Positions 1 to 64,000 of a stretch of 64,000 nt of DNA are shown in pieces. The first letter of the stretch is position 1. Every line of letters begins with the position of its first letter. Origin of the DNA: Chrysomallon squamiferum (taxonomy: Eukaryota > Animalia > Mollusca); contig CM022671.1 in NCBI GenBank assembly GCA_012295275.1, positions 15,438,001 through 15,502,000 on the forward strand, in the 5' to 3' direction. Position numbers and translations under genes: made by a program. A model generated the notes under the pieces. That model was not told where the DNA came from. It made no database searches and saw nothing but the letters and a program-made list of their open reading frames with translations.

Positions 1-562
1 AAATTAAATAAATCTATACCATATAATTTTTTTTTTTTTTTTTTTTTTAAAGTAAATAAAATTAAAGTGCAAATTACATGAAGTACAAGGAAATAAATTA
101 TGATATTTGACATAACATTATTCTAAGCAATAGTAAAGTTTGAAAATTATTTTCTGCTCTTTTGATTGAAATTGAATAATGTTTTCTCAATACATGAAAA
201 AAACTGTCATTAAAATATTTGTTTTATGTGGACACTGGTCATATTAAACACAAATATATGCAACCTGTAAATATCTAGTTAAAAAAAAAAAAAAAGGACT
301 TATGTATTTTGGATCCACATCTAAGTCTTCTTGATAAACCATGTCACCTCAAGAGAGCTGATGGTCACACCTTGGTCAGCAAAGCCAGTGAAGAAAAGAT
401 AAAATATAATTGCAACAAAATTAAAATATTTGTTGATTTTCAAATACATAGAAATATTTAATACAGATTCATATAATCACTAATGTTCTGTATATGTGAT
501 GTTACTTTTTATTCTTTTAATAATGAATGTAATGCATATATGTTTTGATTATATTTTTTCAG

Positions 563-581
563 TTTTCAAACAATGATAAAT
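563..581 (+). CDS. SELENOK: SELENOK 19-nt micro-exon (FQTMIN)
   Basis: ttttttcag|TTTTCAAACAATGATAAAT|gtgagt; phase fits the next exon. Confidence 0.8.
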
Positions 582-1517
582 GTGAGTTATTTTTTTTTTT
601 TTGTTATTTATGATTTACATTAATTTTTACTATTAGATAAAAAAAATATTGTTAAACTGTTAAATTAGTATAACACAATACACACTCACTCACATGCACA
701 TGCATGCTAACATACACGCCCTTGTCTTATATAGTTCAGAAATGTTTATTCTTTCAGGTGTAATTAAAAATTTTGAACATGACAACAATTTAAAATACTT
801 AAAAAGTTCAATGATTGATTTCTTACAGCCCAATCTAACAAAACGTGGCGTCCATTATACATCTGACTACAGAGGCAGTGGACACAAGTAAGTGAATGTT
901 CATTGTTCTGTTTTGAAATTTCATGCATGGTATGTTAATTCACTCTGTATGAAGAAAAAAATTATTAATTTCATAAAATATGGAATTATAGAATTTTCAA
1001 ACATTGTTTTCTTATTAAACCTTTTCATCCTTCATCTAAAACAATTAAAAGTAATGAGAACTACTGTATCAGTGATATAAATTTTAAACATTACAAAGAG
1101 AATGGTTGACTTTTTAACTGTTCTTAACATACTTTCTAATGACATTTTATTATCCTGACATATGTATTCTAGTGACATATTTATTTATTATTATGACCGA
1201 ATTTTACAACTTCACTCACACTGTTGACAATTTATGTTACAGTCCTGGAGGTGGGGGTGGTGGAGGGCCGAGAAGAAGAATGGGAGGATTTAGAGGTGGT
1301 GACGGTAAAGTTATTTTATTCATTTTTTAAAGACATCATTAAACACAAATGACTGTTAAAGTGTTACAATTTTAAAAATAATAATCTTGTTTCTGAAGCA
1401 TTAGAGCTCTTTTATCTGTTTGTCTGTTTATCTGTCTATCCCACTAACTTTATTTGTATCTTTCAGTCTCTGTCAGTATATATGCATGTGTGAATGTATT
1501 TATGTGTTTCTTTATAT

Positions 1518-1595
<78 letters not shown>

Positions 1596-1847
1596 ATATG
1601 TAGGTGTGTTTGTATTGATACATTTTTCATTTAATATCTTAAAAATCAGTATAACTTTTTAAGAACTTGAGTAATTGATACTTTTCACAGAAAAATTTAG
1701 CGTTTAATCTTAGATTCTGTTTACTTCAATATAAACAAAATATATTCAGAAAATAAATATTAACATTTTACACATTTAGAATTAATAATTTTATTTTTAG
1801 ATGGTCCCAGTCCTCCTCCGATGGCTGGTGGTGGATGAGGCAGGTAA
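563..1847 (+). CDS. SELENOK: Selenoprotein K, 3' part (5' exons lie upstream of the window); join(563..581,829..887,1243..1304,1801..1847)
   Basis: Four AG/GT-bounded exons join in frame to (F)FQTMINPNLTKRGVHYTSDYRGSGHNPGGGGGGGPRRRMGGFRGGDDGPSPPPMAGGG-U-GR*. This matches the SelK C-terminus (PPPMAGG-U-GR). TGA(Sec) is at 1836-1838, the TAA stop at 1845-1847, and a SECIS lies downstream. Confidence 0.95.
829..887 (+). CDS. SELENOK: SELENOK exon (PNLTKRGVHYTSDYRGSGH)
   Basis: cttacag| ... |gtaagt, 59 nt, phase 0 to 2. Confidence 0.9.
1243..1304 (+). CDS. SELENOK: SELENOK exon (PGGGGGGGPRRRMGGFRGGD)
   Basis: ttacag| ... |gtaaag, 62 nt; Gly/Pro-rich PRRRMG motif typical of SelK. Confidence 0.93.
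1801..1847 (+). CDS. SELENOK: SELENOK last coding exon with Sec codon (GPSPPPMAGGG-U-GR*)
   Basis: tttttag|ATGGTCCCAGTCCTCCTCCGATGGCTGGTGGTGGA-TGA-GGCAGG-TAA. Confidence 0.95.
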
Positions 1848-2307
1848 ATGCTACTGATTTTGTTTTTGAGAACTTCATTGTTCCAGAATTAATCAGTAGC
1901 TAAAACATGGCCATTCTCTGTGATGTTGTCAACAATTGATCTTCAAGAGTAGTGTGTGCTCAACCTACAACATTTGATCTACAACAGTACATTTCAACAT
2001 CTTTTACTGAGCTTTTGCTTGTCTGAATATTATTACCAGTGAAAAGTACTTTATTTACTTAACTTGTTAAAGCCAGTAATTGTGAGCATTGTTAATATTT
2101 GTAGTTGTTGTGGTACATTTTCATGCAAGAATGTTGTCTCTCTCTCTCTGTCTCTTTATGTCTGTCTGTCTGTTTCATCTTTATATTTATGTATATATTG
2201 TTGAGGATAGTTATACATATAGAAATTGTAACTATATGTTTAAATCATTAATTTATGAAGATTTTGTTGTCAATATTACATAGATGGTCATGCCTTCTTC
2301 ACTCAGT

Positions 2308-2374
2308 GAGCACTTTTTCAATGATGGAGTCTTTTAAAACTTCTTTGTGAAGCTAAGGATTCTTGATGATGCTC
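2308..2374 (+). promoter_or_regulatory. SECIS element (form II) in SELENOK 3'UTR
   Basis: Helix I is GAGCA/TGCTC. The core is ATGAT(2321)...TGAT(2364). Helix II is GGAGTCTTT/AAGGATTCT (9 bp including G-U pairs), followed by unpaired AAAA and an apical minihelix CTTC-TTTGT-GAAG. Confidence 0.92.
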
Positions 2375-2411
2375 TCTTAGAGTGCAGATTATTTCTATTT
2401 TTGTTTTTATT

Positions 2412-2417
2412 AATAAA
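2412..2417 (+). terminator. Candidate polyadenylation signal of SELENOK
   Basis: AATAAA about 40 nt after the SECIS, followed by T-rich sequence. Confidence 0.55.
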
Positions 2418-2820
2418 ATGTTTTTTTTTTTTTTTTTTTTAATTTTATTTATTAATATGATTTAACATTTTTTAAATAAACTTTATAATATGAATATATA
2501 TATATATAGTGTAAATAAAAATACTTTGCATCTTTTAGGTGGCATGCTAATGAAATCCATGTGTCTGTTTTGGTAGCCCTGTAAATATAATTTGGCTTTT
2601 TTCTAAAAATTATTCTCCAGTCAGATGTCTTATTGCTTGTAAATTTTAGAATCAAAATATATTTATTTTGCTGGTTTAAGATAAGGAACTATATTAATTT
2701 TCTTCAGTAGTTTTTGCATAGTTTGTAATGGCATCATGAACATTGTAAGAATCGTTATCCTGTGTTTCTGTAAATATGTTTAATTTAAATTGTTTAGAAT
2801 ACTGTACCAATACAGCTGTT

Positions 2821-2853
<33 letters not shown>

Positions 2854-5264
2854 TATATAAATAAACTTATTTTTCTGTAATATTTGTTGTTTTATAATGT
2901 ATCACAAACAACCTTGAATGCAAAAAAGGTATTTTCCAGATATCACTGTAAATAAATCACAGGTAACTGATTACATCAAAATTTAGTTATAATCTCCTTG
3001 GTATACCACCATTCATGTTTATTACCTAAAATGTAAAAGTTGTCAATACTGAATATTGAACAAAAATAAATCTTGAAATTGGGCTTTATCATAGGGGAAC
3101 AATTATTTGCTCCCTACAATACTGATTTTATCTGTCTTAAAGCCTTCAAATTTGGGTAAATTTTATGTGGCACCCAACAGAAACTGTACTACGAACATCT
3201 TAATGGAATACAGGCTCAGACTTGAAGATGTCCGAGATTTCATTTGGTTTATTTCTCTGAATGATGTACAAAAGTTAGGGGTGGAGGTGTTCTTAAATGG
3301 ATGCTTGGATCTGATTTATCTGAATCCCTGGAACATGATGACAATGCAACTACTGATTAAAAACAGATGAAACTGGTAGGAGAGGACAGTGAGATTATGA
3401 TAGGAAACATTTTTCTGGTCAGTTTAAACAATGTTGATAAAGGGTGAACTGGTGGGAATCTAGTATGATTTTTAAGGATGCAAACCCCACTATTCAAAAC
3501 CCAGAAAAATTGCTATTAAAATAATGAAAACACCACTACAAGCATTTTTTTTTTTTTTATATTAATCAATGCAGCAGTCATATCAAGAAGATATAGTCTT
3601 TAAACAAATAACAAAACAACTCTGCATTTTGGTTACTTTATTTTCTTTTAAAATATTTTCTCTTGATGTCTATTTTTTCTTTTTTTTAAAATTAATTTTT
3701 TGATCCCAATAAGTGTTGAAAATATCTTGTTTAAAAATGTAACAATATTATTGGGTTTGAAATATTTCTTATCAAATTATAAGAAATATAAAAATGGAAA
3801 TGCTTTTAAAATGTTCAAATCACGATATAATTAGATGTTAAATTATGTGTATGTATTGATAAATCAATAAATATTTGTAACATTACCATAAGACAATTTA
3901 ATTATGATCCTGTCTGTAGGATTTTCCTGCAGCAACTTAAATTTTAATGCAATGATTTTGATTTCTTATTCATCTTAGTTTGATTATAAATGATTACTTC
4001 CAATATATGGCAATGTATTTAAGGACATGCAAGAATGTGTTCTGTTTCATTTTTTAACAGGCTTCACAACTATTGTTATGTAACAAAATATTGAAATAAA
4101 TAAATAAGCTGCTAAACATTTGGTTTTTCTTGCTCCCTGCAAATTTTGAATCTCTTTACAAAATGCCAATTCAAAACTAACAAATAATAAATGTTGAGAT
4201 GTAAAATTGGTTATATAAACAGAAAACAAAACAACCAAAAGGCTTTTTATGGTTTTAGTGGTAAATATATTTAAACAAAAAAAAATAATAATAATAGCAA
4301 CTAAAGACGCCCTACATGCTTATATTTAAACACAGTAATAAAAGAACCCTAACATTTCTTGGTAATTCAGTATATAATATGTGCTGCCTAGTTATTAAAA
4401 TAAAAATAAAAATAAAAATGTAACATAAATAAAAATTAAAATTCTCATGAGAGATATTTTTATATTTCTTGCCACACAATTTAGTGATGTCTATAAAATA
4501 CCAACCCATATAGTTACATATATTATAAAAAATTTGATATTCTCTAAAATGCAGAAAAAGAAAAGGAATAGATAATGGTTATGTGTTCTATTACATTTAA
4601 AGCAACAGCAACTATTATAATCATCAAAATGATGTTATGTTGCATCTTCTGTCAAAAGATGCAGCATTCTTTATGCATAATTTGAAAGAGAAAAAAGATG
4701 GTGGAAAATTTTGAGGTTTTTACATATAATTTTTGCAGATAATTCTGAATGTGGTTACAACTGGAATGCTGCAAAAATACTGGGAATATAGTCTGGAAAC
4801 TTTCAGAACTTTGTTAAAGCTTGTGCCTTATTTGCAGATCCTTATTCAACAATTTGAAATTATTCAGTGCTGGTTTGGTAAATTCAGGTAGCAGTGTTTA
4901 AAGTACTACATAAAACTTGAGTGATAAATGGGATTCAGTTAATTTACAGAAAATTATTATTCTTTTTAACAACTGATCTATATGAAAGTTTATCCAGCTG
5001 ATAAGTAATGTAGATAATTTGATCATATTTTCAAGGGAAAACAACAATTCTTTTTGATTTCCAGGTTTTCATTCTTTATAACTTTAATCTCATAGCTGTG
5101 ACAGTTTTTACTGATTATTAATTAAGATATTGTATCACATTTATATTTATTTAAAGTTGTCATGAAATGTTTTGATTTTATTTGACAATAAAGTAAAGAT
5201 AAAAAAAATGTCATTGTCTTTGACTCAAGGAGATGAAACATAACAACATTTTGGATTGGCCTGG

Positions 5265-5600
5265 TTAGGCTAGTGCTTCTTGCATGGCTGTGTAGGTGCA
5301 GTTTGAACGCTCGCAGATTGGATCAGGACTGTAGAAGTCTTCCAGCTTCAGAGGTTTCAGACAATTTTCACAATTTTTGGGACACATTGGTCGGTACAGC
5401 TCCAGGCCATTCATCTTCCAGATGCTGACAAGGTTATCAGTGAGGATGTCCATCATCTCCTCGGTGTGATGTGGTGTTGGTGCAATTCGCAGACGTTCCT
5501 CACCCACAGCCACAGTGGGGTAGTTGATTGCCTGGATGTAAACTCCGAATTTCTGCATCAAGTCATTGGACACTTTAGTGCACATCTGAGCATTGCCAAC
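5265..5600 (-). CDS. ALAS: ALAS terminal coding exon with Cys-rich C-terminal extension
   Basis: VGNAQMC...[10 protein letters not shown]...LRIAPTPHH...[11 protein letters not shown]...*. Confidence 0.97.
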   Translation of the reverse strand, partial: VGNAQMCTKVSNDLMQKFGVYIQAINYPTVAVGEERLRIAPTPHHTEEMMDILTDNLVSIWKMNGLELYRPMCPKNCENCLKPLKLEDFYSPDPICERSNCTYTAMQEALA

Positions 5601-8600
5601 CTGATAATAAAAATAGTTTAAAAACGTTTTTATTACATATGAGTAAATTAGAAATAATTTTACTAGATAGGAAAAGTCATATATATATATATATATAGAA
5701 TACAGTGTGATCTGGAAGTATAATCTCATAAATTTAACCTCTGTAAGGACTGATGAACAAGACAAATTATTATTTTTATTTTGTTTTGTATAATTTCATA
5801 AGAAAGACAAGATGAAAAAGTTCACATTCCAAAAAAAATGTTTGGGGATTAGGATCAATGGTTATAATATTTCAAAATTTCAAACCAACATACTGATAAT
5901 GTGAAAATAGACAACAGTGAAATTCTGTTTGGCAAAACCATTAATAAAATAGAACATTTCACTCTAATTTCAGTCTACTTACATGGACAGGTATAATGTG
6001 ACTTGGTGTATGCATTGCTGGTATGCCTGCATCTATCAACTTTTCACGAAGGTACTTCACATTTGACTGGTGTTTCACCCTAAGTTGTTGACCTTCTGGA
6101 CCAGACAGTACCTGAAATCAAAATGAAAATGTAAAAAATATTATCAAAACACAAGTGACAGATATATTCTTTTAAAAGATTTCTTAAAATGTATTATTAA
6201 TACAGAATTTTGTTATCTGATATCTAAAGTCTGTGATAGTTAATGTGCAAGTGCAAACCTTTATTGCTGCCAGTGCTCCAGAGAGAATGGTTGGAGGAAG
6301 GGATGTAGTGAAGATAAACCCAGAGGCATAACTTCGAATCATGTCAATTGTACTTGCTGTTCCTACTACATACCCGCCCATGTTACCAAACGCTTTACCT
6401 GTAAATGAACACAAAATTGGTAAAACTGGTCAGGTTTCTGTCCGAGAATTATTTTTTAAAATTTATCTTCTCTAAATTAGTTATGAAACTATTTATTTTA
6501 TTTATAATCTGTATCAGATAATTTTTAGTTTTCCTATCTTTGTAATGTTATGTACTATCAAATATTTCACTTAGGGGATAAAAAAAAACTAATTACATTG
6601 TGTAAATGTGTCAGACTAAACATTAACCTTCAAATGATTCAAAATATTTATTAACAAAAATTAATAAGCCTTCTAACTTGTTTATTCATGTCATTTTGAA
6701 CACAATTACAGTGCTTCATTTTGCTTTTCAAATTATTATGTGTGTTTATGCTTTTATATATTTGTACTTTACATACTGCAAAGCAACAGGTATAAAGATT
6801 TAGAAAAAGACTTTTCAATAGAAATTAAGCAAAATGATGGTGTACCCAAAGTTCCTGAGATCAGATCTATTTTGTCCATGCATCCATCACGTTCTCCAAC
6901 TCCAGCACCATGATCACCATAGAGACCCACAGCATGAACCTCGTCAACAAACGTCAGTGCACCGTACTTCTTAGCAATGTCACACATTTCATTTAGTGGA
7001 CTGATAGAACCTATAAACAAAAAGAGAAAAACAACACAGATGTTACAACAGTTATAATCTAAAATGCTACATGTGTCCATAATACAGTTAGCCAAACGGT
7101 TTATAAAAGATACATTATAATAAATTTATTTAGAACTATTTTGTATGATGCACACGATGACTAAATTGACAACTACAATTTTTTTTTCTTCACAACATTA
7201 TCTGTAAACAGAATAAAATAATTTGTATTACATACCATCCATAGAATGCACCGTTTCAAAGGCAACAATCTTTGGAACTGAGACATCAACTTCCTTCAAT
7301 AACTGCTCGAGATGGCTAGAATCATTGTGACGGAAAACATGTTTTGGTACCCGGCTGTTGAGAATACCCTGAATCATTGATGCATGGTTTCCAGCATCAG
7401 AGAAAATATGGGCACCTATGGTAAAAATAAAATAAAATTAGTTTGAAAAATATTATTTTATTATTTTAAAATGAGGACAAAACTGTGATTAAATCCTATT
7501 ATTGAGGCAGAGATCAAACTGGGTTTGTCACTGGAATTAACATGTCATTTATGTGTTTTACAGGAATAAACACCAACACAGATTATCTGTAATTCACATG
7601 TGACAGTTAAGGGTGTCATGAAAATTAGAATAATTGTCATAAATGATCCATACATCTGCAAAATTGATCCATATTACCACGACCTAATGATTTGATAATT
7701 TGTCACAGTAAACATTGTTATTGATAATCTAACCTGGTAATTTTTTCAGTAGAGTGAACAATGTTGAGTCATTGGCTACATAACAGGATGTAAACACCAA
7801 ACCAGCCTCTTTCTTGTGCAGTCTAGCAAGTTCTGCCTCTAGCTTTTCATGAAGGGGGGAGTTTCCCGATATATTTCTGGTCCCTCCTGCCCCAGCTCCA
7901 TGTTTGTCAAGAGCCTCCCTGAAAAGAAGGATTTCTCAATTTGAAAATTTGTTCCTTGTTAATAATCAGTCAATGTTAAAAATAACTGAACTGCATTAAA
8001 AATAAAACAACTTCAGTAACATTTTTTCTTTTAAAGGACTAATGATGGGGTGTTTAAAATGGGAATGATATTGATAATATATTTTCTTATAGTCTATATA
8101 CTTTTCTATCATTGGCACTACACTTAAATTTTTTAAATAAAATTTGTGATAATTTTAAAGAAATGGAATTTAATAATCTTATCTGAAAATAGTAATGATT
8201 CCATCCCCCCAAAAAATAGCCATTTAAAATTGCTAACTAATAAATGTCATCTATTTTCTCCTGTGTAATAAGAAGAGAATTAAAACATGTCTCACTGTAC
8301 AGCCTGCTTGACCTCTGGGTGCCAGGTCATACCCATGTAGTCATTGCTGCACCACACAGTGATGTCCTTGGTACCCTCGGTGTGTTCCTTGGCAAAAGGA
8401 AATGTTGACGCATTCCTCATCACCTTCTTGAAGACACGGTAGGTATGGTCTTTCTTCTTCTTTTCCACTTGCTGCGCAAAGAACTTGTCATAGTTGAAGT
8501 ACTGCTTTGGTGGTTCTGTAATAAAATATAAAGTTAACTTAAATTTCTAGTCAGTAAATATGAGATATTATATATATTTATCTCTGAATTTAAATTTAAA

Positions 8601-9874
8601 CAAAAATCTCAGAGGTACAATAAATAGATAATAATAATAATAATATAAAATGAATTAAGCGGAATACAAATGTATTCATGAAATTAGAACTAATATAATT
8701 AGGACAGTTGTTGAATTTTTACAGCAGTAAATGTTAAAAATTAATAAATATAAATGTTATATTTTTAAAAAAATAAAGCAATAACAAAATTTATATTAAA
8801 TTCATTATCTGTTATTATTTATAAATGAAAGTAAGCTTTCCTACAGTCTAAAACAAGTAGAAAATAATGTTTAGCTGAAGAAGAGTGATTTTAAAAATGA
8901 TAAGACAACAAAAATACATATGAAAAAAAGAAGAATAAAAAGAAGTATGTTAACCTCCAGTGGGAGGCTCACTGCTTCCTTTCTTCTGGGACTTGAAGGC
9001 CAGATCAATACTGAGACCTGACATAAGATCACCACTGGGTTTGGTTGACTCAATCTTTTCATTAATCTGCATTGCAGGTTCACTTGAAACAGCTGACTCT
9101 ATTAAAAAACATTAACATTTCATTTCATATAAACTACAGGGAAAGTAAAAATTAGTTTTATTGTATTAAAGTATAAATTCTGTTTTTAAAAGACACATAA
9201 TAATAATAATAATAATATTATGATTATGATTATGATTATATTTTAAATTATGATTATTATTTTTTTTAATTATTTAAAACCCAAAAAGAAATTTAATTTC
9301 ATTAACAAAAAACTGACATACCAGATACAGGGACATTAATGGCATCTTGTTGGATTTCAGAACGTATTGCTGGGGTATTAATTTCTTTTGCCAGAAACGG
9401 ACATCTGGAAGCTGAAGTAACAGCTGCTGTAAAAAAAATAATTTAAAAAATTAAATTTATTTCATAATCTAATACTTAACTGTTTCATCTGAATTGTGTA
9501 AACATGTTTACATATGTATTAGAGTTTTCAAACATCACTGAAAAAAACCCACACATAACAATTGCTAGATTAACATAATACTAAACTCAAATTTTACTCT
9601 ATGACCAAGACACAACTTCAAAAATTATAAATAAATTCTTAAAAATGTTTCATTTACATTCTCAGCGCAAATTACATACTAAGGCATTGTAAATTTGTAC
9701 TCTGATTATACCTTCTTTTTCGTGGCTATCAGATGCTGAGCTAACCGAAGTATACTGTGCAGCATGTGCCATTACTGGACAGTGGCTGGCACCATAGCTC
9801 AGAAGCTGTGGAGCAAACTGGCGCAGGCTGTTCATTGGCAGCTTGGTCAGAAAAGGACATGCTAGAGTATTCAT
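5265..9874 (-). CDS. ALAS: 5-aminolevulinate synthase, mitochondrial (588 aa); complement(join(5265..5600,5983..6111,6259..6398,6846..7010,7236..7415,7734..7918,8296..8515,8955..9098,9322..9426,9712..9874))
   Basis: Ten exons with GT-AG boundaries and consistent phases total 1767 nt. Motifs: [67 protein letters not shown]-lysine [37 protein letters not shown]. Confidence 0.98.
5983..6111 (-). CDS. ALAS: ALAS coding exon 9
   Basis: [18 protein letters not shown]...PSHIIPVH, 129 nt, phase 0-0. Confidence 0.96.
6259..6398 (-). CDS. ALAS: ALAS coding exon 8 (PLP-binding Lys)
   Basis: [10 protein letters not shown]...[10 protein letters not shown]. Confidence 0.97.
6846..7010 (-). CDS. ALAS: ALAS coding exon 7
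   Basis: [16 protein letters not shown]...ISGTLG. Confidence 0.97.
7236..7415 (-). CDS. ALAS: ALAS coding exon 6
   Basis: [15 protein letters not shown]...FRHND...FETVHSMD. Confidence 0.97.
7734..7918 (-). CDS. ALAS: ALAS coding exon 5
   Basis: [15 protein letters not shown]...[12 protein letters not shown]. Confidence 0.97.
8296..8515 (-). CDS. ALAS: ALAS coding exon 4
   Basis: QYFNYDKFF...[13 protein letters not shown]...[10 protein letters not shown]. Confidence 0.97.
8955..9098 (-). CDS. ALAS: ALAS coding exon 3 (low-complexity linker)
   Basis: 144 nt, phase 1-1, [15 protein letters not shown]...SSEPPTG. The donor gttaac is weak; an in-phase gtgagc donor lies 18 nt earlier. Confidence 0.8.
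9322..9426 (-). CDS. ALAS: ALAS coding exon 2 (HRM3 SRCPFLA)
   Basis: 105 nt, phase 1-1, [35 protein letters not shown]; not in the ORF track. Confidence 0.9.
9712..9874 (-). CDS. ALAS: ALAS coding exon 1 (presequence, HRM1 CPFL, HRM2 HCPVM)
   Basis: Acceptor tttctcag| at 9883, ATG at 9874, donor gtataa; [13 protein letters not shown]...SHCPVMAH. Confidence 0.93.
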
Positions 9875-11047
9875 CTTGATGCACTGAGAAAAAAAAAATA
9901 GTAATAATAAAAACACAATCCTACAGAAACAATACACAAAATAACAGGTTCCTATTTCAGATGATTTAAATTTATAATAAATGATTTAGAAGTGAACAAC
10001 ACATTGTTTGGTGCTTGTATTCCTAGACTCCATAAAGAGCAGATTTTATTATCTATGTCCTTTTCCCCCTCTGCCATTTTTCTGCTTGTCAGAAGCTAAA
10101 TTATCCTGCTTTAAGTTCATGGAATCACAAATAATAGACTGGATTAAATGTTTTTCCTTAAACTGTCACATTAACCTATTTCTATACACTGGAGAAAATA
10201 GTAATTATTTTTCTTCTAACAAAAATGTCATGGCTCAGTTCAACTCAGTTTGTAATGTTTAATAAACAGATATTTTTTTATCTGTGCTAAATCTTTTTAA
10301 TGTTTGTTCCTGCTCAGTACAAAAGGCAGAAGGAGTAAGAGTAATATATCTGGACTTTTGGTTTAAAACTAAAATGTATGTCAGATAATTTCTTCATCAG
10401 TGTTATTTTCTCTTTCTAGTATTACACAGAATTCTATTAGTAAACAGCTGTTCTCACAATAACATAATACAATATCGTTTTCTCTATGTTTACTCTAACA
10501 ATAATTAAATTATATTATTCAATGGAAAGTTCTTTAAAATGATGTGATATTTCTTTTGTCATTTCCTATCAATATAACAAAGCTGACCAACACTCTTATT
10601 TGTATAAATTAATTTAAAAATGATTAAAACAGATGTCAATTCACATTTTTAAAACTTATTACTTTCCTTATTCTATAACTTCCCTTTCACAGTTATTCAT
10701 TTGATTATGATGCCTAAGGGAAAATAAATATTACTAATAAGTATTAGATTCCAAGTTAACATCTGAATGAGAACTAATTTTATATTAGCATTATTAGTAT
10801 TTTATCTATAATTTACATCAGTAATTTATATGGAAAATAGGAAACTGCATTCTTTAAGGCCAGTAAATAAATTATGTTTAAATTAATGTATACTGGTATC
10901 AATAACATTCAAATAAAGAAATAACAGCTGCTTATTAAATTGAAATTAATTAATTATCTGTTATTACCATTGAATTTGTTGTTATTATTATTTTCAAATT
11001 GTTTTCTCTCAGTGAAACCTGTATTAGCTTAATATAATAGTGATGTA

Positions 11048-11174
<127 letters not shown>

Positions 11175-12364
11175 AACAACCATAGAGAAATATAACACCA
11201 GATTTGAAGTATTTAGGGCCACATATGTTTTTGGATTTCAGAAGAGCACAAATACCACATATTACAGAAAATCTCAGATGAAGCCCACGGCTTAATCTTG
11301 AACTCATGCTGTGCCAGAAAAAGTATTAAGTTTAAGTGCCTGTCATATTTCAGAAAAATGTAACACTAAAACTTTTTTTTTTTTTTTTTTTTTTAAATTG
11401 AAAGCTTTGTATTTAATTATTCTGGAGGATGCAATTAAAGATAAGTATTATTATTTAATTCTTATTTAAAATATAGGCCTATATATTTTTTTCTTATTTT
11501 GTTGTAGATTTATCCATTATTCTTTGATATTAGTAAAATGCAGTTTAAAACAGTTTTCTTAAAAATTAAAAAAAAGAAAAAGAAAAAGAAAAATAATACA
11601 ACAAAACCCCCACATGTTGTTTTTATTTTGTATTTTTCCCCTCTTACCAACAGCAACTGCACTCAAAGTGCAACATTTTTTTAAGGATTTCAAAGCATTT
11701 GGAAGAAACAGCATCCTTTAATAAATTTCTCTTTGAACCATACTTTAAATTTATCTGTAGCCAACAACCCTGAAATAAAATGACTACCAGAAGAATTTTA
11801 TTCTGACATTATATGTATTTAAACCGCGAGAAAAAGTGGGGTGAGTCATCAGTTTTTACATTCAGTGAAGTATGTATGTGGATTGAAGCACATTACCCAC
11901 AGCAACATAGGCCTGTTATGGGTTATACTCTGACAGAATGATTATGATTAATGGAAAAAATGTCCCATCAAATGTCACCAGACACAGCTGTGAACTGATA
12001 AAATGTAACATGAATAATTCAGTGGAAAGATATAAAATTATTATTAAAAGAGTATATGTGGCAACATGAACAGCAAACACTTTATGTATGTATGTATGTA
12101 TGTATGTATGTATGGGCGTGTGCTTTGAACTGGTTGAACCAAGTCTTTTTTTTATGTACAACTTTGCTACTAATAAAGTATGTCTGCAATTTAAAAATGT
12201 TGTGGATTATTGGTTACATTTCTTTTTTAAGGAAGATGTACACATAAAATGTTGTAACAAAATTAAAGACAGGTAACTTTGTTAGAAGTATAAATAATAT
12301 ATCAGCATGTAACTAGAATGTATACATTATTAGCTGTATAAATATGTAATTGGTGTTTTCTAAA

Positions 12365-12406
<42 letters not shown>

Positions 12407-12895
12407 CAAAAACAACCTCCTACAAAAGTAAAAATAAAAAAAAAACTTTTAAAAAAAAGTTTATATTATTGTTATGATTATTTATCTCAGAACTGGAAAT
12501 TTGTTGTTTTAGTATGAATGTCATTAGGTATTTTGGAAAACAAATTAAAATGTAGCTTAATTGGAAGCTGAAATATATTTATGAAAATCTATTTTACAAG
12601 TTTTATTCAGTCAAATAATTGGTTTTTCTAGTGAAACTGGATAAAAAAAAAGGTTATCCAATGTTTATTGTAATCTAGGTTCAAGTAAATGTCAAAACGG
12701 TTTAAATCTGTTGGTTTCAGACACTAATGAGAAATCAACCAATAATGTAAAAGATTAACAGCAGTTACAAAACAAATCAGTAAACATGTTGCTTTAACTT
12801 GAAACATTTCTATCTTAATATGACATAAAAAAATATTAAAAAAGGAAGAAAAAATAAACAAAAAGAAAATCTGATCATCAAGTCTATAATTTCTT

Positions 12896-12927
<32 letters not shown>

Positions 12928-13644
12928 CATGATAAAACCACATTGGATAAAGGTATAAAAATAAAATATATATATATTTTCAAGGTTCATTTATTTAATA
13001 AAATAAATATACAAAGTTGCTGAATATGAAATAAAGTCATGATTCAACTGTAAAATGTAACCAAGCATGAAAAATTATACATGTATCTTGTTACTGTTAT
13101 CCAAGAAACCAATTACTGTTTGCAATGATGCAGAAAAAAAGGCTAAAGAAATGGGCGGAGTACCTAAGGTGTACACAGCTAACATCATGTAGGCCCAAAT
13201 AAGTTAATGTTTACGAAATACATCTAATCATGAAATGCAGTGAGCAATGATAAAGCAACATTTCTTTCAAATAAATATTTTTATCTGGTTATGTGTATAT
13301 ATATACTTGCTGGTATATCAGTTAACCTTTTTAACGAACACATCACAGAGTTGGATTATTAATGAAATATCTTTAAACATTAATTCATTTTTTTAAATAT
13401 TATAAGCAATAAAAAAACAAACATATCCAAATAAACAAACACACAAACACACAAAATAAAATAAAACCACTATAACCTCTTAAATTTATGCAATGATTCA
13501 AAGAAAACATACATATTTAAAATGTAACATTAAAAAATTTAATATTCAGAAAGTTTAAAATAATTTTTCAGATAATTATGTTTAAATACTTTTAAACATA
13601 GTTAAAGCAGTGTTTACTAATATGAAATAATTACATAAACTTAC

Positions 13645-13707
13645 CAAAACGGCTGACTGGATGATGCTGTTTGAGTGTGCTCTGCACTGAAAGCGACACA
13701 AAGGTCT
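13645..13707 (-). other. ALAS: Non-coding 5'UTR exon of ALAS carrying the IRE
   Basis: Strong acceptor (ttttgtttttcag|AGACC) and donor (TTTTG|gtaagt) bracket a 63-nt, GC-richer, ATG-free island in AT-rich intron. Confidence 0.8.
13675..13699 (-). promoter_or_regulatory. Iron-responsive element (IRE)
   Basis: Minus strand reads GTGT-C-GCTTT-CAGTGC-AGAGC-ACAC: CAGUGN loop, 5-bp upper stem (one U-G pair), unpaired C, lower stem GTGT/ACAC; sense to ALAS. Confidence 0.9.
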
Positions 13708-13823
13708 CTGAAAAACAAAAAAATAAAAACATTGTAAAAAAAAAAACTGAAATAAATAATGATTGGAGGTAATTATACATATTTTTTTAAAAGACTGCTT
13801 TCTATATTTAATATTTTTTAAAT

Positions 13824-13856
<33 letters not shown>

Positions 13857-14387
13857 TGATAAATCTGATGATGATTACAATGATTTTGCTGAATAAATTT
13901 GTGTTCAAGTAAGTTTCATTAACAAAATAAATAATACGTGATAATTTTGAAAACATTTTGTTGTTATTTATATAAAACAGTCTATTTCAGCTGCCACAAG
14001 TTAAAAGCAAAATTCATGTGAGCAACATACCTAAATTAATAATATTTATTAAACTGTTATAATTGCTATATACATGTTATTCATCACAACAAACTTTGAA
14101 TCACATTTTATTAGTTGTCAGTGACATAAAGACAAATGAGGTTAGGCCACTGACATTTCTTTACTGAATGACATTGGTTCAAGCTGCCAGTGACCGAGCT
14201 AATAAGAATAGGAAAACAGCTTACACTGCACTACATATACATATACTGTAGTTTTCTTATTAAATGATATATATATATATATATATACATGCTAATAAAT
14301 GTTTACTACTGTTGTTTTACCACTGTATTAAAGGTTAAAAAACAGTTAATAACAGACTATCTCACAGTTAAAATCAGACTCTCTCAC

Positions 14388-14506
14388 CTGCGAAGAGTAA
14401 GTATTGGGTGTGCTGAAGAATCTGCCTGACCCACTTTTGTGAAGCCAGGCACGTTTCTCCGATATTTATACTACACTGACAAAGAACTACTGGAAAAATA
14501 ACCAAT
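14388..14506 (-). promoter_or_regulatory. Proximal ALAS promoter and ~53-nt first exon (TATA, Inr-like, CCAAT)
   Basis: TATAAA at 14470-14465 (minus), TTCA initiator-like A at 14440 exactly 30 nt downstream, donor CAG|gtgaga at 14388, CCAAT at 14502-14506. Confidence 0.6.
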
Positions 14507-17500
14507 CAGCATATGAGATCTGCTAGCTGAGGATGAGAGCTCAACTTGTTTAGAAAATGTTTCCTGTCAGTGTTATTTTGATGAAAAGGAATAACTACTC
14601 TGTATTAGGTTTTTATATAAACAATAATGTAACCAGCTTCTCTTGCAGAATTTGCAAATATAAATTTGACAACTGCACAAAATTGTATATAACCAGAAAT
14701 AAAAAGGTTAAGTAAAGAAACATCAGAGTGATTTATCTGGTGATAAAGACACAAAATAAAAAGCTATAAATGATTAGAGTAGAAAAACAGATACAGTTAT
14801 CCTGTATAACTCAATGTATAATTCTTGGTCAACAATTTTGCTTACTGCTGCTAAACAAAATATGCAAACATACAAGATTTTATTTTCAGTTAATATAAAT
14901 CAGCTAAAAAACTGAAATTCTTTCCCCATATGTTGAACATATTGTAAGTGTCAAGGGACAAAAAAGGAAGTCAAAATACAGCCACTCTACATTACTATCT
15001 TCCGTTTCAAAATACCAGTTCAATCTTTCTTTTGTAAAAAAGCTTGATTACACTGCTTTATACACTAAAACTTTATTTTTAATGTGACTACTTCATACAA
15101 TATATCAGAATGGAAGTGTCATTTAGCCAGTTAGTAACAATGAACAAAGAACTGAGTGAGTTATGAAAACACATTTCAAAACAACATATTGTTAATGTGA
15201 ATACATCATAGTATAGGTTATAACAAGCTTTTACACACAAAACAATGCATAAAATGTTTTTAACAGTGTCCAAATGGTACATTTCGATTTCTGAAATAAA
15301 GCCTTAAATATTACATTTATATTAGTAAAAACATTTTCTGTTAAAATAATAATAATAATAATAATGCATTAGATTTCAACAACAAATTCTAGATGTTTTT
15401 ATGAGGAAAAACATTTTGAACAATACAAGCTGCTAAGCTATGAATAGTAATACTTGTTAAAAGACAATATGAATTTATTGTGACATTCCTTTTCAATATC
15501 TTTTTTTCTACACATTTTATGAAACTATTATGCAAATTATTTTAACTGCAGTAATTCCTCACATCACAGTGGTAACAAATCCCCTAACATTCTGCGTTAA
15601 TCACATGTAAAAATTATAAAATTCAGGCAACAATTGTTTCAAAGTCCCTCTCATTTTTATTATTTAAATACTAATATAACATTAAAATGAAAGAAAAAAA
15701 TATATACATGAATTTTATAAATTTATTGTGCAGATTCATATCTCTTTCGGCATTTACCCATCTGTTAAAACTTCATGGGATTATTTGATGCTATACAATC
15801 AGGTCCTTTATTTTTGCTTCTTCTGCAAAAACGTTTTCAAAATACAGAATATGTGCTCTGTATTTCCCATGTATGTTGTTTCGCACCTCAGCAACAAATA
15901 TGGGACATTTCAGTTTAACATCCTTTCTGAGTGAGAGCAGTATGTGACTGCCACGACAGTAATTGTCACTGTTTTGTATTTTTTATTTACAATATATTTA
16001 TTTTTATTGTTTATACTGTACAGTATGTTATTTATTACACCAGTTTACCAGTACATTATATTTATGTAAGTCAAGTGGTGAACATTTTGTAAATCTGGAA
16101 CATATCTGTGTTATTTATATTAGTTCCTCTTTCTATGCATCATTTTGTAATATGTTGTGTTTTCATGTTGTGCACTGAAATGCTTACTAAGGAAGCCCTG
16201 TAGATATGTTTCATCTATGTTAAAAACTTCCTGTTATAAACTGAAAAAATAGAAACTGTTTTGCAGCTTCTTGATCTGTGTTCACAGTACCCTTATTAAA
16301 TATTTCAGTTTAACAGTACAAGTACTAAAAAGGATTCAGTTTTGATCACAGCCTTTAATACATAACAAGAATACCTCTATCAAACAGCTTGCATAACAGT
16401 TAATAAAATCAAAATACTAAATATGAAAACAGTTTGGAGTTCTGTGATTAACGTAAGTGTTGTTATGGAAATAGAAGCAAAAACGCTTTGCAGTATTTTA
16501 GTTTAAATTTTCTAAATTTCACTATTCTTAGTCAAACCAGGAGCAATTAACTGTTACTAATAAATTAAAAAAAAAAAAAAAAAAAAAATGCAATTTATAA
16601 ACAGTGTTGATAAAAAAAAAAAAAACGCATAATGAATTAGGCATATTAAAACTGAACGTATGACAGTATTTTAAAATATGCTGATATATGAGGTAATTAG
16701 TAACATTTTTTGAATTTATTTTATTTATTTTAAAAACTTAAGAATCAGTTAAAACAAAAATAATGTAACGAAACTATTAATATTATTAAAATTACCATTC
16801 TTCTAACTGGCAAAATAAAATTTGTTTTCATTATCTGGAGGTCATTATGAAAGACATAAATACAAAAATAGGTACTAAAGCATTTATCCAGCAAGCTAAG
16901 GTCAGAAGTAGATAGGATTTCTGGATATGTCAGTTTTCTGGATACAGGCTGACTCATTACTTAAGATATAAAATAAACTGAAATGTTTGTTTATTTGTTT
17001 CCGACATGTGTGCATGTTTGGTGATATGAAACTGATACATCAGTATCAGACTGAAAACCAGTAAACAAAATGAAATATAAATACCAGTCAATGTTATTTA
17101 ACAATTCCTGCTATTTTGTGGACACTGGTATTCTGAGATTTATTATTTTCATTCACAGTGAAAATATGACACCTGTAAAGATGCAGAACCTCAGCTCAGT
17201 TCCTACTGTCAGCTGTTAACTTTTAAATGATAAAACTGATCTAAACAATCTTAACAAATTACAAGCAGGAATTAATCTATCGCAATAAATAATTTTATAA
17301 AATCTATACACATTCCCTCATTAGATATATTCATAAAGATACTACATAACACTACAAGATACTATATTGTTTTTTTTATATATGCAGGTCAGCATCTTAT
17401 CCTGTACAAATTATCTTTCTTAATAAAAACATCTGGATATGACAACAACTGAGGTATAATTAACCTTTTTTTACAGGCAGATGTCAGGCTTATAATCTAT

Positions 17501-18431
17501 TACACTATATCAGTTACATATTATACTACACACATTGGTTTTTGTTTACCTACCTTTGAAGCAACTGATAACAATCTCTGCATTGTGTAAATTCAGCTTA
17601 CTAAGCAGTATACAGAAAAGAATCCTAATACTTTAGCAAGAAACCAATGTCACCAGTTTGTTAAAATCCAATCATTAAGTAACAAAATTTTAATTTCACC
17701 AGTTTTATTAATTATGCATTATATGCATCTCTGTTATTCAAAAAAATATTTAATTTTTATTCTCGTGGTATCAACTATATAGCAAATTAAACAAGAATTA
17801 TATACACACATCTTAAAAGTCAGTTTTATTTCGTTAATATGTATGTACATCCGCAACGTCAAGAAAACAACATAAAACTAAGTTCAAAATATAAATTTCA
17901 AATAATGCTGAAAATAAATTAATTGCCAATAGTGGATAATAGATACGAGTTGTTGAAGCTGCAAAACTAAGTTAATTAAACAGTTCCGAGCTCACTTAAA
18001 TGATATAATAATTTAATAAATCCAAATAAGCACCAATATCACATCAACTCAATAGCATTCTAGTTTACACATGAATGCTGTGATTTCAAAGTAATTACAG
18101 CTCGTGCTGTTCTAAGCTCATACGGATTGATAAAAGCAAACTTAATGTCTACTGTTAATACAAACTCTGGGATCCATAACCAATTCCTCTTTAACCAATA
18201 TAAATAACAGGCTGATGGTCTAGAAATATGTCAATAAGTAAGTTTTTACGCAACAGAATTGAAAAATATCAATACAAAGTGGGACTACGTGACATCCCAA
18301 TGAAATCAATAAGAATTCATTACAATGCATTAGTCTTATACCTGGGCAATAAACCACAGGAGTAGTGAGATAAAAACACATGATATAAACAATTACTATG
18401 AAACAGCTTGATTAAAATTACACAAACTTAA

Positions 18432-18640
18432 CCCTTTGGGCACCAAATTTTAGTGCAGCACATGATTACCAATGGCAGGTATTTTTGTCAAAATTTCATA
18501 AATGAAATAATTAGGGCTTAACTTAAGCTAAATGTTATGTCAGGATAGTTCACTGACACTGATCTTCTAGGATGAGAAGATATTTCACCAATAAAAAACC
18601 TCCAGCATGTAAAGATATTTCATTAATGGTACCAAAAAGG
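18432..18640. mobile_element. piggyBac-like MITE relic
   Basis: TTAA|CCCTTTGGGCACCA ... TGGTACCAAAAGGG|aTTAA: 14-bp TIR (12/14 match) with TTAA flanks. Confidence 0.5.
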
Positions 18641-20939
18641 ATTAAAATTATTTCAAAGACATCCAATAGAAAAAATTTGCAACTTCCTATACAATGTGAG
18701 TATTTCCCTTCAAAGAAAGTATTAAAATAGTTCCTAATCCAGGGTTTCTCATTTTGTACTCATTGAATCCATGCAGATTGGGCAATAAACCTGCAGAACT
18801 AGAAGTCATAAAAATTTTGAAAACAAATAACACTCTAGTGGTGAGGAGTTAACAAGTTTCTTTAACTAAGGTTAAACAAAATTCCACTTCAATAACTGAA
18901 ACTGCACATCAAAGAGAGGTAGAATAAATAATGGGTAGTGATAATAAAATCTTCTTTCTTTTTCTCATAAATTTTTTTTTTTTTTTTCCTTTATGTCTAT
19001 ATCATGTTTATTTTATCAAATTTTATGGATATGTTCTCAGAAACATAGTAGCAAAATCAAATAGGAATTGAAATGGATTGGGTTTTTTTTATCATTAATC
19101 TGGAAATGTAAAGATAGCTAGGGCAGAACCCAAATGGCAAAACTGCACTAATTAGTGAAATCATAAATTTACAGTTGCCAGAAGTTAATATCTAATGCAG
19201 TCATTTAGTGGCATCTTGTTTTCTGAAAAACTGGTCCATAACAGTTGCAGGGTTAAGAATCATGAATCTTTAATATTTAGCTGTTACTTTATCAGATATT
19301 ATGAATTAAAATTAAAATGAAATGATAATAATGATATATTAGTGACTGTATCACTGGTAGAATTTGGATTAATTTTAAAATAAGCATAAACTGTGTTTAT
19401 TTAAATGTCAAAAAACAAACAGGTCACCTAGAATTACACAAAGTCACAAAATGGCCACAAACTATTAAAATGTTATGCTTCTGGTTTTGAACAAGAAAAT
19501 TGTATTTAAATCTTAATTCAAAACATCTATGGCACATACTGTGCGATAACAATTTCCTAATGATTTTCTGAATTTGGTATGTAAAATATTCATTGTTGTT
19601 TAATCATTAATAACAAAGATATGAATCAATGACAGTATTTATTTTAATTTATTCTCAGCTTTGGTCTGACCTGTAAGTAAGTAGGTTGGATGCTTCAGCA
19701 GTTTTGTTGAGTCAGAACATAAACCCCTATTCATGTTACTGTGTGTAAGATGATACACAGTATAAACTGTACAGTTGAACTAAAGAAATAAAGGTATCAT
19801 TTATATATAACAAACAAAAAAAATATTTAAAGAATTCAATACACAATTGACAATGTATAAACAGTTTTTATAATTGAAATTTGTAATTTTTTATATTTTC
19901 TTCTATCTTTTACATAAATTCCTTTTTATTATTCAACATTAAATGAATAACTTTGAACATGCATACAGAAATGGCCAAAAATAAAAAGATTACCCATGTA
20001 AAACACATATGTAGAGTACAGTTTTTATTAGTTTATTTAACACTGAATATTATCAGAAAAAATATCAGATCAATATTTTTGTAAATTTACCACTTGTCCA
20101 GAGATCTCAGAACATGTTTACATAAACACTAATAATTAAAAAAGCCTTCTACTAATGCTATGTTAAGGTATGTAAAATGTACTTATTTCTTTTTTCTTTT
20201 TTTCATGGAATCGTATAAAGAGCTTATTAAAACTACTGGTCTCAGTCAATATTTTTATAATATGAAAAAGAATCTATTCATAATTTGATGGTTTAATTTT
20301 TTTGGGGGTGGAGGCTAACACACAAGATCTCCTCTGTTTAGAATAAATTTGCCTCACAAGAATTCTCAGATATTAGTGTTAGAGGACATGGCACACAACT
20401 GATGCCACAGTTTACTTGATAAGAAGATGAATGGTTTGCCTATGCAGTCAGATAAAGTAGTTTCTAGAAGCTAAGTTTGCTTGTGCTGACATGAAACTGG
20501 CCTTAGTGTGCTAAATGAACTTGCTAAGTTCTGCCCTAAATCTTAAGAACCAAAGCACGTTTCTGTTATTTTTAGAGCAATACCTCAGCTCAGAACTGTG
20601 GGGGCACTGATTTGAAAAGATATTCTATTTATGGTCAGGTATACCAAACCCTCTCAGAAAAGAATCTAAAAGGTAAAGATCATAACATATAAAAATTCCT
20701 CCCCTCCATTTAGAAGACAAACTAAAGTTATATTTAATTTATTTGAATTTTCTGCAATTATATATATATATATATACATATCTGTGTGTGTATATAAAAT
20801 GTAAAAATTACCCATTTTTAAAATTAAACTCCTGAACTAGTCCAAAATACTATGATGTTAAACAAATTTGCCATTATCTAGATATAATATATTTCATTTT
20901 CTTTCTGATTATGTGAAAATTATTTAATGAAAATTATTT

Positions 20940-21603
20940 AATGAACATTTTTCTATCAGCTCCATTTTGTTCCAATAAAGAACACATTTGTCATGCCATA
21001 ATAAGCTATGAATTTCAGCAACAAAAGCACATATGGTGAGAACAGTGTGAGTGTAAGAAAATGTAGGAGATGTTTTTTTTTCTCCAATTTCAGCAAGGTA
21101 GCTTCAGTCTAAAGGATGAACCAAGAAAAGGTTGCCTAAGAGAACTTAATTCTGAAGCAAAGGAAGAAGCTGTTGATGCTAACCTAGCCACTACAGTTCA
21201 GGAACCTGGCCTACACTGCACCATTAACCATATGACTGTCATCTGTGAAATGAGAAGGCTAAGGGAAGTGTCAGCAGAAAATCATGGGAAACATGTTAAA
21301 TATTGTCAGAAACCAGAAGCAGGTTCTTCTGAGTGTGTAATCTGATGTGCAGGAAAATGCTTATTACAAGCTCTTAAATGATAATGACTCATTTCATGAG
21401 AAGATGTTGGAGATAACTTAGTCTCTTATTTCAGGTCAAAACAGAATTTTTATACATTTAGCTTCACCAAACTTGTTGGCAGATGGGAGAAGGTCATTGA
21501 AATCAATGGTGACTCTATTGATGATTACAGATATCTCCATTAACTACTATTTTTTTTATTTGTTACTAAGGAAATTCAACAGAACTTTTGTTGTAACCTG
21601 ATA
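20940..21603 (+). mobile_element. Decayed, internally deleted mariner transposon
   Basis: Frameshifted transposase pieces: KEHICH..YEFQQ, YGENSVSVRKC, QQGSFSLKDEPRKG (HTH region) and KLVGRWEKVIEINGD (C-terminus). Mariner-like right end ttttgttgtaacctgata. Confidence 0.8.
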
Positions 21604-23417
21604 ATTGCGTTGTTAAAAAAACTGAATATAATTAATGTGTTTTAAAGATACAGATACAGATTGATACAGATAGTTGAGGCATGGTTGTCAGCACTCCTGC
21701 TGGGCTTATTCCCATCCCTTCCACTACTCTACAAGAACTTTATAGAAGGCAACTGTAAGTGATCATTTGTCTAAAAGAAAATAAATATAAAAGGTTATCT
21801 TGGGTTTAATCATCCCAGGATAGTGATTTTCCAAAATTTTATGATCCTCAACTATAAGTATAGTGCCAGACACCAAATATTAAAATGTATCAAGTGTTTT
21901 CATTATAAAGTAAAAAAAAAAAAAAGATAAAAAAAAAGATTTCCAAACAAAAGCTTTGTATATAATTGCTTAGTATATTTACATTGGTTTTATATATCAT
22001 CATATTAGCATGCAAGTAAATAAACCAAATTCAAACCTGCATTGATTATTGTAAATCAGATGTACTTGAACAAATTCCAAATTGATGTCATTAGACAGAA
22101 ACTATCAAATAGTTATTTATGGACAGCTGTTCAAGTTTACAAATCACTAATTGTAACAAAGATCATTGTTTTATATTTTTATCTTTTGAAACTGCTATGG
22201 TACATGCAGTAAAGATTATATGTTATAATCAGATATTAATTTAGTAAGCCATTAGTAAACATGCTTGAATAATAAATTAATATCCATGATTCAAATACAT
22301 AACTGGCAAAAATTAACCATTTTACATAAGTTTAGTGAAACATTTTGTTTAGTAAAAAAACATAACCAAATACATAAACATTATGTGAAAAGAAATGTAA
22401 ATAAATGGAAGGGAAATAACTCTTGATGGAACAATTCATAGTTATGGCTATATTTGTAACATTCTGTTACAAAATTAAATAATAGCTGAACCTGATAATC
22501 ATCAGACATAAAATAAAATAATAAATAAATAAATAAATAAATAAATAAATATACAGATAAAAAAATTATATAAAATAAGAATCATGTTTTTGGTAAATGT
22601 TTATTGAATGCTTGAGGTAATAATTAATAACAACAATAAAAATAAATCATATTAAAAAAATGAAAAGAAAAAATGAAAGATAAATGTTTTCTCAGATGAC
22701 AATTGAATATAAAGTTTTATAAATAAATTTATTATCTGATTACTGTAATATATACACACACTAATTCAGAATAACTTTTTAAAATAATGATTTAAGACAA
22801 AAAGAAAAAAGAATAATTAAGTAAATAAATAAGTAAATAAATAAATAAATTAAATAAATAAATAAAGACACTATCTAGAAACTGGGCAAATTAAACTTTG
22901 ACAGCTCAATAATTTATAATGATCAGTGGTCATAAAAAAAACTTTGTATATAAAAACAATGCTGTAAAAATAAAACATAACATTTAAAAACTGAATTGAG
23001 AATTTTTATTTTAAATGAGTATATAAATTGTTAATAACAAATATATGACACATTGCACTATGAATGACTTTATTTTAAAGCAGTACAATTCAAATTTTCA
23101 TAAATCAACAGCAGCATTAGGAGAGGTCACAATTTTGACACTGTTTTTTTTTACATTATATGCCAAAGTCAAATAAAATTAAAGTTAAATAATTTAAACA
23201 GTAATTTCAATATAGATAAATATAATATTAAAGCTGAAAGATATATTTAAAGCAATTTATATAATACATGTTGGTAAGTAGCAGATGTTATTAACTGAAA
23301 TACATCTGTTAGTTATTTTTAATGATGTTACAAAATAATAATTAATGTCTGTATACTGAATGAGTATAGGTTCTACATAAACTTTAAAGTGGTCCTGCAG
23401 GCAGTAGAGGAGGATAT

Positions 23418-23490
23418 GTTCCTGATACCTCAGTTGGTCAAGCAATGCCTTCTCCCTTTAAGGATACTGGTTCAGTTCCTCTCAGTGGCA
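23418..23490 (+). pseudogene. tRNA-like sequence (tRNA pseudogene or tRNA-derived SINE head)
   Basis: A-box-like TACCTCAGTTGG (23426-23437) and B-box-like GGTTCAGTTCC (23469-23479) at tRNA spacing; stems degenerate. Confidence 0.5.
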
Positions 23491-23640
23491 TTTGTTCAAA
23501 CTTGAATTTAGAGCTATTGTATGGTTCTGTTTCTTGGTAATTTTAATACAACTTGATTTGAATATATAAAAACTCCAAGAAAGAGCTTCACTTGGGGTGG
23601 GGGTGGAATGTGTGTGTAATAATTACTTTGTAATCTTATG

Positions 23641-23684
<44 letters not shown>

Positions 23685-23703
23685 AATAAACAATAACAAC
23701 AAC

Positions 23704-23734
<31 letters not shown>

Positions 23735-24221
23735 TAATAATAATAATAATTAAAAACAAAAACAACAGCTACAAAAAGAAAAACAAAGATAATAATTTCG
23801 TTTAACGGTTTTAACCCAGCAGTTTCGGCAGGTGCTAGGTCAGCAGAGGTCAAGGACCCACTTCAGAATAATATAAATAAACAAAGGCCATTTTTTACGT
23901 TTCTTAAACTGTGGAAGCATAAAAAAATTGATTCACTTTAGAGGCTGCATTTGTACTGAGCATTTGTAGTAATAATAATTTATAAACCCATTGTAAACCT
24001 TTAAACAAATGACTAATTTATTAATATGTGAGAGTGTTCGGAAGCATATTAATTAATTATTATTAATTTTATTATGAAAATCATTATCATCATCATCATG
24101 TCGATACTCGGTTACATAATTGGTAACAAGTCTGTTTAAACGTGTGTGATAATCATTAAAATCCCTCTTAATAAAAAAACAAAAACAATTAGGTATTTAC
24201 GTTATAAACACGAATACTTAC

Positions 24222-24370
24222 ATAGTAAGTACAACGCAGACTCACGCCAAAAGCTTTTTAATATATATAACCAGATATCGAGTTACAATCTCGTGAATTC
24301 TCGTTGTGTACGAGAACTAGTTTAGCTGCCAGACGGCATCTGAAACTGTGCCATCAATAAATAGGGTGGC
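24222..24370 (-). promoter_or_regulatory. Candidate distal ALAS first exon/promoter
   Basis: CpG-containing island at the edge of the CpG-poor domain; two minus-strand donors, GGC|gtgagt (24246) and TAT|gtaagt (24222). Confidence 0.45.
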
Positions 24371-24832
24371 AATTTACAAATTTTCAAAGAAAAAAAGAGT
24401 AGGAAATTAATACAAATAGTCATAATTTTCTAAATCAAAATTTAAACCGTACTTTAAATAAAACAAACACAAGCAGATTATTCTATTAACTATTTGATTA
24501 AAATGAATACAAGTTTCTTCCTTTCCTATATTCCCCACCTTCTTTCCTTTATAAATCTTGAAGCCATCGCTATATCTTTCAGTTTTTACTTTAAAAAATA
24601 TATATATAATTTTTGTTGTTGGACTTCAAAACAAAAAACAAATTACATTCCGGCTCGACCTCAAAAGGCACACAGATAATTTAACATATGAATATTTTTC
24701 AAACTTAAAAACTGGCTGATATTCTTATATATATATTGTGTAACGTGAGAAAACTAGCGTCCACACTTTCAGTATTGAATTTAGGCATGTGTGATAGTCC
24801 TCAGTGGATGCTCATCAGATATATAATCAGTT

Positions 24833-25634
24833 GACACATGCTCACCGGAATTTGCCCACTGGATATTCTTTGAAATATTATTAAAATGTTCTATTTTAAA
24901 GTAAGATAAGACAATTGGAAATTATATCGAATAAGATTTTTTATTTCTTTTATTATTATTATTATTATTTATTTTTTATTTTTTTTTTGTTTACATATTT
25001 TACAAAAGCGTAAATGTAAATATAGTAACAACAACAATTAAAACATCTGTTAACAATCGAACTGATTGTCCAGCAAAACGGATAACTGTCACTGACAAAT
25101 TTTTCCCCAGGATATTCTTTGAAATATGATATGATTAAAATTAGGTTCACATACCAGTTTCTTTATCAGAACACATAATGAAATAATTCTCTTATTACAT
25201 AAGAATCTTTCGTTTGTACTCGATTTAAAATTGTTGTTCAAGTAAATGAAAGATTGGATTACTCTAAATGGTAGGAAAATTGAAATTAAAATCCCCAAAA
25301 TCATAAATTCCATTCGAGTAACTCCATCCAAGTAACTTAAACTCTGGGTTTATCTAATTAACTATTTTTAAAGTTATCTGTGATATGTTGTAATTATCGA
25401 TGTTTTTATGTTAAATAATATTTCTTATTCCATTTATCTAATTTGTTTTTAAAATAATCCACGTCCATAAAATTTTATATATGTTTCAAAGAATATCCTG
25501 GAAAAAAAAGAAGAGAAAAAAACCCAAATAACAAACAAACAAACAAACAAAAATCCACTGTCCGTCAGCAATTGTCTATTTTTGAACATTTGAGGTGACC
25601 AGTCCAGTGGGCAAATGTTCGGTGAACAAATGTC
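24833..25634. mobile_element. Decayed foldback/MITE with nested inverted repeats
   Basis: ATTTGCCCACTGGA (~24850-24863) vs TCCAGTGGGCAAAT (25603-25616); CCAGGATATTCTTTGAAA (25107-25124) vs TTTCAAAGAATATCCTGG (25484-25501). Confidence 0.55.
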
Positions 25635-27474
25635 CTCACACCTCCCAACAATGGCGGTATCACTAGTTAATAGCGTATGTGTTTTGTTGTCTTGTAGATA
25701 CAGAAAGCACTGACTAGGATAACGTACCTTTCTCCAAGACGGCTTCTCTTTACAAGAAAAGCACGGTCTTGTCAGTTGATACCAGGCATAACTTTATCAA
25801 CAGCTCATCATGCTACCTTTTTGAAAATTCATTACCTTTTTTACGCCTTTCATTATAGCATATATAATTACCATTTCGTTAAACAAAATAATAATAATAA
25901 TATATATATATATATATTATATGGCGCGCGCACACACACATACAAACACGTTTTAGCAAGAAATTCATTTCTATTATTTATAAGATTCCAAAAATATTGC
26001 ATCTTTACGATACCTGAATAATATAATATACACTGGACTCTATGTGTGTGTAAATAATTGATTTGTCCTGTAATAATCGGATACCAAGGCAGCAGTTTTA
26101 CCAATGATAAAAAACAACAACAACAACAACAACATTAACAACAAAAATCCCTACAAAACAGCTTTTTCTTTTATTTCATTATTTTCAAAAACATGTATTT
26201 ATTTATTTTTTTATTTTTTAAAAATCTAGCCATCTCTATGCATACATGAACGTTGTTACTTTAGTTTGTGATATGATGTCTGCTCGAGTTCATACCTGCT
26301 GTTTCAGTGAAAGTACCAAATCATGGTTTGGTATTTTATCATATAATCTTGTCTCTGGTTTGCAGATTAATCCCAGTTTTCGAAAACAAAGCTGAAGTAT
26401 ATCGGTAAAAATTACAGCACGTGACATTTTTATGTTCTTAGCGTGTACTTTTATTCAGAACCGCCCGTAGGCACACGCACCACTCACTCCAATGCGTCTA
26501 GCAAATTTGTAAATAAAATCGATATAGCGACAGTTATAATTGAATTTTGACGCAGAATAACCACTGGTTGTGCGTGTACCTTTTAGAAAGCTGCTGACAT
26601 TATTACTGTTACTAAAAGCCATATCTCTAAATCACATTAAATATTCAAATAACCTTAGTTGAAGGTCAAATACTAAGGGAGATAAATCGTCACATTTTGT
26701 TTTTCTTTCTTTCTTTTTTTTTTTTTTTTTAGTGCTAAAACAAAAAAAAATATTTTAATAATTTCTGTGGCTAACAAATACCTCAAAAGTTATTCAAAAA
26801 TGTATAAATGTACATAAAATGTTTATCGTTTATTATTTTTATTATTTCAGTAATTACATAATCATATATGTATGAAAAAAACCTTTTTTTTCTTAACATT
26901 AAATTCATGCTTGTGAATATTTATCAGCTGTTGCTACTTTAAAAACTGAATGTCAGCTGGTAATAATGAAAAATGTATATTTAATACCACCCACAGAAAG
27001 AAAAAAAAAAAAAAAAAAAAAAAAGGGGGGAAAAAAAGAAGAAAAAAAAGAAAGAAGAAAAAAGAAAGAAAAACAGGTAGAGTTATTTTAACAACGGAAT
27101 CTGCGTCAGATATAATGTTAGCAGAATGAAATAACGCTACTAGTAATCAACATTTTTCTGTTAATCCTATCTACTTTATTTGTTCGTTGTAGCTGATTTT
27201 ATTATCATCAGAAACAATATTTTCTGTACGAGCTATTACAGTCTTGTATTACCGAGGAAACAAACGTGTTATAAGGGTCGAATTATGCTTTAGTTCAGTC
27301 ACAGGAATGAATGAAAATTTCACATTTTTGTTGTAATTATTACAAGAATAATATTGATAACGCTCCCATAATAATACCATATCGATTGTGTTAGAAGCAA
27401 TTTTTTTTTTTTTTTTTTTTTTTTAAATATATGTTTATTTTTTTTTATTTTTTTTTTTTTTTTTTTAAATATAT

Positions 27475-27511
<37 letters not shown>

Positions 27512-27800
27512 GAAGAGACGTATCAGATTGGAGGAGATTTACCATAACGATTACTTGAAATGTACATACTTTATGCAGCTGTCCACGTCGATAAGTGGTA
27601 CAATTACCATCCATCAAACGTTCATTTCCTAGATGAACCAGCATTAATCGACTCTCAGATATTATTACCAGTCGTGTTCACCACACGCTGATGGACAGAG
27701 AAATTTATTTACTTTTAGTCGCTCCTGCACCGAAATAAGAGCGACATACGTAATTCATGTGACATTACGATTTTCAGGAAGAAGAAATAAAAACACAGAG

Positions 27801-27832
<32 letters not shown>

Positions 27833-27835
27833 GAA

Positions 27836-28811
27836 GAAGGAAATGCATGAACAAAGTATGGATAAGAGTGGTCAAAGATAATCATTAATCAGTAATGGCG
27901 GTGTTATAAAAAGCTATATTATGACAGATATTAACGTATGAGATATCGAACATTTACTCTTAAATGTTTTAAAAGTATGTTTAATAATTTTAACCTATTC
28001 ACAACTGGTTCTGTTAACAGTACATTCAGGTTTCCTTGTTTCAACTTGAAATATGCCTTTGCAGATAATTCTTTTAAGAGTTTTGAATTCTGTTTGTGTT
28101 TGACGTCATTGATGTATATATAATGTAATAATGTCATTGTATAACACACACACACACATATATACACATCACACAAACATAAAAATCCAAATTTATTATG
28201 ATTATGATTATTATTTGTTATCAACAAACTTTGCAATTATAGAATAAGATAGGTATATTCAAATAACTTTAAACTCTACTTACAATTTATATTATCAAAA
28301 GTTTTCAAAATGATTATTAAAATAGTTGTAAAACTTGATTTAAGAATACATTTTTCTATTCGATAATATTACATTCGGAAGCTTTAGCTCTTGATAATTA
28401 TATATATTTTTAAATAAACCGAATATATATATTTGTGTTCATGATACCACATTAAAAAAATTTTGAAATAATAATAAAAATAATATTAATAATAAAGTGG
28501 TCGATCTATAATAAAAGCTTTTATGTATTATACGATGACATTATTACATTAAATATACATCAATTACGTCAAAGTATAAACAGAATTCAAAACTCTTAAA
28601 AGAATTATTTGCAGAGGCATATTTCAAATGTTACCAGAATCAGCTGTGACTGGATTAAAATTATTAAACATGTTTTTAAAACATTAAAGAGTGAATATTC
28701 GATATCTTATACGTTAATATCTTTCATATTATAGCTATTTATAGCATGGCCATTACTGATCATGATTATCTTTGATCACACTTATACACACTTTGTTTAT
28801 GCATTTCCTAC
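27836..28811. repeat. ~1-kb foldback: ~300-bp inverted arms (27836-~28145 and ~28527-28811)
   Basis: The arms align along their length, including a perfect 31-bp inverted match (28065-28095 / 28578-28608). The left arm has a short insertion. Confidence 0.9.
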
Positions 28812-30109
28812 TTTTTTTTTCTTTTTTTCAAAACTGCTTTGACATATTTTAAGGATCAATATATCCAAACCAGTTTCAGATAAATAATTAAAATTATATT
28901 TTAAAAAATTTGTTAAATTATGTAGGGTTTAGTACAATTCGTTTTTATAATAAACTTCTTTTGTCAAAATTTAATTTTTTTAATTAAAAAAGAAATATGT
29001 ATATATAAACAGATATACACATTTCTTTTTTATAAATAAATTTCGAGTTTATCAGATTATATCTGTTTTATATTAAAATCAAACAAGTAGTGTCAATGTG
29101 AAAATAGATTTACTATACAATAAGTAAAGAGATGATGCTGATTATCGGACTGAAACAAAGTACTGTCTGAGCGTTTTGTCATCTTGTCAACTCTTCAGCG
29201 CCGAAGATGTCTCATTTATTTTGTCTCACTCACCAACAGTGAGACAGATATAAAAATAAGTTAGAAAAAAAAAACAACAATTTCGCCAAGTAGCCAGATG
29301 TTTTGATGAGTGGAACTGATTACCAGCTAATCTTTCTTGATAACACAATGTGCCCTGACAGTCTGTCGAGATGTTTCTCTTTTTGAAATCTGAAACTCGT
29401 TCAGTGTTTCTACGCAGGATTCTAAACCTACTTAATGATAACAGTTTAAGCGAATTTTTATAATTTTTTATAATAATTAGTGCAGAGAACTAGAAATCTT
29501 AAATCATAAATTACAGTATTCAAAAATGAAATTTGTATTTAATTAATATCACCAATACGTTTATAACTTAATGCTATATTTATTAGTGTAGAGGATTCAG
29601 CAAAAGCAGCATTAGTAATAAAATATTGTCCATCTTTTTTTCTTCTTTTTTTCCAGTTATACATGTATTGATTAGTTCGTCAAATTTGTTTTTGAACATT
29701 TAAAAAATAAATAAAAATAAAATCGTTGGTGATTATTGAAGGATTTTGCGATTAAGACAACTCCGTGTTAATAAAACCCAGTTTACACATTGTGGGATGA
29801 AGGTTTAATTCAACTATCTTGATTGATTGCAAATAAATCTGTTTTCTTCGTGTACTGGAAATAACTTGAGACCTAATCCGTCAGCTTGCAGATTAATACA
29901 GACTAGAGTTTCATTCAGTACGCTGAAGACATTTTTTCTTTCTTTCTTTAATTTTTCTTTCGTTCTTTTCTATATGTATTTTTTTATTTATTTATTTTTT
30001 TATTCTATTCTAATTTTTATTTATTTGTGTAGATATTAATGGTGGTGAGTAAAATGATTAAGAATAATAATTAAGAGTTTTATAAATCTTTCTTGTAAAT
30101 TAATCTATA

Positions 30110-30835
30110 TTAGGTTATTATAGCTAACAACATGAACATTCTGAAGGAGAATATTTAAAAAATAAATTTTATGATGATAAATTTTCCAGATCACTGCTTT
30201 GTAACGAATGTCATAAACTGCTATGATAAACTTTCTGAACGTACATTTTAAAGACATTAATTTTCGATAAATACAGATTACTGCTCTATAGCGAAAAGTG
30301 TAGCTACTAACAGAATCTTTTTGAATTAGCATATTCTGAAAATAAATTTAAATATTAGTTTGCAACCTACACTTTGCCATGTAATAAAAATCATAACTAC
30401 TAACATAAACTTTCTGAAGCAGCATATTATGAAGATAAATTTTATGGATATTAATTTTCGCGAAAATCACATCACTATATAACGAAAATAAACTTTTGGA
30501 AGCAGCAGTTTCTGAAAATACACTTAATAATAGTACATTTTTAGACCACTACCAGGTAAGAAAATCAAAAATCTTTCTGAAACATAAATTCTGAAAATAA
30601 ATTTTAAAAATGTTAAATTTTTCAGATCATTGCTACGTAACGAAAATCATGGGCTATATGTAGAAACTGTTTGAAACAGCTATTTCTGATATTTTTAATT
30701 TTTATTTTTTTTACATCGTTTCTCTGTAATGAAAATCATAGCTACTGATATAAATAATTTTGATACATGAACTTCTGAAGACGGAGTTTGTGATGTTAAT
30801 CTACACAAACTACAGAACACTGTTACGAAAATGTT
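30110..30835. repeat. Degenerate tandem repeat (~90-bp unit)
   Basis: Recurrent cagatcactgct..gtaacgaaaatcatagctact..ataaactttctgaa..ttctgaaaataaattt motifs. Confidence 0.6.
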
Positions 30836-31224
30836 TGTTCACTTGACATTTCACCGTCGCTTTTGTTATAACGTCATTACTTGCATCACTCAGACCTGTC
30901 CGTTATTGAATTACGCTGTCTTCAACATACATTCATTACTTAAGTAACCTGCGTAGAACAGACGCTTAAGTGGCACAGACCTAGTAACGTTATAAATAAG
31001 ATTATTTCGATAGTTATTAATTTTATTATATGTCAATAATAATTAATATGTTTATAAAATTATTAAGAAATCTAATATAACACACACATATACACACACA
31101 CACAAAAAACAAACAAATCACTGAATTAAAAATAATAATAACAGTAACAACAAAACAATAATAATAATAACAATAGAAGTATTAATATTAATATTAATAA
31201 TAGTAGTACAAGTAACAGTAGTAG

Positions 31225-31255
<31 letters not shown>

Positions 31256-32721
31256 AAAAAAACAAGATTCATTTTATTGCGATCATCGTTATTGCACTTT
31301 TTGCAATTAAGCAAACCAGAAGTCATCCAAGAGAAATTTGGTTAGAGGCAAAGAAAATATTTTCGCGTTAAAATTTAGTTTTATTTGTTTATTTACAATC
31401 GTTGAGGAAAAAAAAAAAAAAAACAACTCAATTAATGGTTTGGAATATTTTATGCGGCAGTTATAATAACTAAGGTGCTAGAATTCGAGACACTCCCCCC
31501 TGTCTCATTGATGTGTCAAATTATATTTTTCAACAGATTAAAAATTTTTTTTTGTTTCTGTGGACTCAGTGGGTCTGCTGTTTTCTTAGACATACAACAG
31601 AACAGATCATTTGCATGTAGTAAAGCTGAAACAATGCAGTTACACCTGTTATCTACTAGACTATTAAAATGTCGGAAAGCATTATACAGATACTCTAACA
31701 TAATTATTCGATCGTAATTGCTATACTTTAGATATAATATTTAAAAACTGTTAAAGTTATGAAATAAATATACATAATTACGGTAATCAACCTTAAAATG
31801 ATGGTCAAATAACTGTACTTGAGGTTTTGACTATTTGCAATGACTCTCAATGTAGTAAATAAGTATTAATATGTTTTCAAACTCCATTCCTAACAAGATG
31901 TCTGACGTCATGGAATCTGTGATACGAAATGTTTCACAAACAGCGTTTGACCCTCGAAATCGGTTCCATAATAAATGTGTCTGTTGACAGTTACTGATTA
32001 AAATGTATTAAAACAGTTCTAAATATGATACAGAAGTGTTTTCTTGCTCTCTTCTTATTATTATACACCTAAGTTATACGGTAACAACAATTTATAATAT
32101 GATATGAAAGTTTTGACAAACCCATATCATTTCAATATCTTTGCGCGTAAAAGCTATATATATATATATATATATATATTTATGTATGTATTTTTTAGAA
32201 CTAGTTTTACTCAAATTTTTCTTGTTATCAGTGACTGTTTTAGAAAATATTTGGCTTTATTTTTATCTATTGATTTATCTTTGATTACTAATTAGGCTGA
32301 AAACATTCCTTTTTCTTAGCTTTTTATTTTTTTTTATTTTTTATTTTTTGCCTTTGATCTGCCGTCTCGAATAATATCAAAGACATTAATACAGGAAAAA
32401 ACTATACATTATTTCCAGAAATGTTTTCTTTGAATGCTGGGATCAAATGAAGAAAACAATTAGTACTACGACTGTTAATACGAGATTGATACTATTTTGA
32501 TGTGTAATTTAAAAATGAAAACTATTTTAAGTTATCGGATACCAAAATTTTGGAATATTACTTAGCCTAGGTTTTTACAAAGAAAAATTTATCAACTGTG
32601 TAACTGCAGTTTATTACTAAACTATTCTAATGGAAACTAGAAAACTGCTTGCTACATGAACAGGTGATTATTCAAGTTTTCACAATGACCTTCTGTTATA
32701 TAGTAACAACAACAGTAGCGA

Positions 32722-32763
<42 letters not shown>

Positions 32764-33195
32764 AGATATATATATATATATATATAAAAAAAAATTAAAA
32801 ATATATTAAACAGCAGTATCAGCAGACTAGTCGGTACTGGTACGTGAAATGTGGTTGTGCAAATGGCAGTGCGACTCTCAGCATCAAACACCTCATTTCT
32901 TATTCTGTTTCATTCCCATCAGGCTATATTCATTACAATAGCGTTAGCAGTGTCCACGGCTAAGCATTAACTTTCATCTACAACTGTGTGCTTTATTGTT
33001 CAATCCCAAAATACAAAATTTATAATTTTTCGCTGATCGTACCTTTATATTCTGTGATATGTAAGGATTATGCCAAAACAAACCCTCCCCCCCTCAAAAA
33101 AAAAAAAAACCCAGGCAAGTTGGTGTTGTTTTTAGACTTGTTATTCATTTAGAATAAATAAAAACTGTATTTACAGTATTTATATATATATAAAA

Positions 33196-33658
33196 CTGTG
33201 GTACCTTCACTTGCTTTGAGTTGCGAGCCAAAATTCGAGTTACGAGCGAGTTTCAAATACGCCGCCGTTAATTGGCGCAGTGAACAACACAACATCCGCC
33301 CAGAATCCCGCGTCTCACTTTGCACCCGGCGGAAGCATCGCTGTTGTGTTGTTCTCGCGTTTTCTGCAGTATTTTGCCAAATTCTTTTTTTTTTTCTGAC
33401 CATGGATCCTAAGAAAGTGAGTGCAAAGGACAGTGTTGAGAAGAAGAAGCAGATGATGTCCATTGAACTGAAGATTGAAATCTTAGGAAAACATCAGAGA
33501 TGTATGCATGTAGTCGACTCGGCTAGGTAGTACATGCATAGTACTTCTACGATATGTACCATACTGAAGCAGGAGTCGATGCAAGCTGTAATTCCAGCCA
33601 AAGGCGTTAGGATAATTTGTCGGATCTCCAATATAAATACAATTTATTTCTTTACAAT

Positions 33659-33694
<36 letters not shown>

Positions 33695-33863
33695 CAATAT
33701 TTGTCATTTATAAATATATTTTTCTTATTTAAAAACATGTAACAAAAACAAAAATATGGTATTTGTATTAATTTCAGTTGTGAAAATTGATTTGATATAC
33801 GAGCAAATTGAGATACGATCTCGGTCACGGAACGAATTAAACTCGTAAGTCAAGGTACCACTG
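33196..33863 (+). mobile_element. Internally deleted Tigger/pogo-family DNA transposon
   Basis: TIRs CTGTGGTACCTTCACT / AGTCAAGGTACCACTG (14/16 match). From 33402 it reads MDPKKVSAKDSVEKKKQMMSIELKIEILGKH...AR*YMHSTSTICTILKQ, the N-terminal HTH of a TIGD/Tigger transposase with an in-frame stop. Confidence 0.85.
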
Positions 33864-34718
33864 TGTGTGGATATATATATAAATTTGGCAAAATATATAT
33901 TAGAGGCAATTTCCTCTCTTCTGTTTATTGCAGATGAGAGTACATACCGTATAAACATTTAAAAATATAGTAATTTTTAGGTGACATTAAAGCAATACCT
34001 AACGGTGTTGACACAAACCCACTATACAGTATGGAATATCGTGAAGTAGCTGTTTCTTGTCCTAAGAACCTAACTTGGTCGTTAAGAGAGAAGAGTCTGC
34101 ATTATTTATTCATTATTAAAAAATGGAATGAAAAACAAAAAGTCAAGTGAATATATATATATATATATTAGTGTTCTTTTTCTATTCCATTAGTATTATT
34201 ATTATTATTTTTATAATATTAGAAATCGAATTTTAAATGAAAGCGAATACAAAATAATCTCCAGTTGTATTCGGCAGCTACGCTGAGTCAAAATTATTTA
34301 AAAATTAATACTGTTTCCGCATTCTTTTTATGGAATCTAACTCACTTAATCATTTTCGCTGAGTTTCAAAGTCAAGAATACTGTGCTGGGCCTGCAATAA
34401 ATCGAAGATTAAGATCGAAAGCGATGATTTGAGATACAACTAGTTTGTCGATAGTGTTCGTGGCTGAGTGACAAGCCTGGGGTTAATTAGCCTAAATGAA
34501 CTGGTACAATCCAATCAGCAGAAGGAAGCATGTGTATTTGTTCTGAAGTCAGATCTCATTTATTTGACGTGTTCGTTATCTAATGAAACATATATCTCTG
34601 CTAACAGGAGTCAAGGGAGTATTTTCACTTTAATAGTGACAACTGACGATGAAGATATTACAACAAAAAAAAAGAAAGAATGAAAAACAAAACACAAACA
34701 ATAATACACTGCATGAAA

Positions 34719-34813
<95 letters not shown>

Positions 34814-37663
34814 AATTTCTTATTTTCATTTCCCTAAATTATTTTATCTGAAAATTGCAAAATGAGTGGAAATACATTAACTTTATACAATTACATTAAC
34901 TAATAAACACTTGGAAATGCATTATACTTAACAACACATTAAAGTATCAGCTCCTTTATTACAGGAATTTGTCAAACACATTCTCTGGAGAGATAAACAA
35001 ATACCTTTCTCTGACGCTGTCTTATTAATATTAAATGCGTTTCGCCATATTTTATTTTCACTGAATAGTTAGAATCAGCTAAACCATCTCTAGTTCCCAA
35101 GAGTACAGATATCTCCGATGACACTGTGACAGAATAAATCAATAATTCAATGACATATATAATTAGCTGATCTGATGGACCTACAGAAAACCGTCAGATA
35201 TGGAATTAGGTTCTGACAGATTATCGTCACTTGGCTGGTCATACCACAGCTGTTGTATATTCTCTCCCTAAATTCAGTGTAATAACTTACATGTACACGA
35301 TTTCATTAAATTTTCACTATGACGGAAGCAGATATCTTTTCAGTACTTTTACTGCACAGTATTTCACGCTTCTAAACACAAATTGCAAAGCTGTTTTTTT
35401 TTGCTTCCTTTAATTCTTTTCAAAACTGTATTACTTACCAGTAAGATTAACAAAATTCATTCAAACATTGTATAACCGCCCCAGGTTTTTAATAACAGTG
35501 TTTGACTATATTTGATACTGTTGTCAATAAATAATTTTACAGGACTTAGCAAGAAATTTGTTGTTTTAGCAATTTGCGTAAATCTACCACACCTTCGAGA
35601 GATAATTACACGTTCATGTTTCTGTGAGAGAACCACAGGATTTTAGCCTCAAACGAAACGATTTTGTGTCATAAACTCTGTACACGCCTTCTAGTAAGAA
35701 GAATTTTAAAAATATATATATTATTTTTGAAATGTTACTGTCGATAAGCCTTGTTTGGGCACCATCTTTTGAAACTTAATTCCAGTCATTCCTCTCGAAA
35801 TAAAATTAATGTAATTCTAGTAGCTTTATTTTCAGCTGTTATTATTAGTATTAGTATTAGTATTAGTGTAGTAATACTAGTAGCAGTAGTAGTATATATT
35901 AATACTTTTTTTTAATTTATTATTTATTTTTTATTTTTATTCTTTCTTCTTTTTATTTTGTTTATTTGTTTCTTTTTTTTTTAATAATATTTTTATAGTG
36001 GATCAAATTAGCAAAGACCCCTGATTCGAGTGTTCTTCAAGAATGAATTCTGTGACAAAACACAGAGAAGGAAACATTGGTGATGCCATACACATGCTTG
36101 TAATTCCTTCTTACAGCAGTCACTCACGACCCTGCTCATCACAGAACACAGTGATAGAAAGGGCATTGGGAACATACTGTAGGCTTCACTGATAGGTGAA
36201 TTAGAATATCATTTATTGTACTTTCTATTTACTTAATGAGTTTAGCTTTATTTTAGTAATTATTATTAGTGTGGTGTTTTCGGTGTCACTTCTGCTATGG
36301 AGAGTGGGCGAAGCTCTTTCTCTCTCATCATCCCACGTATAAAACATCACGTTTAAGTATTTAAAAAATAATTATTTAATATTATTAATAACCTTCATCT
36401 ACTTCACCACAAACTTCAGCTTTTTATCAAATCAGCTTTCTTTTCAGTAACATTTATTTTAACCGTATACTCCATTATATAGAAATAATTTCTATTAGGA
36501 TGTGCCCCTGACATATCTGAATACAACTCAAACCACGGTGTATGGTTGGTTATTCACTCATCCTATTAAAAATGTCACTTCATTTCGTTTCCGTGGCTAG
36601 TTTTCATTTAAAACACTTAAAACAATCTGAATGGGTTTGAGGAAAACGATCGCAATACATTCGGCCCCATCATAGTTAATGAATTCAATTAGTGGTCGTA
36701 ACATTGGTGGTAGTTGTGATGGTGGTTGTGGTGGCTGTGGCTATTACAGCGTTGTCCTCATTCGATGCTGACAACGGCTTTACGATTTATTATTCAGTAG
36801 TAAAAGAAAACTGTAATTATGTTGAGGATGACATTCGTTCAGATATAACATTTCGCTGCTCGGTGTGATTGTATTACTGCTATTATCTATGATGCATTGT
36901 TTCTGTGATGTCAATGCTAGGTGAAAACGCTGTTGTTTTCGCAGTTTCAGTACGATTCTTTTATTTTAGTTGAGTATGCCGAATACAGAATTAGGAACTG
37001 ACTGGTGAAAAAAAAAAAAACCCATGTAATTAGGTACTGAAGCATGCAGTAATAACGCGTTCTGCATGTCAACGGATGAAAATAATTACACGCATGCATT
37101 CTAGAATTAATGGATTGTGAGAAACACGTTCTTTGCTTTCGTATTTTGTACCGAAAAACCGCGATTTACGGACCTCAAGCGAACAAAAATTTGGCTAATT
37201 TCTCGAGGCACCAAGGAAGTGCTTGAAGTGCCCTGTTACGAAGTATGCTATCCGTAATTCACATGTTTCTGTATAATAAATCAGAAGGGGTGGATGAATC
37301 ACACACATGTATACACTAAGTATGTTAGTTCGGAAAGGCCAATGACTGAATTAATATAGATGAATTTAATTTTTTTTATATTTATGCCATTTGATGTCAA
37401 ATAGTTATCGTTTAATGTCTACAATAAGCGTTTCAGTATTATATTATTATTATTATTATTATTATTATTTTTTTTTTTTTTGTATCTTTCTAACGGCAAC
37501 CAAATGACTTCCGGTTCGTCTGCTAGTGGTGTACGTCATTTTTCGTTGATGTAATATAATTTGTGAGAAGTCTTCTGTTTTATTAAATTTTTCATTCTTG
37601 TTTATTTATTTAAGAAGACTTATCACTAGCTGAAATAGTAGAATTAATTATACAGGCCTACAA

Positions 37664-37705
<42 letters not shown>

Positions 37706-38161
37706 TTTAAATACCTCTATAATTTAGAATCACTGATATTGCTATATCTGTTTAATTGAGAGTCGTCTGTAAAACAATTATGTGTAACATTTTAATCAAA
37801 CACTAACATCACTATTCCCTCGAGCAATGCATTTCTATGAGTTTTTTCCCCATTCTAACCAAAGATCCTTGACTTTCAGTGCATGCAAACTGAAGATAAT
37901 AGATTAATGTTCTCTTAATCGGTAAGAATATTCCAGAGCAGTGGTTCTCAGTTTTTCTCCTGTTTCGGTCGCGGGTTGAACCAGTTTATTAAATTTGTTC
38001 GATCGTTTAAAGATGTCAGCCATTAAACAATTATTAGTAAATTGTAATGCATTGTATGCCATGGTTACAATGATTAAGTTGAAAAGCTGGAGAGAAATTC
38101 TATTAATCGTAAAAAAAAAAAAAAAAAAAAAAAGGAAGAAAAGAAAACAAATAATAAAAAA

Positions 38162-38196
<35 letters not shown>

Positions 38197-38519
38197 TAAT
38201 AATAATAATAATAATAATAAAAAAATTAGATTCTCTTTGTCAAGAATGTCAACGTAGAGAATTCCCGAAATGCTGCTTTAGATTTTTTAATTTTTCAATT
38301 TTTGGTTTGTTTGTGAAATAGATGATATAGAGTTCAGTTTTCATTTCAAAGAACTTCAGTAACAGCATTTACAACTTGAAAATCATAATACATGAAAAAA
38401 GAATATTTACTCACAGCTAACTGTCCAGATAACTATCATACAGTACTTTTGTTTTGTTTTGAACGAAACATACCATCCTCGTGCAAAAACTAATTGTTTT
38501 CATTTCTCTAGTAAATATC

Positions 38520-38855
38520 AAACTACACTTGAAGTCCTTGAACGCAGCACGTCAAATATGACTGCGACTTGCCAATGCATGGAAGAAGCAGATCTTGTTG
38601 ATTCTACAGTGCCAACGGACATATTGTATCAGTCACATTTTGTAATTAGGCACTGTAATATGTACCTTGAAGCAGTCTGTCCATGTTATATGTGGCCCAC
38701 TTTCACTTTCCATCCATGAAACCTTGCAAAACGAGGCCCCAGGGAGCAGGTTCGCTTTTCTTCTGATCAAATGACTTTGTAATATCAGTCTCGTATGTCG
38801 CAGTGGGAGGAGGGTTCTTCTCCCTGGGTGGCTGTCACAGGCCACCTCACCCATG
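38520..38855 (-). mobile_element. Decayed 3' end of an RTE-type LINE
   Basis: Frameshifted minus-strand pieces HLIRRK / LVLQGFMDGK*K / GPHITWTD resemble the RTE ORF C-terminus (GH..R...G...GKR..GRP..TW.D). Confidence 0.45.
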
Positions 38856-39090
38856 TTATTACTATAAACAAACAATAAAATGCGAAACAAAGCAAATTAT
38901 ATTCTGTAATAAAGGACATCCCTTATGAAGTTATGCTGCACGCTAATATTAATATTATAAATATATGAATATAACTGTTAAAATTAAAAATAAAGAAGTG
39001 AAAGTAAATTATAATGTTTCGACATAATAATAATAATGCTGATGATGATACTAATAAGAATAATAAATATAATAATATATAATACATATA

Positions 39091-39194
39091 CAGGGTGATC
39101 CAAAAGTAGGTGGACAGTAAATGATAATATTTATTTTGAGATTATATATAGAATTATATTTACTCGAAAAAAAAAAAAAAAAAAAAATTAATAA

Positions 39195-39246
<52 letters not shown>

Positions 39247-39389
39247 CTAAAAAGAAAACAGATTAAATTTAAATAATTGTTGTTATAAAGTTTTGAATAA
39301 TATAGCACAAGTACCATAGTTATAATGAACACCATTGTAATAATATAACCCTTACCCACATACTGTCCACCTACTTTTGGACCACCCTG
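39091..39389. mobile_element. Tc1/mariner-type MITE
   Basis: 29-bp TIRs CAGGGTGATCCAAAAGTAGGTGGACAGTA (1 mismatch), TA on both sides, AT-rich interior. Confidence 0.9.
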
Positions 39390-40689
39390 TATATATACAC
39401 ATATATATATATACATGTATAGAAGGATAGTTTCCTTTCAGGATCTATCAAACAAAAAAATGTCTAGAACGAGCCAAGTAACTTTATAATAGATCTGTAA
39501 ATGCTTCTTCAAAAACTTAGTATTTCGATCTTCAACATACATGCAAACAGCTCCACACAATACACAGGTACAAAACACCGTTCACGCAAAGACAATCTGG
39601 AATACGACAATAAATAAAAGAATGTGCATTCCAATTGTTTATTTAAAATTTTAATTGTAATGTTAAACAAACTAACTCATTTTATGAGGCAAGTATCTGA
39701 GTAAAAATGTCTACTCGGGTTCTCAACGAAACGATGTCTGCAGCAGACTGATTAATTAGCAAGCAAACCCTTCCAACTCGTCATCTCTCACTCTAAGCAT
39801 TAAATACACTGGTGCCCAGAAAGTCCTTCACGTTACGTGTTTATTCACGTTGTTTTTATTTCAGCCAGTGTTATCAGTGTAATGGTAGCCATGCAGACGC
39901 CTAGTTACTTTGAGTCATATTCCTCTTGAATGAATCCAGAGTATGTGCTTCTAATATGCATCTTACGCAATTTTGAACAACAACAAAAAAAAAAAAAAAA
40001 AAAAAAAAAAGAAATAATAAAATAAAATAAAATAAAATAAAAAAATACAGAAATAAAATAAAAATAAAAATAAAAAGATAAACAAATAAATTTTAAAAAT
40101 TAAAAATAAAAGAAATCAATAAAAAAATACTAAATAATTAAAGAAAAATTAATAATAATAAAAAATATTAAAATAAATTATAAAATATAAAATAAATGAT
40201 AATAATAATAATAAAATAAAATAAAATAAAACCATCATTAAAATAAAATAAAACATAAAATGAAATAAAACTAAAATTATAAATAAAAACAAATATGTAT
40301 TCAAAACAATCCGGTTTTAAGATGCACTTTTCTGCGAGATTTCATAATGTTTGCAACGTCTTACAGAAAATTAAAGAAAAATTCAATTTACTACGAACTG
40401 GATATCTGCAACATATTCCTTATATGGAACATTTTAACATATTGATTAATTTAAGTAGTTACTGCTGAGTTTTTGTTTCCTTCCTGTAAAACGCATTCTG
40501 TTAGCAGACAGATGTCATATTTAGAATGAAGTCATTCGCGTTCGAGTTCTAACGTTAACACTGCCTTTAGAAAAGAATATAGTGAACATGAAGCCGTTAT
40601 ATGCTACAGTGAATTTCTGGATCAGCGTCACGCACGACTAGTCAAACACTTTCCACAGGGTTTCATACGCCTGCTTAATGCTGTGTTGC

Positions 40690-41330
40690 TCAGCAGAGAT
40701 TTTACTCATGTCAGCAAATATTTTACTCATGTCAGCAGATATTTTGCTCAAGTCAGCAGATATTTTACTCATGTCAGCAGATATTTTAATGCTGTCAGCA
40801 GATAGTTTACTTATGTCAGCAGATATTTTGCTCATGTCAGCAGATATTTTAATGCTGTCAGCAGATAGTTTACTTATGTCAGCAGATATTTTAATTATGT
40901 CAGCAGATAGTTTACTTATGTAAGCAGATATTTTACTTATGTCAGCAGATATTTTAATGCTGTCAGCAGATAGTTTACTTATGTCAGCAGATATTTTACT
41001 TATGTCAGCAGATATTTTACTTATGTCAGCAGATATTTTAATGCTGTCAGCAGATAGTTTACTTATGTCAGCAGATATTTTACTTATGTCAGCAGATATT
41101 TTACTTATGTCAGCAGATATTTTACTCATGTCAGCAGATAGTTTACGTATGTCAGCAGATAGTTTACTTATGTCAGCAGATATTTTACTCATGTCAGCAG
41201 ATATTTTAATGGTGTCAGCAGATAGTTTACTTATGTCAGCAGATAGTTTACTTATGTCAGCAGATATTTTACTCATGTCAGCAGATATTTTAATGGTGTC
41301 AGCCGATAGTTTACTGATGACAGCAGAGGT
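40690..41330. repeat. 21-bp minisatellite (~30 units, TGTCAGCAGATATTTTACTTA)
   Basis: Strict 21-nt period; yields long heptad ORFs on both strands. Confidence 0.95.
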
Positions 41331-41597
41331 TTTACCTTTTTGCTACAATTTGTTGTTATGCTGTTAATGCAAGGATGGAATGCTTCTGTTATAATTAAGA
41401 CTAGGCATAATTGTCATAGTTCTGAAGATAAAAATTTAAAAAAAATTTAAAGCGTTATTTTAAAATTGCTTAATTCGGTCATTTGTATCTAATTCATTTT
41501 TTTTTCATTTTTTTTTTTCAAGATAACAATTTACAGTTTTGAAAGTGTTACTATAAAATATAGAATTTATAAATTAAAATCTTTGGTTCGAAGATAC

Positions 41598-41642
<45 letters not shown>

Positions 41643-42204
41643 TATTACAGAAAATCTAGTTTATGTTGTAAAACAGGCACATTAATTTCAAGAAAGTGTT
41701 ATGACTTTAGTTAGAACTTACATTTTTTTTATTCGAAGATATTTTTCTCTGTACAGTAGATCTATTTTATATTGCAAAGCAAGAATATTAATGTCAAGAA
41801 AATGTAACTATTAAAACATAGAATATAAAGCCAAAAATAAAATTGTTCTAAATCATACACACTATTGTCAAGAAAGCGATTTTCTCGGCTTGATATTTGA
41901 AATGAGCTTTGTTCATTTTCGTAGCCAACATAACTACTTAGTTTACAAATGTTAATAGGTCAGAGTTTCCTCTATGGGAAGATAATTTAAACATAAAATT
42001 TCACAAGAACGTTGTTAGACACGAACGCTGATGAGTTGTGATTAAGTACTTATTTGTGGCGTAAGTACTTTTACGATTGCTGTTTTATCAAAAATAATTT
42101 CATATCAAAAACGTTTACAAAAGAATCAATAGGATATATTTTTATTTCTTCAGAATATGTATTAAAGTAGTTAATGTGATTGTGTGCAGTCTACAGAGGG
42201 TGTG

Positions 42205-42241
<37 letters not shown>

Positions 42242-42674
42242 CTGTTTTTGGTTACTACAGCATTATCTATTAATAATAAACATACATTACTTCACTCATA
42301 ACTAAATTTTTAAAAATTATTTATTTATTTATTTATTTTTTTATTTTTTTAATAAATGAACGAGTGTTTGAATTTTAATGTTGTTGTATTTGTGGTGCAC
42401 GTTTATTAGTAGTATTTTAATGTATTCACAAATGCCATGAAAAATAGTGTTAGATATTTAACTGATTACTAAAACAACAAGACGCTCAGTAAAAAATAAA
42501 CCAAGCAATGTCCAGAAAGGTCTACTCTCACTTTCGCATCAGATGTTAGTTAATGTTTTTGCTTTCAACAAATATAATTTCATATAAAACAAATATAATT
42601 TCATACGAAACACGTACGGTTTTTGTAAGTATATTAATAGTGTTTTAGCCTAAAAGTTGAAAGAAATATGTGTG

Positions 42675-42769
<95 letters not shown>

Positions 42770-43577
42770 CTGGACATCACAGTTACGTAGTTTACAAGGA
42801 ATACTCCTAATTTATGATGTCACGTAACGCCCAAGTGAGTTACAAACACATTTATAGGAGCCGTTATTAACGAGTATCGTATTTTATGACGTACATCGTC
42901 TTTATACCCAAATCTCGGTAAATAACAAATTTATTGTTTATTTTCGTGACTTCCTAATGAGAATTAACTTATGTGTATTTTATTTTTACTTTTTAGATAC
43001 TTTTTCATCAAGCCGATAATAACAAGAACATGAAACCATAATTAAATCTAGTCTCAGAAATAATTATATCTTTCTCTGTTTAAATTGTAACACATATACA
43101 TAAAAATATAGTCTTTTTATCTGTGTGTGTATGCATGTATATATATATATGTGTGTGTGTGTGTTGTGTGTATATATATGTATGTATGTATGTATGTTTG
43201 TATGTATTTGTGCATACACATCTTTAGGCGATAATATTTTGTTTACATCTTTTATTGACAGAATTTGATTTGCACAAATAAAGACTATTTTTAGAAATGA
43301 AATGTACTAATCTTTTTTTTTTTTTTTTTTTTTTTTGTCCTGGATCATTGTGCGAAAGGTATTTTTAGTTGGAAAATTAAAAATACTTCTAGAACAATAG
43401 AATTAAAAATTAAACAAGCGAAGCAATGGAAAATTATGTGTACAACACTAGTTATGAAGGTCGTGTACGTCCCTTGCATACAAGCGCTCGTTCGGACGTT
43501 GTGAATTTGGGTAATGGTGGAAAGAACTGACCTACAGTTCGGCATAACTTTTTAATATATCTTACATGCGTGTGGCT

Positions 43578-43844
43578 CAGTGGTGTGCAGAGGTCTAGAA
43601 ATTTCCGGGGCCAACTCGTTGATTGAATGCCCCAGAGACTCAGGTAGAAGACCTAGTACTGAGAAATATCAGAAACGAAGATATTTTGAATGTGTAAACA
43701 CAGATGAAAAATAAAATAAATTTATTTGATTTAAATATAAATCAACCAAATTTATTAAGTTCTTTTCTCTGATTGGATGCCCCCGCTCCCCCATTTGGAT
43801 GCCCATGGCCACCGCCCCGTCGGCCCACCCTCTACAGACAACTG
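43578..43844. mobile_element. hAT-type MITE
   Basis: TIRs CAGTGGTGTGCAGAGG / CCTCTACAGACAACTG (13/16 match); 8-bp TSD GTGTGGCT / GTGTGGCA; GC-rich subterminal ends. Confidence 0.8.
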
Positions 43845-44613
43845 GTGTGGCAAAACATCATATCCTGCTTATCAGCAACCTTTCACTAACAGTGCTAACA
43901 TAAAACAAAACAACATTCAGAGATATACATACAATAGCATGGTTTCTGTTTCCGGAAGTAGCGGATTTTGTTCTGCATGATGCCTATCAAAAGAAAGATG
44001 ATCTTTGAAAATATTTCAACCATTTCCATGAAACCGGAAACATGTGGACATTTCTTCCTGGCCTGTTATTAGAAATGTACGATCCGGATTTCATTTCTCA
44101 AACAAGTAGCTGAAAGAAGTAGCTGAATGGACGTAACAAAAATGACTATTTAGTTTTTGTCGAGATGGAGAAATCGTATTCCTGAAATATGAAAACTTTG
44201 ATATGAAAATCGTTTTGTTTTTGTAATAGAATAATCTAAATTGATTTATTTCTGGTAATAACGCCAAAATGTTGTTTAGTTTCTGATGCACGTTTCTTCT
44301 TCTTATTTTATTTTTTAATTTATTTTTTGTTTGTTTTTCTTTCCCCCAGAAAACATTAAACAAGTGAGATATTAACAAATAGAATAATATCTTATTGTGT
44401 AGTCTTCTTGCCCTTTATTGAACAAGAGGAACGCGTCATGTTCTCTGGCTGAGGTTTTCTTGACAAACACACAAATCAAACAACGATGATTTTTATTTTT
44501 ACAAATGTATCTTTATTTTGTGATCAATTACGCTGCACATTTCAAAGACCAGTCAGACACTTAATGATTTCATGACAAACATGCCAACATCACCATATTC
44601 CACGTTATGAGAA

Positions 44614-44705
<92 letters not shown>

Positions 44706-45353
44706 CTTTGTATTTTCATAGGAACACGTTAAATTTCGATTCTGCAACCAAACAATATTATGCAGAAATCAATACACGATGAAAGATATTTCGAAATTCA
44801 AACTATAATTGTTTTCAACTGTTTGTTTTTCTTCATCGTTTGTTTAGGTGAAACGTTATCATAAACTGACGTACTGTTTGTCCACTGAATAATATTTATC
44901 CAGAATTACAGTAAAAAATAATCAATTATTTCTTTGTTATTTGTCGAATAACCTATGAAAAACTGATTTATACAAGCGTGTGTACTTAAAGATGCATTTG
45001 CTAGTTTTTGAGAACTCTAACAGAAGGTCACTGTAAACGAAGAACAAACATTAAACAGATTTTTAAACGTTTTATTATGTCAGAGATCAGTAAATAACTA
45101 ATTATTTTAAGCTTTTAATTTGATAGTAGGTCATTTAAGAATGAGAATTCATCAGTCGACTGCCACTGATTTGTTTTCACATTGCTTATTTGTAATATCC
45201 GTTCTTATTTCTGTTTGATCCCCTCTTCAGGTCAACTGGGCCTTCGTGCCAGAACCCTCCTAGATCATCATTACTTGTGTCTGCTAAAAAAATAACACAT
45301 CTTAGTTACTAGTTAGTTACATACCATAGATAAAGCATTGTCATACATAAATT

Positions 45354-45397
<44 letters not shown>

Positions 45398-45402
45398 ATA
45401 TA

Positions 45403-45436
<34 letters not shown>

Positions 45437-46493
45437 CATACTTTTGTAGATGTTGCTCTTATTATTTTATCTATGTTTATGTCTATATGTTTCTGTATAT
45501 GTACATCTAAACACACACATATGCACACACATACATACACACACACACATACACAAACATAGACACATAACAGAATTGTTATCAATAATTAATTAATCAT
45601 AATAAAATATTAACAACAACAATAGCAACATCAACAAATAAAACAACATACTGATACTATTAACAAACCACTAAGACGTCATTAACAAAGAAGTACAAAT
45701 GCTGAACACGTTAAACATTTGGTTTCTCAATATTCCCAATCTAAATTTTATTTAAATTTCTAACATTAGATAAATTTGTTTGAAGGATAAACCAGCCACA
45801 TTATTTGGGATGTGCAGATTGTAAGTTATCAATGATTAAGAAAAAAAAATAAAAAATTGACGTCAGTAGAAAATAATTCCCAAAATACAGAGTTAGTACC
45901 ATGAATACACAAATATCATTATATCATAAAATATTGTAATTTGTTAATGCAGACACTAATAAATAAATAGGCCAAAATTATTAATAAATAACCCAAAACA
46001 TCACATATTTATAAATTATTGATAAATAAATAAATAAGCCAAAACATCACATACTTATATAGTTACTAATCAATAATTAAATCAATACCTGACACACCTA
46101 GACATTATTAATAAACAAAATGAGCCATGACACCAAACATTTAATTTAATTATTAATAAATAATAAAGAAATATATTTTTGACGATGCTGTTGTTATTGT
46201 TAAGATTATATTATTGTTGTTGCTGTTTTAATGTTATTGTTGTCCTTGCTCTAATTCTTCTTATTATTATAATTTGTTATTATCATTATTATCATCATTT
46301 CCCTTAATAAAAAAAAAAATTATACAATGTAAATTATTTGGTAGTATACAAAATGCAGATATTTATTTACTAATTACGCCTATAATTACGTGCAGTTCAA
46401 AAATTGCAAAGAAGATATTTAGGTCATTTAAAGAACTGTGCAAAGAATAATTGAAAAAAAAAAAAAAGAATCTGAAGAAGAAGAAGAAAATAC

Positions 46494-49427
<2,934 letters not shown>

Positions 49428-51271
49428 CTCGTGGCTTTGTCGAAATTACTGTTTCAAATGTAGCAACTGTAAATAGCAGTAATAATAATAATAATTAAAA
49501 TATTATAATAAACGTGACAACAATAATGACAACAGTAATAATAATGATGATGATAATAATGATAATAACAGTAACAACAACAACAAATAAATAAATAAAT
49601 AAATAAATAAACAAATAAAACAGAGATTATTTCAAGTCACTTCTTACACAGTCCGGTTCTCATTTCCCAACAAAAGAAGAAGGGAAAAAAACACCTTTGT
49701 AATTCTGTAACAGAAATGTTCTTTTTTGTTTTGATTTTGTTTTATCACTAGAATGGTTGTGTGATTCTGAGTCTAGTCTCATATCTTGTTTGGAAGAAAG
49801 GGATAATAATAATAATAAATCAAAATAAGCACATATACGCAACAAATGAAATTAATTGACGTTTTCCGCTCAGAGAATAGTCACACAACAAATAGAGAAA
49901 CACTTATAAATGTCTTGTTTACAATTCTATTATTATTTTTTTTTTTTTAAATTTTTTTTTTTTTTTCTTTCTGTGTGTGATTGTGAAGCCCTTTGACGAT
50001 CACATTGCCAATAATGTCAGAGATTATAAAATTTCAGTAAAACCAAAGTCAAAATTGGTTGTGTTTTTCATTTATTTTATTTCTGTTTTACTTTATTAAA
50101 ACAAAGTTAATGCATCGCTAGAGGAATCTCAATAACGCGTTCATACATTAATACCATTTCTTGTCACTTTTTGTATCTTATTCATAACAGTTTCTGCATT
50201 TAAAATTCTTTAGCTAACGAATATTTTTATTATTTTTTTCTTTTGAACGTAAAATAAAACACAAAAAAACATTTTACGGAAACATGTTGTTTGCAAAACT
50301 GATTTTCATGACAAATTGAATTTTGTTTTTATATATATATATATATATATATATGATTGATATATTACGTGAATTTATCCAGATATTGAACTTTCACAGG
50401 ATTTAGATATAATCAAAATATTGAAGGAAATATGGTACTTGTTTTTCACGGGGCAGGTTCTCCTCGGTGCATTCACTGCAGAATTTACCGTTCCTGCCCG
50501 TACTCCCTTTACGTATTATTCAGTGGTCGCATATTCTTTCATGTTTACGTCAAGAGCTTAAAGAAAACAACAGGCTCTGCCGCCATTTGTAAAATAAGCT
50601 TATATCACGGCGACAGCGTATTTACTTCCTAATTATCTACAGTGCCCTTTATATGTACTATAATTATAAATCCCAATTAAGTAAAAGTGTCTCGTTCTTC
50701 CTTCATAGCCAGTGAAATTCCTGATTCTAAACTGAAGTTATTTTGTTTCTTTATACCCAAAATATTTCTTTCTTTGATTTTGAGATTAATTTTTTTTTTA
50801 AATAACTTAAGTAGAGTTATCTGTCTGGTCTCTATGTATGGTAATACTTTATTGTGATAATGTTGATTAGATACAACTCTGGAAGTTATGAGATTGTTCC
50901 ATATTACTTTTTCATGCAGTTCTGCTTGAAAACAACCAAACACACTAGCACATTAAAGGCACAACAAATGCAAGAGCACTACATAATTATACACCATATG
51001 CATACCTAACGACCGAGTAAAGGACTAAAGGACTTTTTTAGTTGTCCCTTTTCCTGTTTTCTGATGATATAATGCGAGCATGGTGTTATATACGTGGAAC
51101 AGATTTGAAAAAAAAGATTATGAAAATATAAAATATGATTGTTCAAGTCACGTTATAAGATTTTATCCAATCCATCAAAGCATGATAAGAAAATGTACTT
51201 CTATAATTATAATAGTGATATTTCTAACACAAGCTTTTAAAATGAAATGAAATAAATAAAATAAAATAAAA

Positions 51272-51306
<35 letters not shown>

Positions 51307-52649
51307 ACAAATAAAATACAGATATTTAACTTTGTCTGTATTTAAAATACAATTTCAAAAGTAATTAAACATTAGACTTGAAAACTGAAACACTAATGCA
51401 AAAACTGGGTACATGTGATCTCTTCGTTTTAAGTGATGTCAGTGAACATTTTTGCTTTCTTAACTACAACTTATAGCTAAGAGAAGTCACGTGTTTCTTT
51501 ATCTACAGTGGCTTATACAAACAGCCTTTAATATTTTTGTAACAACTTAATATCAGTACAACAAGCGTATTCAATTGAACAATACTCATTCTGTGAAATG
51601 ATGGTTATAAAGAGGAAAATGGCGGCGGTTATTCATTCTCTGATATCGTAATGTCGTTTTATTAAAATTTGCAAAATTTGGCATCTAAAATAAGTATTTT
51701 TTCAGTCATATTTTTTCAAGTTGTGTTACTCTTTCATAATGTAACATTTTAATAATTAATAATTACTTACCTCTGAATTAGGACATAATGAGTTAATTTT
51801 GTAACTGTTATGTTCTATGCGCATTTCAGATAATTGTTTATGTTATAAAATACCGGTAATTATAGAGATTAGCTGCTTATATCTGAATTGGTAAACGTTT
51901 TGTTAGTCTAGAAGAGACAAAAATACGTTTTGTAGGTGAATGCGATAACTGAGTAAGGCGATTCATCCTTTTGAGACCAGAGGAAATAAAAATCAGTTCA
52001 TATTGATTTGTGCGTGGTGAGTACAAACAACTATTCGTTATCATCTAAGAGAAATGGATTTTCAAGTTATTACTTAATTGAAGTTAAATATATAAAACAG
52101 GTTCCTTTGTACTTTAATTATGTCATTTTAAAACTTTAAATTTAACAGCTTAATTCTTTTTCCTTTTTTTTTTTTTTTTTTTTCATTTAGTTTTCTAAAC
52201 ATGTACACACCTTTATGTTTCTTAATTAAAATTAATGGACTAACAGCCAAAATAACGTCAGATTCTATTTCTAATTTGATTTTAATTTGAAAATCTGGTT
52301 TTGAGACAGAATTTTAATTTTTGTTTTGCGATGCTTGTTTTTTTTTAACTGTAATTTTATTTTGTCGAGTCACGAAAGAAGTAAAATAAATGATGGTTCC
52401 GTCACTGATATAGTATTAACCGAATCTGATAAAAAGCTCGCAATATATATTTTTCCTATGACACAGTGTCTTCGTCTTTCGCCTTCTTTGATTTTGAAGG
52501 CTGGTGTACACACAGAAATGAGCCGTGTGTGTAATGTGTATCTCAGACTTTCGCTCTGAGCACAAAACCAACGGCAGTGGTTTATTTATGGCTTCATATC
52601 CATGTTTTGTTCTACAGATACCTAAATCCACTTAATGTTCCAGAGATTA

Positions 52650-52729
<80 letters not shown>

Positions 52730-52949
52730 AAAACAAAATAAATATATATACAGAAACAACAACATCAACAATAGCAACAACAACAACAACAACAATAAAA
52801 ATTAATAATTAAAAATATATATATAAAAAAATAGAAATAAAAATAAAACAAACAAAACAATAAACAACAAGCATAACTTTTCCATAAATATTTATCCCGG
52901 ATTCTTAGTTTGATATCTATATATACAGTATAATGGAGTAACTGATTAC

Positions 52950-53433
<484 letters not shown>

Positions 53434-53856
53434 AACACAGACACTAAATAAAACGTACGTGTATTGATTTCGTTGTCGTTATTCATTAAAATAAAATACT
53501 TCTTAAATAACAATAATTTAATTGTTATTTTTAAAATCAAAACCGTTTCCCAAAATAATATTTTAAGATCTTAAACAAGCAGTTAAACACGAAATAAATA
53601 TTTTGTTCACTATATATAAATAAATGAATATATATATATAATTTAAATTTAATTCAATGCCCAAAAGCTATATTTTTTGTTAGTGCCAGAAAATACATAA
53701 ATTTATGTACTCAGACACAACCACATTTATTTATTTATTTATTTATTTTTATTTATTTAGGTTTTTTATTTTATACTTCTTTGTAAACAAGGCTTAAGGA
53801 ACAATAAAAAGTAAAAAAGTTATTTTTATTTTATCTACTTCAGAAAGAACCAAGTC

Positions 53857-53896
<40 letters not shown>

Positions 53897-54166
53897 GTTT
53901 CTTAAAAAAAAAATTTGTGACGTATATATACTAAAAATGATAAAGTTTTAACTATTTATAACTGACAGAGAAAAATATAAATATAACTTTACAAAATTAT
54001 TTTAGCTTTCATTTATTTCGGAAGTAAAGTTAATGAGATAAATAAGATAAATAAGACAAAGAAAGATTTCTATATCTACTTTGTACTTTAAAAAAAAAAA
54101 AATAATAATAATAATAATATTTTAATACCAATATACAATAATAATCCCATACTTAACAAATCTTAC

Positions 54167-54444
54167 CTTTTCAACTTCTAATAGGATTTTCCAACGATAT
54201 ATATATTTTATTTTTTTTCTTCAAAATAATCCTGTCTTAGTACGCGACAATAATTAAAACATACCAGAAAATATCAAACGCAAATCTAACGAACAAGAAT
54301 CCAAAACTATGTGTTCATAAAGCGCACGTTGATTTTTGTACCTGCGTGTCATTTCTGCCCTTCCTTTAGCTAGGCGTATTCTCCCACGATCAGTTTCCAT
54401 TGTCCAATCAATAGACAGGTCAAACAAGTCACGTGACTAGGTCA
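54167..54444 (-). promoter_or_regulatory. Promoter-like cluster plus candidate non-coding first exon
   Basis: AGTCACGTGACT palindrome (54427-54438), CCAAT (54404-54408), AGGTCA half-sites (54417, 54439), and a consensus donor AAAG|gtaaga at 54167. Confidence 0.4.
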
Positions 54445-55104
54445 GACTGCCCGATTTTACCAACATCATAATTTGTTATTCTAATTTTGATAACCATCTT
54501 TTTTAATTGGTTAAAATATCATACAGAATATTCAGTTACCCTAAAAGAAGTTAAGCGGTAAGAAAAATACCATTTTTGTTGATATCGAAGATACCAGCAA
54601 AAGAAATTGGCGTTTCCATAAAAAAACAGTGTTTAATTTCAAGAGGCGTTCCTAATGTTGAAAACACGTGTATATAAACTAGTTTCAGCAAACCCCACTC
54701 TGCTTAAAATAGTATTTTAGTTTAAACCCTTCATTTAATTCTTTTTCATTTTCTATTTCTTTCTTCTTTTTTTTTTTTTTTTTTTGCTTTTAATTTAAGA
54801 ATGAATCAGATGAACTAGTCTACTAAATTCTGAAAGTTTGTTACAGTACTTCCTATTAAAAACAATCGTAATTTTAAAATAAATAAATAAATAGATAAAA
54901 AAATAAACATAATTATATTCATTTAATTATTAGTTTTATCACTTTCCTGCTAACGTACGTGTGTATTGGGCTCACTTTTAGTTTAAGATAACATACATTT
55001 TTAGGATTCATTTTATTCAGTTTCTAGAATAACATAACGGATACAGGAAAAATAAAAACAAAAACATATAACAACAAACAAACAAACAAACAAAAATCTA
55101 AAAA

Positions 55105-55190
<86 letters not shown>

Positions 55191-57384
55191 ATATATATAT
55201 ATACATACATTTTTGTTTCAGAAAAGCTAGAGCATTTTCAAACATATATAAATTTAAAAAAAAATCATATAAATGTTTTTTGTTTGTTTTTTGTTGTTGA
55301 TTTTTTTCAATTTGAAATGATCTATGACATCGCCACACAGATTTCGTGTGAAGAACTACATTTTCGCCTAACCTCACAACACAATCAATAACTGGAAGTC
55401 GAGGTGGTGGAATAACTCAGTTAGCTGGGGGCTGTTTTGTGATAAATTTGTCTTTACAACGAGGAAATAATGGGCGGCTGAAGCACTGGAGATGCTTGGG
55501 GTGCCGACCAATCTATGTATTAATATAATGTCTACACAGCGTAGAAAAACCAACGGCTGTGCCAGCGTTAACGTATTTACTCGGAACTGGGGAGGATGGA
55601 ACTGCTCGGGGTACGTGTTTTTGTAAGATCATAGTTCGGAAACGGGAAATCCACGGCTGACAATTACGATATTTACATGGCGACATCCTTTTAATTATAT
55701 ATATAATCGAGAAGAAGTGAAAAATACAAATCCCCCCCCCCAAATTCACCTACTTTGGTATTTGTGCTATTTTTCTTTCTGGAAGCTCAGCTTCACTTGA
55801 TTGAATGATTAAAGCGGTGGGGGAGGTAAGAAAATAAATCCAGGCAGTTACATGAAAATAATTTAAAACCGGAATTGCTGTTTTTTTTTTTTTTTTTTTT
55901 TTTTTGTACGTAAATGAAAAGAAAAATGTTACCTGATGTAATAATTGTAAATAATATTACTTCAATGTTGTTTCTTGGTTATATTTATTTTAGAGTAAAG
56001 TGAAGATAATAATTATAATAAGAAATGTAATTGTGAACATAATTATACAAATCAAAGAAGCAGATTCCTTTCTTCGTGATATTTTATTTTATTATTATTA
56101 TTTTGTTTTCTATATACATTCACATGCATATGGTAATATTAATTAATTAATTTGCTTTATTTATTTATTCATTTTCAGATTTTTCAGATTAGAATAAATT
56201 GTTTATTTTCAAACTCAAACTTTAACTGTAAGAGAACATAACCAAAATTAATAATTTTAAAACAAAAAAAATATTTAGTTTAAATTTGTAGATAATGCAT
56301 GTGGTAGTGCCAGCACTCATAACACATCTGGATTATGATTAGTGAAGCTTATAACAGGATACGTGTTAGATTAAAGCAACAGGTTGCCCTTTGGCTAAAA
56401 GATATTGGCACACAAACAACTGGCCCATATACCCATGAAAATGAAAACCTCCATCTCTTCACATACAGCACATTTCACTATGTTTCAGCTATGTACAGCT
56501 ACCAAAAAATTCATCTGGCTCAACATAAACATATGTACTGAACATGTACACATCTGAAATGGTTTTATTTCGTCACCGAATATCTAAGAGAACAAAACTA
56601 TGCTTATATCGTGAACGAACTGTCACCCGTTCCTCGCCAAAGTGATTATTTTATTTCCATATCAAAAATGTATCAGAAAACTGGCAGGGTAATGGCTGCA
56701 TGTGAATCATCCTCTGACTGCAAACGATGGATAATTTCAAGAAGTCTACATGATGATCAGAACCTAACAGTACTGCAAATTTCAACAGCTTTGGCCACAT
56801 TATTTTCAGTTCAGTGATTAGACATATTTTCTGAATTTTTCAGGAATTATACATATTTCCTGTAACATATATATAAAAAAATCTGGATACTTAAACTTTA
56901 AATTTATTCTTTATGTTAAAATAGATATATAAACAGTCGAAAGAAAAGAAAAAAAAGAAACAGAACACGTTTTCTTTATTATGCTGTTGTATCACATTTT
57001 TTAAACCTTATAATTGTGCCTCTAAAAACTATTAATTAAAATCTTTGCTTAATTTCTACAACAATACATTAGGTCCGTCGATTAGATTATGTTGTTATTG
57101 TTATTCTTCATGACAATTTGGATACAAAAGTTTGGCAAGTCTATGAGACACAAACATTTTAGTTTTAATCTATCTACAAATTATAAAAAATAATAATAAA
57201 AATAAAATAAAAATAAAAATAAAATACCCCCCCCAATAATAACAATCAGTTAACAATAATTTAAAACAACACATACATCATATATTATTTATTTATTTAG
57301 TTAGTTATTGTTGTTTTTTGCCATTATCATCATGACTACTACTGTTACCATTATTATTATTTTTATTATAAATTCCGGGTTCCA

Positions 57385-57980
57385 TGGCCTTCAGCACGTC
57401 TATATCCCCACTTTCTGACTTGATGCCACCTTCCGAATTCTTCAAGTGAGTTCAAGCCTGGGCCTTTAATAGAACAGGCTATTCCAAATTCCAGGTACTC
57501 TCTCAGAGGAATCGAAGGAAAGTCAAACGTCTCAATGGGAAAGCTATACCAAATTCCAGATCCTTTCCCTGAAGATTAAAATGTTTGGCCTTCAGCATGT
57601 ACGCACGCCTGCTATATGCCTTAAACCCATCATTCGGTGCGTCCATTACAGGGGCCTCGTCAGTTTGATTAGCCCGCTTTCATCCTTTGGTTCCTTGGCT
57701 GACGAATCCACGCGATGGTCATTCAGCAGGTCTATGTCCCTACTTTCTGCCTTGAAGCCACCATCCGAATCCTTCCAGTGAATTCAAGACAGGGACCGTA
57801 ACAGAAAAGGTTATGCCAAATTCCAGGTCCTCTCACAGAGGAATCGGAGGTAAGCCAAGCGCCTCAAAGGGAAAGCTATACCAAATTCCAGGTCATTTCC
57901 CTGAAGATTAAAGTGTGTGGCCTTCAGCATGTACGCACGCCCGTTATATGCCTTAAACCCATCTTTCGGTGCGTCCAAGA
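57385..57980. repeat. GC-richer tandem dimer, 332-bp period, with internal CCAAATTCCAG and GGCCTTCAGCA sub-repeats
   Basis: AAGCTATACCAAATTCCAG at 57541 and 57873; the flanking sequence aligns. Confidence 0.85.
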
Positions 57981-58527
57981 CAGAGGCCTATTCATTTCAG
58001 TTAGTCCGCTTCTGTATTTTTGACCGCATTCTGGATGAAATAATTACCAATTTTTTTATTTTTTGTACCTTGACAATACAGCTTGAAATTTTATTACAGT
58101 GCTGTTAGGGTTAGTATACAGTTTCCATAATGAATAAAAGCTTATGTTAAATGACAGAAATTACCCCAAAATTCGATTTTTGTCATGCTTGAAGCAAGCT
58201 ATATTCATTTCTTCGAACTACAATTTCGAAATAAATTAAGTCGTGCCGTGAATACAATAATTTCCGTTTGTTGTTAGGATTACGTCATATTGTATATAAA
58301 TTGTGGATTGTGGTTTTCTTCTTATCGAAACAGCAGTTAGCTTTTTATTAATGAAATAAATATTTATTCATTTATAATAATATGGATTATGGATGAATTT
58401 AAAAATATAAACATTATAAATGATCCTGTTAAATTACCTAAACAATGCCAGTAATCGTATCAGCAACTTTTTCGTAATTATTTCGTTTTGACATTTTAAT
58501 TTTTAAATATATTATATTGTCCCGTGA

Positions 58528-58564
<37 letters not shown>

Positions 58565-61500
58565 GTGATGATGATGATGATAAATGGAACTGAAAATAAA
58601 GAAAAAAGGCATTCCATATATTTTTTATAAAAATAATTATTTCGGATGCATATTGTAGGAGTTAATCTTTAGAATTTAAATATATTTCTGAATGTTATGA
58701 TTGCTTGATATGATTTTTAATTTGAAATATACTTATGTTTTTGGTTTTGTTTTTATCGTTTTATTGCAATGTAATTTTTATTACATTATATTTACGCGAA
58801 CTGGAACGTTTAAATCTTCAATTTAAGACAACTTATTAATTGCAAATTTCTAGTGTAAAATCGGAATAAAATGCCAGGATCTTTACTTTGCTCATGGTCA
58901 GCCTTTTTAAAATCTTACATCGTTTGATAAAAAAAAAAAATCTATCTAGTTTTCAAGCATTTATTTAAATGTAACGGTGGGGAATGGATAATGTGATACA
59001 TTGATTACACACACACATACACACACAAATACACACAAACATGTGACTCACTAGTTATTAATTATATGTTGCTCATAAAACCTCTAGCCTAGGAAACACA
59101 ATCAAGACAGCATTTTAAATCAGAGGCTTTAATACTAGGTAATCCCTGATATAGAAATATTAACATATACAACATTGTAAATCTGTCGTCTCCAAGGAGA
59201 ATAACTGGCCAAGTTCATAAAACTGTACTTAATTAATACAAAGCAAAGGATTCAAGCACTGTAAAATCAGAACAAACCAAATGAAAACAAAACCCAAACC
59301 AAAAACCAAAACCCAACAAAATCCTGATCTTTAGAAAATAATTATAAACAAATATATTCAACAAAAATATAATCAAATACATTATATTAATATATAGTCA
59401 AACCTGACAATTATATGAATTTAAATATTAATATCAACTGTCAAAGTTCATTAGTCGTGGCTTCTGGGAGGAGTTATCCATCAGTAAAACTGCTACAGTT
59501 CAATATTCTCTGTCAGTAATACATGACATCATAATCTTGGTACTTGATCACAAATCCCATTTTGAAAATAGGGATTTTCTTTTTCTTTTAAATGGAGCTG
59601 AAAGCATTCATCCCTAAATCCATTTATCACTGGTAATTATTTTCAATCATGTTGCATTGTGCCCCAGTCTTTTTACTAAAGTTCTACAATAACACAGCTT
59701 CTGATGTTTTTCTCAGAATGTGTATTGTTGAACTGTTGATGCTACTTACTGAATGGAACCTACCTCAAAATATAACATAATAAAAGTACCTTGAACTGAG
59801 TCAAATTCCACTACTGTTTTCCTTAAACAAATGAAATATCCATGGAAAGACAATCATTTGTGAGCAGAGTATTAATAACCTTTGTGAAACATGTTATAGG
59901 ATTGTTGGGGTTTTCACACTTCGTCTCCTAATTTAAATCTAATTTAAAAGGTCTCTGAGTATTCTTAAACGTAAACTATTAATAAGTTCACTCAGCAGAT
60001 TCATATTCAGTGATACACCAGGTTTGTAAATTAATCCCATATTTCTCCCATAGCAGTAAGTAACCCTGTATGTGTCATACAGGTTTTAATTTAATATATC
60101 TATGTGTGTATGAATGTATATATATATATATATATATATGCATGTTTACAATGCACTGCACATATATTTATCCACTTGATAAAATAGAAAATATATATTT
60201 ATCATCTTTTATCAAATGAAACACATATCTATTTGTGTACATAAATATGTAACCTCTAACAAACATTTATATATAAAGTTTAAACAAGACTTGAAAATGA
60301 TGTAATATTTTATTTTAAAAATAGTCCATGTGAAAAAAAAAATCCAAAATCCAAATATGTATATTTTTAAAATATAACTAAATTATTAACTACTTAACAA
60401 TAAGAAAATAATAAGAAAAATTTAAATACTGCTGTAACAAGTATCCAATAACCAGATTTATTAACCGAGTTCTCCAAATGTTTAAGAACTTCAGAAAGAT
60501 TACAAATATCACAGATCATTTTCTCTATATACTTTGTTAAAGGAAAATATTAAAAAAATAAATAAATAAATAGAGAATGTTTTTCTTTGCCTTTCACTAA
60601 CATATAATTATTTTTTTTGTTTAAAAAAACTTCGTGTTTTGAACCAGAAAAAACATTTCTAAAAAGAAGAAAAAAGAAAGAAAGATGAAGAATGAACAGA
60701 AACAAAATTAAGAAAAGAGAATTAAAAAGCTGTAATTTTTATTTTTGCAAAATGTACATCCACAATGGCACTAGTAGTTGTCACACACACACATACACAC
60801 ACACATTCACAACAGCATAAAATAAATAGCACATGTACACAATGAAAAAACAACAAACAAATTGATAAAATCACAGAAAATATATTCACTATTTATAAAT
60901 GGTGGGTTTTTAATTCATAAAGCTATTTAATGTGTTCTATGTAAGATATTCTCAGTATTAGAAAATATCTGAAGAATAAATTAATTTGTAGAAATCAAAA
61001 CTTAACATTTCATCAAAAAATAACAATTAAACTACTTGAGTTGAATTACTGTTGTAGTTTTAAAGATAATTATTTGCAATGAACAAGATGATAATACTGT
61101 ATAGTTTTCTATATTTACATTGTTGTCCACTGTCTTAATATACTAAATGTGCTCTTTAACCTATCCTCAGTAAAATAATTTCTTTCAGATATGCCATGAC
61201 ATAACAGTTATTTTGTGAATAATATCTTAAAACACATCACAAACAATAGTCTATTGACCTCTTCCTGGTTCAGGAAATTGTAAACTTTACTTCATTTAAA
61301 GTTCTGATGGGTTTTATAATTACAATGTATTTATAATTTATGATAAAAATGTTTTTTTTTAAAATATCATTCTTTAAAAAATCTGTCAAGTAGAGATTTG
61401 AAAATACTTGATTTATGGTAAAACTCATTATTTAGAACTGTAAGATGTAAAGTAAAATAATTTTAGTATTCAAAACACCCATATCTGTATATTAATTGGC

Positions 61501-62574
61501 TGAATAGTGGAAAATCACTACCAAACACACTGGAATGAAGGTTATTTTCAAATGCATATAATACTTTTTATATCATTAGATCATCATAAAACTAAACAGC
61601 AAAATCAAGAGCAAATACAAACAAAAACAAAATTTAGATGAAACCATTGCGTTAGGAATGAGGATTAAAATGCTGAATTTTACTTCATAAAATTAAATAT
61701 GTAAAATATAAGTTAATTAGAATTAAGAATTTAAAATGTTGAACTGTACTTCATAAAATTAAATATGTAAATTATAAGTCAGTTTACAATTAAAAATAGC
61801 ACTTTATACATATTTATATTCAAAATAAATTGGTTGAATATATAATTCAAATAATAGTTTATAAAATTGTTCATGCTAATGATAGGTTAGTCTTTAATTG
61901 CTTCCATCATACTTGAGTTCAAATGAAAAAGGAAATTTTCCAAACTGTAATACTTGATTGAAATATCTATAGTACATAAGGTACCATAACTCTGGATTAA
62001 ATACTAAAATTCTTAATTCCATGCAAGAATGGAAAATGAAAAACATCCTTTGTACTGTTTATTCTTGAATCCTTATCAGAAGACATGGCTACGTAAATCA
62101 CATTTGAAATATAAATACTTTTAACACTAGCTTTTGTTTACAGTTATACTGTCAAATAAATACTTGCAACACATAAATGATTTCTATTGTCATCCAAACA
62201 CTTGAAACTCTCGTTTTTGTTTACAATTATACTGTCATACAAATATTTGTAACATTTGTTCTTTCCTCATCCATATTTTGTCTGAACTATTTACAATATT
62301 ACATTAACGTGACAGACCTGGCTTAAACATAAGCTGCAGTCGAGACCTTCCTATCTAATTTTTGATAATTTATTTCATTTTGTTTGAATCCCGGTTCACT
62401 CTTACATCACATTTAAACACATTTTATTGCCTGCTGCCCTTCTGAAAGTAGTTACTTGTATATGAAACTTGCAACATGAAAAACATCATGATCTGTCTGG
62501 CAGTAGCTGGTTGGTGAAATAGATTCCAAACACTTTTACTGGAAGGATCGTTATTAGCCTTTAGTCAGCTCCTG

Positions 62575-62958
62575 TCACCTTCTTACTTTGTCAGCTTCAA
62601 ATGCTTCATGTGTTTCAAACGCTGAAAAATAAAATCACAACAATTTAAAATAATATGCATGAATTTTATGTGTATATATATGAATATAAACTACAGCTTA
62701 ATGTACTAAATAATGTCACTTTTAAACATACTCACTTTTAGATAAAATTAGAAAATTAGATTGTTTTAAGTCATGTTTTCATTATGGTTAAACTGCTAAA
62801 ATGAGATGAAAATTCATATAACCATTAGTTTGTATAATATTTAAAATTGTATTAACAAGAGCAAACACTACTCATAAATTACATCTAGAGCAGATTTTAC
62901 ACAATTTTTTTCCACATGGACAATTTGAATATTAAGGATAAATTTTTGACATGCAAAA

Positions 62959-63001
<43 letters not shown>

Positions 63002-63832
63002 AAATAAATAAAATTTGAATTGTTTTATGAAGTATGTTACTATATGAGCATGTAATTGAACAACATGTTCTAAATGTATTAATCTAACAAGCTAGTGCTG
63101 CTTCATAGCAATCCAAAAGGGGGAATGAGGTGAGCCATTGTCAAAAAGAGGTAGGGAGCCAATGCTGTAGAGTCTTGGAACATTTTATTTTCATAAACAA
63201 TCAAATCAAAGTATGTTTATCTCCTAACTTAAATGTGTATCTCAATGATATTGCATGTATTAGATCTGACTTTTAAAAAAAAAAAGCAATTGTAAAGTAT
63301 TCCCTATTTAGACTATTTTATACAGGTTTCTTTACCTTTGTAAAATATTGTTGGAAAGGTTACTTTTGGTAGAAGATCTTTGACTTTGGAAATGACTGTT
63401 GATTTGTCTGCAAGATTCGAGTCAATGTTCCATATCTGAACAATGTCATCACGATCTCTGATACTCACACTGATTCCTCCAACTTCATCACCTGCAACAA
63501 AACGATAAAATTATTTCTATCAATAGTCTTAGTTTTAGAAAGTAATCAATTAAATAAAATAATTACAAATAATTCATATATAGTAGAGTGAAAAAATAAA
63601 TAATACATAATACACAATATATTTAATTATATTCGTTATTGTTGCCTGTCCCAAAATTCTAAAATTATATTGTCATATACTACTTTTAGAAACACACACA
63701 CACACACACACACACATACATATATACAGACACACCAGAAGAATAGAAACACAAGTAAAATATACCCTCTGCCATGCACTCTGAAAGTTGTTCACCTATA
63801 GCTGCTAGAAGTAGTTCTTTCCAAACCTCTGG
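62575..63832 (-). CDS. EIF4E3: Eukaryotic translation initiation factor 4E type 3, last three exons; complement(join(62575..62621,63336..63491,63766..63832))
   Basis: Spliced translation is PEVWKELLLAAIGEQLSECMAEGDEVGGISVSIRDRDDIVQIWNIDSNLADKSTVISKVKDLLPKVTFPTIFYKAFETHEAFEADKVRR*. This matches the class III eIF4E C-terminus (VWKELLLA.IGEQ, SVS.RDR.D.VQ.WN, FYK..H.AFE). Absent from the ORF track. Confidence 0.95.
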
Positions 63833-64000
63833 CTAAAAGAAAAATTCATAATCACTTACCCATATATATTTATGGTACAGGAAATAGGTATTATCAGGAA
63901 CTATGTATAATTCCTGAATATTTCAGAAAATATGTGTTCAAAAGTCCAATTGGTTTATACTGTTATGTCCTCAGCAACAAACAAGCATGTCCTTAATAGC

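Follow-up and report, generated by a model that had tools for sequence, protein, structure and literature searches.

Gene organization of the ALAS locus

The window, i.e. the whole stretch of 64,000 nucleotides of Chrysomallon squamiferum DNA analyzed here, holds an ALAS gene on its minus strand, in which ten coding exons (9883–5265) give an open reading frame of 588 amino acids. The first coding exon (exon 3, 9712..9883) carries the ATG at 9874 and matches the Pfam family Preseq_ALAS (E value 1.2e-7); coding exons 4–12, reaching to the stop codon (5265..9426), were placed by the open frame, by alignment with the ALAS of Gigantopelta aegis and by the register of an RNA contig. Pfam matches were obtained in two of the three exons scanned and comprise the ALAS presequence (PF09029) and aminotransferase I/II (PF00155). 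The closest named protein is the ALAS of the vent snail G. aegis (P0046; 495 of 587 aligned residues identical, 84%), followed by Haliotis (67%), and five other mollusc ALAS proteins share 60–67% identity. Three Cys-Pro motifs are found at residues 6, 32 and 63, two of them in exon 3, and fit the haem-regulatory patterns of ALAS N-termini described in PMC3904948. Besides that, short GC-richer segments resembling proline-/glycine-rich coding exons lie at about 870–1870 on the plus strand; this candidate neighbour gene converges on the 3′ end of ALAS.

Upstream of the ATG exon, the gene model contains two non-coding exons. Exon 2 (13645..13707, minus strand) is 63 nt long, free of ATG and flanked by a T-rich acceptor ending in CAG and the donor TTG/GTAAGT; the intron that separates it from the ATG exon at 9883 measures 3,761 nt. 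Exon 1 (14388..14665, minus strand) is given as far as an RNA contig (run X8, record 17) reaches, with contig letters 1–267 aligning to 14665–14388 around an 11-nt gap, and ends in the donor CAG/GTGAGA. In the upstream part of exon 1, runs X8, X1 and X5 all show two substitutions and an 11-nt deletion relative to the window (14490–14491 and 14624), which is an allele or assembly difference. An earlier reading of this DNA from its letters alone (hereafter the sequence-only reading) had described an internal, ATG-free exon of 63 nt with a strong acceptor and donor, about 3.8 kb from the ATG exon and droppable without a change to the protein, and the gene model agrees with it on each of these points.

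Both splice sites of exon 2 rank among the strongest of the gene. The donor agrees with the consensus at seven of nine positions and is perfect from +1 to +6 (range 4–8 over the 11 donors of the gene), and 14 of 16 acceptor positions are pyrimidines (range 10–15 over the 11 acceptors), which favours constitutive inclusion. RNA data came from 2 of 11 runs (X8 and X9), both from one study and in the form of assembled contigs; runs X10 and X11, of another organism (organism B), matched almost no sequence words. Among the X9 pieces listed there was no ALAS mRNA contig, and the depth over 7585–8618 was nil, an absence that is uninformative because some records are filtered. The X8 contig, 2,972 nt in length, leaves exon 1 at letter 267 and resumes at position 8515 with letter 752. 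The 484 intervening letters equal the sum of the IRE exon (exon 2) and the next three exons (63 + 172 + 105 + 144), which would amount to 421 if the IRE exon were missing, and the register also agrees at 8515, 7917 and 5598. Because a register of 484 requires the 63 nt, the exon belongs to the main X8 form, by register arithmetic on one contig of one run, where rare forms drop out; it is thus likely included in the main mRNA. A direct junction from 14388 to 9883 was absent among the 15 joints listed of 45, in contigs that lose rare forms, and the joints of exon 2 itself were likewise not among these 15.

A hairpin with the features of an iron-responsive element

Within exon 2, the minus strand encodes an iron-responsive element (IRE, 13675..13699), assigned by its fold, by a chance test, by the features given in PMC8466369 and by comparison with the leaders of other molluscs. 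Reading from 13699 to 13675, the hairpin consists of a lower stem of four base pairs, a bulged C8 at 13695 that is unpaired in the fold, an upper helix of five pairs (G-C, C-G, U-A, U-G and U-A) and a CAGUGC loop at 13689–13684. This loop provides the C14-G18 cross-loop pair and the A15-G16-U17 triplet (13688–13686), and position 19, which is U or C in PMC8466369, is C at 13684. Hence the canonical IRE proposed in the sequence-only reading for this strand holds, with its fold and all five sequence features of PMC8466369. That the element lies in a UTR and in sense orientation within an animal mRNA is indicated indirectly, by the register of the one RNA contig.

The same fold was returned for all three fragments folded, with an energy of −8.1 kcal/mol. 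Typical IREs are moderately stable, with about −7 kcal/mol (PMC3048577), and compared with shuffled sequences the folding energy at the hairpin is ordinary (z from 0.02 to −1.19). In the spliced leader, the predicted pair probabilities of the hairpin are 0.4–0.55 for a short and 0.3–0.4 for a long leader. When both strands of the 64 kb were scanned for a C-bulge, five upper pairs, a CAGWGH loop and at least two lower pairs, this hairpin was the only one of its type. Across 200 dinucleotide shuffles, the chance rate per window was 0.01 with at least three and 0.005 with at least four lower pairs. The comparison with the Rfam IRE models (RF00037/RF02253), which the sequence-only reading had proposed as a check, gave no match at the gathering score in the whole window, and none at E values up to 10 over 1,301 and 91 bases. 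Weak Rfam matches to snoRNA and XIST models were under the gathering score and were dropped.

Next, we compared the hairpin by hand with the human ALAS2 IRE (PMC8466369, Table S1). The two match at 15 of 23 positions, and all eight differences keep the pairing: in three pairs both partners differ, in two pairs a single partner. Identity in the upper stem is 6/10 for ALAS2 and 4/10 for ACO2, and none of the remaining eight classic IRE types exceeds 2/10, so that among the ten types the snail element, by its letters, is of the ALAS2 type and closest to ALAS2. Its likely origin is an ancestral element common to it and the vertebrate ALAS2 IRE. Its setting is also similar, as vertebrate ALAS2, Ciona ALAS and sea urchin ALAS likewise carry in their 5′ leader an IRE with the C8 bulge, a five-pair upper stem and CAGUGC. 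The end of the stem lies 39 nt from the ATG in the spliced snail mRNA versus −26 to −36 in most vertebrate ALAS2 genes (PMC3904948).

Apparent conservation of the element in other molluscs

To assess conservation we used N-terminally extended ALAS protein models that translate the leader, and back-translated these; the comparison therefore concerns possible codings rather than DNA. Translated in one frame, exon 2 of the window gives VSLSVQST, which compares with VSLSVKST in Haliotis cracherodii and VSFPVRST in a second Haliotis. Among 45,270 distinct 10-residue windows from all fetched proteins, the four closest to the window hairpin (Haliotis P0002/P0053, Haliotis P0048, P0177 from the oyster cluster and Solemya velum P0077) showed 1, 3, 3 and 4 differences in 25 nt, and all four peptides belong to mollusc ALAS leaders, ahead of the conserved Met. 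A strict test for a perfect IRE was passed by 5 of 42 distinct leaders, most of which are too short to reach the position of the IRE, namely by three Haliotis models, Solemya velum and Owenia. In the controls, a perfect-IRE coding was possible for 9 of 39,799 windows, one being the Solemya leader itself. The Owenia leader (P0190) was set aside, as it is unlike the snail hairpin and may be a chance match (0.15 expected in 684 windows), and an Octopus leader is incompatible with a perfect IRE.

All perfect-IRE codings of one abalone have U-A at pair 13-20, and all those of the second abalone have C-G, a compensatory stem change of the kind that the earlier reading had suggested looking for in relatives, here seen by back-translation. 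The oyster hairpin (P0177) has one lower-stem mismatch, and position 19 is A in the closest coding of one abalone, as in 16% of classic IREs (PMC8466369). Judged from these predicted leaders, the IRE appears to be conserved with its pairing kept in two abalones, an oyster and Solemya. Pairing kept across gastropods and bivalves would imply selection on the structure. In addition, the H. cracherodii models X1 and X2 have the IRE block in common and differ in the sequence directly above it; with two different upstream partners, it would seem to form an internal exon in this species too. Over-extended gene models thus keep RNA elements of the 5′UTR as peptides, and their back-translation tests the conservation of a structure from proteins alone.

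We also looked at 19 metagenome loci, most of which resemble arthropod ALAS and one of which is a weak match, and a perfect IRE was absent from all of them. A dipteran-like ALAS transcript (L013) has an IRE-like hairpin with a CAGUGA loop near its 5′ end (17–50). Being imperfect, with four of five upper pairs and −2.4 kcal/mol, it was not counted as an IRE.

Relation to known IREs

Previous work has listed high-quality IREs in the 5′UTR of vertebrate ALAS2, teleost ALAS1, Ciona ALAS and sea urchin ALAS, and medium-quality ones in sea anemone and honey bee; the same survey, which has no mollusc column, proposed an IRE for the deuterostome ancestor (PMC3904948). For amphioxus ALAS, a high-quality IRE is listed there as ‘Intron1’ at −5013 from the ATG (Table S3); this element may represent an unannotated internal exon like that of the snail. 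Translation of vertebrate ALAS2 is under IRP-IRE control (PMC3048577), as assumed in the sequence-only reading. The latter had further supposed that ALAS IREs are poorly documented in protostomes. Invertebrate examples are already in print, which weakens this premise. For molluscs, no report of an ALAS IRE was found in the literature searched, although one may be listed by Piccinelli and Samuelsson (2007) or in the supplementary material of PMC7850002. As far as this literature goes, the ALAS IRE is new for molluscs.

One gene yielding both iron-gated and iron-independent mRNAs, as the same reading proposed for ALAS, is an arrangement known from chiton ferritin (PMC7850002) and from mammalian ferroportin and DMT1 (PMC3048577), and the fly and chiton ferritin cases lessen its novelty. 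The ferritin gene Fer1HCH of Bactrocera and Drosophila is the nearest parallel, as its IRE lies in an alternatively spliced, internal non-coding 5′ exon whose loss leaves the protein unchanged (PMC3999511). There, both forms were demonstrated by RT-PCR, whereas for the snail inclusion alone is indicated, and the gene and the type of IRE are different.

Distance of the hairpin from the cap

A distance of about 60 nt from the cap is the limit of strong repression by an IRE, and weak repression is expected from a more distant position. At the snail gene, a core promoter is predicted at 14464..14506 (minus strand), with an inverted CCAAT starting at 14506 and a TATA-like box at 14470. Based on a 30-nt TATA spacing, its +1 would be near 14440, giving a predicted ATG-free leader of 125 nt with the IRE at nt 62. 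If the contig end at 14665 were the start instead, the hairpin would be found at nt 287, with an upstream ATG. The RNA contig does reach above the predicted +1, and contig ends cannot fix the start of transcription. In the predicted abalone leaders, 45–60 nt or more lie above the hairpin. The human ALAS2 IRE sits in a non-coding first exon; unlike it, the snail IRE is in an internal exon and probably further from the cap, and its function is putative. An influence of IRE position on regulation has been described (PMC8466369), and the start-to-IRE distances annotated for other ALAS genes range from 4 to more than 200 nt (PMC3904948).

Probable iron gating of ALAS and its alternatives

Considering the sequence evidence as a whole, exon 2 carries a real ALAS IRE that is probably functional and ancestral, and a putative IRP target. 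We regard it as probable, with good confidence, that this canonical ancestral-type element is bound by IRP1 in low iron and thereby slows translation. Under iron scarcity, binding of IRP1 to the hairpin would slow initiation on the mRNA of the first enzyme of the haem pathway, so that porphyrin synthesis would not run ahead of the iron supply; with iron available again, the repression by IRP1 would lift. The repression is probably moderate, because the cap is at least about 60 nt away from the hairpin.

How large the effect on the enzyme would be is the point at which a different explanation enters: the hairpin may be conserved and bind IRP but have little influence on ALAS output, with haem feedback on the presequence dominating. 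The three Cys-Pro motifs of the presequence region would fit this, as would the contig end 287 nt above the hairpin, which would be too far from the cap, the 45–60 nt or more above it in the abalone leaders, and pair probabilities below 0.6, which would point to misfolding. Against it stand the pairing apparently kept across gastropods and bivalves and the wide range of distances from start to IRE, 4 to more than 200 nt, in other ALAS genes (PMC3904948), and we consider it unlikely. Much further down the scale is a chance hairpin or an unreal exon. Although Rfam returned no match and the folding energy is ordinary, the rate of such hairpins is at most 0.01 per window, the lone match falls in the 5′ leader of ALAS, the contig register is exact and matches are found in four other molluscs. 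This explanation is very improbable and already largely refuted.

A separate question is whether the gene also makes mRNAs that escape the iron gate. The sequence-only reading favoured a splicing switch, in which exon 2 is a cassette and its regulated skipping (14388 to 9883) gives an iron-independent ALAS mRNA. The internal, non-coding and droppable nature of the exon would allow this, the IRE exon of Fer1HCH in Bactrocera and Drosophila sets a precedent (PMC3999511), and the ‘Intron1’ entry of amphioxus ALAS at −5013 is how an optional exon would be listed (PMC3904948). However, the register of the sole mRNA contig calls for the exon, both splice sites of exon 2 are strong, and an IRE-less abalone leader could not be matched to either known upstream exon in any frame. 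As a plain skip product, this abalone model (P0047) was rejected, with seven mismatches in 24 nt against shuffled means of 6.6 and 7.9. We therefore hold the skipping switch to be improbable. If IRE-free mRNAs are made, alternative first exons joining downstream of the IRE would be their likelier source.

Such a regulated two-leader system, in which the IRE-plus mRNA starts at an upstream promoter and the IRE-free one, at an appreciable level, at a second promoter within intron 2, would add to the IRE reading rather than replace it. Several observations in relatives are in line with it. In a further Haliotis model (P0047), another leader is attached downstream of the IRE block; the ATG exon of oysters is preceded by a conserved, short coding leader unlike the one that bears the IRE in P0177, a protein 96% identical to Saccostrea ALAS; Mercenaria has four different leaders at this exon; and many mollusc ALAS proteins are represented by 3–4 or more RefSeq accessions, G. 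aegis by three (XP_041349795–797). Together these speak for diverse 5′ ends among molluscs. A precedent is isoform 2 of chiton ferritin, which arises from an alternative start further downstream (PMC7850002); the same route is favoured here for mollusc ALAS. In the snail itself, runs X8 (record 19) and X9 (record 24) both hold an unspliced minus-strand RNA segment of intron 2 with its upper end at 11987 (11715..11987). An AG precedes the upper end of this 272-nt segment, a TCAGTT motif begins 11 nt above it, and a DNA contig runs through 11987; the segment may be a candidate downstream promoter, an alternative exon or background. Background is suggested by the two runs coming from one study and also covering DNA upstream of the gene. 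In the X8 and X9 contigs, no intron-2 segment was found joined to exon 3, and the one donor in intron 2 that reaches at least 7/9 consensus positions has no in-frame ATG leader. The leaders seen in relatives may also derive from additional exons, or from introns retained, between the IRE and ATG exons, which would keep the IRE; protein data cannot separate these from first exons below it. Altogether, alternative first exons fit the predicted leaders of relatives better than skipping does, and we view the two-leader system as a tentative possibility.

Unspliced contigs are also seen in both RNA runs at 10009–10600 of intron 2. Besides that, short basic/hydrophobic N-terminal extensions recur on ALAS models of bivalves and relatives (e.g. 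M-F-T-L-R in oysters; P0086, P0150, P0171, P0173, P0090, P0013, P0063, P0106 and P0249). They may reflect a conserved, coding alternative to the first exon by which the mitochondrial presequence is extended.

Evolutionary implications

Molluscs may have kept a pre-duplication ALAS, which combines haem-regulatory motifs with an ALAS2-type IRE exon and gives iron-gated or iron-independent mRNAs by choice of leader. Vertebrates would then have split these modes between ALAS2 and ALAS1, and the intronic IRE of amphioxus would be the same exon, making the arrangement ancestral to bilaterians. This scenario is speculative, and we put it forward as conceivable rather than probable. If the IRE-free leaders are real, the idea that ALAS1 and ALAS2 arose when ancestral isoforms were partitioned could be tested directly on existing transcript data.

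For molluscs, ALAS would be a second likely IRP target besides ferritin, whose IRE is bound by a mollusc IRP1 in EMSA (PMC8947174), and ALAS output has been tied to porphyrin shell colour in this phylum (PMC5723588). The snail element would make the ALAS IRE, so far a deuterostome trait with two candidates of medium quality in other animals, one that molluscs share. An ALAS IRE common to molluscs and deuterostomes would in turn mean that the iron gating of haem synthesis predates both red blood cells and the split of ALAS1 and ALAS2.
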